Shown here: positions 1 through 64,000 of the stretch, one piece after another
Position numbering within the stretch: the first letter of the stretch is position 1
How the letters are laid out: each line of letters begins with the position of its first letter
From: a phage
Reading direction: 5' to 3' (one strand)
Sequence record: PV419677.1
Length of the DNA stretch: 64,000 nt
The notes under the pieces: generated by a model
What the model was told of the DNA's origin: nothing
Database searches by the model: none
Seen by the model: only the letters and a program-made list of their open reading frames with translations
Translations under genes and position numbers: made by a program

Positions 1-115
1 CTTCTTTATCAGCAAAGAATTTCGGGTCCAAGTCACAGTCATGGAAGTACCATTCATCACCGAACTTGTCCCACGCGGTCCAATTAGTAGCTACATATTC
101 TTCAAAACGTTTCAT
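1..115 (-). CDS. hypothetical protein, N-terminal part (gene runs off window start)
   Basis: ATG at 115..113 overlaps the stop of the upstream ORF; reads MKRFEEYVATNWTAWDKFGDEWYFHDCDLDPKFFADKE to position 1. Confidence 0.4.
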   Translation of the reverse strand, partial: MKRFEEYVATNWTAWDKFGDEWYFHDCDLDPKFFADKE

Positions 116-351
116 TCTTTCACCTTCATCATTTTTGCAATGGTACTATGAATAGTCTGGATTCTTTTGTTGAATTCAGAGCTTTCGAGGCCAGGATTGG
201 TGCTTAACCAACCGATAATAACAAACAGTAAACCAAACGGGATAGCCAGAATAAGCAGACAAACGATGAACAACACAAGCATTATGTTTGCCAGAATATC
301 TGCTGTAGCATTACGAAATTTATTCATATTTACCCTTAATTGATTAACCAA
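112..351 (-). CDS. small hydrophobic membrane protein (TTG start at 351 or ATG at 327)
   Basis: ORF track; hydrophobic core LVLFIVCLLILAIPFGLLFVIIGWL. Confidence 0.45.
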   Translation of the reverse strand: MVNQLRVNMNKFRNATADILANIMLVLFIVCLLILAIPFGLLFVIIGWLSTNPGLESSEFNKRIQTIHSTIAKMMKVKE

Positions 352-441
352 GCATTGATAAACACTAAACTATACTGCGAATAAAATTCTGGACCAAAAT
401 GAAAAATCATATCATTTATAGTATCCATAATGTAATTCAAT

Positions 442-912
442 TTAATCATGTTTCCACACCCCATCGGTATTTGACCAAAGTCGCTGATTATCTGACCCTC
501 GCCACAGTTTTTTGGTCGGAAGATTTTTCTCATACTTCCCATCAATAATAACATCAACATATTTAAGCATTTCTAGTTGTTTAATATCTTCAAACTTATA
601 TCCTGTCCACAACCAAATGCTTTTATTGGGATAAAGATTTTTAATAGTTTGAACCACAGAGTGAATAACATCTCGGTTATCAGGATAGAGAGGGTCTCCT
701 CCGGTTATAGTTAATCCTTCTATATAATCATTATTCAAACATTCAATTAATTGTTCTAGTGTTTCGCCAGTGAATGGAATACCATTTCTAGCGTTCCATG
801 TTGATTTATTATAACACCCTTCGCATTTATGCAAACAACCTGTAACGAAAAGAACGACCCTGCATCCAGGGCCATTCACAAAATCGCAAGGATAAAATCT
901 ATCATAATTCAT
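442..912 (-). CDS. nrdG: anaerobic ribonucleotide reductase activase (radical SAM)
   Basis: 156 aa; CLHKCEGC Cys cluster; sits downstream of nrdD as in T4. Confidence 0.9.
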   Translation of the reverse strand: MNYDRFYPCDFVNGPGCRVVLFVTGCLHKCEGCYNKSTWNARNGIPFTGETLEQLIECLNNDYIEGLTITGGDPLYPDNRDVIHSVVQTIKNLYPNKSIWLWTGYKFEDIKQLEMLKYVDVIIDGKYEKNLPTKKLWRGSDNQRLWSNTDGVWKHD

Positions 913-2726
913 TGGTGTTTAACCCTATGCATGATTTCTTTATTTTTGCCGAGATTAAATCCGCGTTCGTTCGGATTTCCCAAATAACCACAAGTTCTTC
1001 TTATTGTGTTCATCTTTTTAGGATCAGTTTCTCCACAAATAGAACAAACAAATCCGTTTTCAGTAGGAGTCATTTCATGGGTACTTCCACACGTAAAACA
1101 TTTATCTACTGGCATATTAACACCAAAATAATCTAAATGTTGTGCAGCATAATCCCATACAGCCTCAAGACCTTTTAAGTTATTTTTCATATCAGGAAGT
1201 TCAACATAAGAAATGTGACCACCTGTTGCAATGAAATGATATGGTGCTTCGCGAGAAATCTTTTCAAACGGGGTGATATTTTCTTCTACTGAAATATGGA
1301 AACTATTAGTGTACCAGCCTTTATCAGTAACATCCTTTACATTTCCATATTTTTCAGTATCAAGTTTACAGAAGCGATAACAAAGGTTTTCAGCAGGTGT
1401 AGAATACAAACTAAAAGCAAAACCGGTTCTTTCAGTCCACTGCTTAAGACGAGCATTCATTTTAGTTAAAATTTCTTGCCCAATATCACGACCGGCAAGA
1501 ATATTCAATTCGTGAATACCAATGTATCCCAAAGACACTGAACTTCTACCGTTTTTAAATAACTCAATTATATCATCATCAGGTTTAAGACGAACCCCGA
1601 ACGCACCTTCTTGGTAAAGAATAGGAGCAACAGTCGCTTTAACTCCTTTTAAAGAACTAATTCTACACATCAAAGCTTCAAAACATAAATCCATTCGCTC
1701 ATTGAACAATTCGATAAATTTCTGTTCATTGAACTGTGTTCCAATATAAGAATCTAATGCAATACGAGGAAGATTCAGTGTTACAACACCAAGATTATTA
1801 CGTCCATCAAGAATTTCATTACCAGTCGAATCTTTCCATACGCCCAAGAAACTACGACAACCCATTGGAGAAACAGGAATAGATGAACCGGTGATAGCTT
1901 TATTATTCTTAACTGAAATAATATCAGGATACATTCTTTTGCTTGCACACTCTAGAGCAAGCTGCTTAATATCATAGTTCGGGTCGTCTTTATAAAGATT
2001 AACACCTTCTTCAACGAACATAACAAGTTTAGGGAAAATAGGAGTTATCCCATCGCGACCAAGACCTTTGATACGATTTTTCAGAATTGCTTTCTGAATC
2101 ATTCGTTCAGTCCAGTCAGTTCCCGTACCAAATGTAATGGTTACAAAAGGCGTTTGTCCGTTTGAACTAAAGAGAGTATTTACTTCGTATTCATAAGCTT
2201 GGAATGCATCGTATACGTCTTTTTCTGTTTTAGATTGGGCATAATTCAATGCATCAGTGATTTGCCATTTTTCTGCGTCTTCAATATGTTTTGCGTATGT
2301 ACGTTTAACATAAGGAGAAAATACTTTATCTACATTCGCAAAAGTCGTTCCGCCATATTGATGGGAAGCAACCTGTGCAGTAATTTGTGCCATAATTGCA
2401 GTAGCAACACTGATTGATTTAGGAGTTTCAATCTGTGCATTACCGAGCTTAAACCCGTTCTCAAGCATTCCTTTTAAATCTACTAAACAACAATTAGTAA
2501 ATGGAAGAGCAGGGGAATAATCAATATCATGGAAATGGATAATTCCGCTTTCATGCGCTTTCATAATAAAAGATGGGACCATATTTTTGGCAATGTGTTT
2601 AGACACAATACCAGCCATAAGGTCACGTTGAGTTGGAAAAACACGAGAATCTTTATTAGCATTCTCGTTTAAAAGGTCTTTATTAGTTTTATGAATCAAT
2701 CCTTCAATTTCGTTTTCAATTGTCAT
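909..2726 (-). CDS. nrdD: anaerobic ribonucleoside-triphosphate reductase
   Basis: 605 aa; C-terminal glycyl-radical motif RRTCGYLG and Cys-rich zinc site; uninterrupted ORF. Confidence 0.95.
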   Translation of the reverse strand: MTIENEIEGLIHKTNKDLLNENANKDSRVFPTQRDLMAGIVSKHIAKNMVPSFIMKAHESGIIHFHDIDYSPALPFTNCCLVDLKGMLENGFKLGNAQIETPKSISVATAIMAQITAQVASHQYGGTTFANVDKVFSPYVKRTYAKHIEDAEKWQITDALNYAQSKTEKDVYDAFQAYEYEVNTLFSSNGQTPFVTITFGTGTDWTERMIQKAILKNRIKGLGRDGITPIFPKLVMFVEEGVNLYKDDPNYDIKQLALECASKRMYPDIISVKNNKAITGSSIPVSPMGCRSFLGVWKDSTGNEILDGRNNLGVVTLNLPRIALDSYIGTQFNEQKFIELFNERMDLCFEALMCRISSLKGVKATVAPILYQEGAFGVRLKPDDDIIELFKNGRSSVSLGYIGIHELNILAGRDIGQEILTKMNARLKQWTERTGFAFSLYSTPAENLCYRFCKLDTEKYGNVKDVTDKGWYTNSFHISVEENITPFEKISREAPYHFIATGGHISYVELPDMKNNLKGLEAVWDYAAQHLDYFGVNMPVDKCFTCGSTHEMTPTENGFVCSICGETDPKKMNTIRRTCGYLGNPNERGFNLGKNKEIMHRVKHQ

Positions 2727-3196
2727 TTTAAACTCTTTCTAAGCTGCTTCTTAAATGAAGCCATTAATTGTGTTTTGGTGTCAGATTCATTATAAGTCAT
2801 ACCATTCAAAAGCATTTCCCGAATCATTTCTTCTTTTCCCAGACGACCGAACTCTTTGGCTTTGTCTGTTACAAAATTGGGGTGAATATTGTTTTCGGTA
2901 TAATCAGATTTCAGATAGACAAGCAAACTCTCTAACCATTCCAGGTAGTCAACATCACGACCTTTCAGACCCGAGCGGCTGAACTTATGCTTCATTTGCC
3001 CTTCTGTCCCATTGCACAGATTGCATAGTAACCCGCGAACCTTACCAGCTTTTGGCCCGTTCAATTCGTGGTCATGGTCAAGATGATTGGCCTGAACATC
3101 GGAGTCCAAATCACGGTGGCAAATTGGACACTTACCAGCTTGTGCATCATAAAGTTTTTGTTTTTCTTCTTTGTATAATTTGCCAGTCAACAACAT
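2723..3196 (-). CDS. 49: endonuclease VII (Holliday junction resolvase)
   Basis: 157 aa; MLLTGKLYKEEKQK N-terminus and CPICHRDL..HLDHDHELNGPKAGKVRGLLCNLCN match T4 gp49 as recalled. Confidence 0.9.
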   Translation of the reverse strand: MLLTGKLYKEEKQKLYDAQAGKCPICHRDLDSDVQANHLDHDHELNGPKAGKVRGLLCNLCNGTEGQMKHKFSRSGLKGRDVDYLEWLESLLVYLKSDYTENNIHPNFVTDKAKEFGRLGKEEMIREMLLNGMTYNESDTKTQLMASFKKQLRKSLK

Positions 3197-3231
3197 AATA
3201 AACCCTTACCATTATTAGATAAGGGTATTTA
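3197..3231 (-). promoter_or_regulatory. hairpin covering the gene 49 ribosome-binding site
   Basis: inverted repeat cccttac..ataaggg immediately 5' of the gene 49 ATG. Confidence 0.4.
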
Positions 3232-3465
3232 TTATTTTTCGAATGTACTATAAAACGAGCGATGCAATCGTTTAAATTGACGAATCATCTTTTTGGTAGG
3301 TCGAGTATACAATCCTACACAGGTGGCCATAAACTGGTCGGTAGGACTTCCTTTGATAAGAAGTTTCCAGACCTTAGTGCCATTTAGTTTTTCAGTATAA
3401 ATCAGTTCAGTTTTCATAGTAAAACCCAAACTCCATATCGATGAAATCATTGTTTGAAGGTTCAT
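3232..3465 (-). CDS. hypothetical protein
   Basis: ORF track, 77 aa, basic; between nrdC-side genes and gene 49. Confidence 0.4.
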   Translation of the reverse strand: MNLQTMISSIWSLGFTMKTELIYTEKLNGTKVWKLLIKGSPTDQFMATCVGLYTRPTKKMIRQFKRLHRSFYSTFEK

Positions 3466-3539
3466 TATACTCTATTTCGGAATCGTTGTAAACAGGTTCC
3501 TCTGGCTCGGTAGTTTTCCACCGAGCGACATACCATGGC

Positions 3540-3848
3540 TTAACGGTCACACCACCAACTACTTACTTCAAAATCAGGTTCACCGTGTTCCCAGTACCAA
3601 GGACCGACTGGGTGCCAATCGCCATGTTCATCTTCTTCGTATTCTTCAGATTCGAGCCCAACGTATTGCCATTGGACTTCATAAGCAGTGCCACCGATTA
3701 CAACAGTGTTCTCGCCATATGGATGGGCTACAGCAAAGTCTATACCTTCTGCTTTGGCTAACCAAACCATATATTCGTATAGCTTATATTCCAGGTCATC
3801 TTCGGTGCCATCACCTAGAAAAATGGTTTGTTCGTTTAATTCAATCAT
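3540..3848 (-). CDS. hypothetical acidic protein
   Basis: ORF track, 102 aa, Trp/Glu-rich. Confidence 0.5.
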   Translation of the reverse strand: MIELNEQTIFLGDGTEDDLEYKLYEYMVWLAKAEGIDFAVAHPYGENTVVIGGTAYEVQWQYVGLESEEYEEDEHGDWHPVGPWYWEHGEPDFEVSSWWCDR

Positions 3849-4033
3849 AATTCCACCATAAATTCAAATAGCTGGTCACGTACACAAGTATCAGTCCAAC
3901 CCCATTTGTTGGCTTCTTCTTTTAACCAATCCGGGAGATTTGTCAATACGGTTTCTTTACTAGGCGCGGGAGTATCAAACTCTCTCGTCAACTCTCTTGC
4001 GCAGGTTTTATAGGCCATATCAAATTCAGTCAT
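3845..4033 (-). CDS. hypothetical protein
   Basis: ORF track, 62 aa, start overlaps downstream gene. Confidence 0.4.
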   Translation of the reverse strand: MTEFDMAYKTCARELTREFDTPAPSKETVLTNLPDWLKEEANKWGWTDTCVRDQLFEFMVEL

Positions 4034-4187
4034 TTAAAGTTCCAGAATGAAGCACCAACCAGAAATAAAGGCCAACAAATCATAGATGTCAGCCACCAAC
4101 AAAAGTCACCGGAGTCATCCAATTTAGCTAGGGTCTTAGCATAACCAATACCGATGATAAGATACAAAACAACCAACGATAATTCAA

Positions 4188-4451
4188 TCATTTGAAGTAT
4201 GCTCGCAGTTGGTCGAAGCCACCAATATGACTTCCGTCGGGGGCAAATACTTGCGGCATGGTCAAACCAATTTGGGATTCGCGGCCAAGCGCAGCCAGGA
4301 GTTGGGCAATCTTCTCATCATCAAACACACCTTTTTCTGGCATAACGTTGATGAACTCGTAAGGTTGTTTTTTAACATCCAAAAAACGTTTTGCATTATC
4401 GCAGAATACACAGCGATGAATAGATGAATCATAACCATATACTTTAAACAT
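4188..4451 (-). CDS. nrdC: glutaredoxin/thioredoxin
   Basis: 87 aa; MFKVYGYDS..CVFC active site..GLTMPQVFAPDGSHIGGFDQL match T4 NrdC as recalled. Confidence 0.9.
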   Translation of the reverse strand: MFKVYGYDSSIHRCVFCDNAKRFLDVKKQPYEFINVMPEKGVFDDEKIAQLLAALGRESQIGLTMPQVFAPDGSHIGGFDQLRAYFK

Positions 4452-4452
4452 A

Positions 4453-4710
4453 TTATTCCTTAATTCCTAATACTTGTTTGAAGGTCTCAGTATAATCGGG
4501 GTATTGACCGGTTTGTTCTTTATGTTTGACCATAATACCATAAACTCCTGAACGCATATTATTATATGAACGAGTTAAAGCAGATTTCAATACTGAATAA
4601 CTATCCGGAAGTTTACCGTGTTCTTTATAATAGGCCAGAGTTAATTCACGGACCGCCTTATCAGCAGTCTCAAGATATTCTTTACGCTTTGCCATTTTCG
4701 TCTCGCTCAA
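4453..4710 (-). CDS. hypothetical protein
   Basis: ORF track, 85 aa. Confidence 0.5.
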
Positions 4711-5026
4711 ATTTGTGTTTACAATGTCTGCATTTGTAACGAAGAGTACTAGTCTGCCAATGGACTAACTGGACCTGTTCAGTTCCGCATTCTGGACAGT
4801 TAGGAACGCTCTTAGAAGCACGTTCACGGCGGCGAACCATAGCCATTACCATATCCCAATCAGGAACCTGACTATAATCATCACAGCCATGAATCTTTCC
4901 TAACTGCACAAGGTCAACGCCCTCAGCGTTTTCAATAAATTTTAAAAGACCTTTATTAAACCCCGCCCCGGGTGTCCATTCTGGAAATGCAGTTTCTGCA
5001 ATATCTTCAGCTAAACGTTGTTTCAT
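4682..5026 (-). CDS. zinc-ribbon protein
   Basis: 114 aa; [13 protein letters not shown] four-Cys pattern. Confidence 0.5.
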
Positions 5027-6012
5027 TTCAGCAGCTCCAGAGCCTGTTCCAGTTTATCCAGACGATTAGTTGATTCTTCCCAAAATCGCTTGGCTTTGGT
5101 ATAGTCTTCAGTTGCCTTTTTATTAACAGCAAGAGCTTTATTATACGCTGTTTCCAGGGCAACAATTTCAGGCGCTTTTTGTTCCACTGACTCATTATTC
5201 AGATTATCAATCAGGTCTTCAAGGGTGGTTTCTTGCGGAGCGTTCATAATTTCCTCACTTTTCTTTTTATGGATTTCTGCAATAGTTGGTTGCTTTGCAC
5301 ATTTAACTTCACGCAATGTCACCACAATTTTCCAACCTTTCCAACCATGAGTACTGGTGATAGGGTCTACTTTAATTTTTTCAACAGTGCGCATATAATT
5401 AAGGGCACACTGCAGCTGATGAACAAGAACACATGCAACATCAAGATACTTTTTGACATTTTCTGGGGTAGCCACCGGCGTAAAGAATTCATACTTAACT
5501 GCAATAATTACCTGGTTTTCACCAGACTCTTTAACATTTATCATGTGCTCAGCCAAATGGGAGATAGTGCGAAAATCACCGCCCATCAATTTTGTCGCTG
5601 ATTTTATGATAGACATTTTGTTATCTCTGAATTCACGAGCCCAACAATTTGCGAATTCAGAAACAGTATAGCCTTGCTTATCAAGGTAGTATTTTTCAAC
5701 ATCACCAAACCAATGATATCCAATTGTACCTTTACCGCGTCTGGATTCAACGCCAAACTTATTAAGAAGGTCTTTATTAACCAGGTATGCCAGGACTCGG
5801 GAACCTTTAAAAGTTTTCTTGATATCATCATTACCGGCACGACTCGCAATAGTTGCAATGTCTTTCTTGAAGCGACCAGATGCAACAATCGTCGAGTCAA
5901 TCTGATTTAACCAGTAATTGATAATTAAAAGGATAGCCGATTCGCCTATCAATGGTTTTACTTTTGTGTCGATAGTTGCGTTAAAGGCCTGGATATATTC
6001 ATTACGTGTCAT
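5023..6012 (-). CDS. hypothetical protein with C-terminal coiled coil
   Basis: ORF track, 329 aa. Confidence 0.6.
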   Translation of the reverse strand: MTRNEYIQAFNATIDTKVKPLIGESAILLIINYWLNQIDSTIVASGRFKKDIATIASRAGNDDIKKTFKGSRVLAYLVNKDLLNKFGVESRRGKGTIGYHWFGDVEKYYLDKQGYTVSEFANCWAREFRDNKMSIIKSATKLMGGDFRTISHLAEHMINVKESGENQVIIAVKYEFFTPVATPENVKKYLDVACVLVHQLQCALNYMRTVEKIKVDPITSTHGWKGWKIVVTLREVKCAKQPTIAEIHKKKSEEIMNAPQETTLEDLIDNLNNESVEQKAPEIVALETAYNKALAVNKKATEDYTKAKRFWEESTNRLDKLEQALELLK

Positions 6013-6070
6013 AGTGTTCTCCTCATAAAGTAGGAATTCATTATACTCCCTCCATCCTTGGAAGTAAACA

Positions 6071-6976
6071 TTATTTTAATGCTAAAATCGCCGCCTGCAA
6101 TTTATTGCGTTGCGTTTCCATATTCTTGATGCGATTCAGAACATCCTGAATACCCTTTTTCTCATCTTCAATCAGACCGTTTAAGCGGTTGACTGATTCC
6201 TGGATAGCATCAGCATGATAACTCTCAATAGGCTTCATTGGTGGGTTAAAGATTTCAAGAGAGCTATCCGGTTGGACTTTCCATTTGTACATGTTTTTAA
6301 CGTCCACTGGCGAAATTTTAGCCTGGTCGTAAGATTTAAACTGACCTGTAACTGCTGGGTTATATGTCGCAGTAGGGATATGTTCTGCCATTTCTGGTTC
6401 CTTTTTCTCTTGATAAGGTGCATAAGACAAAAGATATTCTTTAGTTAATTTAATATCAATGACTATAGTTTTAAGGAATTTTTCCGTTTGGTGGATATAA
6501 TTTGTATCTTCTTCAAACGTGTATGCTTCAACAGCATGGCGCATATAAAACAGCGCGATACCCATAACCTCTTTAAAGGTATCACAAAGAACAACGTCGC
6601 CCTTGGTGGTTGGTTTGAACTTAATCTGTATACCATCATTCTTGATATTGATAATCAAGTTACTGGAGTTAAAATTATAGTTCTTGATGTTAACCGGAGC
6701 TTTACGAATACGAAGTCCAGCTGCCAGGATTTCCTTGATGCTCTTACGAACTGTGGCACCAAACAAAAACGCCGGGCGGCGGCAGTAATCATTCAGAGAG
6801 TTAATTCTTACAATACGTTGTCCATACCCCTGGGTGGCAGAACCTGATTTGATTTTGCCAAAGTTGACCAGAGAATTCATCGCGATAAGACGGGTTGCAC
6901 GTCCTTCACGCTGTTCAAATCGAGAATATTCTTTACGTGTTTTAATGTTCATATCAAAGTCCAAATAATTTTTCAT
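6071..6976 (-). CDS. hypothetical protein
   Basis: ORF track, 301 aa. Confidence 0.6.
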   Translation of the reverse strand: MKNYLDFDMNIKTRKEYSRFEQREGRATRLIAMNSLVNFGKIKSGSATQGYGQRIVRINSLNDYCRRPAFLFGATVRKSIKEILAAGLRIRKAPVNIKNYNFNSSNLIINIKNDGIQIKFKPTTKGDVVLCDTFKEVMGIALFYMRHAVEAYTFEEDTNYIHQTEKFLKTIVIDIKLTKEYLLSYAPYQEKKEPEMAEHIPTATYNPAVTGQFKSYDQAKISPVDVKNMYKWKVQPDSSLEIFNPPMKPIESYHADAIQESVNRLNGLIEDEKKGIQDVLNRIKNMETQRNKLQAAILALK

Positions 6977-7154
6977 AGAGTTTAGCTAAAGGCCAAGTCA
7001 CAATAGAAACTATTCCAAATAAAGCAAGCACCGGCCAAATAAAGGTAGCGAATACTGCTTCGCCACCTGAGCTAATTTCCATATGATTTCGACCAATCAG
7101 AACAGTAATAAATCCTATCACGAGATAAGCAAGAATAAAACCAATAATTTCCAT
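6954..7154 (-). CDS. small two-helix membrane protein
   Basis: 66 aa, two hydrophobic segments. Confidence 0.5.
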   Translation of the reverse strand: MEIIGFILAYLVIGFITVLIGRNHMEISSGGEAVFATFIWPVLALFGIVSIVTWPLAKLYEKLFGL

Positions 7155-7156
7155 GA

Positions 7157-8002
7157 TTAATCCTTAAGAAGATTTAAGATATCGATATATTTCTGACGTT
7201 CAGCCTTGGCCTTAGCATTCAGACCAGAGAGTCGGAAAATCTCATCATCTTGTTGTTGAATTGTAACATTCAAGCAAGTAAGCAAATTGCTAAAATACTC
7301 GATTTGAGCTTGATGTTTCTCATTGCTGCGCACTGGAACAGGTTCCATTTTAGGAGCTTGCTCTGAAGGCTCCTCAGCCTGGTCTTTAATTTTATAAAGT
7401 TTAATACGCTGACCCACTCCAGTTTCGGCATCACCAAAACTAAGAACGCCGTGCTGTTCTAATTCAGACAGGGCCAAGCGGAGATGGAACTTCCAGTTGT
7501 CATATTGACAACCACTAAAAGTTGAAATGGTATACTCATTTTCATTTCCGGGGTGGTTAACAATATTAAAGATAATCCAATCACCTGAACCGTTAGTCTT
7601 AAATGTCATTTGTTTATCAAGACCTTTTGCAAGACGAGCACCAAGGGCCAGTAGACGACGTTGATTAGTATTAAGGTCTTTAACAACTTCGCCAAATGAC
7701 ATCGCCGGGATTAAACGACCATAAAGGTCGTAGCCTTTGTTATAATTTTTAAGAATAATTTTGGCATTAGCACGAGACAACATACCTGTTTTACGAAGAG
7801 TTTTCATGACTCGGTCTTCTAAGGTAAACGAACCTTTAGTCTTGTCAAAGATTTTAGTGAAGTCATCTTTAACAGTACAAACATTGAACTTGTCCCACAT
7901 CATATATAGGACCTTTTCAACCACTTCTTTAGTGCTTGGAATACTGTTAAATTTAACAACTTTTTTAACTTCAGAACGAATTTCATTAATTGCTTGTGAC
8001 AT
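7157..8002 (-). CDS. hypothetical protein
   Basis: ORF track, 281 aa. Confidence 0.6.
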   Translation of the reverse strand: MSQAINEIRSEVKKVVKFNSIPSTKEVVEKVLYMMWDKFNVCTVKDDFTKIFDKTKGSFTLEDRVMKTLRKTGMLSRANAKIILKNYNKGYDLYGRLIPAMSFGEVVKDLNTNQRRLLALGARLAKGLDKQMTFKTNGSGDWIIFNIVNHPGNENEYTISTFSGCQYDNWKFHLRLALSELEQHGVLSFGDAETGVGQRIKLYKIKDQAEEPSEQAPKMEPVPVRSNEKHQAQIEYFSNLLTCLNVTIQQQDDEIFRLSGLNAKAKAERQKYIDILNLLKD

Positions 8003-8065
8003 AATAATTTCCTCAATAGATTAATCAAAGGTCAGAACCATTATACCATCCTTGGTATAAAGCGT

Positions 8066-8590
8066 TTATGCGAGAACCGTCTTTAAACGCTCTTCAAACT
8101 TCTGAAGGAGTACCTGGCGCTCTGCTCTTTGTTTGGTATAGGTTTCAATACGCTCTGAAGTGAGATTGTATTGTTCATTAACTGATTCCCTCATGAATTC
8201 AGGAATCTCTTTACATGCTTTGATTTCATTGAACTTATCAAGCACCGCTTGTTGTTCAGCAATCAGACCATCATAATATTGGATATCTGATTTGATGTTT
8301 TGTACATCAGATTCAGTTGGCATGTTTTTCTTCGCTCTTGCTGCTTGATACTCAGCATTAGTCTCTCTTGACCAGAATAAAGAACGGTTTTTATTGGTGT
8401 TTTTATACACATCAACAATACCAACTGAATCAACAGTCACAATCCAGTTCCAGGCGTTTTTATAAGTTTGACCACCTGATACTGTAATCTCACCAGCACA
8501 AGCAACATCATTAAAGAACTTGCTTTGTGCTTCTGATTTAAAATTACCATTATTGTAATTAATCAGGTTAAAGATTGATTTGGCTTCCAT
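8066..8590 (-). CDS. hypothetical protein (start MEAKS at 8590)
   Basis: the longer track ORF reads through the promoter/leader repeat; ATG at 8590 follows it. Confidence 0.55.
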   Translation of the reverse strand: MEAKSIFNLINYNNGNFKSEAQSKFFNDVACAGEITVSGGQTYKNAWNWIVTVDSVGIVDVYKNTNKNRSLFWSRETNAEYQAARAKKNMPTESDVQNIKSDIQYYDGLIAEQQAVLDKFNEIKACKEIPEFMRESVNEQYNLTSERIETYTKQRAERQVLLQKFEERLKTVLA

Positions 8591-8626
8591 TTTATTCTCC
8601 AGTATTTGGTAACTCAGTATGGGAAC

Positions 8627-8656
8627 ATTATACGCCCATCCCCATACCATGTACAC
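8627..8656 (-). promoter_or_regulatory. sigma70-like early promoter (-35 GTGTAC, -10 GTATAAT)
   Basis: plus-strand gtacac and attatac about 17 bp apart, followed by the conserved CCATACTGAGTTACC leader. Confidence 0.45.
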
Positions 8657-8658
8657 AT

Positions 8659-8961
8659 TTAATTAAAAGTTCTTTCAGTATTTTCACCACTGAACCAGAC
8701 GCTCTTAACGGCTTGCTGGGCGCGATGGAGCTGCTCTGCCATATAAACACCAAGGGCCTCAGCTTTACGCGTTCTGTGAGCTTCTGCGGCGACCATTTGC
8801 AGCTTATCCATCATGATAAGAGCTTTGCATTTCTCCTTCAGAGCATATCGCTTCTTCTCTTCTGGAGTTTTGACCATTCCTCTTAACTTGTGCATTTTCA
8901 ACTTAAAATGGTCAGCAGATTTCAGACATGCCTCAATCATGTCAAGTTCATACTTTTTCAT
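8659..8961 (-). CDS. hypothetical protein
   Basis: ORF track, 100 aa, basic. Confidence 0.5.
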   Translation of the reverse strand: MKKYELDMIEACLKSADHFKLKMHKLRGMVKTPEEKKRYALKEKCKALIMMDKLQMVAAEAHRTRKAEALGVYMAEQLHRAQQAVKSVWFSGENTERTFN

Positions 8962-8967
8962 AATTCC

Positions 8968-9174
8968 TCACTTGCGACGACGTTTTGGTAATGGTTTAGG
9001 GAAGAACATTGCTTTACCGGCAGGGGTCAAAGTCACACGCAAAGCATTACCAATACCAAGGGATGCTTTAACCAGACCTTTGGCTTTTAACTCACCAAAT
9101 GCTTGACGTTGTTCAGGGTCACGAGTGTTAACCATCAGACCTTTTTCACCAGCAGCTTTGATTAATTCTAACAT
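8968..9174 (-). CDS. small basic protein
   Basis: 68 aa, KR-rich C-terminal tail; preceded by repeat promoter/leader. Confidence 0.5.
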   Translation of the reverse strand: MLELIKAAGEKGLMVNTRDPEQRQAFGELKAKGLVKASLGIGNALRVTLTPAGKAMFFPKPLPKRRRK

Positions 9175-9215
9175 TTTATTCTCCGTTTGTTTATTTGGTA
9201 ACTCAGTATGGAATC

Positions 9216-9245
9216 ATTATGCATCATGACCATCTGGTTGTACAC
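9216..9245 (-). promoter_or_regulatory. sigma70-like early promoter (-35 GTGTAC, -10 CATAAT)
   Basis: repeat cassette; followed by CCATACTGAGTTACC leader. Confidence 0.45.
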
Positions 9246-9254
9246 TACTTTTTA

Positions 9255-9280
9255 AAATAAAAAAGGACCCCGAAGGGTCC
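9255..9280 (-). terminator. intrinsic terminator
   Basis: GGACCC-TTCG-GGGTCC hairpin followed by a U-run on the minus strand, just 3' of the ORF ending at 9288. Confidence 0.6.
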
Positions 9281-9287
9281 TTAGAAT

Positions 9288-10298
9288 TTAACGATAATAG
9301 GAATTGTGGTTGTCAAGATATACCTCCTCAACAAACTTGTCCCAGAACTTCATGTCCACCTTCGCAGGCATACCATTCTTAGCAGCCTGGATGGCCAGAA
9401 CTTCAACTAAATCGACAGTATCTTCAAGAAGTTCTTGAACTTCTTTAAATGGTAATTCACCAGCTTTAATCAGCTTAATGATAGAGGCTTCACGCAATGG
9501 GAATACCAAGTCACCTGTTTGGTAGATTTCCATCAATTGATACCCTGCACGATATGCATGGCTCAGTGCTTTCCAGTCAATACCTTCATTAGCTTCAGCC
9601 TTACGAGCACGTTCACCATATTCGGCGTCGAGTTTATCCAGAGATTGCTTGAGCTCGATTAATGATAGAGTAGTTTGGTATTTACGACCGAGGACAGTAT
9701 AGAACGTTTGAGGACCTGTTTTCTCATGGTTATGAAATACCCATTCGCAGAACTCGTTTTCAGGGAGTCGATGTTTGATATCTTCTACCTTAGTGCGACG
9801 TTGCTTAGTCGAACCGTCTTCTTGATAATCAACCCACTGTTCAGGAATCTGATTAACGATTGCCAGTACACCACGCAGTGCAGCCAATCGAGAACCTTTA
9901 ACACCATATTTGGAAGCTTGCTTACGGACATACCCCAAATAGGCTTTCATGTTAGTTGTATAGAACCGCGAACGGTTGTCTTGAATAAACTTCCATACAT
10001 CTGGTAAATCGGATTTGACTACCAGGTCAGCCGGTGTGTGAATCATATCCAGAGCAACGGTTTCGCCTTCAGCAGCCAGTTTAAAGAAATATTTCAGACT
10101 ATAAAGTTCATGGTCAACATCATCTTTTGTATTTTTGGTAGCCGTGTTATTCGTGTTCAGGTTGGTATGGTTCATCGCGGTTCCGAGCAGGATATCTCGC
10201 GGATGAGGAACAAAGATTTCTTTAAAATCGACATCAGATTCCGGAGTACTTGTTCCATAAAGGTGGGAGCCAAAATATCCCTTCATAACAGTTCTCAT
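9288..10298 (-). CDS. nucleotidyltransferase-fold protein
   Basis: N-terminal GSHLYGTSTPESDVDFKEIFV (GS..DxD signature); ATG at 10298 overlaps the upstream stop; ~336 aa. Confidence 0.6.
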   Translation of the reverse strand: MRTVMKGYFGSHLYGTSTPESDVDFKEIFVPHPRDILLGTAMNHTNLNTNNTATKNTKDDVDHELYSLKYFFKLAAEGETVALDMIHTPADLVVKSDLPDVWKFIQDNRSRFYTTNMKAYLGYVRKQASKYGVKGSRLAALRGVLAIVNQIPEQWVDYQEDGSTKQRRTKVEDIKHRLPENEFCEWVFHNHEKTGPQTFYTVLGRKYQTTLSLIELKQSLDKLDAEYGERARKAEANEGIDWKALSHAYRAGYQLMEIYQTGDLVFPLREASIIKLIKAGELPFKEVQELLEDTVDLVEVLAIQAAKNGMPAKVDMKFWDKFVEEVYLDNHNSYYR

Positions 10299-10747
10299 TT
10301 TTTGTCCTCGAAGTGGATTACAGGGCACATCTTAGATTTACGAGCTTTAATGTATTGAATAACGATGTTTTCTTTAGTTTCCTTTCCTTCACGTTTGGCT
10401 AGAATACGTTGCCATTCCTTTTCTTCTTTACGTAAATCATACCAGGACCATAAATTCATTAGACCATACATTAAACCAAATGCTACCGCCAGAATAAGAG
10501 CCAGTGTAGCTAGTCCTAAAATAAACCCTAAACCTAAACCAACCGGGGTACTTAATACAAAGAAATGCTCTAATACACCAGCCCCCGCGACAGTGAATCC
10601 AAAAACCACACTACCGATAAAAATGGCACAAACAAAACAGGCCCAAACCATTTTCCAAAAGTAAGCACACAATGAGTGTGGACGAGAATGGCGGTCATAA
10701 AATTTATCGTGGAAACGAGCATGCCAAGAGTTTGCATTGATAATCAT
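10295..10747 (-). CDS. membrane protein
   Basis: 150 aa, three hydrophobic segments, charged C-terminus. Confidence 0.6.
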   Translation of the reverse strand: MIINANSWHARFHDKFYDRHSRPHSLCAYFWKMVWACFVCAIFIGSVVFGFTVAGAGVLEHFFVLSTPVGLGLGFILGLATLALILAVAFGLMYGLMNLWSWYDLRKEEKEWQRILAKREGKETKENIVIQYIKARKSKMCPVIHFEDKK

Positions 10748-10757
10748 AATATTTTCC

Positions 10758-11318
10758 TTAAGAGTTCATAGTTGGGATAACAGAGTTCAGATAAGAGACT
10801 AAAACTTTTAGCTCGTCTTTAGTAAATACGACTTCACTTTCACCGTCATGTCTTTGGACAATGGACAACAAGTCACGACCGTTATGTTGAACAACAGTCA
10901 GTTCAGTATTATAATTCAATTCCTCTTCATCGCCTTCAAACGTTTCACTAGAACGAATCAGTGCATCTTGACCTGGGACTTTCCATTCAACTTCTGGTTT
11001 ACATTCTTCCTGGAAGAGTTTGAAAATACAATCAAAGAATTTATCAGAATCGCTAATGCTCAGGCATTCTATACCATTTTCCAGATTAAACCCATTTTCA
11101 TTTTTATAGATATAAGCGTATAGCTCATCGTTAATATCGACAGGAGCACTATGACGACCGTTAAGATATTCATCTTTATCCAAAACCATTAAATCATAAA
11201 GTGGTTTAATATCAGCGATAGTCAGTACGATTTTATCGTCTTCTTGACAAAGCTCAATTGCGTTATTAACTACTTCAGCGGTCAGTTCGCCAAACAATTC
11301 AGTTGTTTCAATAATCAT
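10758..11318 (-). CDS. hypothetical acidic protein
   Basis: ORF track, 186 aa. Confidence 0.6.
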   Translation of the reverse strand: MIIETTELFGELTAEVVNNAIELCQEDDKIVLTIADIKPLYDLMVLDKDEYLNGRHSAPVDINDELYAYIYKNENGFNLENGIECLSISDSDKFFDCIFKLFQEECKPEVEWKVPGQDALIRSSETFEGDEEELNYNTELTVVQHNGRDLLSIVQRHDGESEVVFTKDELKVLVSYLNSVIPTMNS

Positions 11319-11328
11319 TTTCTGTTCC

Positions 11329-11601
11329 TCAACGGTTATGTTTTAAAATACTATAAAGCTCTTCGACTTGGTCTGCATTCAGACAAATCATATCATTTTC
11401 TTGCTGGATTGTGATTCCACCTTTTTCTTCCCAATCTTTAACAAAGATGTCATCGTCGGATTCTTCATCATCTGCTAAAAGGACAATAATACCATCTTCA
11501 GAATTACCACTCGGGTCATATAACATTACAGTTTCCTCGCTAACCATGAAAAGAATAAACCAATTAAAACAGGTCCTACAGCCATTGTTAACCAAGCCCA
11601 A
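11329..11601 (-). CDS. hypothetical acidic protein
   Basis: ORF track, 90 aa. Confidence 0.4.
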   Translation of the reverse strand: MGLVNNGCRTCFNWFILFMVSEETVMLYDPSGNSEDGIIVLLADDEESDDDIFVKDWEEKGGITIQQENDMICLNADQVEELYSILKHNR

Positions 11602-11617
11602 GGTTCAAGATAGTAAA

Positions 11618-11875
11618 TCATCTCATGCTCCTGTGCCAACAATTTCGTGGCTCACGTTTAAAAATTTCATCATGCATTGATTGACAACCAACACAATATA
11701 TCACACCTTTAATCGCTTGTCTCCGCGCTTCAGGAATTTTTTCGTCGCAGTCAAAACAGAATTCAGCAGACTCCCTTTCAACTGCAACTTGTGCTCTCGC
11801 ATGGGTGATAGCGGCTTGGACAACCGCTTCCATCTCTAACTGTTCAGCACCATCTTTTGCAAATCCAACAGCCAT
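11618..11875 (-). CDS. TraR/DksA-family C4 zinc-finger protein
   Basis: CFDCDEKIPEARRQAIKGVIYCVGCQ matches the TraR/DksA CxxC-x17-CxxC finger. Confidence 0.65.
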   Translation of the reverse strand: MAVGFAKDGAEQLEMEAVVQAAITHARAQVAVERESAEFCFDCDEKIPEARRQAIKGVIYCVGCQSMHDEIFKREPRNCWHRSMR

Positions 11876-12057
11876 TATTCTTTCAACTCATTAAGATACT
11901 CAACCAATGCTGCTTTAGAATTCGCTAAATCTCGTTTACACTGCTCTATTCCGGAATATGAATAGCCTTCACAATGTTCAACAGCCAATTCATAAGAGTT
12001 AATTTCAACATCACGAGCGAGTTTGATAATTTTTTCAATCTGTTCAGTAGTTAACAT
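11875..12057 (-). CDS. hypothetical protein
   Basis: ORF track, 60 aa. Confidence 0.4.
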   Translation of the reverse strand: MLTTEQIEKIIKLARDVEINSYELAVEHCEGYSYSGIEQCKRDLANSKAALVEYLNELKE

Positions 12058-12061
12058 AATA

Positions 12062-12298
12062 TCACCAGTATTTTTTGATGGTAGAAATTAATTCTTGGAT
12101 TTGAGTGGTCTTCAGCTTACACCCACACCCCCTTAAGGTGTCTTTAAGGAGCCATGGCTCCTTGAGCTCGTCCTTTTCCATGCGGATTCTATATCCGCGG
12201 TAATCAGCAAATATGCTTCCGTCATCAAATATCTTAATTTCAAGAATATGATTATTGGTTTCATATTCCAATGAAACCATGGTATTTGTAAGTTTCAT
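12062..12298 (-). CDS. hypothetical protein
   Basis: ORF track, 78 aa. Confidence 0.45.
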   Translation of the reverse strand: MKLTNTMVSLEYETNNHILEIKIFDDGSIFADYRGYRIRMEKDELKEPWLLKDTLRGCGCKLKTTQIQELISTIKKYW

Positions 12299-12501
12299 TA
12301 TTCCACCACATATGATAATGAGAAAATTGCTGATGAAAGATGAGTAGCATCTTCTTCACACAGTTCAAATGGAGCTTTCTGTAAGAGTTCAACCACTTCT
12401 TCATCAGTGGCACTGTCCATAAAGATTGCATAATCATTAAGATAGATAACAACCTCATCACCAGTATTAACTGCATTAATCTTGATATTTTTAATTCTCA
12501 T
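12298..12501 (-). CDS. hypothetical acidic protein
   Basis: ORF track, 67 aa; preceded by promoter cassette. Confidence 0.45.
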   Translation of the reverse strand: MRIKNIKINAVNTGDEVVIYLNDYAIFMDSATDEEVVELLQKAPFELCEEDATHLSSAIFSLSYVVE

Positions 12502-12572
12502 TGTGTTCTCCTCAGTAGTTGATGGGATAATAGTACACCCTTTTTATGAGGATGTAAACCCCTTAATGAAAA

Positions 12573-12598
12573 AAGGTCCACCCGAAGGCAGACCTTTT
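12573..12598. terminator. symmetric hairpin flanked by A-run and T-run (possible bidirectional terminator)
   Basis: aaaaGGTCcacccgaaggcaGACCtttt. Confidence 0.4.
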
Positions 12599-12601
12599 GA
12601 A

Positions 12602-12985
12602 TTACTCTAATGTTAACAGATACTTAGTCTGAAAGAAAACTCCAACGATATCGTCCAGAGTCGATTGAATAGCCTTAGGTACAACTTTATAGACTCTTTC
12701 CGAGCTTTTAATCATTTCATCTAAAAACAAAATTGTATCTTTCGGCAAGTCCGAGGCGGACGGTAATGCAGCTTTGTATTGTTTCCCGCTGTAACCTAAC
12801 CATTGCTCACTGAACTGGTCGAGTGGACCTTGGATTTCTGTGAAGTAGAAATCATAAGCTTTATGGCGGGCGTAACTTTTGGTTTCAAGATGGGCGGACT
12901 TAAAATAAGCCAAAGAGACTAACAACCACCCAATATATGAATCCACCTCAGACCCACGACCCGTTACGAAATCATCAAATTTCAT
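12602..12985 (-). CDS. hypothetical protein (rI.-1 position)
   Basis: ORF track, 127 aa; downstream of rI. Confidence 0.5.
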   Translation of the reverse strand: MKFDDFVTGRGSEVDSYIGWLLVSLAYFKSAHLETKSYARHKAYDFYFTEIQGPLDQFSEQWLGYSGKQYKAALPSASDLPKDTILFLDEMIKSSERVYKVVPKAIQSTLDDIVGVFFQTKYLLTLE

Positions 12986-13268
12986 CTTCCAATTTTACCT
13001 TCATTAATTTAGCGTACTCGACTGCAGCAGCCCGGCCATCAATTTGACATGTGATTTCATTTACACATTGACTCTTATTGTTCCATTCAGTTTTAATAAA
13101 AGCCCAAAATTGTTCGGACTGCTCGACGCTGGGTTCTTTGAATTGCGAATAGATTTGCATCGCACTATCTGCATACTGGGTAAATTTACCATCTGTAGCA
13201 GAGGACATATTTGGGCCTAAACAGCCCATTAGTAATAGACTTAGAGAAAGTCCTCGAATAAGGTCCAT
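12975..13268 (-). CDS. rI: lysis inhibition regulator, periplasmic
   Basis: 97 aa; signal-anchor N-terminus; SEQF and Cys-x-Cys pattern resemble T4 RI as recalled; lies next to tk. Confidence 0.65.
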   Translation of the reverse strand: MDLIRGLSLSLLLMGCLGPNMSSATDGKFTQYADSAMQIYSQFKEPSVEQSEQFWAFIKTEWNNKSQCVNEITCQIDGRAAAVEYAKLMKVKLEDEI

Positions 13269-13337
13269 AAGGACTCCTATTGTTGGTCATGATTACGCTT
13301 TGCAGCCTTAACATAGCGGAATACTAGTTAGTAACTG

Positions 13338-13345
13338 TATTTATA
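13338..13345 (-). promoter_or_regulatory. late promoter octamer TATAAATA (minus strand)
   Basis: exact octamer about 70 bp 5' of the rI start. Confidence 0.4.
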
Positions 13346-13616
13346 GACGTTTAAAATTAAAGCAGTACTCTGAAAATAAACCTGCAAAATTACGTTCAAC
13401 CCAGACCCGTTGTTTTGGGCTAGTGACCATTGACAAATAGTATGCTTGTTGCAGGCTTATTCCATTTTTATTAGGACACTCTTTGTTGAACGAGTGATAG
13501 GTACTTGCAACGATTTCGACTTCGCGCTCATACCTTTCCTGGTCCTGCTGCATAGGAACAAAAACCAAAACCAGGAATATCAAAATAGAGATATACGTCC
13601 AAACCTTGTATACCAT
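13341..13616 (-). CDS. small membrane-anchored protein (rI.1 position)
   Basis: 91 aa; hydrophobic N-terminal helix. Confidence 0.5.
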   Translation of the reverse strand: MVYKVWTYISILIFLVLVFVPMQQDQERYEREVEIVASTYHSFNKECPNKNGISLQQAYYLSMVTSPKQRVWVERNFAGLFSEYCFNFKRL

Positions 13617-13623
13617 GCGAACC

Positions 13624-14196
13624 TCAGCTTGTTAATTCGAGCCAATGTTTTCTGCACAAAGATACGTACGATTCATTCCCACCGACCAATACTTGCTCGC
13701 CGTCCTTTACAGCAGCACCGTCGATTACTCGAGCGGTCATGGTTGCTTTCCGGCCGCAATGGCAGACGCCCTTTAATTCAACCAGTTTATCCGAAATAGC
13801 CAGAAGTCTGGCTGAACCGGGAAATAATTGACCCCGAAAATCTGTTCTTAACCCGTAACACATAACGGGGATATTGTAATTATCGACCACTTGAGCTAAC
13901 TGGTCAATTTGCTCTGGTAACAAAAATTGAGCTTCATCGACCAGGACACAATGGATATCCTTTTGAGACTCGGCCCATTTATAGAATTCAAACAGGTTCA
14001 TGTCGGCCGTTACCAGGTTTGCTTCCTGGCTAATACCGATGCGTGATTTAATTTCAGATTCCGAGTCCCGATTATCAATAACAGGTTTTAGCAAAAGCAC
14101 ACTCATTCCACGCTCTTTATAGGAATAAGCTGCAGTCAGCAATGAAGCTGTTTTGCCTGCATTCATTGCTGCGTAATGATAAATTAAACTCGCCAT
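13624..14196 (-). CDS. tk: thymidine kinase
   Basis: 190 aa; P-loop MNAGKTASLL; C-terminal Cys pairs typical of TK. Confidence 0.9.
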   Translation of the reverse strand: MASLIYHYAAMNAGKTASLLTAAYSYKERGMSVLLLKPVIDNRDSESEIKSRIGISQEANLVTADMNLFEFYKWAESQKDIHCVLVDEAQFLLPEQIDQLAQVVDNYNIPVMCYGLRTDFRGQLFPGSARLLAISDKLVELKGVCHCGRKATMTARVIDGAAVKDGEQVLVGGNESYVSLCRKHWLELTS

Positions 14197-14205
14197 ATCA
14201 CCTTC

Positions 14206-14391
14206 TTAAAGCGTATTCACATAAGCTATTAATTCGTTTTCTTTCTCGTCAAATCGACTAGCAAATTCTTCCAGATGGTCGGCATCTATTGGGCCATATT
14301 CATCGTAAAAAGCGTTTGCTTCGGCATGCTCTTCCAAAAGCTCATGGATGAGCTCAAACAATCTACTTTTCTGACTAATACTTAAACTCAT
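14206..14391 (-). CDS. hypothetical acidic protein
   Basis: ORF track, 61 aa. Confidence 0.45.
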   Translation of the reverse strand: MSLSISQKSRLFELIHELLEEHAEANAFYDEYGPIDADHLEEFASRFDEKENELIAYVNTL

Positions 14392-14594
14392 TTCGGTTCA
14401 CCATATCGCACAAATTTAGGATGTTCGCAATAACCAGAATGAAAACCTTCACCCTTATGATTAGAACATCCTTTATTAGAACAGTACCACCAGTAATCAT
14501 ATTCGCAATTCATTTCATCATTGCATAAAGCTGCGATTACTGGCCATTCGCATTTTTCACATTTGGCCGTTTTAAGAATTCGGGCTTGGCTCAT
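14388..14594 (-). CDS. Cys/Trp-rich small protein
   Basis: 68 aa with 9 Cys. Confidence 0.5.
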   Translation of the reverse strand: MSQARILKTAKCEKCEWPVIAALCNDEMNCEYDYWWYCSNKGCSNHKGEGFHSGYCEHPKFVRYGEPK

Positions 14595-15045
14595 AATCCA
14601 CCACTATTAAATCAATGTCAGGAGTAAACATATCAATTAATTTAGAAACCTTTTCCCAATCTCCACCTGCAATACCACAACCAATACGCGGAATATAAAT
14701 TACCGGTTTAAACAAAAGGGTTTCTGCTTGTAGATTTAATTCTATCATACAATTTACTAAAGCACCATAATCAAGATTAGGGCCCGGTTCATATTGGGTG
14801 TACAAATTATAACACATACCAAACCCATTGGGCTTATGTTTAAAAACAATAGACATATCACCGAGTTTTTCTCTGGAACCGTATTCAGTAGTGGTTTTAT
14901 CTATTTCTAAAACTTTTGGATAAGCCTTCGCCAACTGTCCGGCAACACCAGAACCCATTGTGTGGAAGCAGTTACAACCATGGGCAATAATATTACCTTG
15001 AAGAAAGAGGGCGACGATATCGCCCTTAATATACTGGGTAATCAT
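14572..15045 (-). CDS. macrodomain protein (ADP-ribose binding/hydrolase fold)
   Basis: GDIV..NIIAHGCNC..MGSGVAGQL and PRIGCGIAGGDW match macrodomain signatures (compare E. coli YmdB). Confidence 0.7.
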   Translation of the reverse strand: MITQYIKGDIVALFLQGNIIAHGCNCFHTMGSGVAGQLAKAYPKVLEIDKTTTEYGSREKLGDMSIVFKHKPNGFGMCYNLYTQYEPGPNLDYGALVNCMIELNLQAETLLFKPVIYIPRIGCGIAGGDWEKVSKLIDMFTPDIDLIVVDYEPSPNS

Positions 15046-15401
15046 TTAGAGTTCAATCCTCTATTATATGAATCCACTAACCTGTCAACCATACTGGTGC
15101 AGGCCGCCTTATATTTTGCACTTGACAGAATGCAATCCATTTCAAATAATTTCTTTTCATATTTGTTGGATAATACATTCTTTTTCAAAAGCGTATGTTC
15201 AACATCATTTTGGCCATCTTTATAGGCTGCAGTGAGCTTGGCACTGAACTGGATTACACAATCCACATTGCTTGCTGCGCAATAATCTTTGGCCGTCCTC
15301 GTTGCATATTCTATGATGCTGTTGTTGTCGTCGCTCTGTACTGAAGCTATTCCTCCCATGCTGAATACTAACCCTATGGCTAAAGTGATAACTCTTACCA
15401 T
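15042..15401 (-). CDS. secreted/periplasmic protein
   Basis: 119 aa; signal peptide MVRVITLAIGLVFSMGGIASV; four Cys. Confidence 0.55.
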   Translation of the reverse strand: MVRVITLAIGLVFSMGGIASVQSDDNNSIIEYATRTAKDYCAASNVDCVIQFSAKLTAAYKDGQNDVEHTLLKKNVLSNKYEKKLFEMDCILSSAKYKAACTSMVDRLVDSYNRGLNSK

Positions 15402-15403
15402 TT

Positions 15404-15946
15404 TTAATCCACCGTTTTTAATAGGCCTCGTGATTTCAAGTAGTTAGCTTTTTCTAGGACCTGTGAAGCATACGTATTACCAGCTTTCACATTCCACCCT
15501 GCGTTATATGATGATAGTGTTTTTCTTATATCCCCCTTATGAATATTCAACCAGTATGAAAGCTCAATATAAGCCCAGCGTGCACTGTTCTCTCTCTTGC
15601 TTATCATCTTGATTATTTCTTTATCTGTCATTGTCCACCCAACCTGTTTCACTCGTTCGCGTACGGTTGGAAGATAATTTTGGAATATACCATATGCATG
15701 ATGCTTATCTTTATTTAATCCAGTATTAATCCCAGCAGAACTCTCCTGCCAGGTTAAACCAGCCATGATATATCCCAAACCATTATGTTGGTGCGGATTT
15801 TCTTTGTACTTACCATTTTTCTGGAATTGTTCTCCAAACGCATAAGCATATTGGAGGTTTTCCATTTGTTCATTACTGAAAGTAGGCTCTACGCTATGGG
15901 CAGACATACTAACTGTCAATAGTAAGGTGGCGATTACTTTTTTCAT
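15404..15946 (-). CDS. periplasmic lytic-transglycosylase-like protein
   Basis: signal peptide MKKVIATLLLTVSMSAHS; QESS..AYGIFQ..SYNAG resembles family-1 lytic transglycosylase motifs. Confidence 0.6.
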   Translation of the reverse strand: MKKVIATLLLTVSMSAHSVEPTFSNEQMENLQYAYAFGEQFQKNGKYKENPHQHNGLGYIMAGLTWQESSAGINTGLNKDKHHAYGIFQNYLPTVRERVKQVGWTMTDKEIIKMISKRENSARWAYIELSYWLNIHKGDIRKTLSSYNAGWNVKAGNTYASQVLEKANYLKSRGLLKTVD

Positions 15947-15956
15947 GAATTCCCCA

Positions 15957-16415
15957 TTAGATATAAATCACTTTTGTGCTAATTTTTCCTTCCAGACGAT
16001 TAGAGTTAACAAACGCCATACGACAACACATGGTCGGAGACTTCCCAGGAATAGCGGGGTTAACTGTCATTCCTAACCACAGGTTCTTGTCTGTGATTTC
16101 CAGACGAAGTGGACGGTAGTTCACATTCGGGTCAATTTGTGCTTCAACTTCCGGGAGTGGTTTCATTTCCAGGAATTCAACGATTTCTTTTACATGTGGT
16201 GTGATTTTTCCAAACAAGTCAAAAACATATTGTTCATCAATTTCACGTTGGATTGCACGGTCCAACAGGTGCGGACTGTACTTAATGAAGAATGCTTCAA
16301 GGCCTGCTTCTTTACAAGCCTTGTTGATAGCATTATTAATTTTGAGGAACTCCGTTTCAAAAATGCGACGAAGTTTATTGCGGCGAATGTAAACACTTGA
16401 ATCGATAGTAGTCAT
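15957..16415 (-). CDS. regB: RegB site-specific endoribonuclease
   Basis: from MTTIDSS: VYIRRNKLRR..HLLDRAIQREIDEQYVFDLF matches T4 RegB as recalled; 152 aa. Confidence 0.8.
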   Translation of the reverse strand: MTTIDSSVYIRRNKLRRIFETEFLKINNAINKACKEAGLEAFFIKYSPHLLDRAIQREIDEQYVFDLFGKITPHVKEIVEFLEMKPLPEVEAQIDPNVNYRPLRLEITDKNLWLGMTVNPAIPGKSPTMCCRMAFVNSNRLEGKISTKVIYI

Positions 16416-16471
16416 GATTATCTCCTTTTGTTTGATGGGATAATCATAACTCATTTCAATCTGCTTGTACA

Positions 16472-17051
<580 letters not shown>

Positions 17052-17055
<4 letters not shown>

Positions 17056-17285
17056 TTCACTTCCTCGCCAGTTGCGATATCATATTCCACCAAACGAATG
17101 CCGTCAGTCCAACCTTGCACGGAGATATAAGTAGTTGGATAAATCATTTCTTTACCATTCCACTGACCGCCATTCCAGACTTCCAGAAAGTCTTGTTCAC
17201 CGGGTCCATTAAACCATTCAACAAATCTTTTCAGAGCTGCGTCAGAACCTTCAATAGTCAATTTAGACATATTTTTTCCAGTCAC
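17052..17285 (-). CDS. hypothetical protein
   Basis: ORF track, 77 aa. Confidence 0.5.
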
Positions 17286-17562
17286 TAATTAATCGCACAT
17301 CCTGGTCATAGGTCAGGAGGCTACGAGTTATAATACCCTTACACGGTCCAGAAATAAATTCCAGAGTAAAGTAAGGAACCAACTTCATCAAGCGAATACT
17401 CGGAGCAGTGCAACGAAATCTGGACCCAATAAAAGGTCCAGACAAAAACACATACTCAAAGAAATTAGCTTTATTAAAGATTTCATAATTCTTTACGAAA
17501 TCCTCAGACCGAACCTTTGGGCTAAAATAGATTTGGTCAAAAAGCTCTTCATGGGTCATCAT
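17263..17562 (-). CDS. hypothetical protein
   Basis: ORF track, 99 aa. Confidence 0.5.
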   Translation of the reverse strand: MMTHEELFDQIYFSPKVRSEDFVKNYEIFNKANFFEYVFLSGPFIGSRFRCTAPSIRLMKLVPYFTLEFISGPCKGIITRSLLTYDQDVRLISDWKKYV

Positions 17563-18101
17563 TGCATTCCTATCACAAAGAACAGAGGACGTGTGGTTTG
17601 ATTGGTTTCTTCACATGATGCACGACAACAATGTTGCACTACCTTTATATGAGCATCATAAATCTTATCCATATCAGGCGTTTTAACAGGCTCATCAATT
17701 ATATACAGAACCCGTGAAAGTGATAATCCACGGAATTTGCATGCAGTGTTACCAATAAAACTACGAACAGAATCAGTGTACAAACGGTACTTAATACTTT
17801 CTGTATGGTTATTAAAATATTCCTTTCGGATTGCAGTAGCCGAAACATTAGCATACGCGGCGCAATTAGACAAAATAATTACAGTCCCACCACCTGCGAG
17901 CCAATCAGACGCAAAAATGGATACTGCCCTTGTTTTACCAGATTGGCGTCCACCATCAAGTTTTAGGGTGCAGTATTCTTTAAACAGGGTTTGTGAATCG
18001 GGTACATAAAACCCACTATTACAAATGTGTTCTACTCTAGCATCAGAATGGTTTGCAAAAGCATTCATCAGGGATAGATAACTACCGGTTAAAAATTTCA
18101 T
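17559..18101 (-). CDS. small P-loop NTPase
   Basis: Walker A GGRQSGKT and Walker B-like LYIIDEP. Confidence 0.55.
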   Translation of the reverse strand: MKFLTGSYLSLMNAFANHSDARVEHICNSGFYVPDSQTLFKEYCTLKLDGGRQSGKTRAVSIFASDWLAGGGTVIILSNCAAYANVSATAIRKEYFNNHTESIKYRLYTDSVRSFIGNTACKFRGLSLSRVLYIIDEPVKTPDMDKIYDAHIKVVQHCCRASCEETNQTTRPLFFVIGMQ

Positions 18102-18244
18102 AGTTGTCTCTTAGTTGTGGGGCCGTTCCTTGGCGCATCATTCATCCCTTCCTGCATTTACCCATTACCGCACTCGGGCTCGACCTTATTACAGGTTGGC
18201 GGGAGTCCCTCAGGATTGAGGTCCAGGTTGCTCCCATTTAATTA
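18102..18244 (-). other. GC-rich structured non-coding spacer
   Basis: 143 nt with no ORF-track ORF on the minus strand; nested inverted repeats GGGAG..CTCCC and CCTCA..TGAGG; visibly GC-richer than flanks. Confidence 0.35.
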
Positions 18245-18508
18245 TTACGCTTTACCGCCAGAAACAATACCAAAGGTATCAAAATCCCATTCAATATTGT
18301 CAACATCAACTTTCTTACCAGCAACCACGAATGCGATTTCGCGGCGTTTTGCATAGGTAACAATTTCTTTACCATCGCCGCCAAAGAAAGAATAACCATT
18401 GCGCTTCATGGTGCCAAAGTCTTCAGCATCACCAGCGAAGGCGCGGACTTTAAAAGCACCGGTAGGAGCTTTAGCAGATTCAGTAATAAATTCTTGATAA
18501 GTTTTCAT
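18245..18508 (-). CDS. internal-protein-like (capsid-targeting N-terminus)
   Basis: from MKTYQEFITES: matches the T4 internal-protein N-terminal targeting sequence with an I-T-E cleavage motif. Confidence 0.6.
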   Translation of the reverse strand: MKTYQEFITESAKAPTGAFKVRAFAGDAEDFGTMKRNGYSFFGGDGKEIVTYAKRREIAFVVAGKKVDVDNIEWDFDTFGIVSGGKA

Positions 18509-18556
18509 TTTATATTCCATTGTTTGGTTGATAAAATCATTATACAACCTTTTTAG

Positions 18557-18973
18557 TTAAGCGTACACAGCTTTCCCATAGTATTTGTACCAGGTAGGCT
18601 TTTGAGAAATTTTCTCATTCAGTCTGGCTTGACTGATTTCAATTGACCAGATTGATGGTTGATAATCATTTTTCCATTCATCAGGAATATCACTTAAATC
18701 TTGGGTAGAAATATCTTTTATGTTAAACCCTCGCTTTAAACATTCTGCAATAAGTTCTTGATGACGGTTTTTAAGGAACAAAAGTTTATCATAAAAGAAG
18801 GTAACATGACCAGTCCCTAAAAGAAAAGATGATGGAATTTTAAAGTCAGAAACCTTTTTACCATTTTGCACATGCTTACGAACAGCGCCAAAAACGCGAG
18901 GAAGTTCACGATATTCAGCCATAAGATGTTGGTCAGCAAGTTCAGATACCAGGGTTAAATTAATGCGAGTCAT
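18557..18973 (-). CDS. denV: endonuclease V (pyrimidine dimer glycosylase)
   Basis: 138 aa; [35 protein letters not shown] matches T4 DenV as recalled. Confidence 0.85.
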
Positions 18974-18999
18974 GTTTGTTCTCCGTAGTTGATAGGGTC

Positions 19000-19029
19000 A
19001 TTATAACCCTATCATTTGGAGATGTACAC
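19000..19029 (-). promoter_or_regulatory. early promoter with -10 TATAAT inside a perfect inverted repeat
   Basis: gatagggt-tataat-gaccctatc on the minus strand with GTGTAC about 17 bp 5'. Confidence 0.45.
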
Positions 19030-19517
19030 TAATATGCGTCAAAAGTTCCGGTACGGAACGTTTCTATAACTCGTTTGGCTCGGTTCGGAGTCTGGACTTT
19101 ATACCATCTTGAGTCCGCCAGTTCCTTAGCAGCCGCTTCCCATGATTTAGCCTTCAGAAGTCGCATACCCTTAGGAAAACCAGCAACACCAGCAACACCC
19201 ATCTGGAATACCATATTAATGAGTGCACAACGACGAACTTCATCAAGTACATCATAAACAGGTTTTAAGACAGGGTGTCTCAAGATTCCGGCTTTAGCTT
19301 TTTCGACCGAACGATTAAACAATGTTTCAGCTTCGTGTTGGGTTATACGGCCATTACAGACACGACCCATGAGCTTGTCGAGCTCGGCGCGAGCGACATC
19401 TTTAGATGGGTTCTTAGTTATCAGTTGCCCGATACCAATGGTCCAATAGCCTTCAGTATCTTTATACAAATCCAACTTACAACCTTCATCTATGCGTAAC
19501 ATTTCGAATATATTCAT
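19029..19517 (-). CDS. e: lysozyme (endolysin)
   Basis: 162 aa; [37 protein letters not shown] matches T4 lysozyme. Confidence 0.95.
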
Positions 19518-19550
19518 AATACCCCCTTATATAGGGGTATTTATTATCCG
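19518..19550 (-). promoter_or_regulatory. hairpin covering the e ribosome-binding site
   Basis: ccccttatatagggg inverted repeat immediately 5' of the e ATG. Confidence 0.45.
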
Positions 19551-20002
19551 AAAATTTGAGTCATTACCTTGTACATCGATTTACCCATCACATACTGCCA
19601 TTGACTCGGTTTAATCAAAGCAAATGCATCGAACTCTGGAACCGAACTACCATCCGGAAAGGTATGATAGGCAGAGCATTTACTATGTCTGAACTGCTCA
19701 TGCTCGACCGGAACCGTGTACAAAAACAGGTGAAGGTTTTTATTATCTGAATAACGGAACTCACCCAGGTCCTTTAAGAATGCTGGGTCATATTGGGTAA
19801 ACCCAGTTTCTTCTTCGCATTCACGGATAGCAGCTTCAATCGGGGATTCACATGCTTCAACATGACCCTTAGGGATGTCCCATTTGTGCGCAGGCATACC
19901 TGGTTTACGAGAACCGGTAACACGACCCATGAACAACTCTTTATCTTCAGTCATGAAAATAATGCCAGCAGATAATTCTTTCACCTTGTTTTTCTTACTC
20001 AT
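19544..20002 (-). CDS. nudE: Nudix hydrolase
   Basis: Nudix box GHVEACESPIEAAIRECEEETG; ATG at 20002 chosen (152 aa). Confidence 0.8.
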   Translation of the reverse strand: MSKKNKVKELSAGIIFMTEDKELFMGRVTGSRKPGMPAHKWDIPKGHVEACESPIEAAIRECEEETGFTQYDPAFLKDLGEFRYSDNKNLHLFLYTVPVEHEQFRHSKCSAYHTFPDGSSVPEFDAFALIKPSQWQYVMGKSMYKVMTQIFG

Positions 20003-20231
20003 CGTCGCGCTTCCAAGATTTTTTAAAGATTTCGGCCATAATAGTTTCAACGCATGTTTCTGTTGATGGGCTTTCACTATCAGTTATTCGAACCATATAG
20101 TCGGAAATTGGTCGGAACATATCCAAGTCAGTTTCTAAATCATCTTTGATTTTCTCTTCTGATGTACCTGTATCATAGGAATACAGATAAGAATCACACG
20201 ACTCTGATTTAATATAAATTGCAATACTCAT
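19995..20231 (-). CDS. hypothetical acidic protein
   Basis: ORF track, 78 aa. Confidence 0.5.
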   Translation of the reverse strand: MSIAIYIKSESCDSYLYSYDTGTSEEKIKDDLETDLDMFRPISDYMVRITDSESPSTETCVETIMAEIFKKSWKRDDE

Positions 20232-20815
20232 TTACGGCATTCCTCAATAAAAGAGTTCAATGTATTTTTCTTGGCGATATCGTCGTATACCTTTTTAACT
20301 TTAGAAATACGAAAAGGTACTTCAATAACCATAGTCCATAAAAGTGATGCAATAAGTCCAACAGCAGCAGAAGAAACGCACGCGCCCATTACAGCTACAG
20401 GTGCTTCATTTTTACCTGTCAGGAAAAACCACAGGATTGGTAAAAATAAGATTCCAGCCCATGCATAAAATCTGGAACAAATTAACTTATCAAATTCATC
20501 TTTCCAGGTACGAAATCCATATTTCTTGCTATAAGAAATTAATGGGTCTGGTGTCTGTTCTTTGAGTGGTTCTGGTTGATGCCCATTAATGATGTATCCC
20601 ATTTTATATTCCTTAATTAAAAGCTCTTTCATATGACGATTGCATCGCGACCAATCAACATTTTCAACCTTGATTCCTTCATCACCATCATCAAGGTTTG
20701 CCCAATATTTTTTGGTAATCATAAATTCATCTCTTGATACAATTATACCTGCATTTTCTGCCCGCCGGATGAAGTTTACATCAACACCCATACAGCCAGG
20801 TTCATAAAGGGCCAT
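20228..20815 (-). CDS. membrane protein with FIEECRK tail
   Basis: 195 aa; two hydrophobic helices near the C-terminus. Confidence 0.55.
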   Translation of the reverse strand: MALYEPGCMGVDVNFIRRAENAGIIVSRDEFMITKKYWANLDDGDEGIKVENVDWSRCNRHMKELLIKEYKMGYIINGHQPEPLKEQTPDPLISYSKKYGFRTWKDEFDKLICSRFYAWAGILFLPILWFFLTGKNEAPVAVMGACVSSAAVGLIASLLWTMVIEVPFRISKVKKVYDDIAKKNTLNSFIEECRK

Positions 20816-21558
20816 TACCAGCCCTCCATGGGGAATTCCAGATATACTTGAGCATTAACGCGGATTTCATTTGTAATCTTTTTAACACGGTCGGTATTAC
20901 GAGACACACGACCAAACCAGCGCCAGCCGTTACTTACTGCGCGGGAACCTGTATGCCATGTCTGCCAATCAAACTGGAGCAACGTGCGGTCAGGAGCATC
21001 CCACTTAGTTAATTCATTGGACTCAATTTTTTCCAGAACTTCTTTATGCCACTGTCGATAGATAAGTTCACCATCAGGAATCTGACTAAATTGCGCAGTT
21101 CCTGTTGCAAAATAAGTAGGACACACATCAGCGTTAACAAGACCAAGAATATGTTCAGAATGGTAACGAGGATTATCATAATCAGGTTGTCCTGCGGTAA
21201 TAAAGTGTCGACCAACCGGAATATCTGGGCGTGGTACATCATCATGGTGATAACCTGGGATAGCAGGATACCAACCAGGCATCAGCATATGAACCCGGGA
21301 ATCAAATACAACCTGGTCAGTGTTCCAATCATCCGGCAGACTCATGATAAAGCTACGAGTAATAGGACCGCCATTGTCAAAAGCGAAAGCCAATGAGCTG
21401 TTGAAGAACATAGTTTCGTTTTTGATTTTATCATTAGAAATTTTACCAGCGAAACTACCTACTGCATGAGCTTGGGAATTAAAAGTTTTTGGACCGTTCA
21501 TAATATTTTCCTCATTGATTGTGGGACCATTGTGTCGTAGTCCCACTTGGATATACAC
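20815..21558 (-). CDS. hypothetical protein
   Basis: ORF track, 247 aa. Confidence 0.5.
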   Translation of the reverse strand: MYIQVGLRHNGPTINEENIMNGPKTFNSQAHAVGSFAGKISNDKIKNETMFFNSSLAFAFDNGGPITRSFIMSLPDDWNTDQVVFDSRVHMLMPGWYPAIPGYHHDDVPRPDIPVGRHFITAGQPDYDNPRYHSEHILGLVNADVCPTYFATGTAQFSQIPDGELIYRQWHKEVLEKIESNELTKWDAPDRTLLQFDWQTWHTGSRAVSNGWRWFGRVSRNTDRVKKITNEIRVNAQVYLEFPMEGW

Positions 21559-21560
21559 AA

Positions 21561-22541
21561 TTATTTTTCGAAAGGACGAATTAAATGTTGGTTAGCCTTG
21601 AAACGTTTAACATAGTCTTCGTGACCCAGGGTGTTGTACATATTAACCACTTCCTGGTAATGTTCCCAGGCATACTCGCGGAACCATCCAGAAGTAATGG
21701 AGGTACAGACTTTTTCTAGTGCAATATGGAAGCTCACGGATGGAGAAATATTGAACTCATTAGGAACCTGCGAACGCTCCAGAGCAAGTACACATGCTTC
21801 TTCATAAACCCCAGCCAGTTTAATAATCTCAGGGAGTGCTTCAAATTTTTCACGCGAGGTCATAACTTCTGAATTATCCTTCATATAGAACTTATATGCA
21901 GGCTTATCAGCAAGCGCCACGGCCTCGTGGATGGAGTCATGGTCAAGGGTATAGATTGTATCATTAAAGAAAGCTTTCTTATCCACGTCTAGTTTAGGGT
22001 GGCTATATGACAATGTTTCTGCCTGGCGCTGCAGCATGATTTTATGCAGTTCGTCATTAAGAACAACCCCCTTATTGCGAAGGTAATTAATATGACTCAT
22101 GGTCTTCAGGAAGAATGGATTGTTCTTCAGGTAACGATGAGACAATTTAATTGCCAGACAAATATCAGGAGTCGCCCAATAGAAACCAGATAGACGGTCT
22201 TTCTGAATATTTGCCTTCGCATATTTGAGTAAACGATAACTGGAGGTAAAATCTTCCTCTTGTAGCTCATCAGTCAGCTCACGAACACTTGTCAATGCGC
22301 GGACGATGTACGCTTCAAAATAGGTTTCTTTACCATTGTGCATACATTTAAAAGCTTGAACATCTGGGTTATCCACATGCACATGTTGTCCCATCATCTG
22401 GGTTTTAAAGCTATTCCAGGAGCCCTGGTCAGCGATAAAGTCCCAATCAGAGTTTTCAATTTTCTGACTTTCAATCAGACCAGCGTTATGTAATGCACGA
22501 GAACCAATAACTAACATCATAATATTTTCCTCAAATAACAC
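21561..22541 (-). CDS. hypothetical protein, possible nucleotidyltransferase-like N-terminus
   Basis: VIGSRALHNAGLIESQKIENSDWDFIA (GS..DxD-like, atypical spacing). Confidence 0.5.
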   Translation of the reverse strand: MLFEENIMMLVIGSRALHNAGLIESQKIENSDWDFIADQGSWNSFKTQMMGQHVHVDNPDVQAFKCMHNGKETYFEAYIVRALTSVRELTDELQEEDFTSSYRLLKYAKANIQKDRLSGFYWATPDICLAIKLSHRYLKNNPFFLKTMSHINYLRNKGVVLNDELHKIMLQRQAETLSYSHPKLDVDKKAFFNDTIYTLDHDSIHEAVALADKPAYKFYMKDNSEVMTSREKFEALPEIIKLAGVYEEACVLALERSQVPNEFNISPSVSFHIALEKVCTSITSGWFREYAWEHYQEVVNMYNTLGHEDYVKRFKANQHLIRPFEK

Positions 22542-22772
22542 TTAAATTTCAGCAGCAGAGATATTAGATTCATCTATCATCTCAGAGGCGGACCCCTTAA
22601 CGATAGGAACCAATTTGCCATAGAGGTCTTCATTGTAAGGGTCGTTGATACAGTGTGCATCTTCAAAACAAACACCGTAATCAGACTTCTTATAAACGAG
22701 ACCGTAAATCTTTGTAAACTTAGCACGACTAATTTTTACAGGCTCATCAGTCATTGGGGCGTAATACCACAT
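22542..22772 (-). CDS. hypothetical protein
   Basis: ORF track, 76 aa. Confidence 0.5.
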   Translation of the reverse strand: MWYYAPMTDEPVKISRAKFTKIYGLVYKKSDYGVCFEDAHCINDPYNEDLYGKLVPIVKGSASEMIDESNISAAEI

Positions 22773-22875
22773 AATGTTTTCCTCATTAGTTGACGAAATA
22801 ATGATACTACATTTCTTTAGGCTTGTACACTAAATTTCTGCACATAAGTCCTCCTACCACATCCGTGTGGCTAAA

Positions 22876-23103
22876 TTATTTTCCCAACGAAATACGAGTA
22901 GGTTTTTTGCCAAAATATTCTTCATAAGAACCATCTAAACGACCTGCTTTAGACCGACAATATGAATCATACTTTTTATAATAGGTCAACTCGGTATTAT
23001 AACGTGGGTGTCTATCAGCCATAATAATACTTAACGGCCAACCTTTGGCATAATCGCGAAGACCATTTATTTTACGAATGTATCTTTTCTTTAATTTTAG
23101 CAT
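22876..23103 (-). CDS. small basic protein
   Basis: ORF track, 75 aa. Confidence 0.45.
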   Translation of the reverse strand: MLKLKKRYIRKINGLRDYAKGWPLSIIMADRHPRYNTELTYYKKYDSYCRSKAGRLDGSYEEYFGKKPTRISLGK

Positions 23104-23321
23104 GAGCTCGGGTACCAGATTTTACCATCGGAGCGAGCAACGAAGGTACGACCAGCTTCTTCACCATAACAAGAGCTATTCAGCCAATCTTCAAGACGAA
23201 CTTCACCGTCGTAATCATCTAGCTCAACACCAAAATCTTGAGCGTTAGCCATATCTTTTACTTTCTTATACAGCGCAGCCAGTTCAAGAGCTGCTTTTTC
23301 CAATTCATTAATATTAGACAT
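23097..23321 (-). CDS. small acidic protein, W-x-S-S-C tail family, member 1
   Basis: 74 aa; ends GKIWYPSSC. Confidence 0.6.
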   Translation of the reverse strand: MSNINELEKAALELAALYKKVKDMANAQDFGVELDDYDGEVRLEDWLNSSCYGEEAGRTFVARSDGKIWYPSSC

Positions 23322-23330
23322 TTTTATTCC

Positions 23331-23561
23331 TTAGCAAGACATAGAGGAGTTAAACCAGAAACCCTGGCCATCATTGATGCCATAATCACTGCGAATCCAG
23401 TCATATTCTTCATATTCTTCGCTAGAAGCCGGAATATAACGTTGGAAACGGTCTGCGGCGTGTAAATTAAAAATTTCACCGGTTTTATCGGCTAACTGCT
23501 CACCTTCACAGATTAGTGCACGGATTTGGTCTTCAATTTCTTTAACAGTTTTAGTAGTCAT
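23331..23561 (-). CDS. small acidic protein, W-x-S-S-C tail family, member 2
   Basis: 76 aa; ends GFWFNSSMSC. Confidence 0.6.
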   Translation of the reverse strand: MTTKTVKEIEDQIRALICEGEQLADKTGEIFNLHAADRFQRYIPASSEEYEEYDWIRSDYGINDGQGFWFNSSMSC

Positions 23562-23570
23562 TTTATAACC

Positions 23571-23768
23571 TTAGCATTCATAAGAGGAGGACACCCAAGA
23601 GGTACCGCTAATAGTAATACAACCATTATAAAGCGTAATATGTTGTTCCAGATTACGCTGACCGTCAATATAGATATCAGCTTCTTCGCGTTCTTCTTTG
23701 CAAATCTGGATAACGTTTTCAATAGCTGCCGCGGCAGTACGGATTGCACAATCTAATTCACGAGACAT
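23571..23768 (-). CDS. small acidic protein, W-x-S-S-C tail family, member 3
   Basis: from MSRELD; ends TSWVSSSYEC. Confidence 0.6.
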   Translation of the reverse strand: MSRELDCAIRTAAAAIENVIQICKEEREEADIYIDGQRNLEQHITLYNGCITISGTSWVSSSYEC

Positions 23769-23776
23769 ATAATTCC

Positions 23777-24058
23777 TTAACATTCAGAAGAGGAGGACAC
23801 CCAACCGCCATTTTCTAGGTCGGTTGTGTAGTCATGAGTATTAACAATAGCCCATTCAGGATGACCATCTTCTTCCCAATGAGCAAGGTCAGCTTTCAAG
23901 GCGCCAGGAGAATAATAGTCACCGCCCATACCGCGAGCAGGGTATATATTAAAATGAGTCTCATATTTGTCTGCAATTTCCTCAGCACGGCGAATGGCTT
24001 CATGGATTTCTTTTACTGCGGCCAGAAGCTCTGGTTGGTTATGGTTATCATTCATCAT
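23777..24058 (-). CDS. small acidic protein, W-x-S-S-C tail family, member 4
   Basis: from MMNDNH; ends GGWVSSSSEC. Confidence 0.6.
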   Translation of the reverse strand: MMNDNHNQPELLAAVKEIHEAIRRAEEIADKYETHFNIYPARGMGGDYYSPGALKADLAHWEEDGHPEWAIVNTHDYTTDLENGGWVSSSSEC

Positions 24059-24059
24059 A

Positions 24060-24350
24060 TTAGCACACCTCAGAAGAGGAAACCCATGCACCAACAGTAA
24101 CAACACCGTTTTCAACTCGCCCGCCGTTGTTTTCAATATGGTGAGCAAACCATTCAGAACATTCATAACCAACTGGATGATATGTACGGCCGGTGCCATA
24201 ATCGCCAGTGCTGAATTCAATACCGTACTTGTCGGCAATTTCTTCACATTTGGATTCGATGGTGTCTACTTTACTCAACAGGTCATAGATGGCTTTTTCT
24301 GCAGATTTCTCGTCGGTGTATCCAGGGATTTCAATTTCAATTTTATTCAT
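24060..24350 (-). CDS. small acidic protein, W-x-S-S-C tail family, member 5
   Basis: 96 aa; ends GAWVSSSEVC. Confidence 0.6.
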   Translation of the reverse strand: MNKIEIEIPGYTDEKSAEKAIYDLLSKVDTIESKCEEIADKYGIEFSTGDYGTGRTYHPVGYECSEWFAHHIENNGGRVENGVVTVGAWVSSSEVC

Positions 24351-24700
24351 GATTTACATTCCTTAATAAAGGTTTCAAGGTCATTACGTTTTGTTTTGTC
24401 TAGGAACTTATTATACTCAGCCATTGCCAAAGCGTATCTCTTCCGGCTAGGAGCATTCACGGCGTTTGTATGACAGATATCATACACAACAGGGATAAAA
24501 TAAGCCACAACAGCCGGAGCGATTATCATAAAGAACCCCATCTCAATAGGCATGACTCCCTCGATTGCAGCCATAACCGTGGTCATTACCAGACCAACCA
24601 AACCACCGAGCATGGCGGTGACAATTCCCAATAATAAATTGCCGCCAATATCATATTCAGCCAATTGATAAACATGTGATGCAAGACTAGGCCGTTCCAT
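24347..24700 (-). CDS. membrane protein with FIKECKS tail
   Basis: from MERPSL; two hydrophobic helices. Confidence 0.5.
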   Translation of the reverse strand: MERPSLASHVYQLAEYDIGGNLLLGIVTAMLGGLVGLVMTTVMAAIEGVMPIEMGFFMIIAPAVVAYFIPVVYDICHTNAVNAPSRKRYALAMAEYNKFLDKTKRNDLETFIKECKS

Positions 24701-25082
24701 TACGAACCTCCTTAATAAATTCTTCGGCACATTTAATTTTGTGCTCTTCTTGTAGGGAAACACATTTTTGTTCCCACTCTTTAACTCGCCCACGATATCC
24801 TTTATTCATATGATTTTGATGCCACGCATTTATCAATATCATACTCAGGACCGTAATAAAAGGAGCTGCGATTATTAGCGCCCAGGCAACTCCAACACTA
24901 ATGATATCCATATCCCCACAAAGCACCATCATTATAACCCCAACGATGCACATGGACAAAGCTCCAAATGGAGGCATAAGGTCTTTATCAATCTTGTCTG
25001 CGTATACAAATTTTTCTGGTTTACTTGGCAGATATAACGTTCGCATTTTGAACCCCTTTAGCATATTCACGACATTCAGCAA
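24687..25082 (-). CDS. membrane protein with EEFIKEV tail
   Basis: hydrophobic helices; start uncertain (25082 or 25046). Confidence 0.45.
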   Translation of the reverse strand: MLNVVNMLKGFKMRTLYLPSKPEKFVYADKIDKDLMPPFGALSMCIVGVIMMVLCGDMDIISVGVAWALIIAAPFITVLSMILINAWHQNHMNKGYRGRVKEWEQKCVSLQEEHKIKCAEEFIKEVRNGTA

Positions 25083-25593
25083 TAAAACGATTAAGCTTAC
25101 GTTTCCGTTTACGACTCTCTAATGTATACTCAGCCGCCAAATCAAGAAGCTCATCTTTATCATAATTTTTAATATCAGTATAAGCTGGGCGGCGGTCAAC
25201 CATTCCAAATACATCGCCATTCTCTAGCGCCACATAACATACTAAATGGTAATCATCATCGGCCACATTAAGAAGTACGCAATCGTTGCTCTCGTTTAAA
25301 GCATACACTGAATAACGTAGTCCAGCGAATTCTGCTTGTTGGATACTCAGATTTACATCAATAATTTCCAAGGCATCTGCAAAAGAAAGGTCTTCAGCTA
25401 AAGCAAAAATAAAAGGCAATTTTGTAGTATCGCCGCGGCTAGTTGTTCTTCTTAAGAAATCATTGGAATAACCCAGGTCACCACGGATTCTATAAAGAAC
25501 TGTGTTAGTTTCAGTGGCAAGACCGCTCCCACCAAACCAATCTACATTTGATATAAGGTCAGTATATAAGCTCATAATATTCTCCTCTCCCAA
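25021..25593 (-). CDS. hypothetical protein with NRFIAECRE near C-terminus
   Basis: ORF track, 190 aa. Confidence 0.55.
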   Translation of the reverse strand: MGEENIMSLYTDLISNVDWFGGSGLATETNTVLYRIRGDLGYSNDFLRRTTSRGDTTKLPFIFALAEDLSFADALEIIDVNLSIQQAEFAGLRYSVYALNESNDCVLLNVADDDYHLVCYVALENGDVFGMVDRRPAYTDIKNYDKDELLDLAAEYTLESRKRKRKLNRFIAECREYAKGVQNANVISAK

Positions 25594-25617
25594 TTAGGGG
25601 GCAAAGCCCCCTTTATC

Positions 25618-26211
25618 TTACTTAAGTGAATTGATGTATTCTTCAATGTCAGCGGACGTGGTATCCACACCAACCTGTGGGCCTTTGAAGGTTTCAACAC
25701 GCATCAGGGTGTCTTCAATATCAATCTTAGTCAATGCAGCGATTTCAACAACATCATCTGCAGTCGCAATACCCAGGGCAGATACCTTACGGGTTTCGCG
25801 GATGTATTCCAGTTTAACAGCTAGTTCCTGACGAGAATCATCCAGCTCTTTAACTTTCAATTTAATTTCATTACGCATTTCAACATAATCATCGGCCTTC
25901 TTACGAAGTTGTTTAGCAGTGCGGCGATACAGGAGACCCAGTTTAGCATGGACCTGGACATCCGCACCATCAGCAATCAGTTTGCGGATTTCACGCTCTT
26001 TTGAAGCGGCGAGTTGGTCTTTTTCATCGGCCAACGCACGAATGCGTTTTTCTTCATTAACAGACTTAACGTGGGCGGTCTGGAGCTCAGTAATCTTGTC
26101 AATCAGGGTAGAAGCCGCTTGAGTATATTGGTCTTCAATAGACAGGTTTTTTGCCATTGCAGTACCCAGTTTGGAGCGGATGAATTCAACAAGTTTCTTT
26201 AAAGTATTCAT
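25618..26211 (-). CDS. coiled-coil protein (tentatively PspA/IM30-like)
   Basis: 197 aa, heptad-rich charged sequence; similarity to PspA is only an impression. Confidence 0.5.
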
Positions 26212-26286
26212 GGTATTTCCTTCAGTTGGTTAATGTTTTATTATCCAGGGAACATACTATCATGTTCCCAGAGGTATGTAAACATT

Positions 26287-26685
26287 TTATTTCATTTTTG
26301 CGAGGCAGATTTCATTGGCTTCCCATTGAGCTTGCTTAATAATAGCTTTTGATACAGGAACCTTTTGGCCATAAGTTTTTGACGTTGAGAGAACAATATA
26401 TTTGTTTGTCTCATTATGACAACCCCATGATTTTTCGCCATGAGTACCTTTAACTACAGCTGACACCTCAACAGAACAACCATCAGCTCCAATCTTGGTA
26501 TCCACAATCCATTCATTTCGCTTAATTGCTTCTTCCAATGTTGCCGCTTCCGCCATCCAGTGCGTTTCAGGGTCTATTTGTTCAATCTCACGAGTTAACG
26601 CAACTCCCAAGTCTTTTGCATATTTTTGTTGTTCAGGAGTTAATGAGTCATATAACTTTTTCATTTCTTTATCTTCAATATTCAT
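26287..26685 (-). CDS. hypothetical protein
   Basis: from MNIEDKEM (ATG at 26685). Confidence 0.5.
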   Translation of the reverse strand: MNIEDKEMKKLYDSLTPEQQKYAKDLGVALTREIEQIDPETHWMAEAATLEEAIKRNEWIVDTKIGADGCSVEVSAVVKGTHGEKSWGCHNETNKYIVLSTSKTYGQKVPVSKAIIKQAQWEANEICLAKMK

Positions 26686-26719
26686 AATATTTTCCTCAAG
26701 GGGCTTTCGCCCCATTCAT

Positions 26720-27052
26720 TTAGATTTTGTTTTCCTGCACACCATAATAAAGTTCATCAGACACAATATCCAGGATGCGGCGAACATATTCATCATGGTA
26801 TTGGCAGTCAAAATCAAATGCAACAGTAGTTTCCGCTTTGCGAGTGAATTTAACTTGCACATTCAGGTGATTAACAACGTTAGTTAATTTATCAGTAAAG
26901 AACTCTTTTGCTACCGCCTGTTGGACTTGCACTTTAAACTTGGTGTTACGAATCATATTTTCAGCAGATGCGAAATTACCAGTTTTATCAAAGTCAACAA
27001 GTGCCAGGTTGATGATGAATTTCATTTTATTCTCCAGTGTTTTATTGTGCAA
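26720..27052 (-). CDS. hypothetical protein
   Basis: ORF track, 110 aa; preceded by repeat promoter/leader. Confidence 0.5.
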   Translation of the reverse strand: MHNKTLENKMKFIINLALVDFDKTGNFASAENMIRNTKFKVQVQQAVAKEFFTDKLTNVVNHLNVQVKFTRKAETTVAFDFDCQYHDEYVRRILDIVSDELYYGVQENKI

Positions 27053-27066
27053 CTCAGTATGGAATC

Positions 27067-27096
27067 ATTATGCCTTAAAGCAGGGGGCTTGTATAC
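27067..27096 (-). promoter_or_regulatory. sigma70-like early promoter (-35 GTATAC, -10 CATAAT)
   Basis: repeat cassette with CCATACTGAGTTGC leader; GGGGG..CCCCC hairpin just 5'. Confidence 0.4.
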
Positions 27097-27107
27097 CCCC
27101 TTTTTAA

Positions 27108-27551
27108 TTAAATTTCAAATTCTTTGCGGAAGTTGGAAGCATAAGACTGAACTGATGCTTTGTTGAATCCAAACTCACGCACAATCATATCAATAACAGC
27201 TCTGCGAGCAGCACCATTAGACATATTAACAGTTTTGAACATATCATAGCATAAATCTTTGTTGCTCATACCGGAGCGTTTAGGTGCCTTACGTTCAGCT
27301 TTTGGTTCAGTCTTAGGAGTAGGTTTAACTTCTGGTTTAACCTGTCCATCATTCAGACCTTTAAAAATTTTACCTGCCAGTGTTGCCAGTTTAGCAGCTT
27401 CGCCACGAGTGATACCAAATACTGCCGGGTTAAATGAAATACCTTCAGCTGTCAGACGTTTGAAGAACATACGTGCAGCGGATTGTGCTTCAGCTTCAGA
27501 AGAGTTGTTTAATGCCAGTTTAACATACTTAACCAATTTTGAAGTTTTCAT
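27108..27551 (-). CDS. hypothetical protein, paralog A (VQSYASNFRK C-terminus)
   Basis: from MKTSKL; C-terminal GAARRAVIDMIV..VQSYASNFRK shared with the next gene. Confidence 0.55.
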   Translation of the reverse strand: MKTSKLVKYVKLALNNSSEAEAQSAARMFFKRLTAEGISFNPAVFGITRGEAAKLATLAGKIFKGLNDGQVKPEVKPTPKTEPKAERKAPKRSGMSNKDLCYDMFKTVNMSNGAARRAVIDMIVREFGFNKASVQSYASNFRKEFEI

Positions 27552-27593
27552 TTTATTATCCCGTTTGTTTATTTGGTAACTCAGTATGGGATA

Positions 27594-27623
27594 ATTATAC
27601 ACTATCCCACCTGGAAGTAAAAC
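27594..27623 (-). promoter_or_regulatory. sigma70-like early promoter (-35 GTTTTAC, -10 GTATAAT)
   Basis: repeat cassette; -10 flanked by GGGATA/TATCCC. Confidence 0.45.
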
Positions 27624-27634
27624 ACTTTTCTCAA

Positions 27635-28060
27635 TTATTTTTGAGCTTTGCGGAAGTTGGAAGCATAAGACTGAACAACAGTCTTTTTGATATCATGGGT
27701 GTTAACCAGAACATCAATCAGAGCGCGACGAGCTGCACCATCTGCCATATCAATTTCTGCAAATGCCTGGAAGCAAATGTCACGAGCATTACCAGATTTG
27801 GACCGGATTTTTTCTTCTTTAACTTCTTCAATTGGGAATTCAATCATTTCAGCTTGGATTAATTCAATGATAGATTCTTTTGACTGTTTGGTGTTTACCT
27901 TCAGTTCAGAATTAAGGGACTTGGCAATGGCAACAATCTGGGTTGAAGTCAGATGAATAAGTGCATCTTCACGAATGCAGATTTCACATACTTCGTCAGC
28001 AACCATTTTGTTGGTGATGCGGGTAACAGAGAATGCAGAGGTCAGGGTCAGGAAGTTCAT
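27635..28060 (-). CDS. hypothetical protein, paralog B (VQSYASNFRK C-terminus)
   Basis: from MNFLTL; C-terminal GAARRALIDVLV..VQSYASNFRK. Confidence 0.55.
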   Translation of the reverse strand: MNFLTLTSAFSVTRITNKMVADEVCEICIREDALIHLTSTQIVAIAKSLNSELKVNTKQSKESIIELIQAEMIEFPIEEVKEEKIRSKSGNARDICFQAFAEIDMADGAARRALIDVLVNTHDIKKTVVQSYASNFRKAQK

Positions 28061-28111
28061 TTTATTTCTCCAAAGTTTTGTTTGATTCAGTGTGTAACTC
28101 AGTATGGAATC

Positions 28112-28141
28112 ATTATGCACCCGGTCAATTCGGATGTACAC
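28112..28141 (-). promoter_or_regulatory. sigma70-like early promoter (-35 GTGTAC, -10 CATAAT)
   Basis: repeat cassette with CCATACTGAGTTAC leader. Confidence 0.45.
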
Positions 28142-28171
28142 TACTTTTTGAAGAAAATTTCAAATTTATTC

Positions 28172-28206
28172 GGGGTATAAAAAAGCCCCAACCTTTCGGA
28201 AGGGGC
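28172..28206 (-). terminator. intrinsic terminator 3' of the tRNA/stable-RNA cluster
   Basis: GCCCC..GGGGC hairpin followed by a six-U run on the minus strand. Confidence 0.55.
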
Positions 28207-28215
28207 TATGCCTTG

Positions 28216-28589
28216 CGGCAACCTTGTCGGGGTTCCACCTGCTAAGGCAAGTGTTTGTACGAAACGCCGGGATTTGAACCCGGTTATTAAGTAGTTGACG
28301 CTACTCAATATTTTTAAAAGGCCATATCTCGACCATATCCGAACGTTCCGTCAAAAACGCTGCTCGGCTTACGGCAAAGATATTCCCTCGAATCGATAAT
28401 TCTGTGCGCCGTTTCAGCTGTGATATAAGGGGACATCAACAAATCGTAAAGATTTATTAATGCCAGTCCTTAAACAGGGAACTTCAGTCCGACGACTTAC
28501 CGGTAGCGACCCGGTTTCTTGTTTGTTGCGCCGGTGAATGCTGATAATCAGTCTTCATACGACGGCTTGACTATATAATAGTCTTCATT
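28216..28589 (-). ncRNA. non-coding region 3' of tRNA-Arg, putative stable small RNAs
   Basis: ~375 nt with no ORF-track ORF; hairpins GACTAT-TA-ATAGTC and CTGAT-T-ATCAG; tRNA-like T-arm CCGGGTTCAAATCCCGG at 28266-28282. Confidence 0.4.
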
Positions 28590-28664
28590 TGGTATCCCGC
28601 CCTGGGATCGAACCAGGACCGCAAACTTAGAAGGATCGTATGCTATCCATTACACCAGCGGGAC
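28590..28664 (-). tRNA. tRNA-Arg (anticodon UCU)
   Basis: 75 nt hand-folded cloverleaf: acceptor GTCCCGC/GCGGGAT, T-arm CCTGG-TTCGATC-CCAGG, anticodon loop CTTCTAA, encoded CCA. Confidence 0.7.
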
Positions 28665-28669
28665 ATAGT

Positions 28670-28746
28670 TGGTGACCCAGACCAGATTTGAACTGGTAAC
28701 CTTTCCCTTATGAGGGGACTGCTGCTAACCATTGAGCTACAGGGCC
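28670..28746 (-). tRNA. tRNA with CAU anticodon (Met or Ile2-type)
   Basis: 77 nt: T-arm ACCAG-TTCAAAT-CTGGT, anticodon loop CTCATAA, encoded CCA; D-arm pairing imperfect in my hand fold. Confidence 0.6.
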
Positions 28747-28845
28747 TTAATTCTATTATGAAAGGTTCTTTGAGGGAAGAACCTTTGGTAATAGAGGGTA
28801 CTTAATAATGATATAGTAATAATATCACATAATTCTTAAAGCATA

Positions 28846-29226
28846 TCAACCTTCATCAACAATAGTATGTGTATTGGCATTGACAATCTGCCACCAGTCA
28901 AAACGGTTGAAACCATAACAAGGCTTATTCTCGTTTTCTTTAATGATAACACGCAGTTCATCTTCGGTCGCAGCCTTTGCGATTAAGTCAGCATAACCGC
29001 CGCGAGGATAATAGTTATCACCTGCAAAAAGCAAAAAATTTGTTTTGATATTCTTGAATTCTTCAAGAGTAATAACTGTTCCACCAGGTTGAACAATATC
29101 TACATAACTATACCCTAATTTTTGAGCTTCATCTACCGCTTCAAGCAGGGTGTCATGTGCCCGCCCAATTTGACAATCTGGTTTTTCAGATGGATTTGCC
29201 TGATAATCCGCATACACTTTATACAT
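28846..29226 (-). CDS. hypothetical protein
   Basis: from MYKVYADYQ (ATG at 29226). Confidence 0.5.
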   Translation of the reverse strand: MYKVYADYQANPSEKPDCQIGRAHDTLLEAVDEAQKLGYSYVDIVQPGGTVITLEEFKNIKTNFLLFAGDNYYPRGGYADLIAKAATEDELRVIIKENENKPCYGFNRFDWWQIVNANTHTIVDEG

Positions 29227-29227
29227 T

Positions 29228-29413
29228 TTACTCACCTTTAGAGATTTTATCCATAACGAAAGAGATTGAACCAATTAAAAATGCAACTACTAAAGAGATT
29301 ATATTCTCAGAAGTTGAAAGCATATTCAACATAAAGCCAGCAAACATGCTAAAACCAAAAGCGGTAACAGCAACAAGGGCAGTAACATTTCTAATTAATT
29401 CACAACGTTTCAT
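29228..29413 (-). CDS. small two-helix membrane protein
   Basis: 61 aa, hydrophobic. Confidence 0.45.
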   Translation of the reverse strand: MKRCELIRNVTALVAVTAFGFSMFAGFMLNMLSTSENIISLVVAFLIGSISFVMDKISKGE

Positions 29414-29441
29414 TTTATTCTCCTCAGTAGTTGATGGGATA

Positions 29442-29471
29442 ATTATAATGCAGTTATCCCATCACGTACAC
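29442..29471 (-). promoter_or_regulatory. early promoter with -10 TATAAT inside inverted repeat GATGGGATA/TATCCCATC
   Basis: -35 GTGTAC; arms flank the -10. Confidence 0.45.
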
Positions 29472-29749
29472 TAAATTTTTGTATATTGTCCAGCTTTAAC
29501 TTTTTTCAGTTCACGAGGGCTTACCGCATAAGTGAATGGAGCATTCCAGGAAGAACTGACTTTGTAACCTTTAGTCAACATCATTGCTGAAACTTTCTTG
29601 TTATCAGGACCGTTTTCGCCTTTAACAAGAAACAACTCAAATGCGCCACCATCAACCGGTTTGGCCTTAACCATCAGATGTCCTTTCAGGTCTTCCAGCA
29701 TGTCCGGGTGACTAATTGATTCGTTAATAAATTCTTGATAAGTTTTCAT
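29471..29749 (-). CDS. internal-protein-like (capsid-targeting N-terminus)
   Basis: MKTYQEFINES; 92 aa, basic. Confidence 0.65.
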   Translation of the reverse strand: MKTYQEFINESISHPDMLEDLKGHLMVKAKPVDGGAFELFLVKGENGPDNKKVSAMMLTKGYKVSSSWNAPFTYAVSPRELKKVKAGQYTKI

Positions 29750-29775
29750 TAGTAGCTCCAGTAGTTGATGGGATA

Positions 29776-29805
29776 ATTATACTGCAACTATCCCATCACG
29801 TACAT
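29776..29805 (-). promoter_or_regulatory. early promoter with -10 TATAAT inside inverted repeat GATGGGATA/TATCCCATC
   Basis: -35 ATGTAC; near-identical to the cassette at 29442-29471. Confidence 0.45.
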
Positions 29806-30104
29806 TACATTTTTGAACCACGAATTACGCCATAAGCGGCGAAGTCGTCAGTGATATTTTTAGGAGTGTTTTTACCCGTTTCAATGAAAGCAATGCTTGA
29901 TTTCTGACTAAAAGAGGTAATTTTGTTATAGTTAGAGTCAAGGAAGGTATAACCATTTTTACGCAGCTGGTCAAAGTCTTCAGCATCGCCTTTACCTTTG
30001 AAGTCAACCCATTTGTAGGTGTTTTTCTTCTGAAGGCCCAGAGGCCAGGTTTTTGCTTCCGCCAGGTAATTGTTTTCTACCAAAAATTCATGGAGCGTTT
30101 GCAT
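29805..30104 (-). CDS. internal-protein-like (capsid-targeting N-terminus)
   Basis: MQTLHEFLVEN; 99 aa; shares GKGDAEDF..KNGY block with the ORF at 18245. Confidence 0.6.
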   Translation of the reverse strand: MQTLHEFLVENNYLAEAKTWPLGLQKKNTYKWVDFKGKGDAEDFDQLRKNGYTFLDSNYNKITSFSQKSSIAFIETGKNTPKNITDDFAAYGVIRGSKM

Positions 30105-30112
30105 TTGAAATC

Positions 30113-30385
30113 CTATTTTAGATAAATTGCGTATTTTTTATAACCAGCTGTCTCATGACGGAGACCCTTGTCATTGGCAAAACGCTCAATGTTATTAATT
30201 TGGTTCTGGTCAAGTTCTGAAATGTCAAACGCGAAAAAGTTGCGTTTGTTGCCAATTGTTATATGGTCAGTTAAGTCAATGCTATACAGGTGATTGATAT
30301 TGTCAATCATAGCTTTGACTGCTTTACTAATTTTTACTTCTTCATTCAGTTGTGACTCGTTGAAAAATTCATTGAAAGTTTTCAT
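30113..30385 (-). CDS. internal-protein-like (capsid-targeting N-terminus)
   Basis: MKTFNEFFNES; 90 aa. Confidence 0.6.
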   Translation of the reverse strand: MKTFNEFFNESQLNEEVKISKAVKAMIDNINHLYSIDLTDHITIGNKRNFFAFDISELDQNQINNIERFANDKGLRHETAGYKKYAIYLK

Positions 30386-30393
30386 AAGAAACC

Positions 30394-30726
30394 TTATTTA
30401 TAAAGTTTTGCCAGTTCTTTACGTCCGCGAGCAGACATAATAAATTGTTCATCGCCAATTTTAAAATAAGCCATACCGCCGTCAACAGCGATACCAATTT
30501 CTTTAGTACCTTCTTTGCCTTTCCACTTGCCACCAGATTTCAGGACAGCTTCAACTGCAGCTTTGGAATATTTGGACGTTTGAAAACGTTCATTACCAAT
30601 CTGAAAGAAAACACCATCTGCATTTTTGGTTAAACCAAATTTCAGAGAGCCTTCACTATCATCAATTGATTTGGTCTCATTGATGGCGGATTCGGCTAAA
30701 AACTCGTTGTAAGTTTTGATGTTCAT
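30394..30726 (-). CDS. internal-protein-like (capsid-targeting N-terminus)
   Basis: MNIKTYNEFLAES from ATG at 30726; 110 aa. Confidence 0.6.
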   Translation of the reverse strand: MNIKTYNEFLAESAINETKSIDDSEGSLKFGLTKNADGVFFQIGNERFQTSKYSKAAVEAVLKSGGKWKGKEGTKEIGIAVDGGMAYFKIGDEQFIMSARGRKELAKLYK

Positions 30727-30789
30727 ATTAACTCCATTGTTCATTCGTTGGTGTAGGAACATAATACTGCACCTACACTTATTTGTACA

Positions 30790-31480
<691 letters not shown>

Positions 31481-31481
<1 letters not shown>

Positions 31482-32158
31482 TATATTACCTTATTAATTT
31501 TATCAAAAAGTTCTTCGAGTGTGCCATTGTTTTTAATAACAATGTCACTAGCTAGTGGTGGAAGTCCAGCTTCCGTAATGTGTGTATCAGTAGAATGATT
31601 TGCTTCATCGCGTTCTACAAAGATTATTGTAGCACCCATCGCCCGAAGCGAATCAAGTTCGTTCTTTTGACGAACATCTGGGACAACGTAATATTTATAT
31701 CCAGAATAGAGGTTGTCAAGATAATCGCACGCAAAAGTTTTAATCCAAAACATGCTGTCGAACTCTGTACAAACGATGTCAGTTCCAAGGGTCTGCATGA
31801 AACGTCTAACTGTCCAGGGCTCAACATTATTTAGTGTGTGAAATTCAATGATTTTACGAACCATATCTGGATTCGGAAGGTCAAGATTGTATTGTTGTTT
31901 CAACCATTCAAGAGCATCAACCAGAAGAATATAAGCTTCGGTGTTGTTCATTATCAAGGTTTTTTCACGGTCATAACCTTGTCCATCAAAATTTTCCAGG
32001 GTCAAATTGTGTGGCAGGTCTTGACGAATCCACGCTTTATAAAGCGCTTCTTTAATCGGACCTGCAAGCTGCCACTTTGTTCCGTTTTGACTAATAACAT
32101 AATCAGCAGTCGTATCTTTACCACTGCGTTTTTTACCCACAATCGCAATTAATTTCAT
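31481..32158 (-). CDS. 1: deoxynucleoside monophosphate kinase
   Basis: MKLIAIVGKKRSGKDTTADYV P-loop and overall match to T4 gp1 as recalled. Confidence 0.85.
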
Positions 32159-32754
32159 ACGTTTCTCATAGATGGATGCATTGACTTAGACCTGATTTCC
32201 TGTTGCATTGCTGCATTACTATCAATCTGTGGTCTACCTTCTATTATTATACCATCAATTTCTACAGCAAAAGACTTAAAGTTAAAAGTTGCTGTTGCAT
32301 TGATAGCCGGGTCAGAATCTTCTTTATATGAGTACTGAATCTCTGACAGGTCGGACGGCCATGCTCCATAGTAATGGATTGACATGACAATTTTGTCCTT
32401 GTTGTTATCTAAGATATGAAGCGTGACCGCTTCGGGGCGACCCTTCGGATGCCATGCTTTTGATTCGTGTGTGATGTAGTTGTTGAGCGAGAGCATCCAT
32501 TTATAGATGTCAAGCCATGCTCTTAAGTCTTTGTCACACAGAAAGTTAACAATCAGTGGGTCGAATTCTATTGTACTACCAGGAAGGCTGGAGCGATTTA
32601 TACCTTGTGTTCCGCCCGGAACATCCGTCACAGGAATGTGAACTCCAGGGAGGGTAACATCTTGAACGTTGAGTTTAAAGGTCTGTGTGAGGTTTGAATC
32701 GCTTACCTCTAATATAAAGTTAGTCGTGTTAGTTTGATTATATAAACCTGACAT
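32155..32754 (-). CDS. 3: tail completion / tube terminator protein gp3
   Basis: 199 aa at the T4 gene 3 position (order 1-3-2-4); assigned by synteny. Confidence 0.55.
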   Translation of the reverse strand: MSGLYNQTNTTNFILEVSDSNLTQTFKLNVQDVTLPGVHIPVTDVPGGTQGINRSSLPGSTIEFDPLIVNFLCDKDLRAWLDIYKWMLSLNNYITHESKAWHPKGRPEAVTLHILDNNKDKIVMSIHYYGAWPSDLSEIQYSYKEDSDPAINATATFNFKSFAVEIDGIIIEGRPQIDSNAAMQQEIRSKSMHPSMRNV

Positions 32755-32839
32755 AATGCACCTTGTTTGCTTTAAAACAATCAGTGTTATAATGGTTCTA
32801 GACCTTTTGTCCTTACCAATAACACTGACCGATAATAGA

Positions 32840-33514
32840 TTATTTTATTAATGTGTTAAGTCTTAGCTTAGTCATAAACGGATAACGTTCCAACATTGGC
32901 TTTACCCAGTATCGAGGATGCAATTCCTTTTTATATGCTAGGACCAACTCTCGAGCTTGCTCGACGGTATCAACTCCGAAGTTTTTACACATTTCTTGCC
33001 TATCTTTTTCCCACCGGCGCTTTCTCAATTCATCCTGAATCTCTTTATTTTTAAAATGTTCATTATTGCGAGAATGTTTTGTACCCTTGGTTGGACTGTA
33101 ATGTCTTCCTTTGACAAACCCATCCGGAACATCTTCCCATGGAAATAGTTTTATCGATTTGACACCATTATTAAAGTAAACTTTACCGGTTTGACTTTTA
33201 GAAATATTGTCAGCGTGCCTACGTCTTAACCAACCAAATAATTTATTATTGCGTTTCAAATACTTGCTTGACTGACTCATAGATGTGGCGGCAAAACTTA
33301 AACCTGGATTTGTATGATATATTTTAACCAATAGTTGATGGGCTACATAATGTTCCTCTGGAGTCAAATCGACCAGATTATCTGGGTCATTGGAACCGCC
33401 CATACATTTTGGAATGATGTGATGAGATTCTTTATATGAAATCAGGACCCTATTACGGGCCCTTTCAATTAACGATAAATATATAAACTGATAATTCAAA
33501 GTGAATTTCTCCAT
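32840..33514 (-). CDS. HNH homing endonuclease
   Basis: [29 protein letters not shown]; inserted between genes 3 and 2, overlaps gene 2 3' end. Confidence 0.7.
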
Positions 33515-34332
33515 ACTTTCTGTGAAGAAAATCTTTTGCCTTTTGAAAAAAACTGCTGAAGGGGGAGTAATACAACGTTTGCCCAGTCGCTGGGCTTGAT
33601 TTCAGTGATAGTACCTTTTATATTGCCAGGTATATATGCTTTAATCATCTGGTCAGCCCCTTTAAATCCCTTCACCTTTGACCAATCAATCTTCAGATGA
33701 GTCTTGTTTGTAATCGTAGGAGTATTGGCATATTGTTTAAGAAGTTCCTCAAGGAACTCTTGACGTGCCTTCGGTGGAATATAGTGCAAGTTCAAACCAT
33801 ACATCAAATTGTGCTTACCTAGCCCAAGATAAATGATTAACGGATATTTGTCCCAGTATGGAAGAGTATCCTTATGCTTTGCATCATAGATATAAGCATA
33901 AAGTTTGCCCGGTTGAGGTTTAGCCGTTACGTGCCCACGAACTGATTTCTTAATTGTCTCTGCGAACCATCTGGCAGATTTGGTGTTGCTTGCAGCACCT
34001 TCGTTAGCAATCTTATCTCTTATGCTCTTTCTAAAGCTATTCACCATTATCAGCTGGCGTTCTGCCTTCGTAAGTTTACCAGCAGGTTTCTTTTTGAGTT
34101 TAGATACTTTATAAGCAGTCTGAATTCTTGAATTGTATCTTGACATGCTTTTGGTAAAGGTCGAATAGTTGATTCCTTTCTCTTCAGCAAACTTCTTCGA
34201 GGTCATTCCCTTTTCTTTTGCTGTATAAAATTCAACCCCTATCTCAACCCATTGTTGTTCGGATTTACTGGGTTTCGGACCTGGTTTATCTGCAGATTCA
34301 TTGATAAATGTAAAAATACTCATCCTTTCCAT
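33496..34332 (-). CDS. 2: DNA end-protector protein gp2
   Basis: 278 aa basic protein at the T4 gene 2 position; by synteny and size. Confidence 0.6.
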
Positions 34333-35048
34333 CCTTCTATAAAATTAATCAAATCATTTTTTAAATAGTATGGTAAGGTTTCTGTATAGCCATCGACCAT
34401 AATATCTTTATTCAAATAACCTCTGTCTTTTATATATAATACAGATATTGCGGATTCTAACATTTTGGCTTGTGCACCCAGTTCAAATTCTCGATAATAT
34501 AATTTGGAACTAATGCATTTGGAAAAATGATTTTGCTGCCACAATCTAAAATCATGATTGGAAGTTATACCATACTTTAAAGCAGTTCCGCCCGGATATT
34601 CTATTTTATTAACATAAACAATAGCAGGTTTCTTTGCGTTAAATCCTTTGTGACAACAGTTTGGACATCCTTTGTTTTTTGTTGTAAAGTTGTTTAGATT
34701 TGTAATCCAACTGGTTGAACATGTAGAACACTTTATATAGGCTTTTGATTTTGTAAAAGTTGAATATGTGGTATCCCATTTATCAAAACTATACAATGGA
34801 TTCACGGAATTTATTCTTGTGATTGCATCTAATTCAGATATTAATTTGCTTTCACCATAAGAACGTTTTAAATTACAATTAGAACACCAACTTTTTGTTT
34901 TTAACTTATGCTTTAAAACAGTTGCTTTGTATTTGCATGTTTCTTCACATATAAAGCACTTTACAAATATCAAAGTTTTTGATTTATTAAAATCGCCTTG
35001 TCCCACTATCTCGCCATTTGTGATGTTAAAATCTGAACAATCGTACAT
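34320..35048 (-). CDS. zinc-finger protein with C-terminal GIY-YIG-like motif (putative endonuclease)
   Basis: N-terminal Cys clusters; [21 protein letters not shown] followed by a conserved Arg; inserted between genes 2 and 4. Confidence 0.45.
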
Positions 35049-35500
35049 TATAAACCCTTATATCCCATTTTTCTAAGCGCATCTTCAGTAATCAATCTAA
35101 ACTGGATGCCCATTTTATCGGCTACGGCCTGCGCTGCTTTCCACTTATCCTTGTTGACGGCCCAAGTGTACATTTCGTTCATGAATCTCTTCTTGCTCGC
35201 GGCAGTCGTATTAACTGGTTTTGCTGGAGGCCTTGTTTCCTTTTTGGGTTTGACCTCAAAGAAAAACTGTTGTCCATTTGAGAATTTCACCCACATATCC
35301 ATGTAATATCTGCGTTTTTTACCATCCGCATTACTGAAATATGGAATAATTACGGTCTCTGACCCCCATTGCACCACATCTGGATGATTATCCAACCAGT
35401 TAAATACAAATTTTTCCCAGTTTGACCTGTATGTGATTTTCTTCCAGTCTCCTTTGTACTTGGCAACGTTTTTTGGCTGCCACTTCCCGGAGTATGCCAT
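35048..35500 (-). CDS. 4: head completion protein gp4
   Basis: 150 aa; MAYSGKW N-terminus; T4 gene 4 position and size. Confidence 0.75.
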   Translation of the reverse strand: MAYSGKWQPKNVAKYKGDWKKITYRSNWEKFVFNWLDNHPDVVQWGSETVIIPYFSNADGKKRRYYMDMWVKFSNGQQFFFEVKPKKETRPPAKPVNTTAASKKRFMNEMYTWAVNKDKWKAAQAVADKMGIQFRLITEDALRKMGYKGL

Positions 35501-35528
35501 ATAGCCTCCTAATAAATATTGATATACT

Positions 35529-35536
35529 TATTTATA
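35529..35536 (-). promoter_or_regulatory. late promoter octamer TATAAATA for gene 4 (minus strand)
   Basis: exact octamer ~30 bp 5' of the gene 4 ATG; plus-strand TATAAATG near-consensus faces gene 53. Confidence 0.5.
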
Positions 35537-35548
35537 AATGGAGGCTTT

Positions 35549-36151
35549 ATGCTTTTTTCATTTTTTAACCCAATTGATTATGATGCTAAAACAATCAGAA
35601 AAAACTCGGCATCATTAACGAAAGAAGACGTCTTAAGCATCCCAATGACTGACATCTTCAGAAACTATCGTGCATATTTTGATAAGGTTGCGGTTAATTA
35701 TACACCGAAAACATATTACATCGCTGGAGCTCCAAGACCTGAAGAACTTGCATATCAGCTCTATGGTAATACTCAACTCTATTGGGTTCTCCTTATGCTT
35801 AATGATATCTATGACCCGTATTATGGTTGGATATGTTCACAAGAATCATCATATCAGGCATCAATTCAACGCTATTCGAATATAGGTGGTAATCAGGTTC
35901 TTTATCATGTAAATGAAGATGGTGAAAAATTCTGGAATCTTGTTTCTTATCCTGATAATCCATACACATGGTATGATAAAGGTGATAAGAACAAATTATA
36001 CCCACAGTATGAAGGCCCATTAGCTGCAGTGGATATCTACGAAGATGCTATTCGCAAAAATGAATATAAACGAGAAATAAAGATAATCGACCCTAATGAT
36101 ATCGAATCATTTATTTCGGCATTAATCCGCGAGATGGAGAAGGCGCTATGA
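35549..36151 (+). CDS. 53: baseplate wedge protein gp53
   Basis: from MLFSFFNPIDYDAKT; ~200 aa; matches T4 gp53 as recalled. Confidence 0.8.
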   Translation: MLFSFFNPIDYDAKTIRKNSASLTKEDVLSIPMTDIFRNYRAYFDKVAVNYTPKTYYIAGAPRPEELAYQLYGNTQLYWVLLMLNDIYDPYYGWICSQESSYQASIQRYSNIGGNQVLYHVNEDGEKFWNLVSYPDNPYTWYDKGDKNKLYPQYEGPLAAVDIYEDAIRKNEYKREIKIIDPNDIESFISALIREMEKAL

Positions 36152-37890
36152 TTAATATGTCAGATAGTGTAAGTTGGTTCGTCGGTGTTGTCGAAGACCG
36201 AATGGACCCACTTCAACAAGGTCGTGTTCGTGTTCGTGTATGGGGTATGCATCCATATGAGAAATCGCAAGGGCCTGTAAAAGGTATCAGAACTGAAGAC
36301 CTGCCCTGGATGTCTGTATTGATGCCAACATCATCTGCATCGGTTTCCGGTATTCAAACTGCCATGACTGGTATGGTCCCGGGTACTCAAGTATATGGTC
36401 ACTTTTTGGACAAATGGAAGCTCAATGGATTAGTCCTTGGTACATATGGCTCAGCATCAAGACAGAAGGCAAACACAACAGAAGGTTTTAGTGACCCCAC
36501 AGGGCAATATCCGCTTTATGTGGGCAATGATGCTGCTGCGCTTAACCGAGGCGGTGAGGTCGGTTATGATGACACTTCAAACGTAATTCAGGATGCAAAC
36601 CTTGATTTGGGTATTAACCCTGATGGCCTTGATTTGAGTCAAGTTAAGCCAGATGATAATCCTAATTTCACAATTGAAAATATGCTTCACCGCGATGAAG
36701 GTCTTCGTCTGAAAGTATATTGGGACACTGAAGGTTATCCTACTATAGGTATAGGACACTTAATTACACCACAACCTATTAGAGATATGAATCAGATAAA
36801 CAAAATATTATCCAATCAAATAGGCCGTGAAGTTAAAGGTAACCCTGGTGCAATATCAATGGACGAGGCTTCTAAGTTATTCCAAGAAGACCTTAAAAAA
36901 GTCCAAAATGATATAGGTAGACATAGTGTTGTAGGTCCGGTTTACAATAAAGAAAACCGTTCAAGACAAATGGCTCTTGAAAACATGGCTTTCCAAATGG
37001 GATTAGGTGGACTTGCTAAATTCCGTGGAATGCTTAGTGCAATGTTAATAGGCGATTATAAAAAGGCATTTGAAGAAGCTCGCAATTCAGTATGGTTTAA
37101 CCAAACTAAAGGACGTGCATCAAGGGTATCAATGATTATCCTTACTGGTAATATGGAATCATATGGTATTATGGCCCCTAAAGAAATGGAATTTAAAGGG
37201 CGTTCATATAGGATGATTCAAACCTTTGCGGCCCCTACAAATTCTGACCCGGCCGACCCGTGGACTCCAGAAGATACGAGGATTCTATTTAAAGAGCCAG
37301 AATCAAGTTACAAGGGCGAATATCCTTATGTACAGACAATGCAAACCGAAGGCGGACATATTCAGGAATTCGATAACACTCCAGGACAAGAACGTTATCG
37401 ACTGATTCATCCGACCGGTTCCTATGAGGAAGTTGCACCAGATGGTCGTAAGACTTCGAAGACGGTAGCCGATGGCTATTATATGACCCAGGGTGATTCA
37501 AGCACTTATGTTGGCGGGAATAATAAAGTCAACGTTGGCGGTGATGAAACCTATTACAATATGGCTAACGTTCGTCGTCAGACTGATGGAAACGAAAGTA
37601 TTCATATCAGAGGGAATGAAACCAAAACTATCGAAGGTGATGGTACAATTATCGTCAAAGGTAATGTAAGTATTCTTGTCGAAGGTAATGCTGAAATAAC
37701 TGTCAAAGGCGATGCAAAAACTCTTGTCGAAGGTGACCATGATTATACGGTAAATGGTAATGTCAAATGGTCCGTTAATGGAAACGTTGATATGACCGTG
37801 GCTGGCAATTGGTCCGAAACAATGTCAACAATGAGTTCTATTGCATCTGGTCAATATACTATTGATGGTTCGAGGATTGACATTGGCTAA
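36148..37890 (+). CDS. 5: baseplate hub/tail lysozyme gp5
   Basis: 580 aa; OB-fold N-terminus, lysozyme segment HRDEGLRLKVYWDTEGYPTIGIGHL, C-terminal VxGxxxxx beta-helix repeats. Confidence 0.9.
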   Translation: MINMSDSVSWFVGVVEDRMDPLQQGRVRVRVWGMHPYEKSQGPVKGIRTEDLPWMSVLMPTSSASVSGIQTAMTGMVPGTQVYGHFLDKWKLNGLVLGTYGSASRQKANTTEGFSDPTGQYPLYVGNDAAALNRGGEVGYDDTSNVIQDANLDLGINPDGLDLSQVKPDDNPNFTIENMLHRDEGLRLKVYWDTEGYPTIGIGHLITPQPIRDMNQINKILSNQIGREVKGNPGAISMDEASKLFQEDLKKVQNDIGRHSVVGPVYNKENRSRQMALENMAFQMGLGGLAKFRGMLSAMLIGDYKKAFEEARNSVWFNQTKGRASRVSMIILTGNMESYGIMAPKEMEFKGRSYRMIQTFAAPTNSDPADPWTPEDTRILFKEPESSYKGEYPYVQTMQTEGGHIQEFDNTPGQERYRLIHPTGSYEEVAPDGRKTSKTVADGYYMTQGDSSTYVGGNNKVNVGGDETYYNMANVRRQTDGNESIHIRGNETKTIEGDGTIIVKGNVSILVEGNAEITVKGDAKTLVEGDHDYTVNGNVKWSVNGNVDMTVAGNWSETMSTMSSIASGQYTIDGSRIDIG

Positions 37891-37900
37891 TATACTTCCA

Positions 37901-38422
37901 ATGAGCACTGACCTAGGAGACTCCATGGAAGGAGCCTCAATCGATGTTACGTTTACAGCTCAATTAGAAACAAACGAAACATTAGTCGAAATAAATATAA
38001 CTGAATATGAGGCCACCCCTGGCGTTAATGTTGAGGGTAATCATCTTTATGGTGTTTATGAATCCGTGTTCGGATTTGCGGATGATGCACTTAAATATCG
38101 GCTTAATGACGAATTTAAAACTGCTGGTTCATGGGAAGACCTTCCTACCGATAAGAGTACTCAATTGTATCTCTGGAGGGCCCCATCGAGCCTCCAGAAG
38201 GTCTTTTCATACACGGTAACCCTAACCTATGACTTTCAAGAAGAGAGCTCTGGCGGAGACACAGGGAACTCTGGTGGCAGTAATAGCCGTGCAGTTAATG
38301 AGACCGACCCACCTCCTGCGCCAGTAAGAAAGACAATGACAAAAGTTTACACAAAAACTATCGTTGGCAACTGGTCAAGATGGGCAGATAAATTGCGTTC
38401 ATACGTATACGCGAGGGATTAA
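37901..38422 (+). CDS. hypothetical protein at the gene 5.1 position
   Basis: ATG at 37901 after gp5 stop. Confidence 0.5.
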
Positions 38423-38715
38423 TGGCTGGATTAAGTTTTAATCAATGTGTTACAGCAGGCCACGAAGCATGGCCGCCGACTGTAATTAATGCAACTCAAG
38501 GTAAAGTATTCACCGGGGGAATTCCAGTATTAGTTGCCGGAGACCCTATTACCGAGCATACCGAAATTAAAAAACCATATGAAACCCATGGCGGAGTAAC
38601 ACAACCAAGAACTTCAAAGGTATTCGTCACCGGTAAGAAAGCTGTTCAAATGGCAGACCCGATTTCATGTGGTGATACTGTGGCTCAAGCCTCGGGGAAG
38701 GTGTTCATAAAATGA
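38422..38715 (+). CDS. 5.4: PAAR-repeat spike-tip protein gp5.4
   Basis: 97 aa; the T4 gp5.4 size and Gly-rich PAAR-like pattern. Confidence 0.7.
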
Positions 38716-39389
38716 ATAAAGAATTTAATTTTGTGTATATAACCACAAACCTTAAAAATGGTAAAAAGTATATAGGTAAACATTCCACGGATGATATGTT
38801 TGATGGATATTATGGTACAGGAGAGCTTATCAAAAAAGCTTATAAAAAATATGGAAAGGATTTGTTTGAGACAAAAATAATAAAATTTTTTGATACTGAA
38901 GATGAGGCTTACGACTACGAAGAATTTTTAGTAGACGAATCTATAATTTATGATGATAGATATTATAATATAGATTTGGGTGGCAAAGGAAGTATGCGAG
39001 GAAGAAAACATAAGGAATCTTCAAAGAAGCAAATATCAGACAAAATGAAGGGTAGGTCAAAGCCACCACGAAGTAAAGAATATATTGAAAATTTTGAAAA
39101 AGCTATGGCCAAAAGGAGAAAGCCTAAACCACCTCCTAAGCCGAGGGTTTTTGTTAGAGGAGAAGAACATCCTTTATATAAAAGATCAAGACCGCAATCT
39201 GTTATTGACCTATGTAAACTTAATAATAGAAAACACCCCATATGGCAATCATATGATATTTTATTCAAATTATGGAAAGAAAATGATAAGCCAGGTTGGA
39301 GAAAAATGACCAGATTAGCCATTGAAAACGGATTTCCAAATACGGCTTATGATAAAATGATAAAACAATTTAAACAGGATTCAGAATAA
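38712..39389 (+). CDS. GIY-YIG homing endonuclease (Seg-like)
   Basis: [27 protein letters not shown] motif; basic C-terminal DNA-binding region; inserted between 5.4 and 6. Confidence 0.75.
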
Positions 39390-41335
39390 TGGCTACTCCT
39401 ACGAATTACCAATTAACAAGAACCGTTAACGCTATCCCAAAAGTATTTGTGGGAGCTACGTTTGAAGAAATTAAAAAGAATATCATCGACTGGTTATCAA
39501 GCCAGGATGAATTTAAGGATTATGATTTCGTAGGTTCGCGAATGAATATCCTGATTGACATGCTTGCATATAATACATTGTATATGCAGCAGTTTGCTAA
39601 TACAGCGGTTTATGAATCATTTATCGGAACTGCAAACTTAAGGTCTTCAGTTGTTCAGGCTGCGCAGGATAATGGATATCTTCCATCTTCTCGCTCGGCT
39701 GCAAAGACTTCGGTTATGTTGACATGTTCTCATGCTCTGCAGCCATCGAATATTGAAATCCCACGAGGAACTAAATTCCTGGCTTATGCTCGTGATACAT
39801 CAGCCGACCCTTATGTTTTTGTTACCACGGAAAACGTTATCGCGGTTAAAGATATTAACAACCAATACCTTCCGATTGTATCTCTGGCACAGGGTCGTAT
39901 TATTCGTACGGAACTTTTATATGACCCGAAACAACCTATTCTTATCCGCGACCCGGATATTGACCGCAAAGAAGTTAAGTTATATGTGAATGGTGTTGAG
40001 TGGGATGACTGGACGAATAAATCAATGGTTCACGCTGGTTCGACTTCCACCATATTTTATATGCGTGAAACAATCGATGGCTATACCGAATTTTTCTTCG
40101 GTGAAGGCGAATCCACCAAATCTGTGGCCGGTGGCGTTATGGAAGCCAACTATATTGGCGGTCTTAAACCTGTGCAAGATTCAACAATTGTTATTGAGTA
40201 TCTTCGTACTTCCGGGGCAGATGCAAACGGCGCTGTCGATTTCAGTTATGCTGATACGTTGTCTTATATCACAGTGGATAAGATTACCGAAAACTATAAT
40301 AACGACCCTGATTATGTCGGTGCCGATGGCGGTGGTGACCCAGAAGATATCGAACGTATCCGTGAACTGGCTGTTGTTAAACGTGAAGCGCAGATGCGTG
40401 CTGTCACCGGAACGGATTATGATACCTTCGTATCCGAAAGATTTGGCTCAATCGTGCAAGCCGTACAGACGTTTACAGACGCTAATAAACCAGGGTATGC
40501 GTTTATATCAGTTAAGCCTAAATCGGGCTTGTATCTCACTGCAGTGCAGCGTGAGGACATCCAGAACTACCTTAGCGAGTTCAACGTATCAACAATTACA
40601 CCATCGGTAATTTCTCCGGATTATTTGTTCCTTAAACATAATATCAAAGTGTCTTATGCGCTGAACAAATTGCAAGAATCTGAACAATGGTTGCAAGCAC
40701 AAATCATTAATCAGATTGACCGTTATTATATTGATGAAGTTGAAATCTTTAACAGAAGTTTTGCTAAGTCAAAAATGCTTACATACGTGGATAATACCGA
40801 CCATAGTATTCTTGGTTCGTCTGCAACCATTTCGATGGTGCGTGAGGTCCTGAACTTCTTTAAGACTCCGGAATCCGGCATTAAATACTATAACCAGTAT
40901 GGCAACCGTTCAGTCGAATCAAGCGAATTTGAATTTGTTCCGACTACAGGTGAAGCCTATAACGTTCGCATTGTTGCAACTGATAAAGATTCTCGCGGTG
41001 ATGGCAAAATGGTAATTGGTCCATTCCGTCCGGGTGATGTTATCGAAAACGTAAACATCCAGCCTTACCTGCAAGATGACTTTAATAAAATGGAAGCTCC
41101 GGCTGACCAAACAGTTTATTACGCAATTGGCGAAATTGACTATTACTCTGATTATATTTTTTGGGATATCGCTGCGATTGGATTGACCTCCGACCGCTTT
41201 GAAGTTCAATCAATCGAACTTTATGCAAGTCCCAACCAAGATAATATATACACGCAAGATGGTTCACTGATTGTATTTGAGAATGACCTTCGTCCACAAT
41301 ATACAAAGATTGACCTTGAACCGATTACACTATAA
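39389..41335 (+). CDS. 6: baseplate wedge protein gp6
   Basis: 648 aa; size and synteny. Confidence 0.8.
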   Translation: MATPTNYQLTRTVNAIPKVFVGATFEEIKKNIIDWLSSQDEFKDYDFVGSRMNILIDMLAYNTLYMQQFANTAVYESFIGTANLRSSVVQAAQDNGYLPSSRSAAKTSVMLTCSHALQPSNIEIPRGTKFLAYARDTSADPYVFVTTENVIAVKDINNQYLPIVSLAQGRIIRTELLYDPKQPILIRDPDIDRKEVKLYVNGVEWDDWTNKSMVHAGSTSTIFYMRETIDGYTEFFFGEGESTKSVAGGVMEANYIGGLKPVQDSTIVIEYLRTSGADANGAVDFSYADTLSYITVDKITENYNNDPDYVGADGGGDPEDIERIRELAVVKREAQMRAVTGTDYDTFVSERFGSIVQAVQTFTDANKPGYAFISVKPKSGLYLTAVQREDIQNYLSEFNVSTITPSVISPDYLFLKHNIKVSYALNKLQESEQWLQAQIINQIDRYYIDEVEIFNRSFAKSKMLTYVDNTDHSILGSSATISMVREVLNFFKTPESGIKYYNQYGNRSVESSEFEFVPTTGEAYNVRIVATDKDSRGDGKMVIGPFRPGDVIENVNIQPYLQDDFNKMEAPADQTVYYAIGEIDYYSDYIFWDIAAIGLTSDRFEVQSIELYASPNQDNIYTQDGSLIVFENDLRPQYTKIDLEPITL

Positions 41336-41354
41336 GCCTCTTCGGAGGCTTTTT
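41336..41354 (+). terminator. intrinsic terminator after gene 6
   Basis: GCCTC-TTCG-GAGGC hairpin plus T-run. Confidence 0.55.
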
Positions 41355-41363
41355 AAGGAAACC

Positions 41364-44300
41364 ATGATGAGTGTTAAAGCCCCTTATGTAACCAGCTTAC
41401 GGATTGATAAACTATCTGCTAACCAGGTTAGCATAAAATGGGATAATGTTGGCGCCAACTTTTATTATTTTGTTGAGATTGCTACGACAAAAGAAAATGG
41501 TGTTGCTATTCCAGAAGAAAATCTGTTATGGAGGAATTTAGGTTATACTCCAGACAATGAATGGTTCGAACAAGATTTTATTCGTCCAGTATCATTTTAC
41601 AAAATGCGTGTTGCTGTTGCAGCAATGGGTTTTGAACAATCTGATTGGGTTTATACCGAAGAATTTGAAACCTTTGCAACTAACGCATACACATTTGAGC
41701 ACATGCGTGAATTTACATTAACAAATAAATTCATCGAAGAAAAATTCACAAACAATAACCAAGCTTATATCAACTTTAATAATGATGCAATTATGGCATC
41801 GCTGATGTCTGAAGATTTTAGCTTTACTCCTGCGTATTCTCATTTGTCTTCAATTTCAAACTATGTATTAAAAGAAGACCAATATCATGAAATTCAGGGT
41901 AACATTCAGCCGGTATGTAACGATGTTAATCGTACAATGATTGCTGAACTTGGTGGCGTACTGTATTTGTTTGAACGATTCCAGACAACTGTCAAAGTCT
42001 CCAATGATAAAGGGCAGAACTGGTATTATGTAAAATTGTTTAATGACCGTATCGGTAACCCAGTATCGCGCACAATTTATTATCAATCAGATACAACAAC
42101 TTACGTACTCGGGTATGACCGAATTTTTTACGGCCGCAAATCAAGTGACATAAGATGGTCTGCTGATGATGTTCGATTCAGTTCCCAGGATATAACATTT
42201 GCAAAAATTGGTTCGGATATCAATCTTGGATTTGATATTGAAATATTTGGCACATACGCAAGACTTCCTGCTTATATCTCGACAATTGCTGAAGCAATCA
42301 CTACGACCGATTCCATGATTTACGTTGCCGGGCGCGACCGCGTGTACAAAGCTAAATCTTCTGATGCTCCAATTGATAACGACCCCAACTCCCCAACATT
42401 CGGTGAAAAATTATTTGAAGCTGGATATAGCACAATAAGTGGTAACCCCAAAGCTGTTTGTTACAAGATGGATTCAATTGACGGTGAAGTGTTTGCATTA
42501 ATCACGGGTGAAGTAAAAGAAGAGCGACAAGACCCGACTAAACCTGAAAACGTTGTCGATTCGTTATCTAAGGGCGTTTATAAATTAAATGCTGACACCG
42601 ATACATGGACACGAGTTTTTGGTAACACAGAGGATGAACGTCGACGTATTGAACATGGTTACACAAGCATGTCAACCGACGGAATTGAACTTTTTATCAG
42701 TTCAAGTAACTTCCGTTATTCCGTAGAGCCGGATACTGAACTCCCTGCTAAGTATCCTGAAGAAGTTAATGAAGCAGTCAAATATGTGTATGATGAACAA
42801 TGGATACATGACAAGCATTATTTGATGATGAGTTTTAGGTCGAATAAAGATTCAGGTTGGGAAGAGTTTAAACCTGGCCGTATGTCATATTACGCTGAAC
42901 CGTTCTTTAACTGGTCTCGTCGTGATGATACTCGTTGTTGGATTACTACGTCAGACAGAGCTCTGGTTGTATATAATGACATGCTATATCAAAAGATTAT
43001 CGATACCTTTGGTGGTTCATCCCCTGAACGTATTGTACACGAATACTGGAATAAAGGTCAAGTAAAAGTTACTTCGCCTAACATCGAATTCAATGGCTTT
43101 AAAAAATACGCCTCGGGTATTATGTTACACAAAAATACTGGAGAGCTTATTGGCTATTTTGAATTTGACTATCGTAGACGTGATGAAGTTAGATTAATCT
43201 GGAAACCGAAAGAAGTTATGTTCACTGCAGAATTACAGAACCAGGAACATGATATTCCATGGACACCAGATAATGACGAACAAGAGAAAGACCCAGACTT
43301 GCGTCCTCTTTTAACAAAGATGGTTCCGGATAGTTATTTGCTCCAGGATAGCAACTTTGAAAAATTCTGTGAATATTATTTGCAGTTTATCAGTGATGGC
43401 TCTGGTACCTATTATAACAACCTTTTGAACTTGATTCGCAACCAGTACCCGCGCGAGGAAGATGCATGGGAATACCTTTGGAGCGAAATGTACAAAAGAA
43501 ATATATATTTGTCAAAGACCAAGCGTGACGAAGTAGTTCGTTTCTTTGAAGCAAGACAGTCTGATTTTTGGGCCACTAAGGGTACTGAAGCATCCTATAA
43601 GTTTTTGTTCAAATTGTTATATAATGAAGACGTTGAAATCGATATTGAATCCAAGAACGGAACCGAGTATGACATAATCGTCGAATCTGATAACATCAGC
43701 GAAGATATTGTTGGACAAACAATTTACACACCAACTGGTCGCAGTAACGTTACTTATATGGAACGTGACTACAAACAGGGTAAATTGAGATGGCGTATCA
43801 CGATTCATAACTTACTTGGTCGCTTTATTGTTGGGCAAGAAATTAAATCCGAAAGGACTTCCTTTGAAGGTATGATTGTTCAGGGTGTTCGTGGGAAAGA
43901 ATTACTTAGCAACAACATCGATTATATCAACCGAAATCGTTCTTACTATGTAATGACCATTAAATCAAGTCTCCCAACATCTCGTTATCGTAATGACGTA
44001 TTGCGATTTGTTCATCCGGTTGGATTTGGATTCGTTGGAATTACATTATTGACAATGTTTGTTAATGCTGGTCTGTCATTAAAACATACAGAAACTATTA
44101 TCAATAAACTGAACAACTATCGTTGGTCGTCTGGTATTCCGTCAGAATGGTGCGACCGTATCGCAGTTATTGGGGCCGATGGAAACATTGAGCATAGTCC
44201 TGTTACAGGTGAAGCAGTATATAATATTGCTCCTAATGCAGGTTTACCATTCCCATTACCAGCAGATTACGATGCCGAAAACGATTTTTCGGATTTTCAT

Positions 44301-44462
44301 GGGACTCTCCCGTCTGAACGTCGTAAAAAATACAGTCCATTGTTTGACCAGTCTGCCGTGACTTTTGCTAACTGGCGCAATTTGGTTAATCAACGTCTTA
44401 AGGATGATATTGGTAATCCACGCGACCCGAAAGACCCCACACAGGTAAAGGTAAATGAATAA
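41364..44462 (+). CDS. 7: baseplate wedge protein gp7
   Basis: ~1032 aa from ATG at 41364 (RBS aagga); size and synteny. Confidence 0.8.
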   Translation: MMSVKAPYVTSLRIDKLSANQVSIKWDNVGANFYYFVEIATTKENGVAIPEENLLWRNLGYTPDNEWFEQDFIRPVSFYKMRVAVAAMGFEQSDWVYTEEFETFATNAYTFEHMREFTLTNKFIEEKFTNNNQAYINFNNDAIMASLMSEDFSFTPAYSHLSSISNYVLKEDQYHEIQGNIQPVCNDVNRTMIAELGGVLYLFERFQTTVKVSNDKGQNWYYVKLFNDRIGNPVSRTIYYQSDTTTYVLGYDRIFYGRKSSDIRWSADDVRFSSQDITFAKIGSDINLGFDIEIFGTYARLPAYISTIAEAITTTDSMIYVAGRDRVYKAKSSDAPIDNDPNSPTFGEKLFEAGYSTISGNPKAVCYKMDSIDGEVFALITGEVKEERQDPTKPENVVDSLSKGVYKLNADTDTWTRVFGNTEDERRRIEHGYTSMSTDGIELFISSSNFRYSVEPDTELPAKYPEEVNEAVKYVYDEQWIHDKHYLMMSFRSNKDSGWEEFKPGRMSYYAEPFFNWSRRDDTRCWITTSDRALVVYNDMLYQKIIDTFGGSSPERIVHEYWNKGQVKVTSPNIEFNGFKKYASGIMLHKNTGELIGYFEFDYRRRDEVRLIWKPKEVMFTAELQNQEHDIPWTPDNDEQEKDPDLRPLLTKMVPDSYLLQDSNFEKFCEYYLQFISDGSGTYYNNLLNLIRNQYPREEDAWEYLWSEMYKRNIYLSKTKRDEVVRFFEARQSDFWATKGTEASYKFLFKLLYNEDVEIDIESKNGTEYDIIVESDNISEDIVGQTIYTPTGRSNVTYMERDYKQGKLRWRITIHNLLGRFIVGQEIKSERTSFEGMIVQGVRGKELLSNNIDYINRNRSYYVMTIKSSLPTSRYRNDVLRFVHPVGFGFVGITLLTMFVNAGLSLKHTETIINKLNNYRWSSGIPSEWCDRIAVIGADGNIEHSPVTGEAVYNIAPNAGLPFPLPADYDAENDFSDFHGTLPSERRKKYSPLFDQSAVTFANWRNLVNQRLKDDIGNPRDPKDPTQVKVNE

Positions 44463-45459
44463 TTCATCTGTAGTTTATCGTTCGATAATTACCTCGAAAT
44501 TTCGAACTGAAAAAATGTATAACTTTTATAAAATGATTGGTAATGAGCCCGACCAGAATACGATGTATGTAACATTCGGTCGTGCTGAACCCTGGGCTTC
44601 GAATGAGAATGACCCGGGGTTCGCCCCTCCTTATCCGGTTGATACAGCACAAGGTGTTGAAGATACTTGGACCAATATGATGGGGGCAGTCAAAGTTTAT
44701 AAATCAATGCTTGATTGTGTTGTCCCACGTAAAGACTGGGGCGATATCAGATATCCTAATCCGCTTAACTTCCAGGTAGGGGAAATTGTTGTAGCTAACA
44801 GTGCTCCATATAACCGAACTGATGTTGGTAAAGGTTGGATGGTTTATCGTTGTGTAGATGTTCCTGATGTTGGGACTTGCTCCATTTATTCCATTATCAA
44901 TAAAGAAGAGTGCTTAAAACTCGGTGGTAAATGGACGGCGGAATATAACTCGACGAGAGCTCCAGCAGGGACTGGCGACACTGAAGGACGAGTTGATATG
45001 GGCGATGGTTATCTCTGGGAATATTTGTATGAGATTCCGCCTGATGTATCCATCAACCGTTGTACTAACGAATATATTGTTGTTCCATGGCCTGAAGAAA
45101 TCGAAGAAGACCCGTCACGCTGGGGTTACAAAGATAATATCAGCTGGCAACAAGATGATTTCGGTTTAATATATAGAATCAAAGGATATACAATCAGATT
45201 TAAAGCATTTATGGATTCCATTTACTTCCCAGAATTCAGTCTCCCGGGAAACAAAGGCTTCCGACAGCTGTCGATTATATCCAACCCACTTGAAGTTAAA
45301 GTACATCCTAATGACCCAAATATCAAAGCAATCAAAGAATACTACGATGCAATTGATTTGGACCGTCATTCTGGGGAAATGATTTATATGGAAAACCGCC
45401 CACCAATTATTCGTGCAATGGACCAGACAGAAGAAGTTAACATTATTTTTGAATTCTAA
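44455..45459 (+). CDS. 8: baseplate wedge protein gp8
   Basis: 334 aa, same as T4 gp8; synteny. Confidence 0.8.
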   Translation: MNNSSVVYRSIITSKFRTEKMYNFYKMIGNEPDQNTMYVTFGRAEPWASNENDPGFAPPYPVDTAQGVEDTWTNMMGAVKVYKSMLDCVVPRKDWGDIRYPNPLNFQVGEIVVANSAPYNRTDVGKGWMVYRCVDVPDVGTCSIYSIINKEECLKLGGKWTAEYNSTRAPAGTGDTEGRVDMGDGYLWEYLYEIPPDVSINRCTNEYIVVPWPEEIEEDPSRWGYKDNISWQQDDFGLIYRIKGYTIRFKAFMDSIYFPEFSLPGNKGFRQLSIISNPLEVKVHPNDPNIKAIKEYYDAIDLDRHSGEMIYMENRPPIIRAMDQTEEVNIIFEF

Positions 45460-45462
45460 CTA

Positions 45463-45484
45463 GGGACCTTCGGGTCCCTTTTTT
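45463..45484 (+). terminator. intrinsic terminator after gene 8
   Basis: GGGACC-TTCG-GGTCCC hairpin plus T-run. Confidence 0.6.
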
Positions 45485-45488
45485 ATTC

Positions 45489-45496
45489 TATAAATA
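45489..45496 (+). promoter_or_regulatory. late promoter octamer TATAAATA for gene 9
   Basis: exact octamer 28 bp 5' of the gene 9 ATG. Confidence 0.55.
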
Positions 45497-45523
45497 TAGC
45501 TATATCAATAACGAGGCTTACCT

Positions 45524-46393
45524 ATGATTAATCAAACCCCAAAATTATTAGTAGACATCGGCGAGATTGGTAACGCCAGCACCGGTGATATTCTATATGA
45601 AGGCGGTCGTAAACTGAACGTGGATTTAGACAGTTTGTATAATACATTTGGCGACCAGCGTCTATACTCCGTGAACAATGGAGAAAACACCCAGGTCCTT
45701 CATGCGACTGGATACTATCAAAAAGCTACAAATATCATCGAATGGAACTCAACTGTTGCTCTCGGTTCTATGCGTGATGTCAATACTGCCGAAGGTGTTA
45801 TCACCGCAAGAATTGCAAAAGGTAAAGCAGGCGAAGGTGTTATCTTTATTAACTCCAATGGTTCATTATCCACCTCGATGCCTCTGGAAGTTGAACTACA
45901 AGGCACGGATTCATTCCTGACCGCTGCAACGAACAAAATGAAATTTACTCAGCCTTATACAAAAATTACATTGTGGTGTATTGACGATGCTAACGGCGTA
46001 GGGACCTGGGACTACAAAATTGAAAGTATGTTTGGTAACCAATCTGTATTGCTCGACAAAACATACAATATGAGCTCGGTTGTTCGTGATATTCCAATCG
46101 CTTACCGCGCAGATTATAAAACTATCAAATTGATGCTTACGGCTATTTCAACAGACGAAACTAAATACAAAGCATCAGAAATGTTACTTTACATCGACCT
46201 TAAGGACCGCAAGGTATATAGCACAGAATACGCTGTAATCAGACGTGGACAAGCTAACGACGATGATGAGATATATGCCATCGATTTTAGAATTGATAAC
46301 CAGGACATCATACAGGCGGCTATAAGCTCACCCACTGCCATGAAGCTCGCTATTAAAGTAATTTCCGCCCAAACAATCGGAGTACCGGTATAA
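45524..46393 (+). CDS. 9: baseplate protein gp9 (long tail fibre socket)
   Basis: 289 aa; size and synteny. Confidence 0.8.
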   Translation: MINQTPKLLVDIGEIGNASTGDILYEGGRKLNVDLDSLYNTFGDQRLYSVNNGENTQVLHATGYYQKATNIIEWNSTVALGSMRDVNTAEGVITARIAKGKAGEGVIFINSNGSLSTSMPLEVELQGTDSFLTAATNKMKFTQPYTKITLWCIDDANGVGTWDYKIESMFGNQSVLLDKTYNMSSVVRDIPIAYRADYKTIKLMLTAISTDETKYKASEMLLYIDLKDRKVYSTEYAVIRRGQANDDDEIYAIDFRIDNQDIIQAAISSPTAMKLAIKVISAQTIGVPV

Positions 46394-48204
46394 TGAAACA
46401 GAATTTAAAAATTGGCAATATGGTTGATGATGGTACTGGTGATTACCTTCGTCTCGGCGGTCAAAAAATAAATAATAACTTTGATGACCTTTATTATCAG
46501 CTAGGGGACGGTGAAAATCCCCATGCAGCTGGTGCATGGAAAACTTGGACTACGCAAGAAGGCACCGAGTTGTCCGCTGTTATGGGTCGAAGCTATACCA
46601 TCGATACATCAGCCGGCGCAGTTCGAGTTATCCTTCCAAAAGGAACAACTCAAGAATACAATTATGTAATTCGCTTGCGTGATGTGTTTGCTACCTGGCA
46701 AATCAACCCGGTGACAATTGTTCCTGCAGTTGGGGATACGATTAAAGGCTCACCGAATCCAGTAGAAATTAAACGCAACTTAGCTGACCTTGAACTTGTA
46801 TATTGTTCACCAGGTCGTTGGGAATATATCGATAATAAACAAGTCGATAAAATTTCAAATAACGACGTTGCCACAGTTGCATCCCAACAGTTTATTGCCA
46901 CCGAAGGACAAACTGACTTTATCAATGTGTTTGGTGCTATTCCATATAGCATATCGAACTTAGAAGTCAAACATCGTGGTAACGACCTGTTTTATGGTAA
47001 AGATGATATTTTCGACCCGGTGAATGCTGAATTTGGTTCCCCTGGTGCAAACCCTGGTGAAATCGTTGCGCTTGATGGTAAAAGCATCCGTCTGAAAATG
47101 CCATGTGCTGAAGGTGATACTGTTATCATCCGAACATTTAATGATGGTATTGCTCAATGGCGTAGTTCGTATAATCGTCGTGATATACTTGTTCGTAGTC
47201 AAGACAGGACCAAAGAAACAACAATTAATGGCTCTTTGATTGTTACGGATTTGACAACCAAACACACCTTTACAATTGAAGAACTTGGTATTTCTCCGGG
47301 TAGCCCAATTAACCCAAACGCATGTCAGGTATTCATTAACAGTATTTTACAACACCAAGCCGGGACCGCAGGAACTCCAGTATTTTATTGCGAAGGTGCA
47401 CAAGGTTCTACTGCTGCAGAATGTAGTGCAAATGGTGGTAGCTGGTCTGAATCAAACCAGGATTATTTGCTGCAATTTGATGATGATAACCGTATCGAAG
47501 GCATTAGCATTTACCGTGAATTTGAAGACGGTGATATTCTGTCGGTCATTTGGTACAATAACGATATCGGCACAACTATGACCATGGATGAAATCCGTGA
47601 TGAGACTGATACTCTTTATGTTTCTCAGGGAAATACGTTGAGCCTAACCGGTCGTGTGCGTATTACAGATTTTGATAATCCGTTTGCACCAAACGTTGAA
47701 CCAGTCGGTCTTCAGGAAGTTGTTCCATCTTCTGTTGGCGCTATCTTTGAATTATTCTATCCGGTCGGTACAATTTACGAAAATACGGTTAACCCAAATA
47801 ACCCGGTTACTTATATGGGATTTGGTTCATGGAAACGTTTGAAAGAACGTGTAATTGTTGCCTGGTCAGACGACCCTGCCTCAAACTTCCATACAAACAA
47901 TAATGACCTGGATTCTGGTGGTAACCCACAAGCGACAGCAGGTGGTACAGGTGGTAGCGTTGAAGTTCATATTAAAGATATAAACGTACCTAAACTTGAA
48001 ACTGATGAGAAGGTTTTAGTTGTTGATGATAATGGTCCGATTGTTGTCGGTGGTTGTCAGGTAGACCCAGATGCACAAGGTCCAGCCTATACCAAATACA
48101 GAGAAGACAAAGCCACCATTAATCAGGCGCAAGACCCTCAAGCTCAACCAGTTTATACAATGCCTCCATATTTGATTGCTCATCGCTGGGTAAGGATTGC
48201 TTAA
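46393..48204 (+). CDS. 10: baseplate wedge protein gp10
   Basis: 603 aa; size and synteny. Confidence 0.8.
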   Translation: MKQNLKIGNMVDDGTGDYLRLGGQKINNNFDDLYYQLGDGENPHAAGAWKTWTTQEGTELSAVMGRSYTIDTSAGAVRVILPKGTTQEYNYVIRLRDVFATWQINPVTIVPAVGDTIKGSPNPVEIKRNLADLELVYCSPGRWEYIDNKQVDKISNNDVATVASQQFIATEGQTDFINVFGAIPYSISNLEVKHRGNDLFYGKDDIFDPVNAEFGSPGANPGEIVALDGKSIRLKMPCAEGDTVIIRTFNDGIAQWRSSYNRRDILVRSQDRTKETTINGSLIVTDLTTKHTFTIEELGISPGSPINPNACQVFINSILQHQAGTAGTPVFYCEGAQGSTAAECSANGGSWSESNQDYLLQFDDDNRIEGISIYREFEDGDILSVIWYNNDIGTTMTMDEIRDETDTLYVSQGNTLSLTGRVRITDFDNPFAPNVEPVGLQEVVPSSVGAIFELFYPVGTIYENTVNPNNPVTYMGFGSWKRLKERVIVAWSDDPASNFHTNNNDLDSGGNPQATAGGTGGSVEVHIKDINVPKLETDEKVLVVDDNGPIVVGGCQVDPDAQGPAYTKYREDKATINQAQDPQAQPVYTMPPYLIAHRWVRIA

Positions 48205-48869
48205 TGAAAACATTAACGAATAAAAAGGCTGGAGTAATTTCCCGCCTTGCTAGTTGCTTAGAATTTCAAAATACATCAAAAAATATTACGGCTGTCATGG
48301 GTCAACGAGCAATCGGCGGCCCATCTGCAACACAAACAACCGAGGGTATTTTTTATCCAACAGTTCAGAGCGCAATAGATGATATTGCGTTTCGATATGA
48401 GCTTCCGGTTGGCAGTGTAATTACTAATACGAATAACCTTTCTCCTGCGGCAATCAGTCAGTCGGATAAAATTAAATTTACCGGGTCTATTTCTGGTGCT
48501 GGAGTTGGTGATACTGTTTTATTTTTCATTTTTGGTATTCCAGTTGAGGTTATTGTCGGGGATTCGGCTGTATTAGTTGCTTCCAAGGTTAACGATGCTT
48601 TGCTGGCGGCTGTTGCTGATAGTTTAATTGTATCAAGCTCTGCAATTGATAGTGTAGACCAGTCTATATTAAATATTACATATAACGACTATCAAAACCA
48701 TAATTTTGCACCTTTTACTCAATATGGTTGTACGCTTAGCCAGACTATTATACAGCAACCGCGCGGTGGTTATGGTTCCTGGGAATATCTTGGAACTTCA
48801 ACCCAGACATTATCAGGTGGCACAGCAGATGGCGCAATTTCACTTTACCATTATAAGCGAGTATCGTAA
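48204..48869 (+). CDS. 11: baseplate wedge protein gp11
   Basis: 221 aa; size and synteny. Confidence 0.8.
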   Translation: MKTLTNKKAGVISRLASCLEFQNTSKNITAVMGQRAIGGPSATQTTEGIFYPTVQSAIDDIAFRYELPVGSVITNTNNLSPAAISQSDKIKFTGSISGAGVGDTVLFFIFGIPVEVIVGDSAVLVASKVNDALLAAVADSLIVSSSAIDSVDQSILNITYNDYQNHNFAPFTQYGCTLSQTIIQQPRGGYGSWEYLGTSTQTLSGGTADGAISLYHYKRVS

Positions 48870-50419
48870 TGACAACGACTAACACGCTAAAACACATTAG
48901 CGATAAATCCGAATATAAAACATTCGACCCGACGGGAACAGCTTTCCCGTCGACTGTTACCAACGTACAAGAGGCTTTAGGGTCTCTTAATAAAATTGCG
49001 TTAGATGGATATATCCCAGCCTCATCCGAAACGACCGCAGGACTCATCAGGCTAGCCACCACACAAGAAGTTATTGATGGTATTAGTCCAGACTCTGCAG
49101 TTACTCCAGCGACCTTAAAAGCTCGTTTAGACATTCCTACGCAAGCTACAGAAACTTATGTAGGTATTACCCGTTATGCAACCAATGCCGAAGCAATTGC
49201 CGGGACAGTAACCGATGCAGCTATTGTTCCATCTTCATTAAAAGCAACAATTGATAATGTTTTTACTGTTCGTGTTGGTACTGAAAATAACCTGGGTGTT
49301 CTTCGTATTAGTACCGAGGATGCAGCTTTAGCTGGCACAGATGACACAACCGCTATGTCTCCGTTGAAAGTTGCTCTGGCAATTGGCAAAGCAACAGCGG
49401 CGCTTCCAACTTATTCAACTGCCACACAAACTGTTTCTGGTTTAGTACGAATTGCTACAAATGCTGAAGTGCAAGCAGGAACCCTGGGTGACGGTGTAGC
49501 AATTTCTCCAGCAGGTTTAAATGCTCGTACAGCAACACAAGACCGCGCTGGGATTATTCGTCTTGGTAATCAGTCAGAGATTAATAACAGTGCTGATGGT
49601 GTTGCGGTAACTGGCGCAACTCTTAATGGTCGTGGAGCCACAACCGATAATCGCGGCGTCGTTAGATTAACTACTCAGGCTGGGGTTGCTCCTGGTGGTG
49701 ATGGTGCCGGTGCACTGGCTTGGAATGCTGATGTAATCAACACTCGCGGTGGTCAACGAATTAATGGAAGTCTTTCTTTAGATTATATTTCCACCGGCAA
49801 TTTTGATTCCAATACAGCTCATATGGGCGGTCAATTACTTTCTACACAGCGTTATGCTTCTGAACGGGTTCCAGTTGGAACGGTGATGATGTTCGCAGGT
49901 GATAGTGCTCCTCCTGGCTGGATTATGTGTCACGGCGGCACCGTTAATGGGGACCAATTCCCCGACTATCGAAATACTGTTGGAACTCGTTTCGGTGGCG
50001 ATTGGACCAACGTCGGTATTCCTGATATGCGTGGTTTGTTTGTTCGTGGTGCTGGTACCGGTGGACATATTCTGAATAACCGCGGTCAAGATGGTTATGG
50101 CAAAGACCGTTTGGGTGTTGGTTGTGATGGTTCATGGGTCGGTGGTGTACAAGCTCAGCAAATGTCATATCATAAACACGCGGGTGGTTGGGGTGAATAC
50201 CAACGTAACGAAGCTCCATTTGGTGCATCAGTTTATCAAGGTTATCTGGGTACAAGAAAATATGCAGACTGGGATAACGCTTCATATTTTACTAACGATG
50301 GATTTGAACTCGGTGGCGGCAGAGATGCTTTAGGTACGTTAAACCGTGAAGGTCTTATTGGTTATGAAACTCGCCCATGGAATATGTCTTTAAACTATAT
50401 TATCAAAATTCATTACTAA
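48869..50419 (+). CDS. 12: short tail fibre protein gp12
   Basis: 516 aa; Ala/Thr/Gly-rich repeats; size and synteny. Confidence 0.8.
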   Translation: MTTTNTLKHISDKSEYKTFDPTGTAFPSTVTNVQEALGSLNKIALDGYIPASSETTAGLIRLATTQEVIDGISPDSAVTPATLKARLDIPTQATETYVGITRYATNAEAIAGTVTDAAIVPSSLKATIDNVFTVRVGTENNLGVLRISTEDAALAGTDDTTAMSPLKVALAIGKATAALPTYSTATQTVSGLVRIATNAEVQAGTLGDGVAISPAGLNARTATQDRAGIIRLGNQSEINNSADGVAVTGATLNGRGATTDNRGVVRLTTQAGVAPGGDGAGALAWNADVINTRGGQRINGSLSLDYISTGNFDSNTAHMGGQLLSTQRYASERVPVGTVMMFAGDSAPPGWIMCHGGTVNGDQFPDYRNTVGTRFGGDWTNVGIPDMRGLFVRGAGTGGHILNNRGQDGYGKDRLGVGCDGSWVGGVQAQQMSYHKHAGGWGEYQRNEAPFGASVYQGYLGTRKYADWDNASYFTNDGFELGGGRDALGTLNREGLIGYETRPWNMSLNYIIKIHY

Positions 50420-50427
50420 GGACCAAA

Positions 50428-52053
50428 ATGATTAATAAACTCAGTCTCAAAGAACTGCCGTATAGCATCGGTATTCCAGACGAAGGTCAACAGAGAATTC
50501 GTTGGATACAAAACGGCGATTGTATGACTGCGGCCAGTACCAAATATGGTCATGATGGTAATTTGAACGCCGCTGCAGTTGGCGTTCAAACAAACGTAGA
50601 TACACTCGACGACAACTCAAATGCATCTAAAGAAAAAATAAACGAAATTATTGATAACGTCAATAATATTCAGGAAGCTTTGAATATAACAACTAACACG
50701 GAAGTTGTTAAACAAATTGAAAAAAACCGTACAGATATTCTTGACCTTGATGAACGTCAATTTAATACCGAATTGTTATCAAGCGAAACATCTGAAGACC
50801 TTAAAAAGTTAAAAGAAGATGTTGGTGTTTATGACCCGTTAACCGATTCATATTATCGCACAGTTCGTAATGACCTCGTATGGATTAAAAATGAATTAGG
50901 CCAGTATGTTGACCAAGATATAAATGGTCTCCAGGTTATCGGCAATCCGTCAAAAGGCATGAAACGCCGCATCATCGATAACAGTTCGGCTATTGTTGCT
51001 CATGGAGTTCGTATTAAGACTCTTGAAGATAACTATCATGATTCTGATGTTGGTTCTCTTAACGTAAAAGTAATTAAAATTCGTGAAGAATTAGGTGAGT
51101 CTACTTTAGCAACAGGTAAACCGGCTGTATTTGTTCGACTGAATACTCTTGATGGTAAAGCAGTTGAAATTGACGAAGATATTGCCAACATTCAAGAAGC
51201 TATTGGTTTTGGTACCGGACTTGCAATTACAACTCGCGTTGAAAATCTTGGTGGACGTGTTTCGGTCAATGAAACAGATATTGCGGATATCAAACCAAGA
51301 CTTGCTAAGGTTGAAGCTGATATCGGCACCGCTCTGGAACCGTTAACAATTAATGGTCGAATCAGTGCTTTGCGTTCGGATGTTAATGGCTTACAGGTTG
51401 TTGTTGGCCAGGATTCAAGCTCTGGTTTACGTGGTACCACTGCATGGCTTTCTCAGAGAATCGGTACAGAGCAATCTCCGGAGCCAAACACTATCACGTA
51501 TAAGTTGAATGCGACCACTACACTGGCTAACGAAACTGCATCAGGCCTTCAGGATGTACAGGCCGAAATCGGTACAAATAACACTGGTATGAAAGGCTCT
51601 ATTTTGACTTTAACTAGCCAGATGAATGGTACAAACCCTAACGGTGCTACCGTGGCTGAACGTGGTGTTCTTCCAGTTGTAATTAACTTGGATATGCTGA
51701 TGGCGTCCAAGCTGAACGACGCACCATTGGACAATAAGTTATATGGTCGCAAGCAAGGAAACTGGACTGAAATTATCGATACCAGAACCGAGATTGATGC
51801 AATTAAACTCGATACTGCAAAAATTGCACCATTAACCACTCGCGTGACAACCCTTGAAGGTACAGTAACTCCGCTCCCTGGTCGCCTGGATGCGGCCGAG
51901 GCGAAGATAACTACTTTAGAAGGTAAAGTATCAGCCTTAGAAACAGAGCTCGCCAAAAGGCCTCCTGTCGCTCCTGCAGCTGATGGTCTCCCTTATGTGC
52001 TCGTTGATAATGCATGGGTTCTTTTGTCTACATTCGTGACTGTTGGACCATAA
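50428..52053 (+). CDS. wac: fibritin (whisker)
   Basis: coiled-coil heptads; C-terminal foldon-like GLPYVLVDNAWVLLSTF; ATG at 50428 after gp12 stop. Confidence 0.8.
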   Translation: MINKLSLKELPYSIGIPDEGQQRIRWIQNGDCMTAASTKYGHDGNLNAAAVGVQTNVDTLDDNSNASKEKINEIIDNVNNIQEALNITTNTEVVKQIEKNRTDILDLDERQFNTELLSSETSEDLKKLKEDVGVYDPLTDSYYRTVRNDLVWIKNELGQYVDQDINGLQVIGNPSKGMKRRIIDNSSAIVAHGVRIKTLEDNYHDSDVGSLNVKVIKIREELGESTLATGKPAVFVRLNTLDGKAVEIDEDIANIQEAIGFGTGLAITTRVENLGGRVSVNETDIADIKPRLAKVEADIGTALEPLTINGRISALRSDVNGLQVVVGQDSSSGLRGTTAWLSQRIGTEQSPEPNTITYKLNATTTLANETASGLQDVQAEIGTNNTGMKGSILTLTSQMNGTNPNGATVAERGVLPVVINLDMLMASKLNDAPLDNKLYGRKQGNWTEIIDTRTEIDAIKLDTAKIAPLTTRVTTLEGTVTPLPGRLDAAEAKITTLEGKVSALETELAKRPPVAPAADGLPYVLVDNAWVLLSTFVTVGP

Positions 52054-52058
52054 CAAAA

Positions 52059-52076
52059 GGGCTTCGGCCCTTTTTT
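52059..52076 (+). terminator. intrinsic terminator after wac
   Basis: GGGC-TTCG-GCCC hairpin plus six Ts. Confidence 0.6.
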
Positions 52077-52078
52077 CG

Positions 52079-52086
52079 TATAAATA
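52079..52086 (+). promoter_or_regulatory. late promoter octamer TATAAATA for gene 13
   Basis: exact octamer 19 bp 5' of the gene 13 ATG. Confidence 0.55.
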
Positions 52087-52104
52087 CAGTAAAGAGGAAA
52101 ACAT

Positions 52105-53043
52105 ATGGCAACTGAATCATACAACCCGAAACAATTAAAAGATGCAATCCTTCGACGTCTTGGTGCTCCAATTACGAATATCGAAGTTACGACCGAACAG
52201 GTCTATGATTGCATCCAGCGTGCATTAGAATTATATGGCGAATATCATTATAATGGTTATAACAAAGGTTATCAGGCTTTTTATATCGGTCATGATGACG
52301 TTTCACAACAGAAATTTCGCGATGGTGTTTTCGATTTAAAAGGCCGTAATATTTTTGCAGTAACGCAGATTATTCGTACTAACGTCGGTTCATTAACTTC
52401 GATGGATGGTCAAGCTACATATCCATGGTTCACAGATTTTGTTCTGGGACTGGCCGGGATTAACGGTGGAATGGGTAGCTCATGTAACAGCTTTGGTCCA
52501 AATGCTTTTGGTGCAGACCTTGGTTATTTTACACAGCTTATGCAATATCGTTCAATGATGCAAGACCTGATGGTTCCGCTTCCGGATTACTGGTATAATG
52601 ACGATACTGAACAACTTAAAATTATGGGCAACTTCCGTCAGGGAGATGTGATTGTAATTGAAGTTTATACCAAATCGTATAACGGCGTGGATTCAATGGT
52701 AGGTAATACAGCTGGATATGGTTTTGCTTCGGCCGATTGTGATAATCCGTGGAATGCTGGCGCACAGTGGGATAACCCGGCACGCAGAATAAGCGGCATG
52801 AGAGCAGGTGAGGACCTTGGACTTCAAGATGGCGCATACAACAACCGTTGGGTGAAAGACTATGCCACGGCGCTCGTTAAGGAAGTTAACGGCAACGTAT
52901 TGGCTAAACACCAGGGGATGATGATGCCAGGTGGTACCACGGTTGATGGTGTTCGTTTAATTGAAGAAGCTCGTATGGAAAAAGAACGTCTCCGCGAAGA
53001 ACTTGACCTGCTGGATGCACCGACTCCTATATTGGTGGGCTAA
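52105..53043 (+). CDS. 13: neck protein gp13
   Basis: 312 aa; size and synteny. Confidence 0.8.
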
Positions 53044-53828
53044 TGGCTACTTATGACGCAAGATTATTCGCCCGGCTCGAAGACGGGACCGGGTATGACA
53101 ATACCAATGCTACAGAGATATTGAACCCTTATGTAAACTTTATGCATCATGAAAATACTCAGACTTTAGCCGATGCTATTGTTGCTGAAAGTATTCAAAT
53201 GCGCGGAATGTCTCTTTATTATATCCCAAGACAATTCGTTAAACCGGATTTATTATTCGGTGAAGACCTCCAGAGTAAATTTGATAAAGCATGGAAATTT
53301 GCTGGATATCTGGATACGTTCGATGCATATCAGGGTGATGGTTCTATCTTTAGTAAATTCGGTATGACTGTGAACGATGAAATTACAATATCCATTAACC
53401 CTAATCTGTTTAAACACCAATGTAACGGAACTGAACCTATTGCCGGGGATTTGATTTATTTCCCTCTTGATAACAGCCTGTTCGAAATTACATGGGTGCA
53501 ACCTTATGACCCATTCTATCAGGTAGGTCAAAATGCTATCCGTAAAATCACCGCGAGCAAATACATTTACTCCGGAGAAGAGCTTAAACCCGAATTGCAA
53601 CGGAATGAAGGTATTAATATTCCAGAATTCAGTGAGCTCGATTTACAACCAATCCACAATATCGATGGTCTTACAGATATCAGCGATATCCCTTATGCTG
53701 AATCCAATGAGATTAACGCAGAAGCAGCTGAATATGTTAAACCATATTTTGTGCAGAATGGTCGTGGACTTGAGGCTCCTCCGAAGGCAAAACAGGATAG
53801 CTTTGACGATAGTTTCTTTGATGAATAA
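53043..53828 (+). CDS. 14: neck protein gp14
   Basis: 261 aa; size and synteny. Confidence 0.8.
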
Positions 53829-53871
53829 ATACATTTATTAATGCGCCCGAACTGGGCGCCTGGAGGTTACT

Positions 53872-54743
53872 TTGTTTGGGCATTTTTATAATTCGTCTCT
53901 GCGTCGCTATATCGTTTTAATGGGCGATTTATTTTCCCATGTACAAGTGGCCAGAACCAGAGAAGACACTGGACTTAAATATATTAAGGTCCCTATTTCT
54001 TATGCTTCAAAAGAAAAATTCATGATGCAGCTTGGAAAATGGACCGCTATTCAGAATACACCGACTCCTGACATGTCACCACAAGAACGTGCTGCTCAGA
54101 AGGCTAAAATCGAGACCGTATTGCCCCGTATGAACCTGCATATGGTTGACTTGATGTATAACGGGCAATATAAAACGGCTCTCCAGAATCACACACAGGC
54201 GCGATTTGCTAATAACGACCCCCGCAAGCAGATATCTCAATATTCTCCTGTACCGGTCAAAATGATTTTCGAGCTTGGAATATATACAAGGCATCAAGAT
54301 GATATGTTCCAGATTATCGAACAAATCATGCCTTACTTCCAGCCACATTTTAATACAACTATCACAGAACTTTATACGAATGAAATTACGTTCGAACGTG
54401 ATATAAGAATCGTATTGCAGTCCATAGCAATGGATGAGCAAATTGAAGGTGATGCAATGACTCGTCGTAGACTCGAATGGTCCATTATGTTCGAAGTTAA
54501 CGGTTGGTTATATCCACCGGTCAAGGAAGTAGCCGGGGAAATCCGTACTATCTATCTTGACTTCTTTGCAAATTCCAGAGAGCTTGCACCGGAAGGTAAT
54601 TTCGAATCTGTTGACTCGGAAGCCGTTCCACGAGACGTCGACCAAGAAGACTGGCAAGGCGAATCTGTTCAAACCTATTCGCAGGATATTCCTGTACCGG
54701 TTGACCCAGCACCTCCAGCTCCAAGAAAAAATAGGGTACCATT

Positions 54744-54747
<4 letters not shown>
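53872..54747 (+). CDS. 15: tail sheath stabiliser/completion protein gp15
   Basis: [13 protein letters not shown] matches T4 gp15 as recalled; apparent TTG start with RBS ggagg. Confidence 0.8.
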
Positions 54748-57054
<2,307 letters not shown>

Positions 57055-57083
57055 AAGTAAAGCAAACTATTAGAGGACTCAAA

Positions 57084-59063
57084 ATGGCTTTATTATCCCC
57101 GGGCATTGAGCTCAAAGAAACAACGGTACAAAGCACTGTTGTTCGTAACGCGACGGGTCGTGCGGCGCTGGTTGGTAAATTCCAGTGGGGCCCAGCTTTC
57201 CAGGTAACTCAAATTACAAACGAAGTTGAACTTGTTGATTTGTTTGGTGGTCCGAATAATGAAACAGCAGATTACTTTATGAGTGGGATGAACTTCCTGC
57301 AATATGGTAATGACCTCCGTACTGTACGTGTTGTTAACCGTGACGAAGCTAAAAACGCATCCCCTATTGCTGGCAATATTGAAACTACCATCGTAACTGC
57401 TGGTACAAACTATGCTGTCGGTGATGTTATTCAGGTTAAACACAACCAGACTGTTGTTGAACCGGCTGGCCGTGTGACCAAGGTCGACGTTGATGGTAAA
57501 ATTCTGGCAATCTTTATTCCTACAAATAAGATTATTGCATTTGCCAAAACTATTAACCAGTATCCTAATTTAGGTAGTGCATGGACCGCGGAAGTTACAA
57601 CCACTTCTTCTGGTGTATCTGGTACCATCACCGTTGGGAAAATTGTTACCGATTCTGGCATTCTGTTGACTGAAGCAGAAAACAGTGAAGAAGCAATTAC
57701 TTCTCTGGAATTCCAGGCATCACTAGCAAAATATGCAATGCCAGGTGTTGTTGCTCTTTATCCAGGTGAAATCGGTTCGACTTTGGAAGTTGAAATCGTA
57801 TCTAAAGCTGACTTTGAAAAAGGCGCAGCTGCAAATCTGAATATTTTCCCAGGCGGCGGAACGCGTGCTTCTGTGGCTCGTGCCGTGTTTAACTATGGCC
57901 CGCAGTCTGAAAACCAATATGCAATTATCGTTCGCCGCGATGGCGCAATCGTCGAAAACGTTGTTTTGTCTACCAAACAGGGCGAAAAAGATGTTTACGG
58001 TAATAACATTTACTTGGATGACTACTTTGCAAAAGGTACTTCCAACTACATCTATGCAACATCTCGCAACTGGCCTGCAGGCTTCAGTGGTATCATCAAT
58101 CTGTCTGGTGGTATTTCTGCAAACGATAAGATTACCGCTGGTGATTTGATGCAAGGTTGGGACCTGTTTGCTGACCGTGAAGCACTGCATATTAACCTGC
58201 TTATCGCTGGTGCTGTTGCCGGTGAAGGTGATGCGACTGCTTCCACTGTTCAGAAACACGTGGTTTCTATTGCTGACGAACGTCAGGATTGTCTGGCATT
58301 TATTTCCCCGCCGAAAGGTCTGTTGGTTAACGTTCCTCTGACCCGTGCAGTGGATAACCTGATTGACTGGCGTACAGGTGCTGGCGCATTTGATACTGAT
58401 AACATGAATATCAGCACGACTTATGCAGCGATTGATGGCAACTATAAATATCAGTATGATAAATATAATGACGTTAACCGTTGGGTTCCTCTGGCAGCTG
58501 ATATGGCTGGTCTGTGTGCTCGTACTGATGATGTTTCTCAGCCTTGGATGTCTCCGGCTGGTTATAACCGCGGTCAGATTCTGAACGTTCTGAAATTGGC
58601 TGTTGAACCACGTCAGACCCAACGTGACCGCATGTATCAAGAAGCTATCAACCCGGTTGTTGGTTTCGCAGGTGGTGATGGTTTTGTTCTGTATGGTGAT
58701 AAGACTGCAACTAAAGTTCCATCTCCGATGGACCATATTAACGTTCGTCGTCTTACGAATATGCTGAAGAAAAATATCGGTGATGCATCCAAATATAAAC
58801 TGTTTGAGCTTAACGATAACTTCACTCGTGCATCATTCCGTATGGAAACTTCTCAATACTTGGATGGTATTCGTGCACTTGGTGGCATTTATGAAGGTCG
58901 TGTAGTTTGTGATACTACTAACAACACCCCGGCGGTTATAGACCGAAATGAGTTTGTTGCTAGCATATATTTTAAACCAGCAAGGTCGATAAATTTTATC
59001 ACGCTTAATTTCGTAGCAACAAGCACGGGCGCTGATTTTGATGAGTTGATTGGAGCGAACTAA
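57084..59063 (+). CDS. 18: tail sheath protein gp18
   Basis: 659 aa, same as T4 gp18; synteny. Confidence 0.9.
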   Translation: MALLSPGIELKETTVQSTVVRNATGRAALVGKFQWGPAFQVTQITNEVELVDLFGGPNNETADYFMSGMNFLQYGNDLRTVRVVNRDEAKNASPIAGNIETTIVTAGTNYAVGDVIQVKHNQTVVEPAGRVTKVDVDGKILAIFIPTNKIIAFAKTINQYPNLGSAWTAEVTTTSSGVSGTITVGKIVTDSGILLTEAENSEEAITSLEFQASLAKYAMPGVVALYPGEIGSTLEVEIVSKADFEKGAAANLNIFPGGGTRASVARAVFNYGPQSENQYAIIVRRDGAIVENVVLSTKQGEKDVYGNNIYLDDYFAKGTSNYIYATSRNWPAGFSGIINLSGGISANDKITAGDLMQGWDLFADREALHINLLIAGAVAGEGDATASTVQKHVVSIADERQDCLAFISPPKGLLVNVPLTRAVDNLIDWRTGAGAFDTDNMNISTTYAAIDGNYKYQYDKYNDVNRWVPLAADMAGLCARTDDVSQPWMSPAGYNRGQILNVLKLAVEPRQTQRDRMYQEAINPVVGFAGGDGFVLYGDKTATKVPSPMDHINVRRLTNMLKKNIGDASKYKLFELNDNFTRASFRMETSQYLDGIRALGGIYEGRVVCDTTNNTPAVIDRNEFVASIYFKPARSINFITLNFVATSTGADFDELIGAN

Positions 59064-59105
59064 GACTTTACTTCTGATTTAACTTGGGTTATAATGCGCG
59101 TATAA

Positions 59106-59113
59106 TATAAATA
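59106..59113 (+). promoter_or_regulatory. late promoter octamer TATAAATA inside GCGCG/CGCGC inverted repeat
   Basis: gcgcgTATAATATAAATAcgcgc, 18 bp 5' of the HNH ORF. Confidence 0.45.
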
Positions 59114-59130
59114 CGCGCAAGGATTTACAA

Positions 59131-59736
59131 GTGATTATTTCTAAATTTGTTGAAGTTCAAATACGAAATCATGCAAAGTGGTGGAGCGAATACTTAGGTA
59201 AAACTCTAACATATCATGATGTGATTTCTGTACCAGTTGAACAAATGCCAGATAATAGTAATAAAAAGATTGAATGTTCCTGTGATGAATGTGGTGCACA
59301 TTTTGAACGTGGTATTCAGTTGCTTCGGCGCGTTGATAAACATTTATGTAAGACCTGCGCAAGAAAAGATGTGGGTGCAAAAGTTTCTGTAAAAATGGCT
59401 GGAGTATCAAGATTTGATTTACGAGGAGAAAACCACCCTAGATGGAAAGGTAATCGCAAAGAATATGATTTGTATGCCCAGCGCATTCATGCATTAACTC
59501 GTGGAAAACATCTAAAGAATATTTGGTCAACATGGGAAAATGCAGATAAGATAGGAAAATGTGGAGAAGAAGGTGCATATCAGCTTGACCATAAAGTTTC
59601 TATTGCATATGGATTTTATAATCATATACCAGAGACAGTTATCGCTTCGCTCAACAATTTAGAAATAGTCACTTGGGAATCTAATAGGTCCAAAGGAAAA
59701 TCAAATAGTATTGACTTATGGGATATATTATCCTGA
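59131..59736 (+). CDS. HNH endonuclease with N-terminal zinc finger
   Basis: YQLDHKVSIAYGF..NLEIVTWESNRSKG HNH motif; CSCDECG..CKTCARK; GTG start; inserted between genes 18 and 19. Confidence 0.65.
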   Translation: MIISKFVEVQIRNHAKWWSEYLGKTLTYHDVISVPVEQMPDNSNKKIECSCDECGAHFERGIQLLRRVDKHLCKTCARKDVGAKVSVKMAGVSRFDLRGENHPRWKGNRKEYDLYAQRIHALTRGKHLKNIWSTWENADKIGKCGEEGAYQLDHKVSIAYGFYNHIPETVIASLNNLEIVTWESNRSKGKSNSIDLWDILS

Positions 59737-59871
59737 CAGTAAATGTAATTAAGCAGTAAACCGTAGAACCATTATACAATGCTATAAATAAAAGCATATC
59801 ATCGGTTCTACGGACTCCTCAGAGCTCCTCCAGCGACCTAAATACATTTATTGATGAATCATATTACCTAG

Positions 59872-59879
59872 TATAAATA
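59872..59879 (+). promoter_or_regulatory. late promoter octamer TATAAATA for gene 19
   Basis: exact octamer 52 bp 5' of the gene 19 ATG. Confidence 0.55.
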
Positions 59880-59931
59880 CATGCATCAGGGACGCGTACG
59901 CGCGACCTGTGTCTATAAAGAGGATTCCTTA

Positions 59932-60423
59932 ATGGAACTTACTGATATATCCAGAGCCTTCGAATCCGGCGACTTTGCTCGTCCTAACCTGTTCGAAGTC
60001 GAAATCCCATTCCTGGGTAAAAACTTTGCTTTCCATTGTAAAGCAGCCCCGATGCCAGCAGGCATTGTAGAAAAAGTTCCTGTCGGTTACATGAACCGTA
60101 AAATCAACGTTGCGGGCGACCGTACATTTGATGACTGGACTATTACGATTTATAACGACGATGCTCATAAAGTTCGTCAAGCAATTGTTGATTGGCAAAA
60201 CCTGTGTCACGGTATGACTAACGAAATCACCGGTGCAGCTCCTGCTGATTATAAGAAAACCGCTACTGTCCGCCAGTTCCATCGTGATGGCAAGACCGTT
60301 ACGAAAGAAGTTGTTATTACCGGCATGTGGCCAACCAACGTTGGGGAAGTCCAGATGGATTGGGATTCGAACAACGAAATTGAAACGTTCGAAGCAACGT
60401 TCGCAATTGACTGGTGGGAATAA
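59932..60423 (+). CDS. 19: tail tube protein gp19
   Basis: from MELTD: ISRAFESGDFARPNLFEVEI..GIVEKVPVGYMNRKINVAGDRTFDDWT matches T4 gp19 as recalled. Confidence 0.9.
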   Translation: MELTDISRAFESGDFARPNLFEVEIPFLGKNFAFHCKAAPMPAGIVEKVPVGYMNRKINVAGDRTFDDWTITIYNDDAHKVRQAIVDWQNLCHGMTNEITGAAPADYKKTATVRQFHRDGKTVTKEVVITGMWPTNVGEVQMDWDSNNEIETFEATFAIDWWE

Positions 60424-60424
60424 G

Positions 60425-60432
60425 TATAAATA
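60425..60432 (+). promoter_or_regulatory. late promoter octamer TATAAATA for gene 20
   Basis: exact octamer 48 bp 5' of the gene 20 ATG, followed by GAGGC-TTCG-GCCTC hairpin. Confidence 0.5.
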
Positions 60433-60480
60433 AAGTTATTATGAGGCTTCGGCCTCATTTCCCAAACTTCGGAGACTCTA

Positions 60481-62055
60481 ATGGCAGGTTTTAACACAAT
60501 ACTAAATTTTCTTAAGCCTTGGGCTAAAGAAGATGAACAAGAATATAAGCAACAAGAAAAAAATAATTTAGAGTCAATGACCGGGCCGAAGTTTGACGAT
60601 GGGGCTCGCGAAATTGAGTCACAAGAACAAAACGTCCCGTATAATGCATTGATGCAACAGATGTTCGGGAGTAATGAACCTGAAGTAAAAAATACCAGGG
60701 AATTAATTGACACCTACCGCAACTTACTAAATAATTATGAAGTTGATAACGCGGTGCAAGAAATTGTGTCTGATGCTATCGTTTTTGAAGACGGTAAAGA
60801 TGTTGTAGCTCTTAACCTTGATGCTACCGAATTTAGTCAGAAAATTAAAGACCGAATCCTTGAAGAATTTTTGGAAGTTAATAACCTCCTTAATTTCGAG
60901 CGTAAAGGTTCTGACCATTTTAAACGTTGGTATGTGGATTCTCGAATTTTCTTCCACAAAATTATCAACCCAGCAAAACTTAAAGATGGAGTTCAAGAAC
61001 TTCGTCGCCTTGACCCAAGACAAATCCAGTTCATTCGTGAAATCGTTACACGCATGGAAAATGGTACAAAAATTGTCGACGGTTACAGAGAATATTTTGT
61101 ATACGATACTGGCCATGAAAGTTATTGTGCCGATGGTCGTATATATGAAGCAGGTACTAAAATAAAAATTCCTCGTGCGGCAATTGTATATGCACATTCT
61201 GGATTACTTGATTGCTGTGGTAAGAATATCATCGGATACTTGCAACGAGCAATTAAACCTGCAAACCAATTAAAACTATTAGAAGATGCTTTAGTCATTT
61301 ATCGTATAACTCGTGCCCCAGACCGCCGAGTCTTTTATATCGATACCGGGAATATGCCGTCTCGTAAAGCAGCAGCACATATGCAACATATTATGAACAC
61401 GATGAAAAACCGTGTCGTATATGATGCAACCACGGGTAAAATCAAAAACCAACAGCACAACATGTCTATGACAGAAGACTATTGGTTGCAACGTCGTGAT
61501 GGTAAAGCTGTCACCGAAGTTGATACTCTTCCGGGAGCGCAAGGCATGTCGGATATGGACGATGTTCGCTGGTTTAAGAACAACCTATATCAGGCTCTCC
61601 GAATTCCATTATCTCGTATCCCTAATGACCAAAACAGCGGCGTTATGTTTGATGCGGGCGCGACAATTACTCGCGATGAATTGAATTTCTCTAAATGGAT
61701 TAGGCAGCTACAGAATAAATTTGAAGAAGTTTTCCTCGACCCGCTTAAAACCAACCTTATCCTGAAAAAAATTATTTCAGAAGAGGAATGGGAAAAGGAA
61801 CTAAATAATATTAAAGTTACGTTCAACCGTGATAGCTATTTCACCGAAATGAAAGACGCAGAAATCATGGAACGCAGAATCAATATGCTAACGATGGCTG
61901 AACCGTTTATCGGTAAATATATTTCGCATCAAACGGCTATGAAGGACTTCCTCCAGATGTCTGATGAAGAAATTAATCAAGAAGCTAAGCAAATTGAATT
62001 GGAGTCCAAAGAGGCTCGTTTCCAAAACCCTGAAGAAGAAGAAGAGGATTTCTAA
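60481..62055 (+). CDS. 20: portal protein gp20
   Basis: 524 aa, same as T4 gp20; synteny. Confidence 0.9.
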
Positions 62056-62303
62056 TGGATGATTTATTTGAAGCCATTAAATCAAACGACCTCGTAGCCG
62101 TTCGCAAATATTTTGCTGAAAACATTGGCCCAGTATGCGGTAGTTTGATTGAAGAACGTAAGATTGAAATTGCACGTTCCATCATGATTGAAGGCGAAGA
62201 GCCTAAAGAAGATGATGAAGACGGTAAAGCAGAAAAGAAAGACAAAAAAGAATCTGATGACGCTGACGAAGGCGACGATGATGAAGATGAGGACGATGAA
62301 TAA
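62055..62303 (+). CDS. 67: prohead core protein gp67
   Basis: 82 aa with poly-acidic C-terminus. Confidence 0.8.
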
Positions 62304-62731
62304 TGTTTATTATCCCTGATGATTACGAATTAACTCTTGAAAACATTGAAAGTGTTTCCGAAGAAGCTCAGGGACAATTTGATTCATTATCTGAAGCCTT
62401 AGAAAAAGACGATATAAATATTATTGTAGAAAACATGTTTGCAGCCGGTGAATATGAAAAAGCAACGGTTATCGGCGCGCTGAATGAAGGTGTTCAGCTT
62501 AACGAATTTATCGTTAAACATGTATCGTCTCGCGGTGAGTTAACCCGCACAAAAGACCTAGCTACTCGTAAGCGTAATGCTTTCCAAACAACTGGTCTTT
62601 CTAAAGCTAAACGTCGTCAAATTGCCCGTCTGGCTACTAAAACAAAAAGAGCAAACCCATCTACGCAAATCAGAGCAGAGCGCAAGCGCAAAAAAGCTCG
62701 AGCTAAGCGTAAAGCATTCGGACTTGATTAA
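62303..62731 (+). CDS. 68: prohead core protein gp68
   Basis: 142 aa, basic C-terminus; synteny. Confidence 0.8.
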
Positions 62732-63369
62732 TGGAACAGAAACCAGAGTTACTAATTGAACACTGGGGTCAACCGGGCGAAATTAAAGATGGTGTACCGA
62801 TGTTGGAATCTCATGACGGTTCCAGCAGCGGTTTAAAGCCAGGACTTTATATTGAAGGTATTTTCCTACAAGCTGAAGTTGTTAACCGTAATAAACGACT
62901 TTATCCTAAACATATTTTGGAAAAAGCCGTTGCTGATTATATGACAGAACAGGTTGCTACTAAACAAGCTTTAGGAGAATTAAATCATCCGCCCCGTGCT
63001 AACGTCGACCCTATGCAAGCCGCTATTATTATTGAAGATATGTGGTGGAAAGGTAATGATGTATATGGCCGCGCACGTATTATCGAAGGCGACCATGGCC
63101 CAGGTGATAAACTTGCTGCAAATATAAGAGCAGGTTGGATTCCAGGTGTATCTAGTCGTGGACTTGGTTCCTTGACTAAATCAGCAAAAGGTTATAGCAT
63201 CGTTAATGAAGGTTTTAAATTGACGGTTGGAGTAGATGCAGTATGGGGGCCAAGTGCTCCGGACGCTTGGGTCAAACCAAAGCAGATTACAGAATCACAA
63301 ACGGCAGTTGCCGATACCAGTGCCGATGACGCCTTTATGGCTCTCGCAGAGGCTTTAAAGACGTTATAA
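62731..63369 (+). CDS. 21: prohead core protease gp21
   Basis: 212 aa, same as T4 gp21; synteny. Confidence 0.85.
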   Translation: MEQKPELLIEHWGQPGEIKDGVPMLESHDGSSSGLKPGLYIEGIFLQAEVVNRNKRLYPKHILEKAVADYMTEQVATKQALGELNHPPRANVDPMQAAIIIEDMWWKGNDVYGRARIIEGDHGPGDKLAANIRAGWIPGVSSRGLGSLTKSAKGYSIVNEGFKLTVGVDAVWGPSAPDAWVKPKQITESQTAVADTSADDAFMALAEALKTL

Positions 63370-63372
63370 ATA
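63365..63372 (+). promoter_or_regulatory. late promoter octamer TATAAATA for gene 22
   Basis: exact octamer overlapping the gene 21 stop. Confidence 0.55.
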
Positions 63373-63401
63373 AATGTATATCTTAACAACAGGACTACAA
63401 A

Positions 63402-64000
63402 ATGCTTAAAGAACAACTCATTTCTGAAGCTCAGAATATCGATGCTTCCGTTGCTCTCGATAGTATTTTCGAATCAGTTAATTTGTCCCCGGAAGCGAAA
63501 GCTACCTTCGGCACTGTATTCGAAGCTACCGTCAAGCAACACGCCATCAAACTGGCAGAATCTCACATTCACGCCATCGCTGAAAAAGCTGAAGAAGAAG
63601 TCGAAAAGAATAAAGAAGAAGCCGACGAAAAAGCAGAGAAAAAACTGAAAGAATCTGCAGCTAAATTCCTGGACCACGTTGCTAAAGAATGGCTCGCTGA
63701 AAATAAACTGGCTGTCGACCGTGGCATTAAAGCTGACCTGTTCGAATCCATGTTCACCGGCATGAAAGAACTGTTCGTTGAGCACAACGTTGTTGTTCCA
63801 GAAGAATCTGTCGATGTTGTTGCAGAAATGCAGGAAGAACTGGCTGAACAGAAAGAAGAAACCGCTAATCTGTTCGAAGAAGTTGCTAAGCGTGATGCTT
63901 ATATCAATTATGTCCAACGTGAAGTTGCGTTGACTGAAGCGACTAAAGACCTGACTGAATCTCAAAAAGAAAAAGTTGGTTCTCTGGTAGAAGGCATGGA
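63402..64000 (+). CDS. 22: prohead core scaffold protein gp22 (C-terminus beyond window)
   Basis: MLKEQLISEAQNIDASVALDSIFESVNLSPEAKATFGTVFEATVKQHAIKLAES matches T4 gp22 as recalled. Confidence 0.85.
   Translation, partial: MLKEQLISEAQNIDASVALDSIFESVNLSPEAKATFGTVFEATVKQHAIKLAESHIHAIAEKAEEEVEKNKEEADEKAEKKLKESAAKFLDHVAKEWLAENKLAVDRGIKADLFESMFTGMKELFVEHNVVVPEESVDVVAEMQEELAEQKEETANLFEEVAKRDAYINYVQREVALTEATKDLTESQKEKVGSLVEGM

Follow-up and report, generated by a model that had tools for sequence, protein, structure and literature searches.

Positions 28178-28849 of phage record PV419677.1, read on the minus strand, are with high confidence the tRNA operon, in shortened form, of a T4-like phage of the genus Dhakavirus, and the 375 nt flagged in it as possible small RNAs are, at that same level of confidence, the orthologues of rnaD and rnaC of T4. 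All positions given here are those of the window, the whole 64,000-nt stretch of DNA that was analysed.

Two small stable RNAs were first found in T4 about fifty years ago, in the 1970s: species 2, or rnaD, and species 1, or rnaC. The RNAs described here are already known as T4 RNAs; the 66-nt insert that precedes rnaD in this Dhakavirus is new. For the window itself, the outcome is one of annotation: about 260 nt that are left blank or mislabelled “hypothetical protein” in related records are in fact the genes for rnaD and rnaC. Beyond this window, the value is modest but real and consists of covariation-backed folds and of conserved loops that can be mutated.

Organization of the Operon

ARAGORN and Rfam place tRNA-Arg and a tRNA with a CAU anticodon on the minus strand, and transcription thus runs from high to low coordinates. 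Since both tRNA genes are on this strand, the flagged segment, 28216-28589, lies 3′ of tRNA-Arg. The preliminary description had put two tRNAs upstream of it and a strong terminator, at about 28172-28206, downstream, which is indeed the arrangement found (Table 1). In the direction of transcription, the operon is made up of a promoter-like site, a leader hairpin, tRNA-Ile(CAU), tRNA-Arg(UCU), a 66-nt insert, rnaD, a 6-nt spacer, rnaC, a trailer and a terminator. Only two tRNAs are present: the operon has neither the six further upstream tRNAs of T4 nor its segB gene, which encodes a homing endonuclease.

Table 1. Elements of the tRNA/stable-RNA operon, listed from upstream to downstream.
Feature	Position	Strand	Description and basis
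Promoter-like site	28821-28849	-	TTGATA-17 nt-GATATT, TG before the -10; consensus scan, 9/12 matches
Leader hairpin, strong	28752-28795	-	Inner 10-bp perfect stem AAAGGUUCUU/AAGAACCUUU; promoter-like site upstream, first tRNA downstream
tRNA, anticodon CAU	28670-28746	-	ARAGORN: Met; RF00005, 53.9 bits
tRNA-Arg(UCU)	28590-28664	-	CCA encoded; RF00005, 48.8 bits
Insert relative to T4	28520-28585	-	66 nt, three nt into T4 rnaD; placement ambiguous by 1-2 nt; T4 alignment
rnaD (T4 species 2 RNA) orthologue	28403-28519	-	T4 alignment; covariance model; covariation
rnaC (T4 species 1 RNA) orthologue	28258-28396	-	T4 alignment; MFE fold; covariation
Conserved trailer, rnaC to terminator	28208-28257	-	Hairpins CACUUGC-CUUA-GCAGGUG and small GCC-GCAA-GGC; fold and T4 alignment
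Intrinsic terminator	28178-28207	-	Hairpin AGCCCCUUCC-GAAA-GGUUGGGGCU at 28184-28207, then U6

The CAU tRNA is 100% identical to a T4 gene annotated as tRNA-Ile, although ARAGORN calls it Met. tRNA-Arg is likewise identical to the T4 tRNA-Arg, with every tRNA column in the alignment invariant.

The leader upstream of the tRNAs is strongly folded (28750-28850, minus strand; -22.4 kcal/mol, z = -4.69, none of 200 shuffles as good), and since no U tract follows the hairpin, it is not a typical terminator. The promoter-like site is a candidate start for this small tRNA/stable-RNA operon, found by a consensus scan that is weak by itself: there are six sites of that grade in the region, with 3.8 expected.

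At the other end of the operon, the terminator hairpin was overlooked by a strict terminator scan because it contains a 2 × 2 U·U internal loop. It is homologous to a T4 site that is annotated in X03016 as “pot. stem-loop structure; pot. terminator”. The trailer that precedes it is retained even in relatives that lack rnaC. Between the terminator and tRNA-Arg (28207-28589) there are only short, overlapping mechanical ORFs of at most 55 aa, and the earlier statement that the region has no ORF is upheld.

Correspondence with T4 rnaD and rnaC

The two RNAs were identified by aligning the minus strand pairwise to T4 (NC_000866). T4 rnaD is 119 nt long (NC_000866 71053-71171) and rnaC 139 nt (NC_000866 70908-71046). 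In the T4 records, rnaD, rnaC and a potential terminator directly follow tRNA-Arg, which is the same order as here. The BLAST identity to these records over the stretch is 91.9-92.5%, and the overall identity of about 92-95% means that the alignment is not an artefact. T4 rnaC (3490-3628 of the T4 locus, L002) aligns to 28396-28258 with few substitutions (nhmmer E = 1.9e-38), and T4 rnaD to 28403-28519, apart from its first three nucleotides (5′ AUG), which map to 28586-28588, upstream of the insert. A covariance model of rnaD (R1) scores 122 bits (E = 4e-28) over 28403-28526. Comparison with T4 RNA C and RNA D had been proposed from the sequence alone, together with the guess that these are their counterparts, and the alignment, the identity and the gene order all bear this out.

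A match to the region is present in 795 phage records, several of which have rnaC or rnaD annotated. Megablast gives 742 records, nearly all of them T4-like phages of enterobacteria; Shigella phage fPSFA matches at 100%, followed at 95-97% by the Dhakavirus-like phages ABTNLsp5, QL01, WG01 and KIT01.

rnaC is as long as in T4 and, as there, is the RNA that closes the tRNA cluster ahead of the terminator. The predicted folds are identical (free energies, -50.0 and -50.2 kcal/mol), and the two sequences differ by a handful of substitutions, such as a T loop of UUCAAAU here versus UUCGAAU in T4. In both phages rnaD directly precedes rnaC; helices P1 to P3 are shared, and the P4 hairpin is of the T4 type. 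Here, however, the 66-nt insert comes between the three nucleotides that begin the T4 RNA and the rest of it. The 3′ end of rnaD also differs, being CACAGAA (GCGCACAGAA) rather than the CACCAAA of T4, and the annotated T4 end, ...GCGCACC(A), is not found. The CCA-like end of T4 species 2 is thus not encoded here and not conserved. Among relatives the 3′ end is polymorphic (CACC or CACA), and the ...GCGCACC(A) end characterizes the T4 molecule but need not be shared by the whole family.

The Structure of rnaC

The rnaC segment folds with a minimum free energy of -50 kcal/mol (z = -4.49, none of 200 dinucleotide shuffles as good), and T4 gives the same fold. The two ends of the molecule are joined by an acceptor-like closing stem of 7 bp, CGAUUCG/CGUUUCG, in which two U·U mismatches occur. 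This stem encloses a long arm of about 70 nt, then the A-rich junction UUUUAAAAAU (11 nt), a third arm of 9 bp with the 6-nt loop CGUCAA and a T arm (28267-28283) with a 5-bp stem and a 7-nt loop that directly abuts the 3′ strand of the closing stem. rnaC is thus a tRNA-like four-way junction, in which the 7 + 5 bp form the 12-bp acceptor/T unit of a tRNA. The preliminary description had recognized the T arm, CCGGG-UUCAAAU-CCCGG, as one that lacked a full cloverleaf. The arm is where it was placed, but it is not orphaned; it is an integral part of this fold.

The helices are maintained by covariation. In an alignment of 14 sequences from several phage genera, 89% of the cells are paired, and 18 of the 43 pairs have changed on both sides. 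None of the 500 shuffles reached the observed pairing, and slid controls were 38-47% paired, with the phylogenetic signal only partly removed by these controls. RNAalifold, run unguided on the 14 sequences, returned the same helices, with 19 of 35 pairs compensatory. Covariation extends to the closing stem, where G-C replaces A-U and the two U·U mismatches have given way to U-A and C-G in a Yersinia phage. While the stems co-vary, the CGUCAA loop and the AAAAAU junction are conserved across genera.

Like a canonical tRNA (RF00005), rnaC has a 7-bp end stem, an adjoining 5-bp T stem with a UUCRAAU loop, and four helices meeting at one junction. Unlike a tRNA, it has no D arm, with a hairpin of about 70 nt there instead, and no anticodon loop, the corresponding arm having 9 bp and a 6-nt loop; it also has an 11-nt A-rich junction and no encoded CCA. 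The Rfam tRNA model (RF00005) gives no match on 28207-28589 at E ≤ 10, and ARAGORN makes no call on rnaC in the window. Two homologues are miscalled by ARAGORN, one as a tRNA-Phe of 96 nt (locus L121) and the other as a tRNA-Stop (locus L093).

Mimics of the acceptor/T arm are found grafted onto other RNAs, including the tRNA-like domain of tmRNA, the bacterial Y RNA YrlA and the tRNA-like structures of plant viruses, and can be handled by tRNA enzymes, a general idea that rnaC would share. In rnaC, by contrast, the mimic is the whole molecule, without an mRNA-like or a Ro-binding module. ARAGORN calls no tmRNA in the window, and Rfam gives no match to families of the tmRNA, Y RNA or plant-virus type.

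The Structure of rnaD

rnaD consists of a 5′ hairpin and a long irregular hairpin, P2-P3-P4, that are kept by compensatory substitutions across genera. The segment folds with z = -3.4, and none of 200 dinucleotide shuffles is as good. The 5′ hairpin, P1 (ACCGG-GUCGCUA-CCGGU, 28499-28515), has 5 bp and a 7-nt loop and is followed by a near-invariant block, UAAGUCGUCGG. The long hairpin is built from P2 (GUCGUCG/CGGCGC(A)C, with the core CGUCG/CGGCG), P3 (AGUU/AGCU) and a variable P4, of which there are at least four versions of unrelated sequence among the homologues.

Across 20 sequences, one of them from a phage outside the T4 family, 87% of the cells are paired, and 10 of the 16 pairs have changed on both sides; RNAalifold on the same number of sequences finds 9 of 14 pairs to be compensatory. 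The shuffles again failed to reach the observed pairing (0/500), and the slid controls were 28-49% paired, subject to the same incomplete removal of phylogenetic signal as for rnaC. By eye, P1 occurs as ACCGG/CCGGU, GCCGG/CCGGC, UCGGG/CCCGA and AUAGGG/CCCUAU. P3 is wholly replaced between groups (AGUU/AGCU, UGUU/AGCA, UUUAAU/AUUAAA, UUGUU/AACAA), and one of its covarying pairs is A-U here and U-A in T4. The CCCUG sequence and the block after P1 are conserved across genera while the stems co-vary. Structure prediction with covariation, a check that had been suggested for this region, thus supports the folds of both RNAs.

A hammerhead or k-turn was considered for the CUGAUG...GAAAC sequences of rnaD, which resemble the core of a hammerhead, and rejected: a variable base inside the motif co-varies as a P3 pair, Pectobacterium phage PM2 has a continuous helix instead of a loop, and no Rfam ribozyme was found.

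The T arm and acceptor-like stem of rnaC, and the odd tRNA calls that ARAGORN makes on its homologues in the two loci mentioned above, are what one might expect of decaying tRNA pseudogenes without a selected function. This explanation is very unlikely and has largely been refuted by the covariation, since compensatory changes have preserved the helices among Tequatro-, Dhaka-, Teguna-, Kanagawa-, Gelderland-, Karam-, Winkler- and Marfavirus. It also sits poorly with the absence of an Rfam tRNA match on the stretch even at E ≤ 10, and with rnaD, which has no tRNA-like layout at all. Moreover, the T4 RNAs are late RNAs that accumulate as discrete species, as confirmed by northern blot (PMC9697503). 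The possibility, raised in the preliminary description, that the region aligns to degraded tRNA pseudogenes only is not what was found, as the helices of both RNAs have been preserved by compensation between genera.

That a small protein is encoded here is harder still to credit. A 42-aa ORF with a TTG start (28314-28442, minus strand) is the candidate; it has a 37-aa ATG counterpart in T4, where by eye a similar frame is open across the rnaD/rnaC junction. However, the ORF starts inside the P4 hairpin of rnaD, with its four or more unrelated versions, and it spans a junction that is missing in phages that lack rnaC or have the two RNAs about 1 kb apart. Its stop position differs between T4 and the window, and base-pair covariation accounts for the substitutions. 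The ORF was rejected as a small protein because it is not kept in phages with a different junction or P4 hairpin.

Distribution

Homologues of rnaC are found in Tequatro-, Dhaka- and Tegunavirus, Kanagawavirus, Gelderlandvirus, Karamvirus, Winklervirus and Marfavirus, and homologues of rnaD in Tequatro-, Dhaka-, Karam-, Jiaoda-, Moon-, Mosuguk- and Kanagawavirus. rnaD is also present in the Vequintavirinae (A7_1, W70, UPEC06), outside the T4 family and beyond the Straboviridae. IMG/VR was scanned with a 14-mer and a degenerate rnaC pattern, which returned mostly chance loci, and the true homologues were sorted out by nhmmer.

rnaC and rnaD behave as separate cassettes inside phage tRNA clusters. 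Depending on the genus, rnaC is preceded by tRNA-Trp, tRNA-Met or a CDS, and rnaD may have tRNA-Arg, tRNA-Asn, tRNA-Met or a stop codon before it. Both RNAs are mid-cluster in Karamvirus-like phages, where they lie about 1 kb from each other and are separated by tRNAs. rnaC is precisely absent from AnYang, SHP1 and several Dhakavirus contigs from IMG/VR, where rnaD is joined to the conserved trailer. Because it is missing from several close relatives, rnaC is dispensable, at least in those phages.

No homologues were found in 5,426 E. coli genomes. A pattern scan of bacteria gave 120 loci, mostly in GC-rich genomes, none of which was above noise with the rnaD model (the best had 19.5 bits, E = 0.07), and in the second batch of loci searched 0 of 20 passed E ≤ 1 with that model. 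With Rfam 15, no families other than tRNA were found, either in a gathering-threshold scan of the window or in a permissive scan of 28000-28900 at E ≤ 10. The sole match that the permissive scan gave within the region was noise, isrK at 16 bits on the opposite (plus) strand, compared to a gathering score of 50.

In many GenBank records of related phages, rnaD and rnaC are unannotated or overlaid by CDSs labelled “hypothetical protein”.

Processing and Possible Roles

According to work on T4 in the 1970s and 1980s, the T4 precursor is processed by RNase III, RNase E and RNase P. By analogy with general tRNA processing and with that work, rnaD and rnaC would be co-transcribed with the tRNAs. Their excision would fall to the tRNA-maturing enzymes of the host, presumably RNase P at the acceptor-like stem of rnaC and RNase E or RNase III within the A-rich spacers. 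The two RNAs may then persist because their ends are buried in helices.

It could be that the region serves only as a cis-acting 3′ tail, one that shields the tRNAs from 3′ exonucleases and offers entry sites for nucleases, with the resulting fragments being functionless by-products. The two RNAs are always within or at the end of tRNA clusters, the terminator is downstream of them, rnaC is dispensable in some relatives, and reviews know of no function for either (PMC3014915). Still, this explanation is considered unlikely. Protection alone needs no conserved loops, yet CGUCAA and AAAAAU in rnaC, and CCCUG and UAAGUCGUCGG in rnaD, are kept across genera, and the Karamvirus-like arrangement puts both RNAs away from the 3′ end of the cluster.

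A function beyond that of a protective tail is favoured because the loops are conserved while the stems co-vary. The preferred suggestion, itself tentative and rather improbable, is that rnaC and rnaD act in trans as protein-binding tRNA mimics with a host-specific role, such as tying up a tRNA-targeting factor of the host. When the T4-like phage BW1 was evolved on the semi-permissive E. coli strain ECOR34, the same convergent SNP in rnaD arose in all lines (PMC12685909), which supports a role that is specific to the host.

A broader version of the trans-acting reading is unlikely: that rnaC and rnaD are two widespread families of structured phage RNAs that act as tRNA mimics or protein sponges against host factors or immune nucleases directed at tRNA. 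Its scope would be at least ten genera of Straboviridae, with rnaD in the Vequintavirinae and rnaC in Marfavirus. Neither RNA has an Rfam model. If true, this reading predicts gain and loss of cassettes: it would explain both this behaviour and the convergent rnaD mutation on a new E. coli host. Natural variants are available for comparison, including phages without rnaC, the four P4 hairpins, the mini-rnaD of phage PM2 and the Dhakavirus insert. These comparative data show rnaD outside the T4 family and are starting points for genetics and for Rfam families.

The Dhakavirus Insert

The two GAAGACT hairpins that the preliminary description saw just 3′ of tRNA-Arg are both present, and both belong to the 66-nt insert, which is absent from T4; they are not part of the T4 RNAs, as had been suggested as a possibility. 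The first, GACUAU-UAU-AUAGUC (28569-28583), has a loop of three nucleotides, not two. The second had been drawn with a 1-nt loop, which is impossible, and is instead CUGA-UUA-UCAG (28541-28551), which caps a longer hairpin with interruptions (28528-28566, GCCGUCG...CGGCGC). The 71-nt segment that bears the insert (28519-28589) folds with z = -3.2, and one of 200 dinucleotide shuffles is as good. The window has just two copies of a 9-mer, ATGAAGACT, which lie 30 nt from each other at 28550-28558 and 28580-28588. This count is not unusual by itself, as shuffles have a mean of 0.6 matches and 15 of 100 also reach two; the point is that both copies are inside the insert.

By sensitive BLAST, the insert is found in only 27 phage records, at 97.8-100% identity, and those records whose taxonomy was checked (AnYang, WG01, ABTNLsp5) are Dhakavirus. 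Most likely, a rearrangement left it behind as a spacer, one confined to Dhakavirus records.

The insert may also be a decayed second copy of rnaD. That it is such a tandem copy with an internal deletion, or else a third small RNA in its own right, is less than likely, though some features invite the comparison. By eye, it contains rnaD blocks in rnaD order: first ATGAAG, with which rnaD begins in T4 and A7_1, next a hairpin at the position of P1, and then AAGCCGUCG and CGGCGCAAC, which resemble AAGUCGUCG and CGGCGCAC of rnaD, respectively, and pair as the two strands of P2 do. The rnaD covariance model aligns the insert from end to end, and in PM2 the full rnaD is preceded by a genuine mini copy (L266:65-146), which scores 31.6 bits and was not among the seed sequences. 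However, the score of the insert with the rnaD model R1 is at noise level (7.5 bits, E of about 5, sixth of the eight matches in the window), and its global alignment to rnaD is no better than that of shuffles (z = 1.2, 241 of 2000 as good). The CCCUG and AUCAC junctions are lacking, and in relatives the top of the second hairpin is broken by single uncompensated changes (UUAUCAG to UUACCAG or UUGCCAG).

Other Dhakavirus-like contigs have a different tRNA-Arg that is joined straight to rnaD via the same AACAAGAAACCGGG leader.

Distribution of the rnaD family

The rnaD family (T4 species 2 RNA) is also found outside the Straboviridae, in Escherichia phage A7_1 (Vequintavirinae) and in W70 and UPEC06, and in these three non-Straboviridae phages a tRNA-Met(cat) gene lies immediately 5′ of the RNA. 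The A7_1-type rnaD has a P1 hairpin with compensatory changes and a short P4 helix, the loop of which, AGUUCCCUCAACGAUAAC, it has in common with Karamvirus-type rnaD. The position 3′ of tRNA-Met outside the Straboviridae, together with this Karamvirus-type loop, suggests that rnaD and tRNA genes spread horizontally together. Just 5′ of tRNA-Met in A7_1 is a tRNA-like element, GCGCGGG...GGUUCGAGUCC...CCCGCGC, on which ARAGORN made no call and which could be an unusual tRNA or a further tRNA mimic.

Pectobacterium phage PM2 carries two rnaD-family copies in tandem. The mini copy, only 82 nt long, scores 31.6 bits with the rnaD covariance model, although it is not a seed sequence; the full copy forms a continuous helix in place of the P2/P3 internal loop. 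More divergent rnaD-like matches are found in Kanagawavirus phage IME523 (37.7 bits), between tRNA-His and tRNA-Met, and in an IMG/VR contig (26.3 bits). Both also carry rnaC (T4 species 1 RNA), directly after tRNA-Met in IME523 and in near-identical form in the contig.

Features of the window and of compared loci
Feature	Location	Strand	Context
ORF	27108-27602	-	just 3′ of operon terminator
ORF	27635-28141	-	just 3′ of operon terminator; adjoins ORF 27108-27602
Operon upstream stretch	28747-28850	-	5′ of tRNA-Ile
Very stable hairpin	28752-28795	-	between promoter-like site and tRNA-Ile
rnaD-family RNA	L007:1188-1292		A7_1
tRNA-like element	L007:~1017-1108		A7_1, just 5′ of tRNA-Met
Mini rnaD	L266:65-146		PM2
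Full rnaD	L266:287-412		PM2
rnaD-like match	L004:357-461		IME523
rnaD-like match	L194:6431-6532		IMG/VR contig
rnaC homologue	L121:7816-7911		miscalled tRNA
rnaC homologue	L093:980-1073		miscalled tRNA

Variation and annotation of the stable RNAs

The 3′ end of rnaD is polymorphic. T4 and many relatives have GCGCACC(A/G)A, and the window (28403-28406, minus strand) and L051, L093, L099 and L105 have GCGCACAGA. The CCA-like end with which T4 species 2 RNA is annotated is thus not a conserved rnaD trait. Several Dhakavirus genomes (L006, L008, L027, L081, L085, L105 and L120) precisely lack rnaC, with about 146 nt missing at the junction ...GCGCACCGA|ACACUUGCC..., while rnaD, trailer and terminator are retained; these are natural rnaC deletion variants.

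ARAGORN miscalls the rnaC homologue of L121 as a 96-nt tRNA-Phe and that of L093 as tRNA-Stop(tta). In many GenBank genomes, rnaC and rnaD are overlaid by “hypothetical protein” CDSs or left unannotated.

The operon and its surroundings

The tRNA operon of this phage encodes only tRNA-Ile and tRNA-Arg, separated by 5 nt (28665-28669, minus strand). Compared to T4, the operon lacks segB and the remaining six T4 tRNAs (Gln, Leu, Gly, Pro, Ser and Thr). The upstream hairpin, a possible leader or processing signal, has a perfect 10-bp inner stem (z = -4.69) and is not followed by a U tract.

The single site reported in the region by the terminator scan, 28499-28515 on the plus strand, corresponds to the rnaD P1 hairpin read in reverse complement, with a T-rich run after it, and as a terminator is almost certainly an artefact of minus-strand RNA structure. 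The two ORFs beyond the operon have a common C-terminal motif, GAARRA.ID..V......K..VQSYASNFRK, and by eye look like tandem paralogues.

Follow-up and report, generated by a model that had tools for sequence, protein, structure and literature searches.

The four minus-strand genes located between 57B (Acb1) and the trna.4 homologue very probably form a hyperplastic ip locus of a VR7/SP18-type phage. Each gene encodes a capsid-targeting sequence (CTS) propeptide joined to an unrelated body, and the products very probably enter the capsid and are injected along with the DNA; by analogy with T4, they would act as anti-defence effectors. The reading of these genes as internal-protein genes, originally proposed from the letters of the DNA, is supported by homology and by the literature. 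The finding is correct but ordinary, since the ip arrangement was already known in 1994. That polymorphic CTS cassettes are shuffled in T-even phages via promoter/stem-loop (PeSL) elements has been textbook material from that time on. Repoila et al. reportedly described the polymorphic ip locus of the T-even phages in EMBO J in 1994, and work by Mullaney & Black from 1996 reportedly also concerns the T4 internal proteins and the polymorphism of the ip locus. As the phenomenon is long known, the value of the present analysis lies in the catalogue and in a lead on the fold of ORF4 rather than in a new principle. An ip9 annotation already exists, while no record examined identifies ORF1 or ORF4 as an internal protein; the Whirly/PUR fold predicted for ORF4 is the one new lead.

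The ip locus and its neighbours

The stretch of DNA analysed (the window) consists of 64,000 nt of phage DNA from record PV419677.1. Shigella phage fPSFA shares 100% DNA identity with the window, and the Gaprivervirus phages VR7, VR20 and SP18 share ~96%. The phage is a Gaprivervirus-like T-even phage of the VR7/SP18 type. The features of the locus, together with those of a second ip locus and of the prohead genes, are collected in Table 1.

Table 1. Coordinates of the ip loci, intergenic elements and prohead genes in the window
Feature	Coordinates	Strand	Description
Fifth CTS-bearing gene	18245-18508	-	87 aa, MKTYQEFITE/SAKA... (slash, predicted cut); second ip locus, beside denV and e
trna.4 homologue	29228-29413	-	61 aa, predicted membrane protein; conserved downstream border of ip slot
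ORF1-trna.4 intergenic PeSL-like element	29414-29470	-	TGTACG-17 nt-TATAAT, stem-loop, then trna.4 Shine-Dalgarno (SD) sequence; ΔG -18.2, z -4.1
ORF1	29471-29749	-	92 aa, N-terminus MKTYQEFINES
ORF2-ORF1 intergenic PeSL-like element	29750-29804	-	TGTACG-17 nt-TATAAT, 14-bp stem-loop, then SD; ΔG -19.5, z -3.8
ORF2	29805-30104	-	99 aa, N-terminus MQTLHEFLVEN
ORF3 (ip9)	30113-30385	-	90 aa, N-terminus MKTFNEFFNES
ORF4	30394-30726	-	110 aa, N-terminus MNIKTYNEFLAES
57B-ORF4 intergenic element	30727-30789	-	Promoter-like TGTACA-17 nt-TATTAT overlapping stem-loop, then GGAG SD; weaker PeSL-like copy, ΔG -13.9 kcal/mol, z -1.8
57B (Acb1, anti-CBASS phosphodiesterase)	30790-31245	-	PF23474, 1.2e-59; conserved upstream border of ip slot
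Portal	60481-62055		
gp67 and gp68, prohead core/scaffold	62055-62731 (gp67 62055-62303; gp68 62303-62731)	+	PF17634 GP67; phrog_1064, phrog_1049
gp21 prohead core serine protease	62731-63369	+	Peptidase_S77, 6.3e-102

An SD sequence lies 6-7 nt upstream of each of the four ORFs (GGAG, AGGA, AAGG and GGAG). Comparison with the VR7 orthologues gives pN/pS values of 0.00-0.03, indicative of purifying selection, and the four genes are therefore considered real. The first-pass annotation had described four adjacent small genes with the N-termini given in Table 1, located beside 57B. All four are present on the minus strand, and 57B is found directly upstream; the cluster occupies the exact slot of T4 ipI. 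The end that had been assigned to the cluster, position 30762, is not borne out. This in-frame upstream ATG falls inside the promoter/hairpin element and is not preceded by an SD sequence, and it was rejected as the start of ORF4. The true start is almost certainly position 30726, since this is the start annotated in fPSFA, the relatives of ORF4 begin with MKTY at the equivalent position and the ATG at 30762 lacks an SD sequence.

In 33 related loci the slot holds between 0 and 5 genes, almost all of which carry the same leader, and these genes fall into 14 body families. The description of the cluster as an expanded payload holds relative to T4, which carries ipI alone in the 57B-trna.4 slot, but it does not hold as a mark of anything unusual, as such numbers are normal for the genus and both VR7 and VR20 have five genes in the slot. 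Repertoires differ between phages by the swapping of whole cassettes and not by rapid point mutation, with recombination at the PeSL elements and at the 5' ends of the coding sequences, both of them conserved, as the probable route.

The three intergenic elements of the locus are PeSL-like and, from their sequence, are predicted promoters. The ORF2-ORF1 element is 91% identical to the copy at 29425-29481, and the PeSL-like repeats of the locus are homologous to the elements that flank T4 ipI. When compared with the T4/PST PeSL consensus, TTTACW-N17-TAYWAT (PMC4122927), both forms of the -10 box, TATAAT and TATTAT, agree with TAYWAT, and TGTACR at -35 matches TTTACW at 4-5 of 6 positions. The clear promoters of the cluster are of the early type only, and a search of the cluster found no clear late promoter to serve it. 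The sole exact TATAAATA in the cluster (30395-30402) overlaps the stop codon of ORF4 and lies 9 nt from the ATG of ORF3; no role could be assigned to it as a T4 late promoter, and it is too near this ATG to leave space for an SD sequence. Given the early-type promoters and the misplaced TATAAATA, expression during prohead assembly is assumed by analogy with T4.

A shared leader on unrelated bodies

The N-termini of the four proteins match the 10-residue CTS that has been defined by experiment in T4 IPIII/IPII. Compared with MKTYQEFIAE of T4 IPII/IPIII, ORF1 matches at 9/10 positions, ORF4 at 7/10, ORF3 at 6/10 and ORF2 at 5/10, with the motif of ORF4 offset by 2 residues owing to an MN extension before the CTS. 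A six-frame translation of the window was searched for the leader motif [KQR]T[YFLW]xEF[ILFVM]xE. It occurs five times, on each occasion directly at a start codon, and within the window it is confined to genes at the two ip loci; none of 400 shuffled windows (200 mononucleotide and 200 triplet shuffles) contains it. The CTS-like character of the N-termini claimed in the first-pass annotation is upheld by these results. Its premise needs a small amendment: the leader of T4 IPII and IPIII, MKTYQEFIAEA, provides a better fit than that of T4 IPI (MKTFKEFTSTTTPVSTITE).

Phe7 and Glu10 of the CTS are retained in all four ORFs. At position 4, ORF1 and ORF4 have Tyr, ORF3 shares Phe with T4 IPI and ORF2 has Leu; proteins closely related to ORF2 and ORF4 open with the canonical MKTYQEF or MKTYxEF. 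In T4, packaging needs no more than the first 10 residues of IPIII; residues 4 and 7 (Tyr/Phe and Phe in the T4 internal proteins) are important for targeting and residues 8 and 10 for processing, and gp21 cuts after L/I-x-E (PMC9026906). Across 41 distinct CTS proteins from the 33 loci there is hardly any variation at positions 1-11 and no constraint on the sequence beyond them. The same leader peptide is encoded by 38 different 30-nt sequences, which between them draw on every one of the four Thr codons and on two codons each for Tyr, Phe, Glu and Ile. This synonymous variation means that the similarity is not one of DNA only, and it indicates that the leader is conserved as a peptide rather than as a stretch of nucleotides.

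Beyond the leader the four proteins share no similarity with one another (BLASTP, E<=1e-3), which agrees with the divergent bodies reported earlier, and PHROG cross-matches between the families are limited to the first 14-40 residues. The bodies are likewise unrelated to T4 IPI, IPII and IPIII. Scans of the four proteins against Pfam and NCBIfam returned nothing above noise, and phmmer searches with each of them against all PDB sequences gave no significant match.

ORF1 is a member of phrog_15565 (unknown function) and the orthologue of VR7ORF153c. A homologue search of 5.8 billion proteins recovered just one 90% cluster, and the gene is present in 18/50,697 phage records, annotated as hypothetical in all 18; by these searches ORF1 represents an orphan family confined to VR7-like phages. 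ORF2, the orthologue of VR7ORF154c, belongs to phrog_2667 (internal head protein, 2.9e-20) and has a paralogue in the fifth CTS-bearing gene (33% identity, E 3e-16), which is also assigned to phrog_2667 (8.6e-21). ORF3 falls in phrog_7673 (internal head protein, 1.7e-56). It is annotated as ip9 in VR7, VR26 and fPSFA, has ~99% protein identity to VR7 ip9 and belongs to a body family (F0) that accounts for 14 of the sampled CTS proteins. ORF4 is a member of phrog_3966 (unknown function) and the orthologue of VR7ORF156c; like ORF1, it is annotated as a hypothetical protein only.

Proposed delivery and function

Each cassette product would consist of a 10-12 residue N-terminal capsid-targeting propeptide followed by the unrelated body. 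If the proteins behave like T4 IPIII, IPII and IPI, the leader would dock the protein on the gp22/gp67/gp68 scaffolding core during prohead assembly, after which gp21 would cut behind Glu10 (Glu12 in ORF4). A second gp21 cut is probable 5-6 residues further on, at an L/I-x-E site, in ORF2, ORF3 and ORF4.

A gp21-type site is found at CTS positions 8-10 of ORF1 (I-N-E), ORF2 (L-V-E) and ORF4 (L-A-E). The first site of ORF3, F-N-E, is non-canonical in that Phe replaces L/I at P3, and a canonical L-N-E follows 5 residues later; the second predicted sites of ORF2 and ORF4 are L-A-E and I-N-E, respectively. The predicted cuts, marked by slashes, are MKTYQEFINE/SISH... in ORF1, MQTLHEFLVE/NNYLAE/... 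in ORF2, MKTFNEFFNE/SQLNE/... in ORF3 and MNIKTYNEFLAE/SAINE/... in ORF4. The rule [LIVF]xE recovers the known 76-aa IPI*. Predicted mature lengths are 82 aa for ORF1 (pI 9.6), 83-89 aa for ORF2 (pI 9.5), 75-80 aa for ORF3 and 93-98 aa for ORF4 (pI ~9.4), and overall the products, at 8.7-10.2 kDa and pI 8.3-9.6, would be small and basic like IPI* and IPII*. A literature search found no virion proteomics or N-terminal sequencing of the four proteins.

The basic mature proteins would remain in the head with the DNA and be ejected into the cell together with it, and could therefore be active ahead of all phage gene expression. Their likeliest role would be the inactivation of particular host defences directed at modified DNA on its entry, a task that T4 Ip1, Ip2 and Ip3 perform by inhibiting one distinct GmrSD enzyme each (Silas et al., 2025; PMC12373910). 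An anti-restriction role for the four proteins is suggested by analogy with these three. A literature search on DNA modification in Gaprivervirus found nothing usable.

For ORF4 a different mode of action may be considered. Its body consists of two copies of a four-strand-plus-helix (ββββα) module, the product of an internal duplication, with a predicted topology of ββββα-linker-ββββα in one chain, and the mature domain is predicted to adopt the Whirly/PUR (type I PC4-like) nucleic-acid-binding fold. None of the 12 ORF4 family members has any Pfam match at E<=10, the PUR, Whirly and PC4 families included, and the family profile has no match in the PDB; members of the type I PC4-like fold are typically without sequence similarity (PMC7549692). 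When the ORF4 family profile was used for an exhaustive search, no more than 6 representatives were recovered from 1.84 billion. The CTS is present in the four new full-length representatives examined, and a repetitive 196-aa protein among the matches was judged spurious. This search thus provides no cellular homologue of ORF4 to lend it a function. It is possible, though somewhat unlikely on this structural prediction, that ORF4 is an injected nucleic-acid binder that acts on DNA or RNA and not by binding a nuclease. Such a protein might cover or shield either the genome on its entry or single-stranded intermediates, or it might mask the ligand of a nucleic-acid-sensing defence. The complete proposal, in which ORF4 is a capsid-targeted and co-injected protein whose mature domain is a miniature Whirly/PUR binder made by internal duplication, is offered tentatively and with more doubt than confidence. 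If it were true, T-even phages would inject a ready-made nucleic-acid-binding effector besides protein inhibitors of nucleases, and its target would be the entering genome or a nucleic-acid-sensing defence. To our knowledge none of the three internal proteins with assigned targets (T4 Ip1, Ip2 and Ip3) works as a nucleic-acid binder.

The packaged proteins could instead be mainly generic basic parts that fill the head or neutralise the charge of the DNA, with no specific host target and a diversity that reflects neutral turnover. The basic pI of all the predicted mature products is in keeping with this proposal, as are the ~1000 DNA-embedded internal protein molecules of a T4 head (PMC3012670) and the finding that seven other genes of T4-like phages, ip4-10, did not reproducibly inhibit the GmrSD variants assayed (PMC12373910), but the pN/pS of <=0.03 and the distinct folded domains imply more constraint than charge would need. 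Furthermore, all three T4 internal proteins have specific targets, and the neighbouring Acb1 is a proven anti-defence gene. A mainly head-filling function is judged improbable. That the shared N-terminus is a mere gene-start or recombination module, borne by early, cytoplasmic proteins that are not encapsidated, is very improbable: early-type promoter/stem-loop elements precede the cassettes, a clear late promoter is missing and the cassettes have few sequences in common, their 5' ends among them (family D1), but synonymous positions vary freely under a conserved peptide and the motif is restricted to genes at the two ip loci.

Taking the four products as injected anti-defence effectors, their interest is that internal proteins encounter host immunity before any other phage molecule. 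With four CTS genes here and one at the second locus, the phage would carry five candidate anti-defence effectors. The proteins are short and easily cloned, and libraries of defence systems could be used to screen them; the CTS itself offers a ready route for loading cargo into capsids.

Comparison with known systems

The four ORFs share with T4 IPI, IPII and IPIII an N-terminal CTS with an L/I-x-E site, the ipI slot and small, basic predicted products. Also common to both are unrelated bodies, a variable number and identity of cassettes, and the presence of gp21 and the core proteins. The T4 proteins belong to phrog_4363, phrog_7857 and phrog_5341, whereas the four bodies belong to other PHROG families, and T4 has one gene at the slot where the present phage has four. 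The leaders also differ from those of the T4 proteins in Leu4 of ORF2, Phe8 of ORF3 and the 2-residue extension of ORF4.

The injected GmrSD inhibitors of T4 were reportedly the subject of work by Bair et al. in 2007. The delivery logic proposed here is shared with Ip1-Ip3, in that an effector made in the previous infection would be co-injected with the DNA, and the locus is of the same type. A logic of one inhibitor per defence variant would explain why several cassettes are carried. In contrast, the mature domains have no similarity to IPI*, either by sequence (all four ORFs) or by predicted fold (ORF4 and ORF2), and Ip9-class proteins (ip4-10) did not inhibit the assayed GmrSD variants reproducibly.

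Among the ip5/ip6/ip9 cassettes of VR7, VR20, VR25, VR26, SP18, T6, RB32 and RB51, ip9 corresponds to ORF3. The locus as a whole shows the same DNA identities as the window, ~96% to VR7, VR20 and SP18 and 100% to fPSFA. In VR7 and VR20 an ip6 cassette lies between ORF1 and trna.4, and this cassette is missing from the present phage. The locus repeats are like the PeSL cassettes of T4-type phages (Arbiol et al., 2010, PMC2839356; Comeau et al., 2014, PMC4122927) in their length of ~55 nt, their 17-nt spacer, the overlapping stable stem-loop and their location at cassette borders in the hyperplastic region. They differ in the -35 box, TGTACR as against TTTACW, and in a stem sequence, GATGGGATA/TATCCCATC, that is specific to this phage group.

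Finally, ORF4 can be compared with the type I PC4-like domains of Whirly/PBF-2 p24, MRP1/MRP2 and Pur-alpha repeats I-II (Janowski & Niessing, 2020; PMC7549692). It shares with them the predicted ββββα-ββββα topology, an origin by internal duplication and a basic charge. It differs in being shorter (~93 aa as against ~150 aa), in having no sequence similarity to them and in carrying a capsid-targeting leader.

Gene content of the internal-protein slot

The internal-protein (ip) slot between 57B and trna.4 contains four tandem genes, ORF1–ORF4, each with a Shine–Dalgarno sequence 6–7 nt 5' of its start. Against the VR7 orthologues their pN/pS values are 0.00–0.03, and they are therefore real, constrained genes. 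ORF4, ORF3 and ORF2 form one block with gaps of only 8 nt, while ORF1 is a separate cassette bounded by promoter-early stem-loop (PeSL) elements. The first-pass annotation had placed four adjacent leader-bearing genes here; all are present, but its upper coordinate, 30762, is replaced by 30726, almost certainly the true ORF4 start. The in-frame ATG at 30762 lies inside a hairpin and lacks a Shine–Dalgarno sequence; the start at 30726 is backed by the fPSFA annotation and by the relatives of ORF4, which open with the canonical MKTY. The ORF4 product of this phage group opens with MNIKTY (30718-30726, minus strand), so that its capsid-targeting sequence (CTS) carries a two-residue N-terminal extension. 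The position of the initiator ATG in all the more distant relatives is here an ATC (Ile) codon, and the start thus appears shifted two codons upstream.

Features of the ip slot, the second ip locus and the prohead genes
Feature	Position	Strand	Description
ORF1	29471-29749	-	92 aa; MKTYQEFINES
ORF2	29805-30104	-	99 aa; MQTLHEFLVEN
ORF3	30113-30385	-	90 aa; MKTFNEFFNES
ORF4	30394-30726	-	110 aa; MNIKTYNEFLAES
57B	30790-31245	-	Pfam Acb1 PF23474, 1.2e-59; full-length anti-CBASS phosphodiesterase
PeSL-like element	30727-30789		homologous to elements flanking T4 ipI
PeSL-like element	29750-29804		homologous to T4 ipI flanks; one of two strong copies by dG and z
PeSL-like element	29414-29470		homologous to T4 ipI flanks; 91% identical to 29750-29804 copy
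Fifth CTS gene	18245-18508	-	87 aa; MKTYQEFITES...; phrog_2667
denV	18557-18973		adjoins fifth CTS gene
Lysozyme e	19029-19517		adjoins fifth CTS gene region
Portal gp20, gp67, gp68, gp21 protease	60481-63369		gp21: Peptidase_S77, 6.3e-102

The ip region is 100% identical to that of Shigella phage fPSFA and ~96% identical to those of the Gaprivervirus phages VR7, VR20 and SP18. Upstream of 57B lie, in order, 57A, gene 1 and gene 3; the downstream flank consists of trna.4, trna.3 and two tRNAs. T4 has an identical gene order, but its slot is filled by ipI alone, which bears out the claim of an enlarged gene set. In VR7 the ORF3 counterpart is annotated ip9 and there is an additional fifth cassette, ip6, while in VR26 the places of ORF2 and ORF1 are taken by ip5 and ip6. 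ORF1 and ORF4 are labelled 'hypothetical protein' in nearly all records. Because 57B is a full-length Acb1, the cassettes directly adjoin a proven anti-defence gene; many records call it 'RNA ligase' or hypothetical.

Several further features were observed outside the slot. Two tandem minus-strand paralogues (27108-27551 and 27635-28060), neither matched in Pfam, have a common C-terminal domain of ~70 aa (44% identity, E 2e-18; ...GAARRAxIDxxV...VQSYASNFRK). In the 20-30 kb stretch that was scanned there are just two genes for tRNAs, Arg-tct and Met-cat (28590-28746, minus strand), whereas T4 has eight tRNAs and segB at this position. A 224-aa ORF (32840-33514, minus strand) immediately upstream of gene 3 (32155-32754), towards gene 2, matches HNH endonucleases weakly (PF01844, E 0.0012, short of the curated threshold) and probably represents an inserted free-standing homing endonuclease, missing from T4 at that position.

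The capsid-targeting leader

The 64-kb window, translated in all six frames, contains five matches to [KQR]T[YFLW]xEF[ILFVM]xE, all of them directly at start codons, and 400 shuffled windows contain none. T4 IPII and IPIII begin MKTYQEFIAEA and IPI begins MKTFKEFTSTTTPVSTITE. Identity to the T4 CTS is 9/10 for ORF1, 7/10 for ORF4 (past its extension), 6/10 for ORF3 and 5/10 for ORF2, with Phe7 and Glu10 kept in all four; the proposed resemblance to internal-protein N-termini is thus upheld. Residues 1–10 of IPIII are enough for encapsidation, residues 4 and 7 being important for targeting and 8 and 10 for processing, and gp21, the prohead protease, cleaves after L/I-x-E (reviewed in PMC9026906). 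Position 4 is Leu in ORF2, and the first cleavage site of ORF3 has Phe at P3, with a canonical L-N-E five residues further on. A simple [LIVF]xE rule recovers the published 76-residue mature IPI (IPI*) and predicts mature ORF1–ORF4 products of 75–98 aa with pI 8.3–9.6, similar in size and pI to IPI* and IPII*.

The fifth match belongs to the gene in the denV/e neighbourhood, where T-even phages have their second ip locus. This gene is paralogous to ORF2 (33% identity, E 3e-16), and a TATAAT lies within a short hairpin 5' of it.

Across 41 distinct CTS proteins, positions 1–11 are nearly invariant and later residues unconstrained. The leader is conserved as protein: 38 different 30-nt sequences encode it and vary freely at synonymous sites, which counts against a mere DNA recombination handle.

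Divergent bodies and cassette borders

Retrieval with the 57B protein added 28 further loci, giving 33 in total. The 57B-to-trna.4 distance ranges from 211 to 1664 nt, and the slot holds 0–5 genes, almost every real ORF bearing the leader. The 65 leader proteins, including T4 IPII, T4 IPIII and the fifth CTS gene of the window, fall into 14 body families; ORF1–ORF4 occupy four of these, in agreement with the divergence first noticed. Searches of Pfam, NCBIfam and the PDB sequences gave no match for any of the four. ORF1 has orphan status: its homologues make up one 90% cluster in a set of 5.8 billion proteins, and it occurs in 18 of 50,697 phage records. The ORF4 family is tiny; word search gives 11 clusters and profile search six representatives out of 1.84 billion, and every full-length member whose sequence was examined carries the CTS.

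The mature region of ORF4 is an internal duplication, its two halves aligning as homologues (hhalign probability 95%, E 4e-8). Its AlphaFold model, the one good model of five from a shallow alignment, has a (bbbba)x2 topology and a mean pLDDT of 76.7 (10-residue block means of 75–89 in the mature part, from residue 31 on). Independently, the top Foldseek matches, with weak E-values, are human PURA repeats I-II, MRP1/2 and Drosophila Pur-alpha, which have the 'type I PC4-like' nucleic-acid-binding fold (PMC7549692). Structure prediction, proposed as a check, therefore offers a Whirly/PUR-like fold as a lead for ORF4, though with no sequence-level link to that class in Pfam or between the family profile and the PDB.

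In all three PeSL-like elements 17 nt separate a -35-like TGTACR from a TATAAT or TATTAT box, and a stem-loop overlaps these boxes; the two strong copies fold with dG -18 to -19.5 kcal/mol (z about -4). Arbiol et al. (2010) and Comeau et al. (2014) described PeSL elements of this architecture, for which the published T4/PST consensus is TTTACW-N17-TAYWAT. Two further copies flank VR7 ip6. Given this arrangement of bordered cassettes, the diversity of the locus comes from cassette exchange, not point mutation, in line with the low pN/pS.

A third copy of the repeat core TACTATTATCCCATCAACTACTG, with two mismatches, occurs well away from the ip locus (12513-12535, minus strand), where it may point to a further hotspot of shuffling. 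The T4 late-promoter consensus is matched exactly by TATAAATA (30395-30402, minus strand), which overlaps the end of ORF4, its stop codon included. The ORF3 ATG follows after only 9 nt, too near for a Shine–Dalgarno sequence on a transcript starting there; the element may act for cassettes further downstream or simply result from the KLYK-stop codons.

Proposed function and relation to known ip loci

The classical internal-protein mechanism is the best-supported for ORF1–ORF4. The leader would bind the proteins to the scaffolding core and be removed by gp21, and the basic mature proteins would remain with the DNA, be injected and forestall host defences. A literature search found no proteomic data on these products; their packaging, cleavage and injection are what we infer. 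T4 Ip1, Ip2 and Ip3 each block a GmrSD-type nuclease of their own and do not cross-protect, which gives a rationale for several cassettes; ip4-10 gave nothing reproducible against the GmrSD variants tested in the same study (PMC12373910). The neighbouring 57B/Acb1 is an anti-defence gene as well.

Modestly new are the CTS-bearing internal-protein candidates among hypothetical genes (ORF1 and ORF4) and the internal duplication and predicted fold of ORF4. A specialist would not be surprised, yet the five CTS genes form a compact panel of candidates for injected anti-defence effectors that lends itself well to testing. The original observation is correct and its interpretation sound, but it amounts to a rediscovery of the polymorphic T-even ip locus (Repoila et al. 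1994); the present locus is near-identical to that of sequenced phages whose ORF3 counterpart already bears the name ip9.

Follow-up and report, generated by a model that had tools for sequence, protein, structure and literature searches.

A putative T5orf172-type homing endonuclease gene between genes 4 and 2 of a T4-like phage

Putative homing endonuclease genes (HEGs) of the T5orf172 type have been described in ICP1 (gp53, gp121, gp130, gp165 and gp174), in T5-like phages and in other phages, including Plateaulakeviruses, where they combine repeated N-terminal CapR/DUF723/DUF4379 fingers with a C-terminal nuclease domain (Barth, Dunham and Seed 2023, PMC10448857; Netter et al. 2021, PMC8096241). 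Homing by the putative T5orf172 HEGs of ICP1 lacks experimental verification, and T4 itself has no T5orf172 gene (PMC10448857). Nuclease activity of a T5orf172 protein has been shown for Odn (ICP1 Gp88), which needs a conserved Glu (E180A; PMC8263062), and DNA binding by the CapR zinc finger has been demonstrated experimentally for the PLE-encoded CapR (PMC8096241).

We investigated a 242-aa ORF with an ATG start in a T4-like Gaprivervirus, within a 64,000-nucleotide stretch of phage DNA (record PV419677.1; hereafter the window). With a probability of about 70%, we read it as a free-standing gene for a homing endonuclease that belongs to the T5orf172 branch of the GIY-YIG superfamily; it lies between essential late genes 4 and 2. 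Similar to published T5orf172 HEGs, the ORF encodes Cys4 finger repeats at the N-terminus and a T5orf172 nuclease domain (GIY-YIG clan) at the C-terminus, varies in presence among close relatives, adjoins essential structural genes and exchanges at the same site with other HEG classes. Unlike them, it occurs in T4-like phages whose hosts are E. coli and Shigella, is short with two fingers, is too divergent for direct detection with the Pfam T5orf172 model and falls in a clade that stays at the gp4/gp2 junction. The gene is labelled 'hypothetical protein' in the GenBank entries of fPSFA, RZ and DK-13; we propose the annotation T5orf172-family (GIY-YIG superfamily) putative homing endonuclease.

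A described relative is the product of T5.141 (YP_006969.1, 250 aa, 'endonuclease'), which is about 36% identical to the ORF protein over residues 86-227, has two CapR domains (85.9 bits) and aligns with the same C-terminal motifs. Both genes are wedged among essential virion genes. T5.141, in a different phage family, sits between the tail assembly chaperone and tape measure genes and comes after a putative transcription terminator; translation of the ORF would instead be coupled to that of gp4.

Table 1. Positions of the ORF, its predicted domains and neighbouring features in the window
Feature	Position	Strand	Basis
The ORF: putative T5orf172-type homing endonuclease gene, free-standing	34320..35048	-	ORF listing, PHROG 681, homologues, AlphaFold2 model
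Zinc-finger module 1, residues about 9-67; C31, C34, C55, C58	34848..35024	-	conservation and model
Zinc-finger module 2, residues about 83-135; C107, C110, C128, C131	34644..34802	-	DUF4379 match, conservation
C-terminal T5orf172/GIY-YIG-fold nuclease domain, residues 139-242	34323..34634	-	
GIY...YIG-like motif with Arg: A142-IVY145...K158-Y-G160-I-T...R168	34545..34625	-	alignment of 45
E198, predicted metal-binding catalytic Glu, helix 2 of nuclease domain	34455..34457	-	conservation, model
D219-G-Y-T-E-T224 motif near nuclease domain end	34377..34394	-	alignment of 45
GGATGGAAAGGATGA, last four ORF codons (GWKG) and stop	34320..34334	-	junction sequence
gp2 (DNA end protector), downstream neighbour of the ORF	33496..34332	-	PHROG 429, E 2.5e-78; junction sequence
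gp4 (head completion protein), divergent allele, C-terminus GYKGL before the stop	35048..35500	-	PHROG head closure, E 2.8e-61
T4-type late promoter consensus TATAAATA, upstream of gp4	35529..35536	-	motif match
Mismatch-free tract against phage vB_EcoM_RZ, 863 bp: ORF, 27 bp of gp2 and 107 bp of gp4	34293..35155	.	
The window's own T4 Seg-type GIY-YIG homing endonuclease gene	38712..39389		

Family membership and domain architecture

A word-indexed protein search returned only 2 proteins, so an exhaustive search was needed to reveal the family: phmmer found 1097 homologous cluster representatives at E ≤ 1e-3. Given this breadth and a dN/dS of 0.15, the ORF is real, above what chance would produce. 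It also matched the PHROG 681 'endonuclease' family (E 2.5e-29). Pfam nuclease models did not match the ORF's own sequence even at E ≤ 1, NCBIfam and PADLOC gave no match to it, and a profile search of PDB sequences returned zinc-finger proteins only (mS66, mt-SAF33/DUF4379 and HypA), with no nuclease. As there is no direct Pfam nuclease match, assignment to the family rests on transitive homology together with the predicted fold.

The link to T5orf172 (PF10544) and MUG113 (PF13455) is by transitive homology only, through full-length homologues: T5orf172 scored 19.5 bits against P0002 (69% identity; threshold 20), 21.7 bits against P0004 (39% identity; above threshold) and 30.6 bits against P0005 (33% identity; above threshold), the last of which also matched MUG113 at 31.4 bits. 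Across 45 aligned homologues, Pfam matches were to DUF4379 (38 of 45), CapR (33 of 45), MUG113 (23 of 45), T5orf172 (15 of 45) and GIY-YIG (5 of 45).

An AlphaFold2 model of the ORF protein (pLDDT 91.6) contains the GIY-YIG fold, a three-stranded sheet with flanking helices, in keeping with the nuclease-like C-terminal half proposed from the letters alone. Foldseek comparison of the full model with the PDB gave noise only (E ≥ 0.3); in BFVD, 134 structures matched at E ≤ 1e-3, and UniProt names among them include 'CapR homology domain-containing protein', 'T5 Orf172 domain-containing protein' and 'Homing endonuclease'.

The two N-terminal Cys clusters seen at first inspection proved to be two CxxC...CxxC modules of the CapR/DUF723/DUF4379 Cys4 kind, built from four CxxC pairs (C31-x2-C34 with C55-x2-C58, and C107-x2-C110 with C128-x2-C131). 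All eight Cys are invariant in the ORF and its four closest homologues; over the 45-sequence alignment, C128 and C131 are invariant and C55 and C58 are at least 90% conserved. Module 1, modelled as E12-17, E26-31, E37-41, H42-51 and H56-67, is a putative DNA-binding module of CapR/DUF4379 type with a treble-clef-like shape. Within module 2, residues 100-133 matched Pfam DUF4379 at E 4.6e-4 and 20.8 bits, under the 24.5-bit threshold; the matching stretch of P0002 scored 30.6 bits for CapR and 27.2 bits for DUF4379, both above threshold. A recent internal duplication of the modules was ruled out, since BLASTP between module 1 and module 2 gave no significant similarity.

The sequence-only reading had suggested that the ORF may be a homing endonuclease of novel or degenerate architecture. 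A homing endonuclease identity is probable, and the novelty does not hold up: N-terminal CapR/DUF4379 fingers with a C-terminal T5orf172 domain are already published (PMC8096241, PMC10448857). The ORF is an ordinary addition to a described class, with unusually clear signs of recent movement.

Predicted active site and selective constraint

The GIY-YIG-like motif with a following Arg, first noticed from the sequence alone, withstood alignment. It spans residues 142-162 (IVY...KYGIT) and is followed by R168; all 45 aligned sequences keep Y145, K158, G160 and R168, and I161 is at least 90% conserved. Judged by motif order and secondary structure, Y145, Y159 and R168 would be the counterparts of Y6, Y17 and R27 of I-TevI. 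E198, likewise invariant in the 45, lies in helix 191-204 after strand 3 of the AlphaFold2 model, and by secondary-structure position R168 and E198 may be equivalent to I-TevI R27 and E75 and, for the Glu, to Odn E180. R168 and E198 are thus the predicted catalytic pair, conserved throughout the alignment. Towards the domain's C-terminal end, G220, E223 and T224 are invariant in the same set and T222 is at least 90% conserved. With hhalign, the C-terminal sub-alignment gave only spurious 16-residue matches to a single-sequence I-TevI catalytic domain and to the single-sequence N-terminus of the Seg-like protein of P479; such single-sequence templates were too weak to yield a residue-level I-TevI alignment.

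Most GIY-YIG enzymes have a His or Tyr four residues past the catalytic Arg, a position occupied in the ORF by Q172. Odn is active though it too has no His or Tyr in helix 1 (PMC8263062). Its nuclease, like that of the ORF, is a C-terminal T5orf172 domain in which Arg and Glu are conserved, and both proteins have a modular DNA-binding region at the N-terminus, which in Odn sets specificity (PMC8263062). Unlike the ORF, Odn carries a RepA_N domain and serves counter-defence against a satellite replication origin (PMC8263062); the ORF instead has zinc fingers and the genomic signatures of an HEG.

Against the 69%-identical orthologue of Yersinia phage MHG19, dN/dS is 0.15 for the whole ORF and 0.12-0.18 per module (0.18 for the nuclease domain, 0.12-0.13 for the fingers); all three modules are under purifying selection. 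With the predicted catalytic Arg and Glu invariant in 45 sequences as well, the gene is not degenerate, contrary to the second half of the sequence-only proposal. HEGs often degenerate once fixed, and the ORF has diverged far enough within its family to escape direct detection by Pfam nuclease models, so a decaying, already inactive remnant persisting between gp4 and gp2 has to be weighed. We consider it very unlikely, because the reading frame is full-length, the protein is identical in four records, dN/dS against the 69% orthologue is low and every family-invariant residue is present.

The same data bear on a domesticated or moonlighting DNA-binding regulator, whose fingers would tune or repress, for example, gp2 or late genes, with the nuclease inactive or irrelevant. 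CapR, the capsid operon repressor of PLE, offers a precedent: it has a homologous CxxC...CxC zinc-finger DNA-binding module, stands alone, matches only the N-terminal region of the ICP1 HEGs in the reported alignment and acts as a transcriptional repressor (PMC8096241). The absent helix 1 His/Tyr (Q172) would agree with such a role, and a gene that stays in one place within a late operon, even among homologues only 33% identical, could be useful to the phage. Unlike CapR-like domesticated repressors, which have a finger without a nuclease domain, the ORF keeps a full and intact C-terminal nuclease domain, as constrained as the fingers and with invariant Arg and Glu. The gene is also missing in most close relatives and interchangeable with a Seg-type HEG, a pattern ill-suited to a needed regulator. 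We hold this explanation to be unlikely.

Junction alleles and recent transfer

Comparison of the junction across T4-type phages, suggested together with the original reading, revealed empty, T5orf172-occupied and Seg-occupied versions. Variable presence and a place beside essential genes, here the virion-assembly genes gp4 and gp2, are both genomic signatures of an HEG. Among the 30 listed records, the gp2/gp4 junction holds the ORF in 4 (fPSFA, the GenBank and RefSeq entries of RZ, a phage recorded on E. coli K-12, and DK-13) and is empty in 23. In P479, P8 and PSD2001, exactly that junction is occupied by an unrelated gene of the classical Seg type (GIY-YIG+NUMOD3).

This Seg-type 215-aa protein shares with the ORF its slot, its TAATG start overlap and its gp4 allele; both are free-standing HEGs of T4-like genomes with a GIY-YIG-superfamily fold and a tethered DNA-binding region. 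The two have no detectable sequence similarity, and their catalytic domains fall in different Pfam families. The P479 protein has the N-terminal GIY-YIG and C-terminal NUMOD3-type regions of a Seg enzyme, whereas the ORF's nuclease domain is C-terminal and its sequence matches none of PF01541, PF19835 (SegE_GIY-YIG) and NUMOD3. An HMM search for nuclease-domain paralogues of the ORF among all window ORFs found none.

Occupied junctions come with a distinct gp4 allele. Alleles at least 90% identical in nucleotides to that of the window occur only in the 6 phages with an HEG at this junction, the next best being 73.6% identical. At the amino-acid level, gp4 is 99% identical between occupied genomes and 77-80% identical to empty-site genomes, and DNA identity to VR7 is 68-76% at gp4 versus 94-99% on the gp2 side. 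Comparison of gp4 proteins from HEG-plus and HEG-minus genomes gave no simple diagnostic residues pointing to a target site.

A further trace of movement is the mismatch-free tract shared with RZ. We counted 26 mismatches in the 791 bp to its left, 41 in the 1045 bp to its right and 0 within it. The flanks differ from RZ by 3.3-3.9%, a rate at which about 31 mismatches would be expected in 863 bp, giving a Poisson P(0) of about 1e-14. DK-13 shows 2 synonymous differences and has its right-hand boundary likewise at 35156. The tract proves recent shared ancestry of the segment relative to its flanks, not that the endonuclease was the cause; the recent spread it suggests speaks further against an inactive remnant.

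An active nuclease serving mainly competition, by cutting co-infecting related phages (marker exclusion) or parasitic elements in the manner of Odn, which cuts PLE satellites, would also fit several of these observations. Odn is a precedent for a T5orf172 nuclease as a sequence-specific anti-parasite weapon (PMC8263062). Linkage to a divergent gp4 allele is the expected product of an exclusion system, and homologues of the ORF weakly match PADLOC candidate defence proteins (E about 1e-3), but the ORF itself does not. This explanation overlaps heavily with homing, because exclusion of flanking markers is a normal outcome of HEG cleavage. The recently moved segment reaches beyond the ORF by no more than 27 and 107 bp, which fits the gene's own spread, and we regard competition as the main function as rather unlikely.

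In other T4-like phages or contigs, the genes for the four closest homologues (69, 45, 39 and 33% identity) are likewise each flanked by gp4 and gp2. Retention of this position down to 33% identity could reflect long vertical residence with benefit to the host phage. A location that is constant in five diverged lineages, next to a gp4 that matches Pfam Tn7_TnsA-like_N (E 2.9e-22), might also suggest that the ORF product assists gp4 (a TnsA-like nuclease fold) and gp2 in completing heads or handling DNA ends. Most Gapriverviruses do without the ORF, however, an unrelated Seg-type nuclease can fill the slot, and family members elsewhere adjoin quite different genes, such as the T5 tail chaperone and tape measure genes; an accessory role thus seems highly improbable. 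We give even odds to a broader proposal, in which the ORF and its relatives are a long-lived clade of active T5orf172 HEGs that has specialised in the gp4/gp2 junction among T4-like phages, competes there with Seg-type HEGs and carries a protective gp4 allele along.

Proposed homing cycle and expression

As a homing endonuclease gene, the ORF would be transcribed by read-through starting at the late promoter upstream of gp4, and its translation would be coupled to gp4 via the TAATG overlap. The two CapR/DUF4379-type Cys4 modules would bind a specific sequence and the tethered C-terminal nuclease domain (Y145, Y159, R168 and E198) would cleave nearby DNA. Its target would be a co-infecting relative's allele that lacks the HEG, with the cut most probably falling in the 3' portion of gp4 or where gp4 and gp2 meet. 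Repair by recombination with the HEG-carrying genome would then copy the ORF and short flanks into the cut genome, and the divergent gp4 allele would shield carrier genomes from self-cleavage. The last 15 nt of the insert would recreate the original gp4 3' end, including the gp2 ribosome-binding site and start codon, which would leave gp2 translatable.

T5orf172 endonuclease genes are common in phages, and the literature consulted supports their homing by genomic inference rather than demonstration. This locus supplies a compact example with two fingers, for which phages of E. coli and Shigella provide natural alleles of the empty, occupied and alternatively occupied kinds, and its sharply bounded recent-transfer tract narrows the expected location of the cut site. 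It leaves the current understanding of HEGs unchanged while illustrating their turnover, with two unrelated nuclease genes found in one slot beside one flanking gp4 allele. If the junction-dedicated clade is real, it could become the first tractable system for demonstrating T5orf172 homing, locating the target site and deciphering the recognition code of the T5orf172 zinc fingers; tractability could come from the natural HEG-plus (RZ, DK-13 and fPSFA) and HEG-minus (VR7 and SP18) phages and from the record of RZ on K-12.

On the minus strand between 32000 and 36300, TATAAATA occurs nowhere other than at its site upstream of gp4, and this predicted promoter is the likely source of a gp4-ORF-gp2 transcript. 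Sigma-70-like sites were not in excess (19, versus 15.9 +/- 4.6 in shuffles), and the best match, at 35075..35047, was dismissed because its -10 box overlaps the start codon.

At both of its ends the ORF is interlocked with its neighbours, as the sequence-only reading had described. The gp4 stop and the ORF ATG overlap by one base in TAATG at 35046-35050, and gp2 translation starts inside the 3' end of the ORF: the ORF, ending in TGA, overlaps gp2 by 13 nt if the first gp2 ATG (34332) is the start, or in the form ATGA if the second ATG (34323) is. GGATGGAAAGGATGA is identical to the gp4 3' end of insert-free genomes and likely carries the gp2 Shine-Dalgarno sequence along with the gp2 ATG. In VR7 and SP18, gp4 ends in ...LGWKG with its stop overlapping the gp2 ATG, and the ORF protein ends in ...EGWKG. 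In MHG19, the same 17 bp, GGATGGAAAGGATAATG, stand on both sides of the ORF.

Domain organization and conservation

The 242-aa ORF predicted between gp4 and gp2, overlapping both, was confirmed by the ORF listing, PHROG profiles and junction sequence. One base is common to the gp4 stop and the ORF's ATG (TAATG), and at its 3' end the TGA runs into the gp2 start region (GGATGGAAAGGATGAGT). Its source genome belongs to the T4-like genus Gaprivervirus; window positions 33400-35600 match Shigella phage fPSFA at 100% identity and Escherichia phage vB_EcoM_RZ at 98%. The Cys clusters noticed in the sequence-only reading comprise four CxxC pairs (C31/C34, C55/C58, C107/C110 and C128/C131), and its GIY-YIG-like motif indeed occupies the C-terminal half (residues 142-162), with R168 following.

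Features in and around the gp4/gp2 junction and elsewhere in the window
Feature	Coordinates	Strand	Basis
ORF	34320..35048	-	ATG start, 242 aa; ORF listing
gp4, head completion (head closure) protein, upstream neighbour	35048..35500	-	PHROG profile E 2.8e-61
gp2, DNA end protector, downstream neighbour	33496..34332	-	PHROG profile E 2.5e-78
T4-type late promoter consensus, upstream of gp4	35536..35529	-	only one nearby on minus strand
MobB-like HNH homing endonuclease gene, between gp3 and gp2	32840..33514	-	PHROG 655 E 2.4e-56
Seg-type GIY-YIG homing endonuclease gene (225 aa), between gp5.4 and gp6	38712..39389	+	Pfam SegE_GIY-YIG 25.9 bits; PHROG 314 'homing endonuclease' E 3.7e-43
659-aa ORF, presumably tail sheath gene gp18	57084..59063		length and sequence
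201-aa ORF, just downstream of 659-aa ORF	59131..59736	+	PHROG 5104 (unknown function) E 2.8e-75

The sole Pfam match of the ORF itself was sub-threshold, to DUF4379 ('probable treble clef zinc finger'; residues 100-133). Among homologues, P0002 (69% identity) scored above threshold for CapR (PF21817) and DUF4379 and fell narrowly short for T5orf172 (19.5 bits; threshold 20), a threshold passed by P0004 (39%) and P0005 (33%), the latter also matching MUG113. Across 45 aligned members, 38 matched DUF4379, 33 CapR, 23 MUG113, 15 T5orf172 and 5 GIY-YIG. In an AlphaFold2 model made from this 45-sequence alignment (mean pLDDT 91.6), residues 12-67 and 86-135 each form a small strand-strand-strand-helix zinc module, and residues 142-239 fold into a C-terminal domain with the order strand-strand-helix-strand-helix-(strand)-helix. 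Values tabulated with the model were 6.8 for At-HIGLE/SLX1, 6.2 and 5.8 for SLX1, 4.5 for PD-T4-3, 4.4 for EF2693, 3.9 for the I-TevI catalytic domain and 3.5 for the UvrC N-terminal domain. Foldseek returned no match in the PDB and 134 at E<=1e-3 among viral predicted structures, commonly named as CapR-homology, T5 Orf172, GIY-YIG or homing endonuclease proteins. From the homologue matches, model and fold comparisons, we therefore assign the C-terminal half to the T5orf172 branch of the GIY-YIG nuclease superfamily, the fold being detected through structure and homologue profiles. Motif order and secondary structure suggest Y145 and Y159 as the two motif tyrosines, R168 as the catalytic Arg and E198 (helix 2) as the metal-binding Glu; no residue-level alignment with I-TevI was obtained.

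Searched exhaustively with phmmer, 1.84 billion cluster representatives yielded 1,097 proteins at E<=1e-3 (102 at E<=1e-10). C128, C131, Y145, K158, G160, R168, E198, G220, E223 and T224 are invariant in the 45-sequence alignment. Against the 69%-identical Yersinia phage MHG19 orthologue, overall dN/dS was 0.15 (finger 1, 0.12; finger 2, 0.13; C-terminal domain, 0.18), with dS near saturation. The ORF is thus a real gene under selection, and nothing suggests decay. The proposal of a degenerate endonuclease was not upheld at this dN/dS, and an inactive remnant is improbable.

Relationship to known T5orf172 proteins

The domain order is truly inverted relative to Seg enzymes; the architecture is not novel, having been published for T5orf172 homing endonuclease genes (HEGs) (PMC8096241, PMC10448857). 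The zinc-finger DNA-binding PLE repressor CapR is homologous to N-terminal regions of ICP1 proteins with C-terminal T5orf172 domains, themselves putative HEGs (Netter et al. 2021, PMC8096241). Among 229 surveyed T5orf172 HEGs, 87% carry at least one CapR/DUF723/DUF4379-type finger N-terminal to the nuclease (Barth, Dunham and Seed 2023, PMC10448857). Because fingers precede nuclease in this published layout, the ORF's order is the norm of the class, to which it adds a somewhat divergent new member. T5orf172 HEGs are clustered next to essential genes, and HEGs of different classes replace them at the same sites; T4 itself lacks a T5orf172 gene, and homing by ICP1's putative HEGs lacks experimental verification (Barth, Dunham and Seed 2023, PMC10448857). 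A CapR-like regulatory role would suit the fingers and is unlikely given the conserved nuclease domain. Nuclease activity dependent on a conserved Glu has been shown for the ICP1 T5orf172 nuclease Odn (PMC8263062), which, like the ORF (Q172 at this position), is missing the helix-1 His/Tyr. An Odn-like, mainly competitive or exclusion function is slightly more plausible than regulation and still doubtful beside the patchy, Seg-interchangeable distribution described below.

Distribution, transfer and insertion at the gp4/gp2 junction

Comparing the junction across T4-type phages revealed empty, ORF-occupied and Seg-occupied versions. Among the best 30 Gaprivervirus records, those of fPSFA, RZ and DK-13 contain the ORF, and the junction is empty in 23 (VR7, SP18, VR20, VR26 and others), the gp4 stop overlapping the gp2 ATG. 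In P479, P8 and PSD2001, an unrelated 215-aa gene fills exactly the same slot, likewise with a TAATG overlap; its N-terminal GIY-YIG domain, NUMOD3 repeats and C-terminal Cys motif mark it as a classical Seg-type HEG. In other T4-like genomes or contigs, the four closest homologues (MHG19, 69%; P0003, 45%; P0004, 39%; P0005, 33%) are all encoded between gp4 and gp2, with gp53 and gp5 adjoining. An accessory factor in gp4/gp2 function might occupy this position, and with so many junctions empty we consider it very improbable.

Only six phages match the window gp4 at >=90% nucleotide identity, all junction-occupied, three per HEG type; beyond these, identity peaks at 73.6%. Gp4 proteins are 99% identical among occupied genomes and 77-80% between occupied and empty-site genomes, and identity to VR7 is 68-76% across gp4 versus 94-99% on the gp2 side. 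Window and RZ show 0 mismatches over 863 bp (34293-35155; the ORF extended by 27 bp into gp2 and 107 bp into gp4), flanked by 26 mismatches in 791 bp (left) and 41 in 1,045 bp (right). At the flank rate ~31 would be expected (Poisson probability of zero, ~1e-14). In DK-13 the tract differs at two positions, both synonymous, and its right-hand boundary is the same. These comparisons provide sequence-level evidence that the ORF is, or recently was, mobile.

The ORF's final 15 nt, GGATGGAAAGGATGA, encode GWKG* and match the gp4 3' end of empty-site genomes exactly; they contain the gp2 ATG and its likely Shine-Dalgarno sequence, so gp2 stays translatable after the insertion. The MHG19 ORF lies between the two copies of a perfect 17-bp direct repeat, GGATGGAAAGGATAATG, identical sequence thus preceding the starts of both ORF and gp2; the window's upstream copy has diverged (gp4 end GYKGL*, GGATATAAGGGTTTATAATG). 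Sigma-70-like sites showed no excess over chance, and the ORF is probably expressed by read-through late transcription with translational coupling.

The interpretation given in the sequence-only reading stands in part: the gene and its nuclease domain are real, and the layout is the published one. We favour an intact, free-standing T5orf172 HEG (probability about 70%) because the nuclease domain is conserved, the distribution patchy and the site interchanged with a Seg-type HEG. Its zinc fingers would recognize sequence in or near the gp4 3' end or gp4/gp2 junction of HEG-less relatives, the tethered nuclease would cleave there, repair would copy the ORF with short flanks into the cut genome, and a divergent gp4 allele would spare carriers self-cleavage. 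Though no surprise, the locus is a good experimental model, since it combines two HEG classes in one slot with one gp4 allele, a sharply bounded tract and a junction-faithful clade.

Other known or possible mobile or mosaic genes

The MobB-like gene, found in VR7 and P479 and not in SP18, RZ or DK-13, brackets gp2 together with the ORF, resembling the 'HEG islands' of PMC10448857. The Seg-type segment between gp5.4 and gp6 (38713-39388) is entirely missing from VR7, P479 and RZ. The 201-aa ORF combines an N-terminal CxxC...CxxC finger (weak DUF4379 match; E 1e-4 against the family HMM) with what by eye is an HNH-like C-terminus (DHKVSI...N...N), and may be another HEG with the same kind of finger. 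In P479 (L007:8671-9306) and PSD2001 (L011:4069-4704), whose gp4/gp2 junction is occupied by the Seg-type gene, a 636-bp gene labelled 'hypothetical protein' is additionally present between gp53 and gp5; it is missing from the window, VR7 and RZ and may be a further mobile insert. Near the tRNA region, VR7ORF148c (VR7, L006:1-447; window about 28120-28520) is annotated as 'similar to bacteriophage BF23 ORF172c', so Gapriverviruses may hold a second T5-ORF172-related gene; a nuclease-domain HMM search of the window found no second copy. In gp2, residues 4-82 match a separate PHROG, 'HTH DNA binding protein' (phrog_32288, E 1.6e-28), and the end protector match is limited to residues 81-277; this gp2 may be a fusion or have an N-terminal extension. 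Within gp5, identity to VR7 and RZ falls to 57-77% at 36400-36500 and 36760-37260 (surroundings ~90-95%), which suggests mosaic exchange inside the baseplate hub/lysozyme gene.

Follow-up and report, generated by a model that had tools for sequence, protein, structure and literature searches.

A putative free-standing HNH homing endonuclease of the gp19.1 family between the tail sheath and tail tube genes of a T4-like phage

In T4 the tail sheath gene 18 and the tail tube gene 19 are separated by just 116 nt without an ORF, which agrees with the first-pass annotation of the DNA studied here, where the two genes had been given as adjacent. The window analysed here (the whole stretch of DNA, 64,000 nt) comes from a Gaprivervirus, i.e. 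a T4-like coliphage related to VR7 and SP18, and in this phage an ORF lies between the counterparts of the two genes. This raises the question of what kind of gene it is, how it came to lie there and from which signals it might be expressed. The ORF call and the PHROG matches of both flanks confirm the earlier description of a 201 aa ORF with a GTG start between the sheath and tube genes. The gene order is as follows (positions in the window):

55219-57051: large terminase gene, first in the gene order before gp18
57084-59063, plus strand: tail sheath gene gp18 (PHROG tail sheath, 1.8e-142; gp18 in the VR7 annotation)
59064-59726, plus strand: inserted cassette of about 663 bp, absent from empty-site Gapriverviruses (junction alignment)
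59119-59123, plus strand: Shine-Dalgarno sequence AAGGA, read from the sequence, 7 nt ahead of the GTG and abutting the base of a hairpin
59131-59736, plus strand: ORF of the gp19.1 family, 201 aa, GTG start, putative free-standing HNH homing endonuclease
59727-59850, plus strand: right-flank haplotype linked to the cassette, a diverged homologue of the empty-site intergenic sequence
59932-60423, plus strand: tail tube gene gp19 (PHROG tail tube, 2.6e-65; the start agrees with annotated relatives)
60481-62055: portal gene gp20, after gp19

The GTG is the earliest start codon available after the upstream stop. We consider it a credible start because the N-terminal residues (M/V)IISK are conserved among homologues and because CAAGTGATT is found again in three genera, including Tequatrovirus and Klebsiella phages. 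The counterparts of the ORF in VR7, RZ and DK-13 are annotated in GenBank as 'gp19.1 hypothetical protein', and the best PHROG for the 201-aa protein is PHROG 5104 ('unknown function', 2.8e-75).

A megablast search with region 58500-60500 gave full-length matches to VR7, RZ, DK-13 and TH57 at 92.6-93.5% identity, and many other Gapriverviruses aligned with only both ends of the region. Filled and empty sites correspond to record spans of 2001 and 1337 bp, respectively, and most other Gaprivervirus records among the matches listed show the short, empty-site span. The cassette is carried by four sequenced phages (6 records). The first-pass annotation had left room for the gene being present at this site in all relatives without any empty-site allele; this is not the case, as the site is empty in more than 20 close relatives. 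Its claim of an insertion relative to T4 is borne out, and the gene is an insertion also relative to most Gapriverviruses.

The alignment of the 18-19 junction with insert-free relatives, which had been proposed as a check, comprised five filled alleles (the phage studied here, VR7, RZ, DK-13 and TH57), six empty alleles (EAWsc9, P8, P479, SP18, VR20 and VR25) and the Dhakavirus IME08 as outgroup, and it defined both insertion edges. The left edge of the cassette lies exactly after the TAA stop codon of gp18 in all five filled alleles, and the right edge is a shared TTATC near 59726, so that the ORF runs, with its last codons, into sequence shared with the empty sites. Between 59727 and about 59850 one haplotype is common to all five filled alleles and another to all six empty ones, with an unalignable patch of ~38 nt at 59814-59851; the alleles are identical again from about 59852. 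The extent first assigned to the insertion was thus too small, since the cassette occupies 59064 to about 59726 and the cassette-linked flank haplotype continues to 59850. The 3' end of gp18 is not linked to the presence of the cassette, as RZ and DK-13 (both filled) share it with empty phages, and a target located wholly inside gp18 is therefore unlikely. The cassettes of the Tequatroviruses PST and RB3 also lie directly after the stop codon of gene 18, where they replace 8 nt of T4 sequence. When the empty junctions of Gaprivervirus and T4 were compared for a target site, no likeness was found beyond the coding end of gp18. A search of IMG/VR for further junctions with an 18-mer of the native intergenic hairpin gave five matches, of which three were chance matches to unrelated contigs.

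The nature of the protein was assessed by motif, profile and structure comparisons. Two elements stand out:

59281-59358, plus strand: treble-clef-like zinc-finger core C51-x2-C54 ... C73-x2-C76, inside an N-terminal module of residues 1 to about 90
59578-59694, plus strand: HNH (beta-beta-alpha-metal) core Y150-K188 with D153, H154, N176 and N185

The N-terminal Cys finger and the C-terminal HNH motif had both been pointed out before, and both hold across the family: C51, C54, C73 and C76 as well as the block YQLDH...NL...W..N..K are invariant in an alignment of 27 homologues. D153, H154, N176 and N185 are likewise invariant across these 27 full-length proteins, and when 44 diverse C-terminal domains were aligned, no other column was without variation. 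Going by the motif, we take them to be an Asp-His/Asn/Asn HNH active site in the style of the Cas9 HNH domain and I-HmuI. AlphaFold models (pLDDT 86.9 for the full length and 94.4 for the C-terminal domain) contain the beta-hairpin and helix of this fold and put the four residues on the beta-beta-alpha element. The best structural matches of the models are HNH nucleases, although these are weak, and Foldseek against the PDB gave nothing significant (best E-value 0.12, top matches Cas9 HNH domains). Among the 44 C-terminal domains, 21 are matched by PHROG 'endonuclease VII' models and 7 by 'HNH endonuclease' models (1e-6 to 1e-3), and the C-terminal domain of the 201-aa protein itself matches phrog_1035 at 7e-4. 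Pfam HNH, HNH_4 and GH-E give sub-threshold matches in 2-4 of the 44 relatives. With the 201-aa protein as query, Pfam and NCBIfam returned no HNH model at threshold and weak zinc-finger matches only, the one from Pfam being a sub-threshold DUF4379 treble-clef finger; phmmer and profile searches of PDB sequences gave no HNH protein but zinc fingers or, owing to the NLQ.L..N motif, spurious leucine-rich repeats, and no match of the protein or its profile to PDB chains was significant.

The N-terminal module resembles mitoribosomal mS66 zinc fingers in profile and structure. DUF4379 (PF14311) matches 9 of the 27 family members below threshold, with two CxxC pairs present, and elsewhere the module is fused to annotated homing/HNH endonuclease bodies (P0164, phrog_3339 and phrog_559; phrog_12131). 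Taken from conserved residues and predicted structure, these observations support reading the protein as a putative HNH-type nuclease with an N-terminal zinc finger.

If the gene is mobile, its history should differ from that of its surroundings. The backbone nearest to the phage studied here is that of EAWsc9, a phage with an empty site, and comparison of the two genomes delimits the following feature:

58932-59982, plus strand: recombinant, co-conversion-like tract of ~1.05 kb in an otherwise EAWsc9-identical backbone

The tract begins ~130 nt before the end of gp18, includes the cassette and extends ~50 nt into gp19. Identity to EAWsc9 (100-nt sliding window) is 99-100% in the 500 nt on either side and 74-94% inside; the substitutions cluster in 58932-59982, and the next one is found at 60714. 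Smaller clusters of substitutions occur elsewhere in gp18 (57500-58220). Homing with co-conversion would be expected to leave such a tract. It could also stem from ordinary phage recombination, which is so active among T4-like phages that a 1-kb mosaic patch can form without a nuclease. In other pairs of phages the nuclease is far more diverged than its neighbours. Between VR7 and VR26 it is 34% identical as compared to 93.5% for gp18 and 99.4% for gp19, and between PST and RB3 it is 56% identical as compared to 99% for both flanking proteins. Judged by these identities, the history of the nuclease disagrees with that of the flanking genes, and the gene appears to behave as a mobile one.

Within the family, the 201-aa protein is 87% identical to gp19.1 of VR7, 58% to the Tequatrovirus PST type (tblastn) and 45% (tblastn) or 51% (global alignment) to the RB3 type. 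No database protein more than 89% identical was found, the best being at 89%. The allele described here is thus new, while elements of this kind are familiar from T-even phages. The genus Gaprivervirus holds at least three gp19.1 alleles that differ strongly from one another. dN/dS among alleles is 0.04-0.22, and ORF 59131-59736 is under purifying selection. Codons ~75-125 form a distinct central segment (dS 1.4-2.8 versus VR7), which derives from a more distant allele. N-terminal types are also swapped on a constant C-terminus among alleles, e.g. PST versus RB3, and DCP80 has another N-terminal module joined to the same C-terminus as the 201-aa protein. Homing endonucleases typically show such modularity.

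We found the gp19.1 family in 238 phage records, and an exhaustive profile search yielded 5,106 clusters at E <= 0.001, many of which have only the C-terminal domain in common. In all 11 annotated phages inspected (PST, RB3, Roth19, Thanatos-2, phiM7, Acj61, HMGUkp2, X20, VR7, VR26 and DCP80) the gene of this family is flanked by the sheath gene on one side and the tube (or next tail) gene on the other. Related loci in IMG/VR are situated in the sheath-tube gap in 26 of 70 cases, and in 17 of 25 cases when the match spans both domains, i.e. starts before query residue 50. These gap loci include viruses whose sheath is just 42-56% identical to the gp18 studied here. Phages of Klebsiella, Serratia, Acinetobacter, Shewanella and Sinorhizobium as well as Tequatroviruses and environmental T4-like contigs have the gap occupied. 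The nuclease domain alone is also found beside large-terminase genes and, in a jumbo phage, beside nrdA; both nrdA and large terminase genes are classic homing targets. The arrangement had been called unusual by the first-pass annotation, which does not hold for a gene that is already annotated as gp19.1, recurs in so many records and occupies the same gap in distant relatives.

As regards expression, the cassette and the intergenic region downstream of it carry the following elements:

59067-59106, plus strand: two overlapping sigma-70-like matches, TTTACT-17-TATAAT and TTAACT-16-TATAAT (10/12 positions each)
59095-59119, plus strand: 9-bp GC-rich hairpin with arms TGCGCGTAT (59095-59103) and ATACGCGCA (59111-59119) and a 7-nt loop
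59106-59113, plus strand: exact T4-type late promoter octamer TATAAATA, 17 nt before the GTG, a presumed promoter
59761-59813, plus strand: native intergenic hairpin CCGTAGAACC / GGTTCTACGG, in filled and empty alleles alike
59783-59790, plus strand: second TATAAATA, in the loop of the native hairpin
59872-59879, plus strand: exact TATAAATA, the late promoter octamer proximal to gp19, without difference between filled and empty alleles
59893-59903, plus strand: GC-rich palindrome CGCGTACGCGC in the gp19 leader, with CGCGTA / TACGCGC in common with the arms of the cassette hairpin

A T4-type late promoter was defined as TATAAATA at about -10 with the transcript start 6-7 nt downstream. The octamer is present in 15 copies in the 64,000 nt, compared to 6.2 expected from shuffles, and therefore represents a real signal class in this genome. 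It had been described before as lying within a GC-rich inverted repeat, and indeed the copy at 59106-59113 overlaps the loop and the 3' arm of the hairpin at 59095-59119. The predicted fold has -18.6 kcal/mol (z = -2.7), a stability reached by 3 of 200 shuffled sequences. Its stem shows no change, and hence no covariation, among the five filled alleles and DCP80. The stem does not pair with the Shine-Dalgarno sequence but merely abuts it, the latter beginning at the last stem base, and a weak outer helix covers the GUG.

That the gene has its own late promoter, as had also been proposed, stands only in part. The consensus octamer in the hairpin makes a private late promoter plausible. Gene 18 is itself a late gene, however, so that a private promoter is not needed for late timing, and the sigma-70-like promoter element overlaps the same spot. 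This element is at least as conserved as the late octamer: DCP80 keeps it as TTTACA-17-TATAAT, whereas its late octamer is imperfect (AATAAATA). The number of sigma-70-like matches in the region is not above chance. No TATAAATA is found upstream of the Tequatrovirus cassettes. Nor is a late promoter in an inverted repeat specific to the cassette, because the native intergenic hairpin is present in empty alleles too. TACGCGC occurs at 59112 and 59897 only within the 64 kb.

Taking these results together, the gp19.1-family ORF in our view quite probably encodes a free-standing HNH homing endonuclease that is active or was so until recently. We infer target site, promoter use and hairpin control along the following lines. 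The treble-clef-like zinc finger would probably serve in DNA recognition, and the C-terminal D-H-N-N HNH domain, as in Cas9 HNH and I-HmuI, would probably nick or cut with one bound metal ion. Upon co-infection with a phage having an empty junction, the enzyme would cut at or near the sheath-tube junction, most likely across the gp18 stop codon and the adjoining intergenic sequence, a site that the insertion itself disrupts. Recombinational repair on the cassette-bearing template would then transfer the cassette, along with part of its flanks, to the recipient. On read-through gp18 mRNA the GC-rich hairpin would lie against the ribosome binding site and possibly damp translation, while transcripts initiated within the hairpin, at the TATAAATA late promoter or at the sigma-70-like promoter, would be unable to form it and would be translated.

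Could the gene instead be an old, vertically inherited accessory gene of the tail module that was lost many times, the mosaic patch being a product of ordinary homologous recombination? Such a gene could encode a DNA-binding or nuclease factor for the phage's own use, e.g. against competitors or host DNA. Occupation of the same gap in extremely divergent T4-like viruses would fit this reading, as would the strong purifying selection (dN/dS 0.04-0.22), a right flank made up of two stable haplotypes and not of recent scars, and the further small recombinant patches in gp18 that come without an endonuclease gene. We nevertheless regard it as unlikely: the nuclease is out of step with its flanks (34% versus 93-99% in VR7/VR26, 56% versus 99% in PST/RB3), one genus holds at least three very different alleles, T4 and most of the genus do without the gene at no apparent cost, the nearest backbone belongs to an empty-site phage, and elsewhere the nuclease module is found beside nrdA and terminase genes. 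A wider reading concerns the homing endonuclease itself: the gp19.1 family, combining a treble-clef zinc finger with a D-H-N-N HNH domain, would be a hitherto unnamed lineage of great size and age that tracks the sheath-tube junction across the T4-like superfamily. The hairpin would then be a target-mimicking operator over the gene's own promoter, and the enzyme an autorepressor or a modulator of the tail tube gene in the manner of I-TevI; as a whole this appears rather improbable.

The palindromes have a place also in a reading in which the protein, a zinc-finger regulator that binds DNA or RNA, is catalytically inert and only retains the HNH fold; it might act as autoregulator or as regulator of gp19 by binding 59095-59119 and 59893-59903. 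Consistent with this, the hairpin arms and the gp19-leader palindrome have CGCGTA / TACGCGC in common, TACGCGC being found nowhere else in the 64 kb, the curated HNH models do not recognise the protein, and I-TevI doubles as repressor of its own late promoter (PMC2988022). Yet I-TevI also shows that a repressor role is compatible with nuclease activity, and in a structural remnant one would not expect the HNH catalytic residues to be the sole fully invariant positions in 44 relatives, which leaves an inert regulator very improbable. A role as HNH partner of the terminase in DNA packaging, modelled on HK97-like cos phages in which an HNH gene adjoins the terminase genes, is hardly credible here. 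T4-type phages use headful packaging by gp16 and gp17 alone, the sheath gene stands between the ORF and gp17, and T4 and most Gapriverviruses lack the gene, these natural empty-site phages being equal to a knockout.

As a probable free-standing homing endonuclease gene, the ORF can be compared with known systems. The gp19.1 genes of T6, VR7 and RB3 (PHROG 5104) belong to the same family and occupy the same locus. Like the genes of T4 MobA-E and Aeh1 MobE, the ORF is small and free-standing, fills an intergenic gap flanked by conserved essential genes, encodes an HNH-type active site, is patchy among close relatives and is transcribed with its neighbours. The active site is D-H...N...N in gp19.1 and H-H...N...H in the Mob proteins, and the zinc-finger DNA-binding module differs as well. 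Cleavage and mobility of MobE have experimental support, whereas both are predicted for the gp19.1 family. With T4 MobC and the gp19.1 profile hhalign gave a probability of 20.8%, the HNH motif alone being aligned, in register. Membership in the T4 Mob family was rejected, as the 44-sequence profile scored a probability of <1% against MobE and MobB, and T4 endonuclease VII (gp49), tried as a relative, gave no alignment. The two-module design of a DNA-binding zinc finger and an HNH catalytic part is also that of I-TevIII (nrdB intron, RB3), and the D-H...N...N style resembles that of I-HmuI, the HNH nicking homing endonuclease of SPO1, as judged by the motif. Both of these are intron-encoded, in contrast to the free-standing gp19.1 ORF.

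The late promoter had likewise been regarded as unusual; a promoter inside a hairpin is, however, a described theme for T4 homing endonucleases (PMC2988022). Late promoters inside hairpins by the ribosome binding site are found in I-TevI, I-TevII, I-TevIII, segB and Aeh1 mobE, where the hairpins control translation (Edgell-Gibb-Belfort review, PMC2988022), and the arrangement in Aeh1 mobE is comparable to that of the gp19.1 ORF. Similar in layout is also seg43(25) of Aeromonas phage 25, which has a late promoter and a hairpin that abuts, without sequestering, the ribosome binding site (PMC2988022), just as the Shine-Dalgarno sequence is abutted and unpaired here. seg43(25) and I-TevI are GIY-YIG enzymes, whereas gp19.1 is HNH-type and has a sigma-70-like promoter over the hairpin. 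Unlike in these two systems, a comparable promoter-in-hairpin is also present in the native intergenic region without an endonuclease gene.

The gp19.1 locus offers a tidy natural system and a gain in annotation and no new kind of biology. If the enzyme is an active homing endonuclease, the phage studied here and EAWsc9 form a near-isogenic pair with and without the cassette and thus a clean natural system, in which a single site in one genus is contested by at least three divergent alleles, and this site is also filled in phages of hosts as far apart as E. coli and Sinorhizobium as well as in environmental T4-like viruses. Activity would also open the co-evolution of nuclease specificity and target and the shuffling of DNA-binding and catalytic modules to study, and would show how a strongly expressed operon of structural genes can accommodate a selfish gene. 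The family is without curated annotation and 'hypothetical' in most phage genomes, and a documented HNH assignment would improve the annotation of therapeutic T4-like phages. In the open-access literature (PMC and bioRxiv), a scope in which a study in a subscription journal could be missed, we found no study of the gp19.1 family. A survey from 2010, covering the homing endonuclease genes of T4-related genomes, has RB3 blank in its 'other HNH' column; despite this entry, RB3 carries a member of the gp19.1 family.

We found that the right flank of the cassette, i.e. of the insert between the tail sheath gene (gp18) and the tail tube gene (gp19) that carries the putative HNH homing endonuclease, exists in two sharply distinct haplotypes (59727-59850), which track the presence of the cassette perfectly (5/5 filled vs 6/6 empty alleles). 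Within this flank, about 38 nt (59814-59851) show no alignable similarity between the haplotypes; this patch could be the immunity-conferring change or a piece of the mobile unit. Codons ~75-125 of the nuclease ORF (59353-59504), which form the linker between zinc finger and HNH domain, show a dS of 1.4-2.8 against the filled alleles of VR7 and RZ, and the remaining codons a dS of 0.1-0.4. Judged from these values the linker is derived from another allele than the remaining cassette, so that the ORF itself is mosaic. Small substitution clusters relative to the empty-site phage EAWsc9 are also present in gp18 (57500-58220, identity 94-98% per 100 nt), and the module therefore undergoes recombinational mosaicism without an adjacent endonuclease gene.

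In the phages VR26 (L003, 2065-2957), HMGUkp2 (L026) and X20 (L027) the same gap between sheath and tube genes is filled by an allele of a second type, which is 227 aa long, highly diverged (33% identical) and located 3 nt upstream of gp19. In VR26 this allele is preceded by a copy of the region with the native late promoter, and one intergenic gap thus has at least two insertion points. Proteins with the C-terminal nuclease domain only were found next to nrdA in the jumbo Klebsiella phage phiKp_21 (L028, 1832-2803) and within about 700 nt of a large-terminase gene in eight environmental contigs (L066-L071, L076-L077), and the same module is therefore housed at other conserved genes. In some distant relatives of the nuclease domain (P0124, P0146, P0159) the zinc-finger module is replaced by an N-terminal Pfam DUF7487.

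Regarding expression of the nuclease, the following element of the cassette was identified by sequence match:

59067-59106: a pair of sigma-70-like promoter matches that overlap each other, TTTACT-17-TATAAT and TTAACT-16-TATAAT

The pair occupies a position in the middle of the late operon. In phage DCP80, which carries a family member with a degenerate late octamer, the sigma-70-like element is retained as TTTACA-17-TATAAT. Taken together, this hints at nuclease expression early or by the host polymerase.

The arms of the GC-rich hairpin in the cassette (GCGCGTA / TACGCGC, 59095-59119) share motifs with a palindrome of the gp19 leader, CGCGTACGCGC (59893-59903), and these motifs are nearly missing from the rest of the 64-kb window. 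TACGCGC has two sites in the 64 kb, the hairpin and the palindrome, CGCGTA occurs three times, and CGCG density across the whole window peaks at kilobase 59-60. By analogy with I-TevI, hairpin and palindrome could constitute a pair of operator and target site; the motif sharing could also be a coincidence.

The mechanically called gp19 ORF opens at ATG 59881, which leaves 59881-59931 upstream of the real start; comparison with relatives and a GAGG Shine-Dalgarno sequence place the latter at 59932. The DCP80 record (PQ671644, L004) comprises only 140,978 bp, and its gp19 homology ends about 12 nt past the start codon, followed by ORFs on the reverse strand, which are unrelated, and by a primase gene. 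This structure represents either an extensive deletion, a rearrangement or an assembly error.
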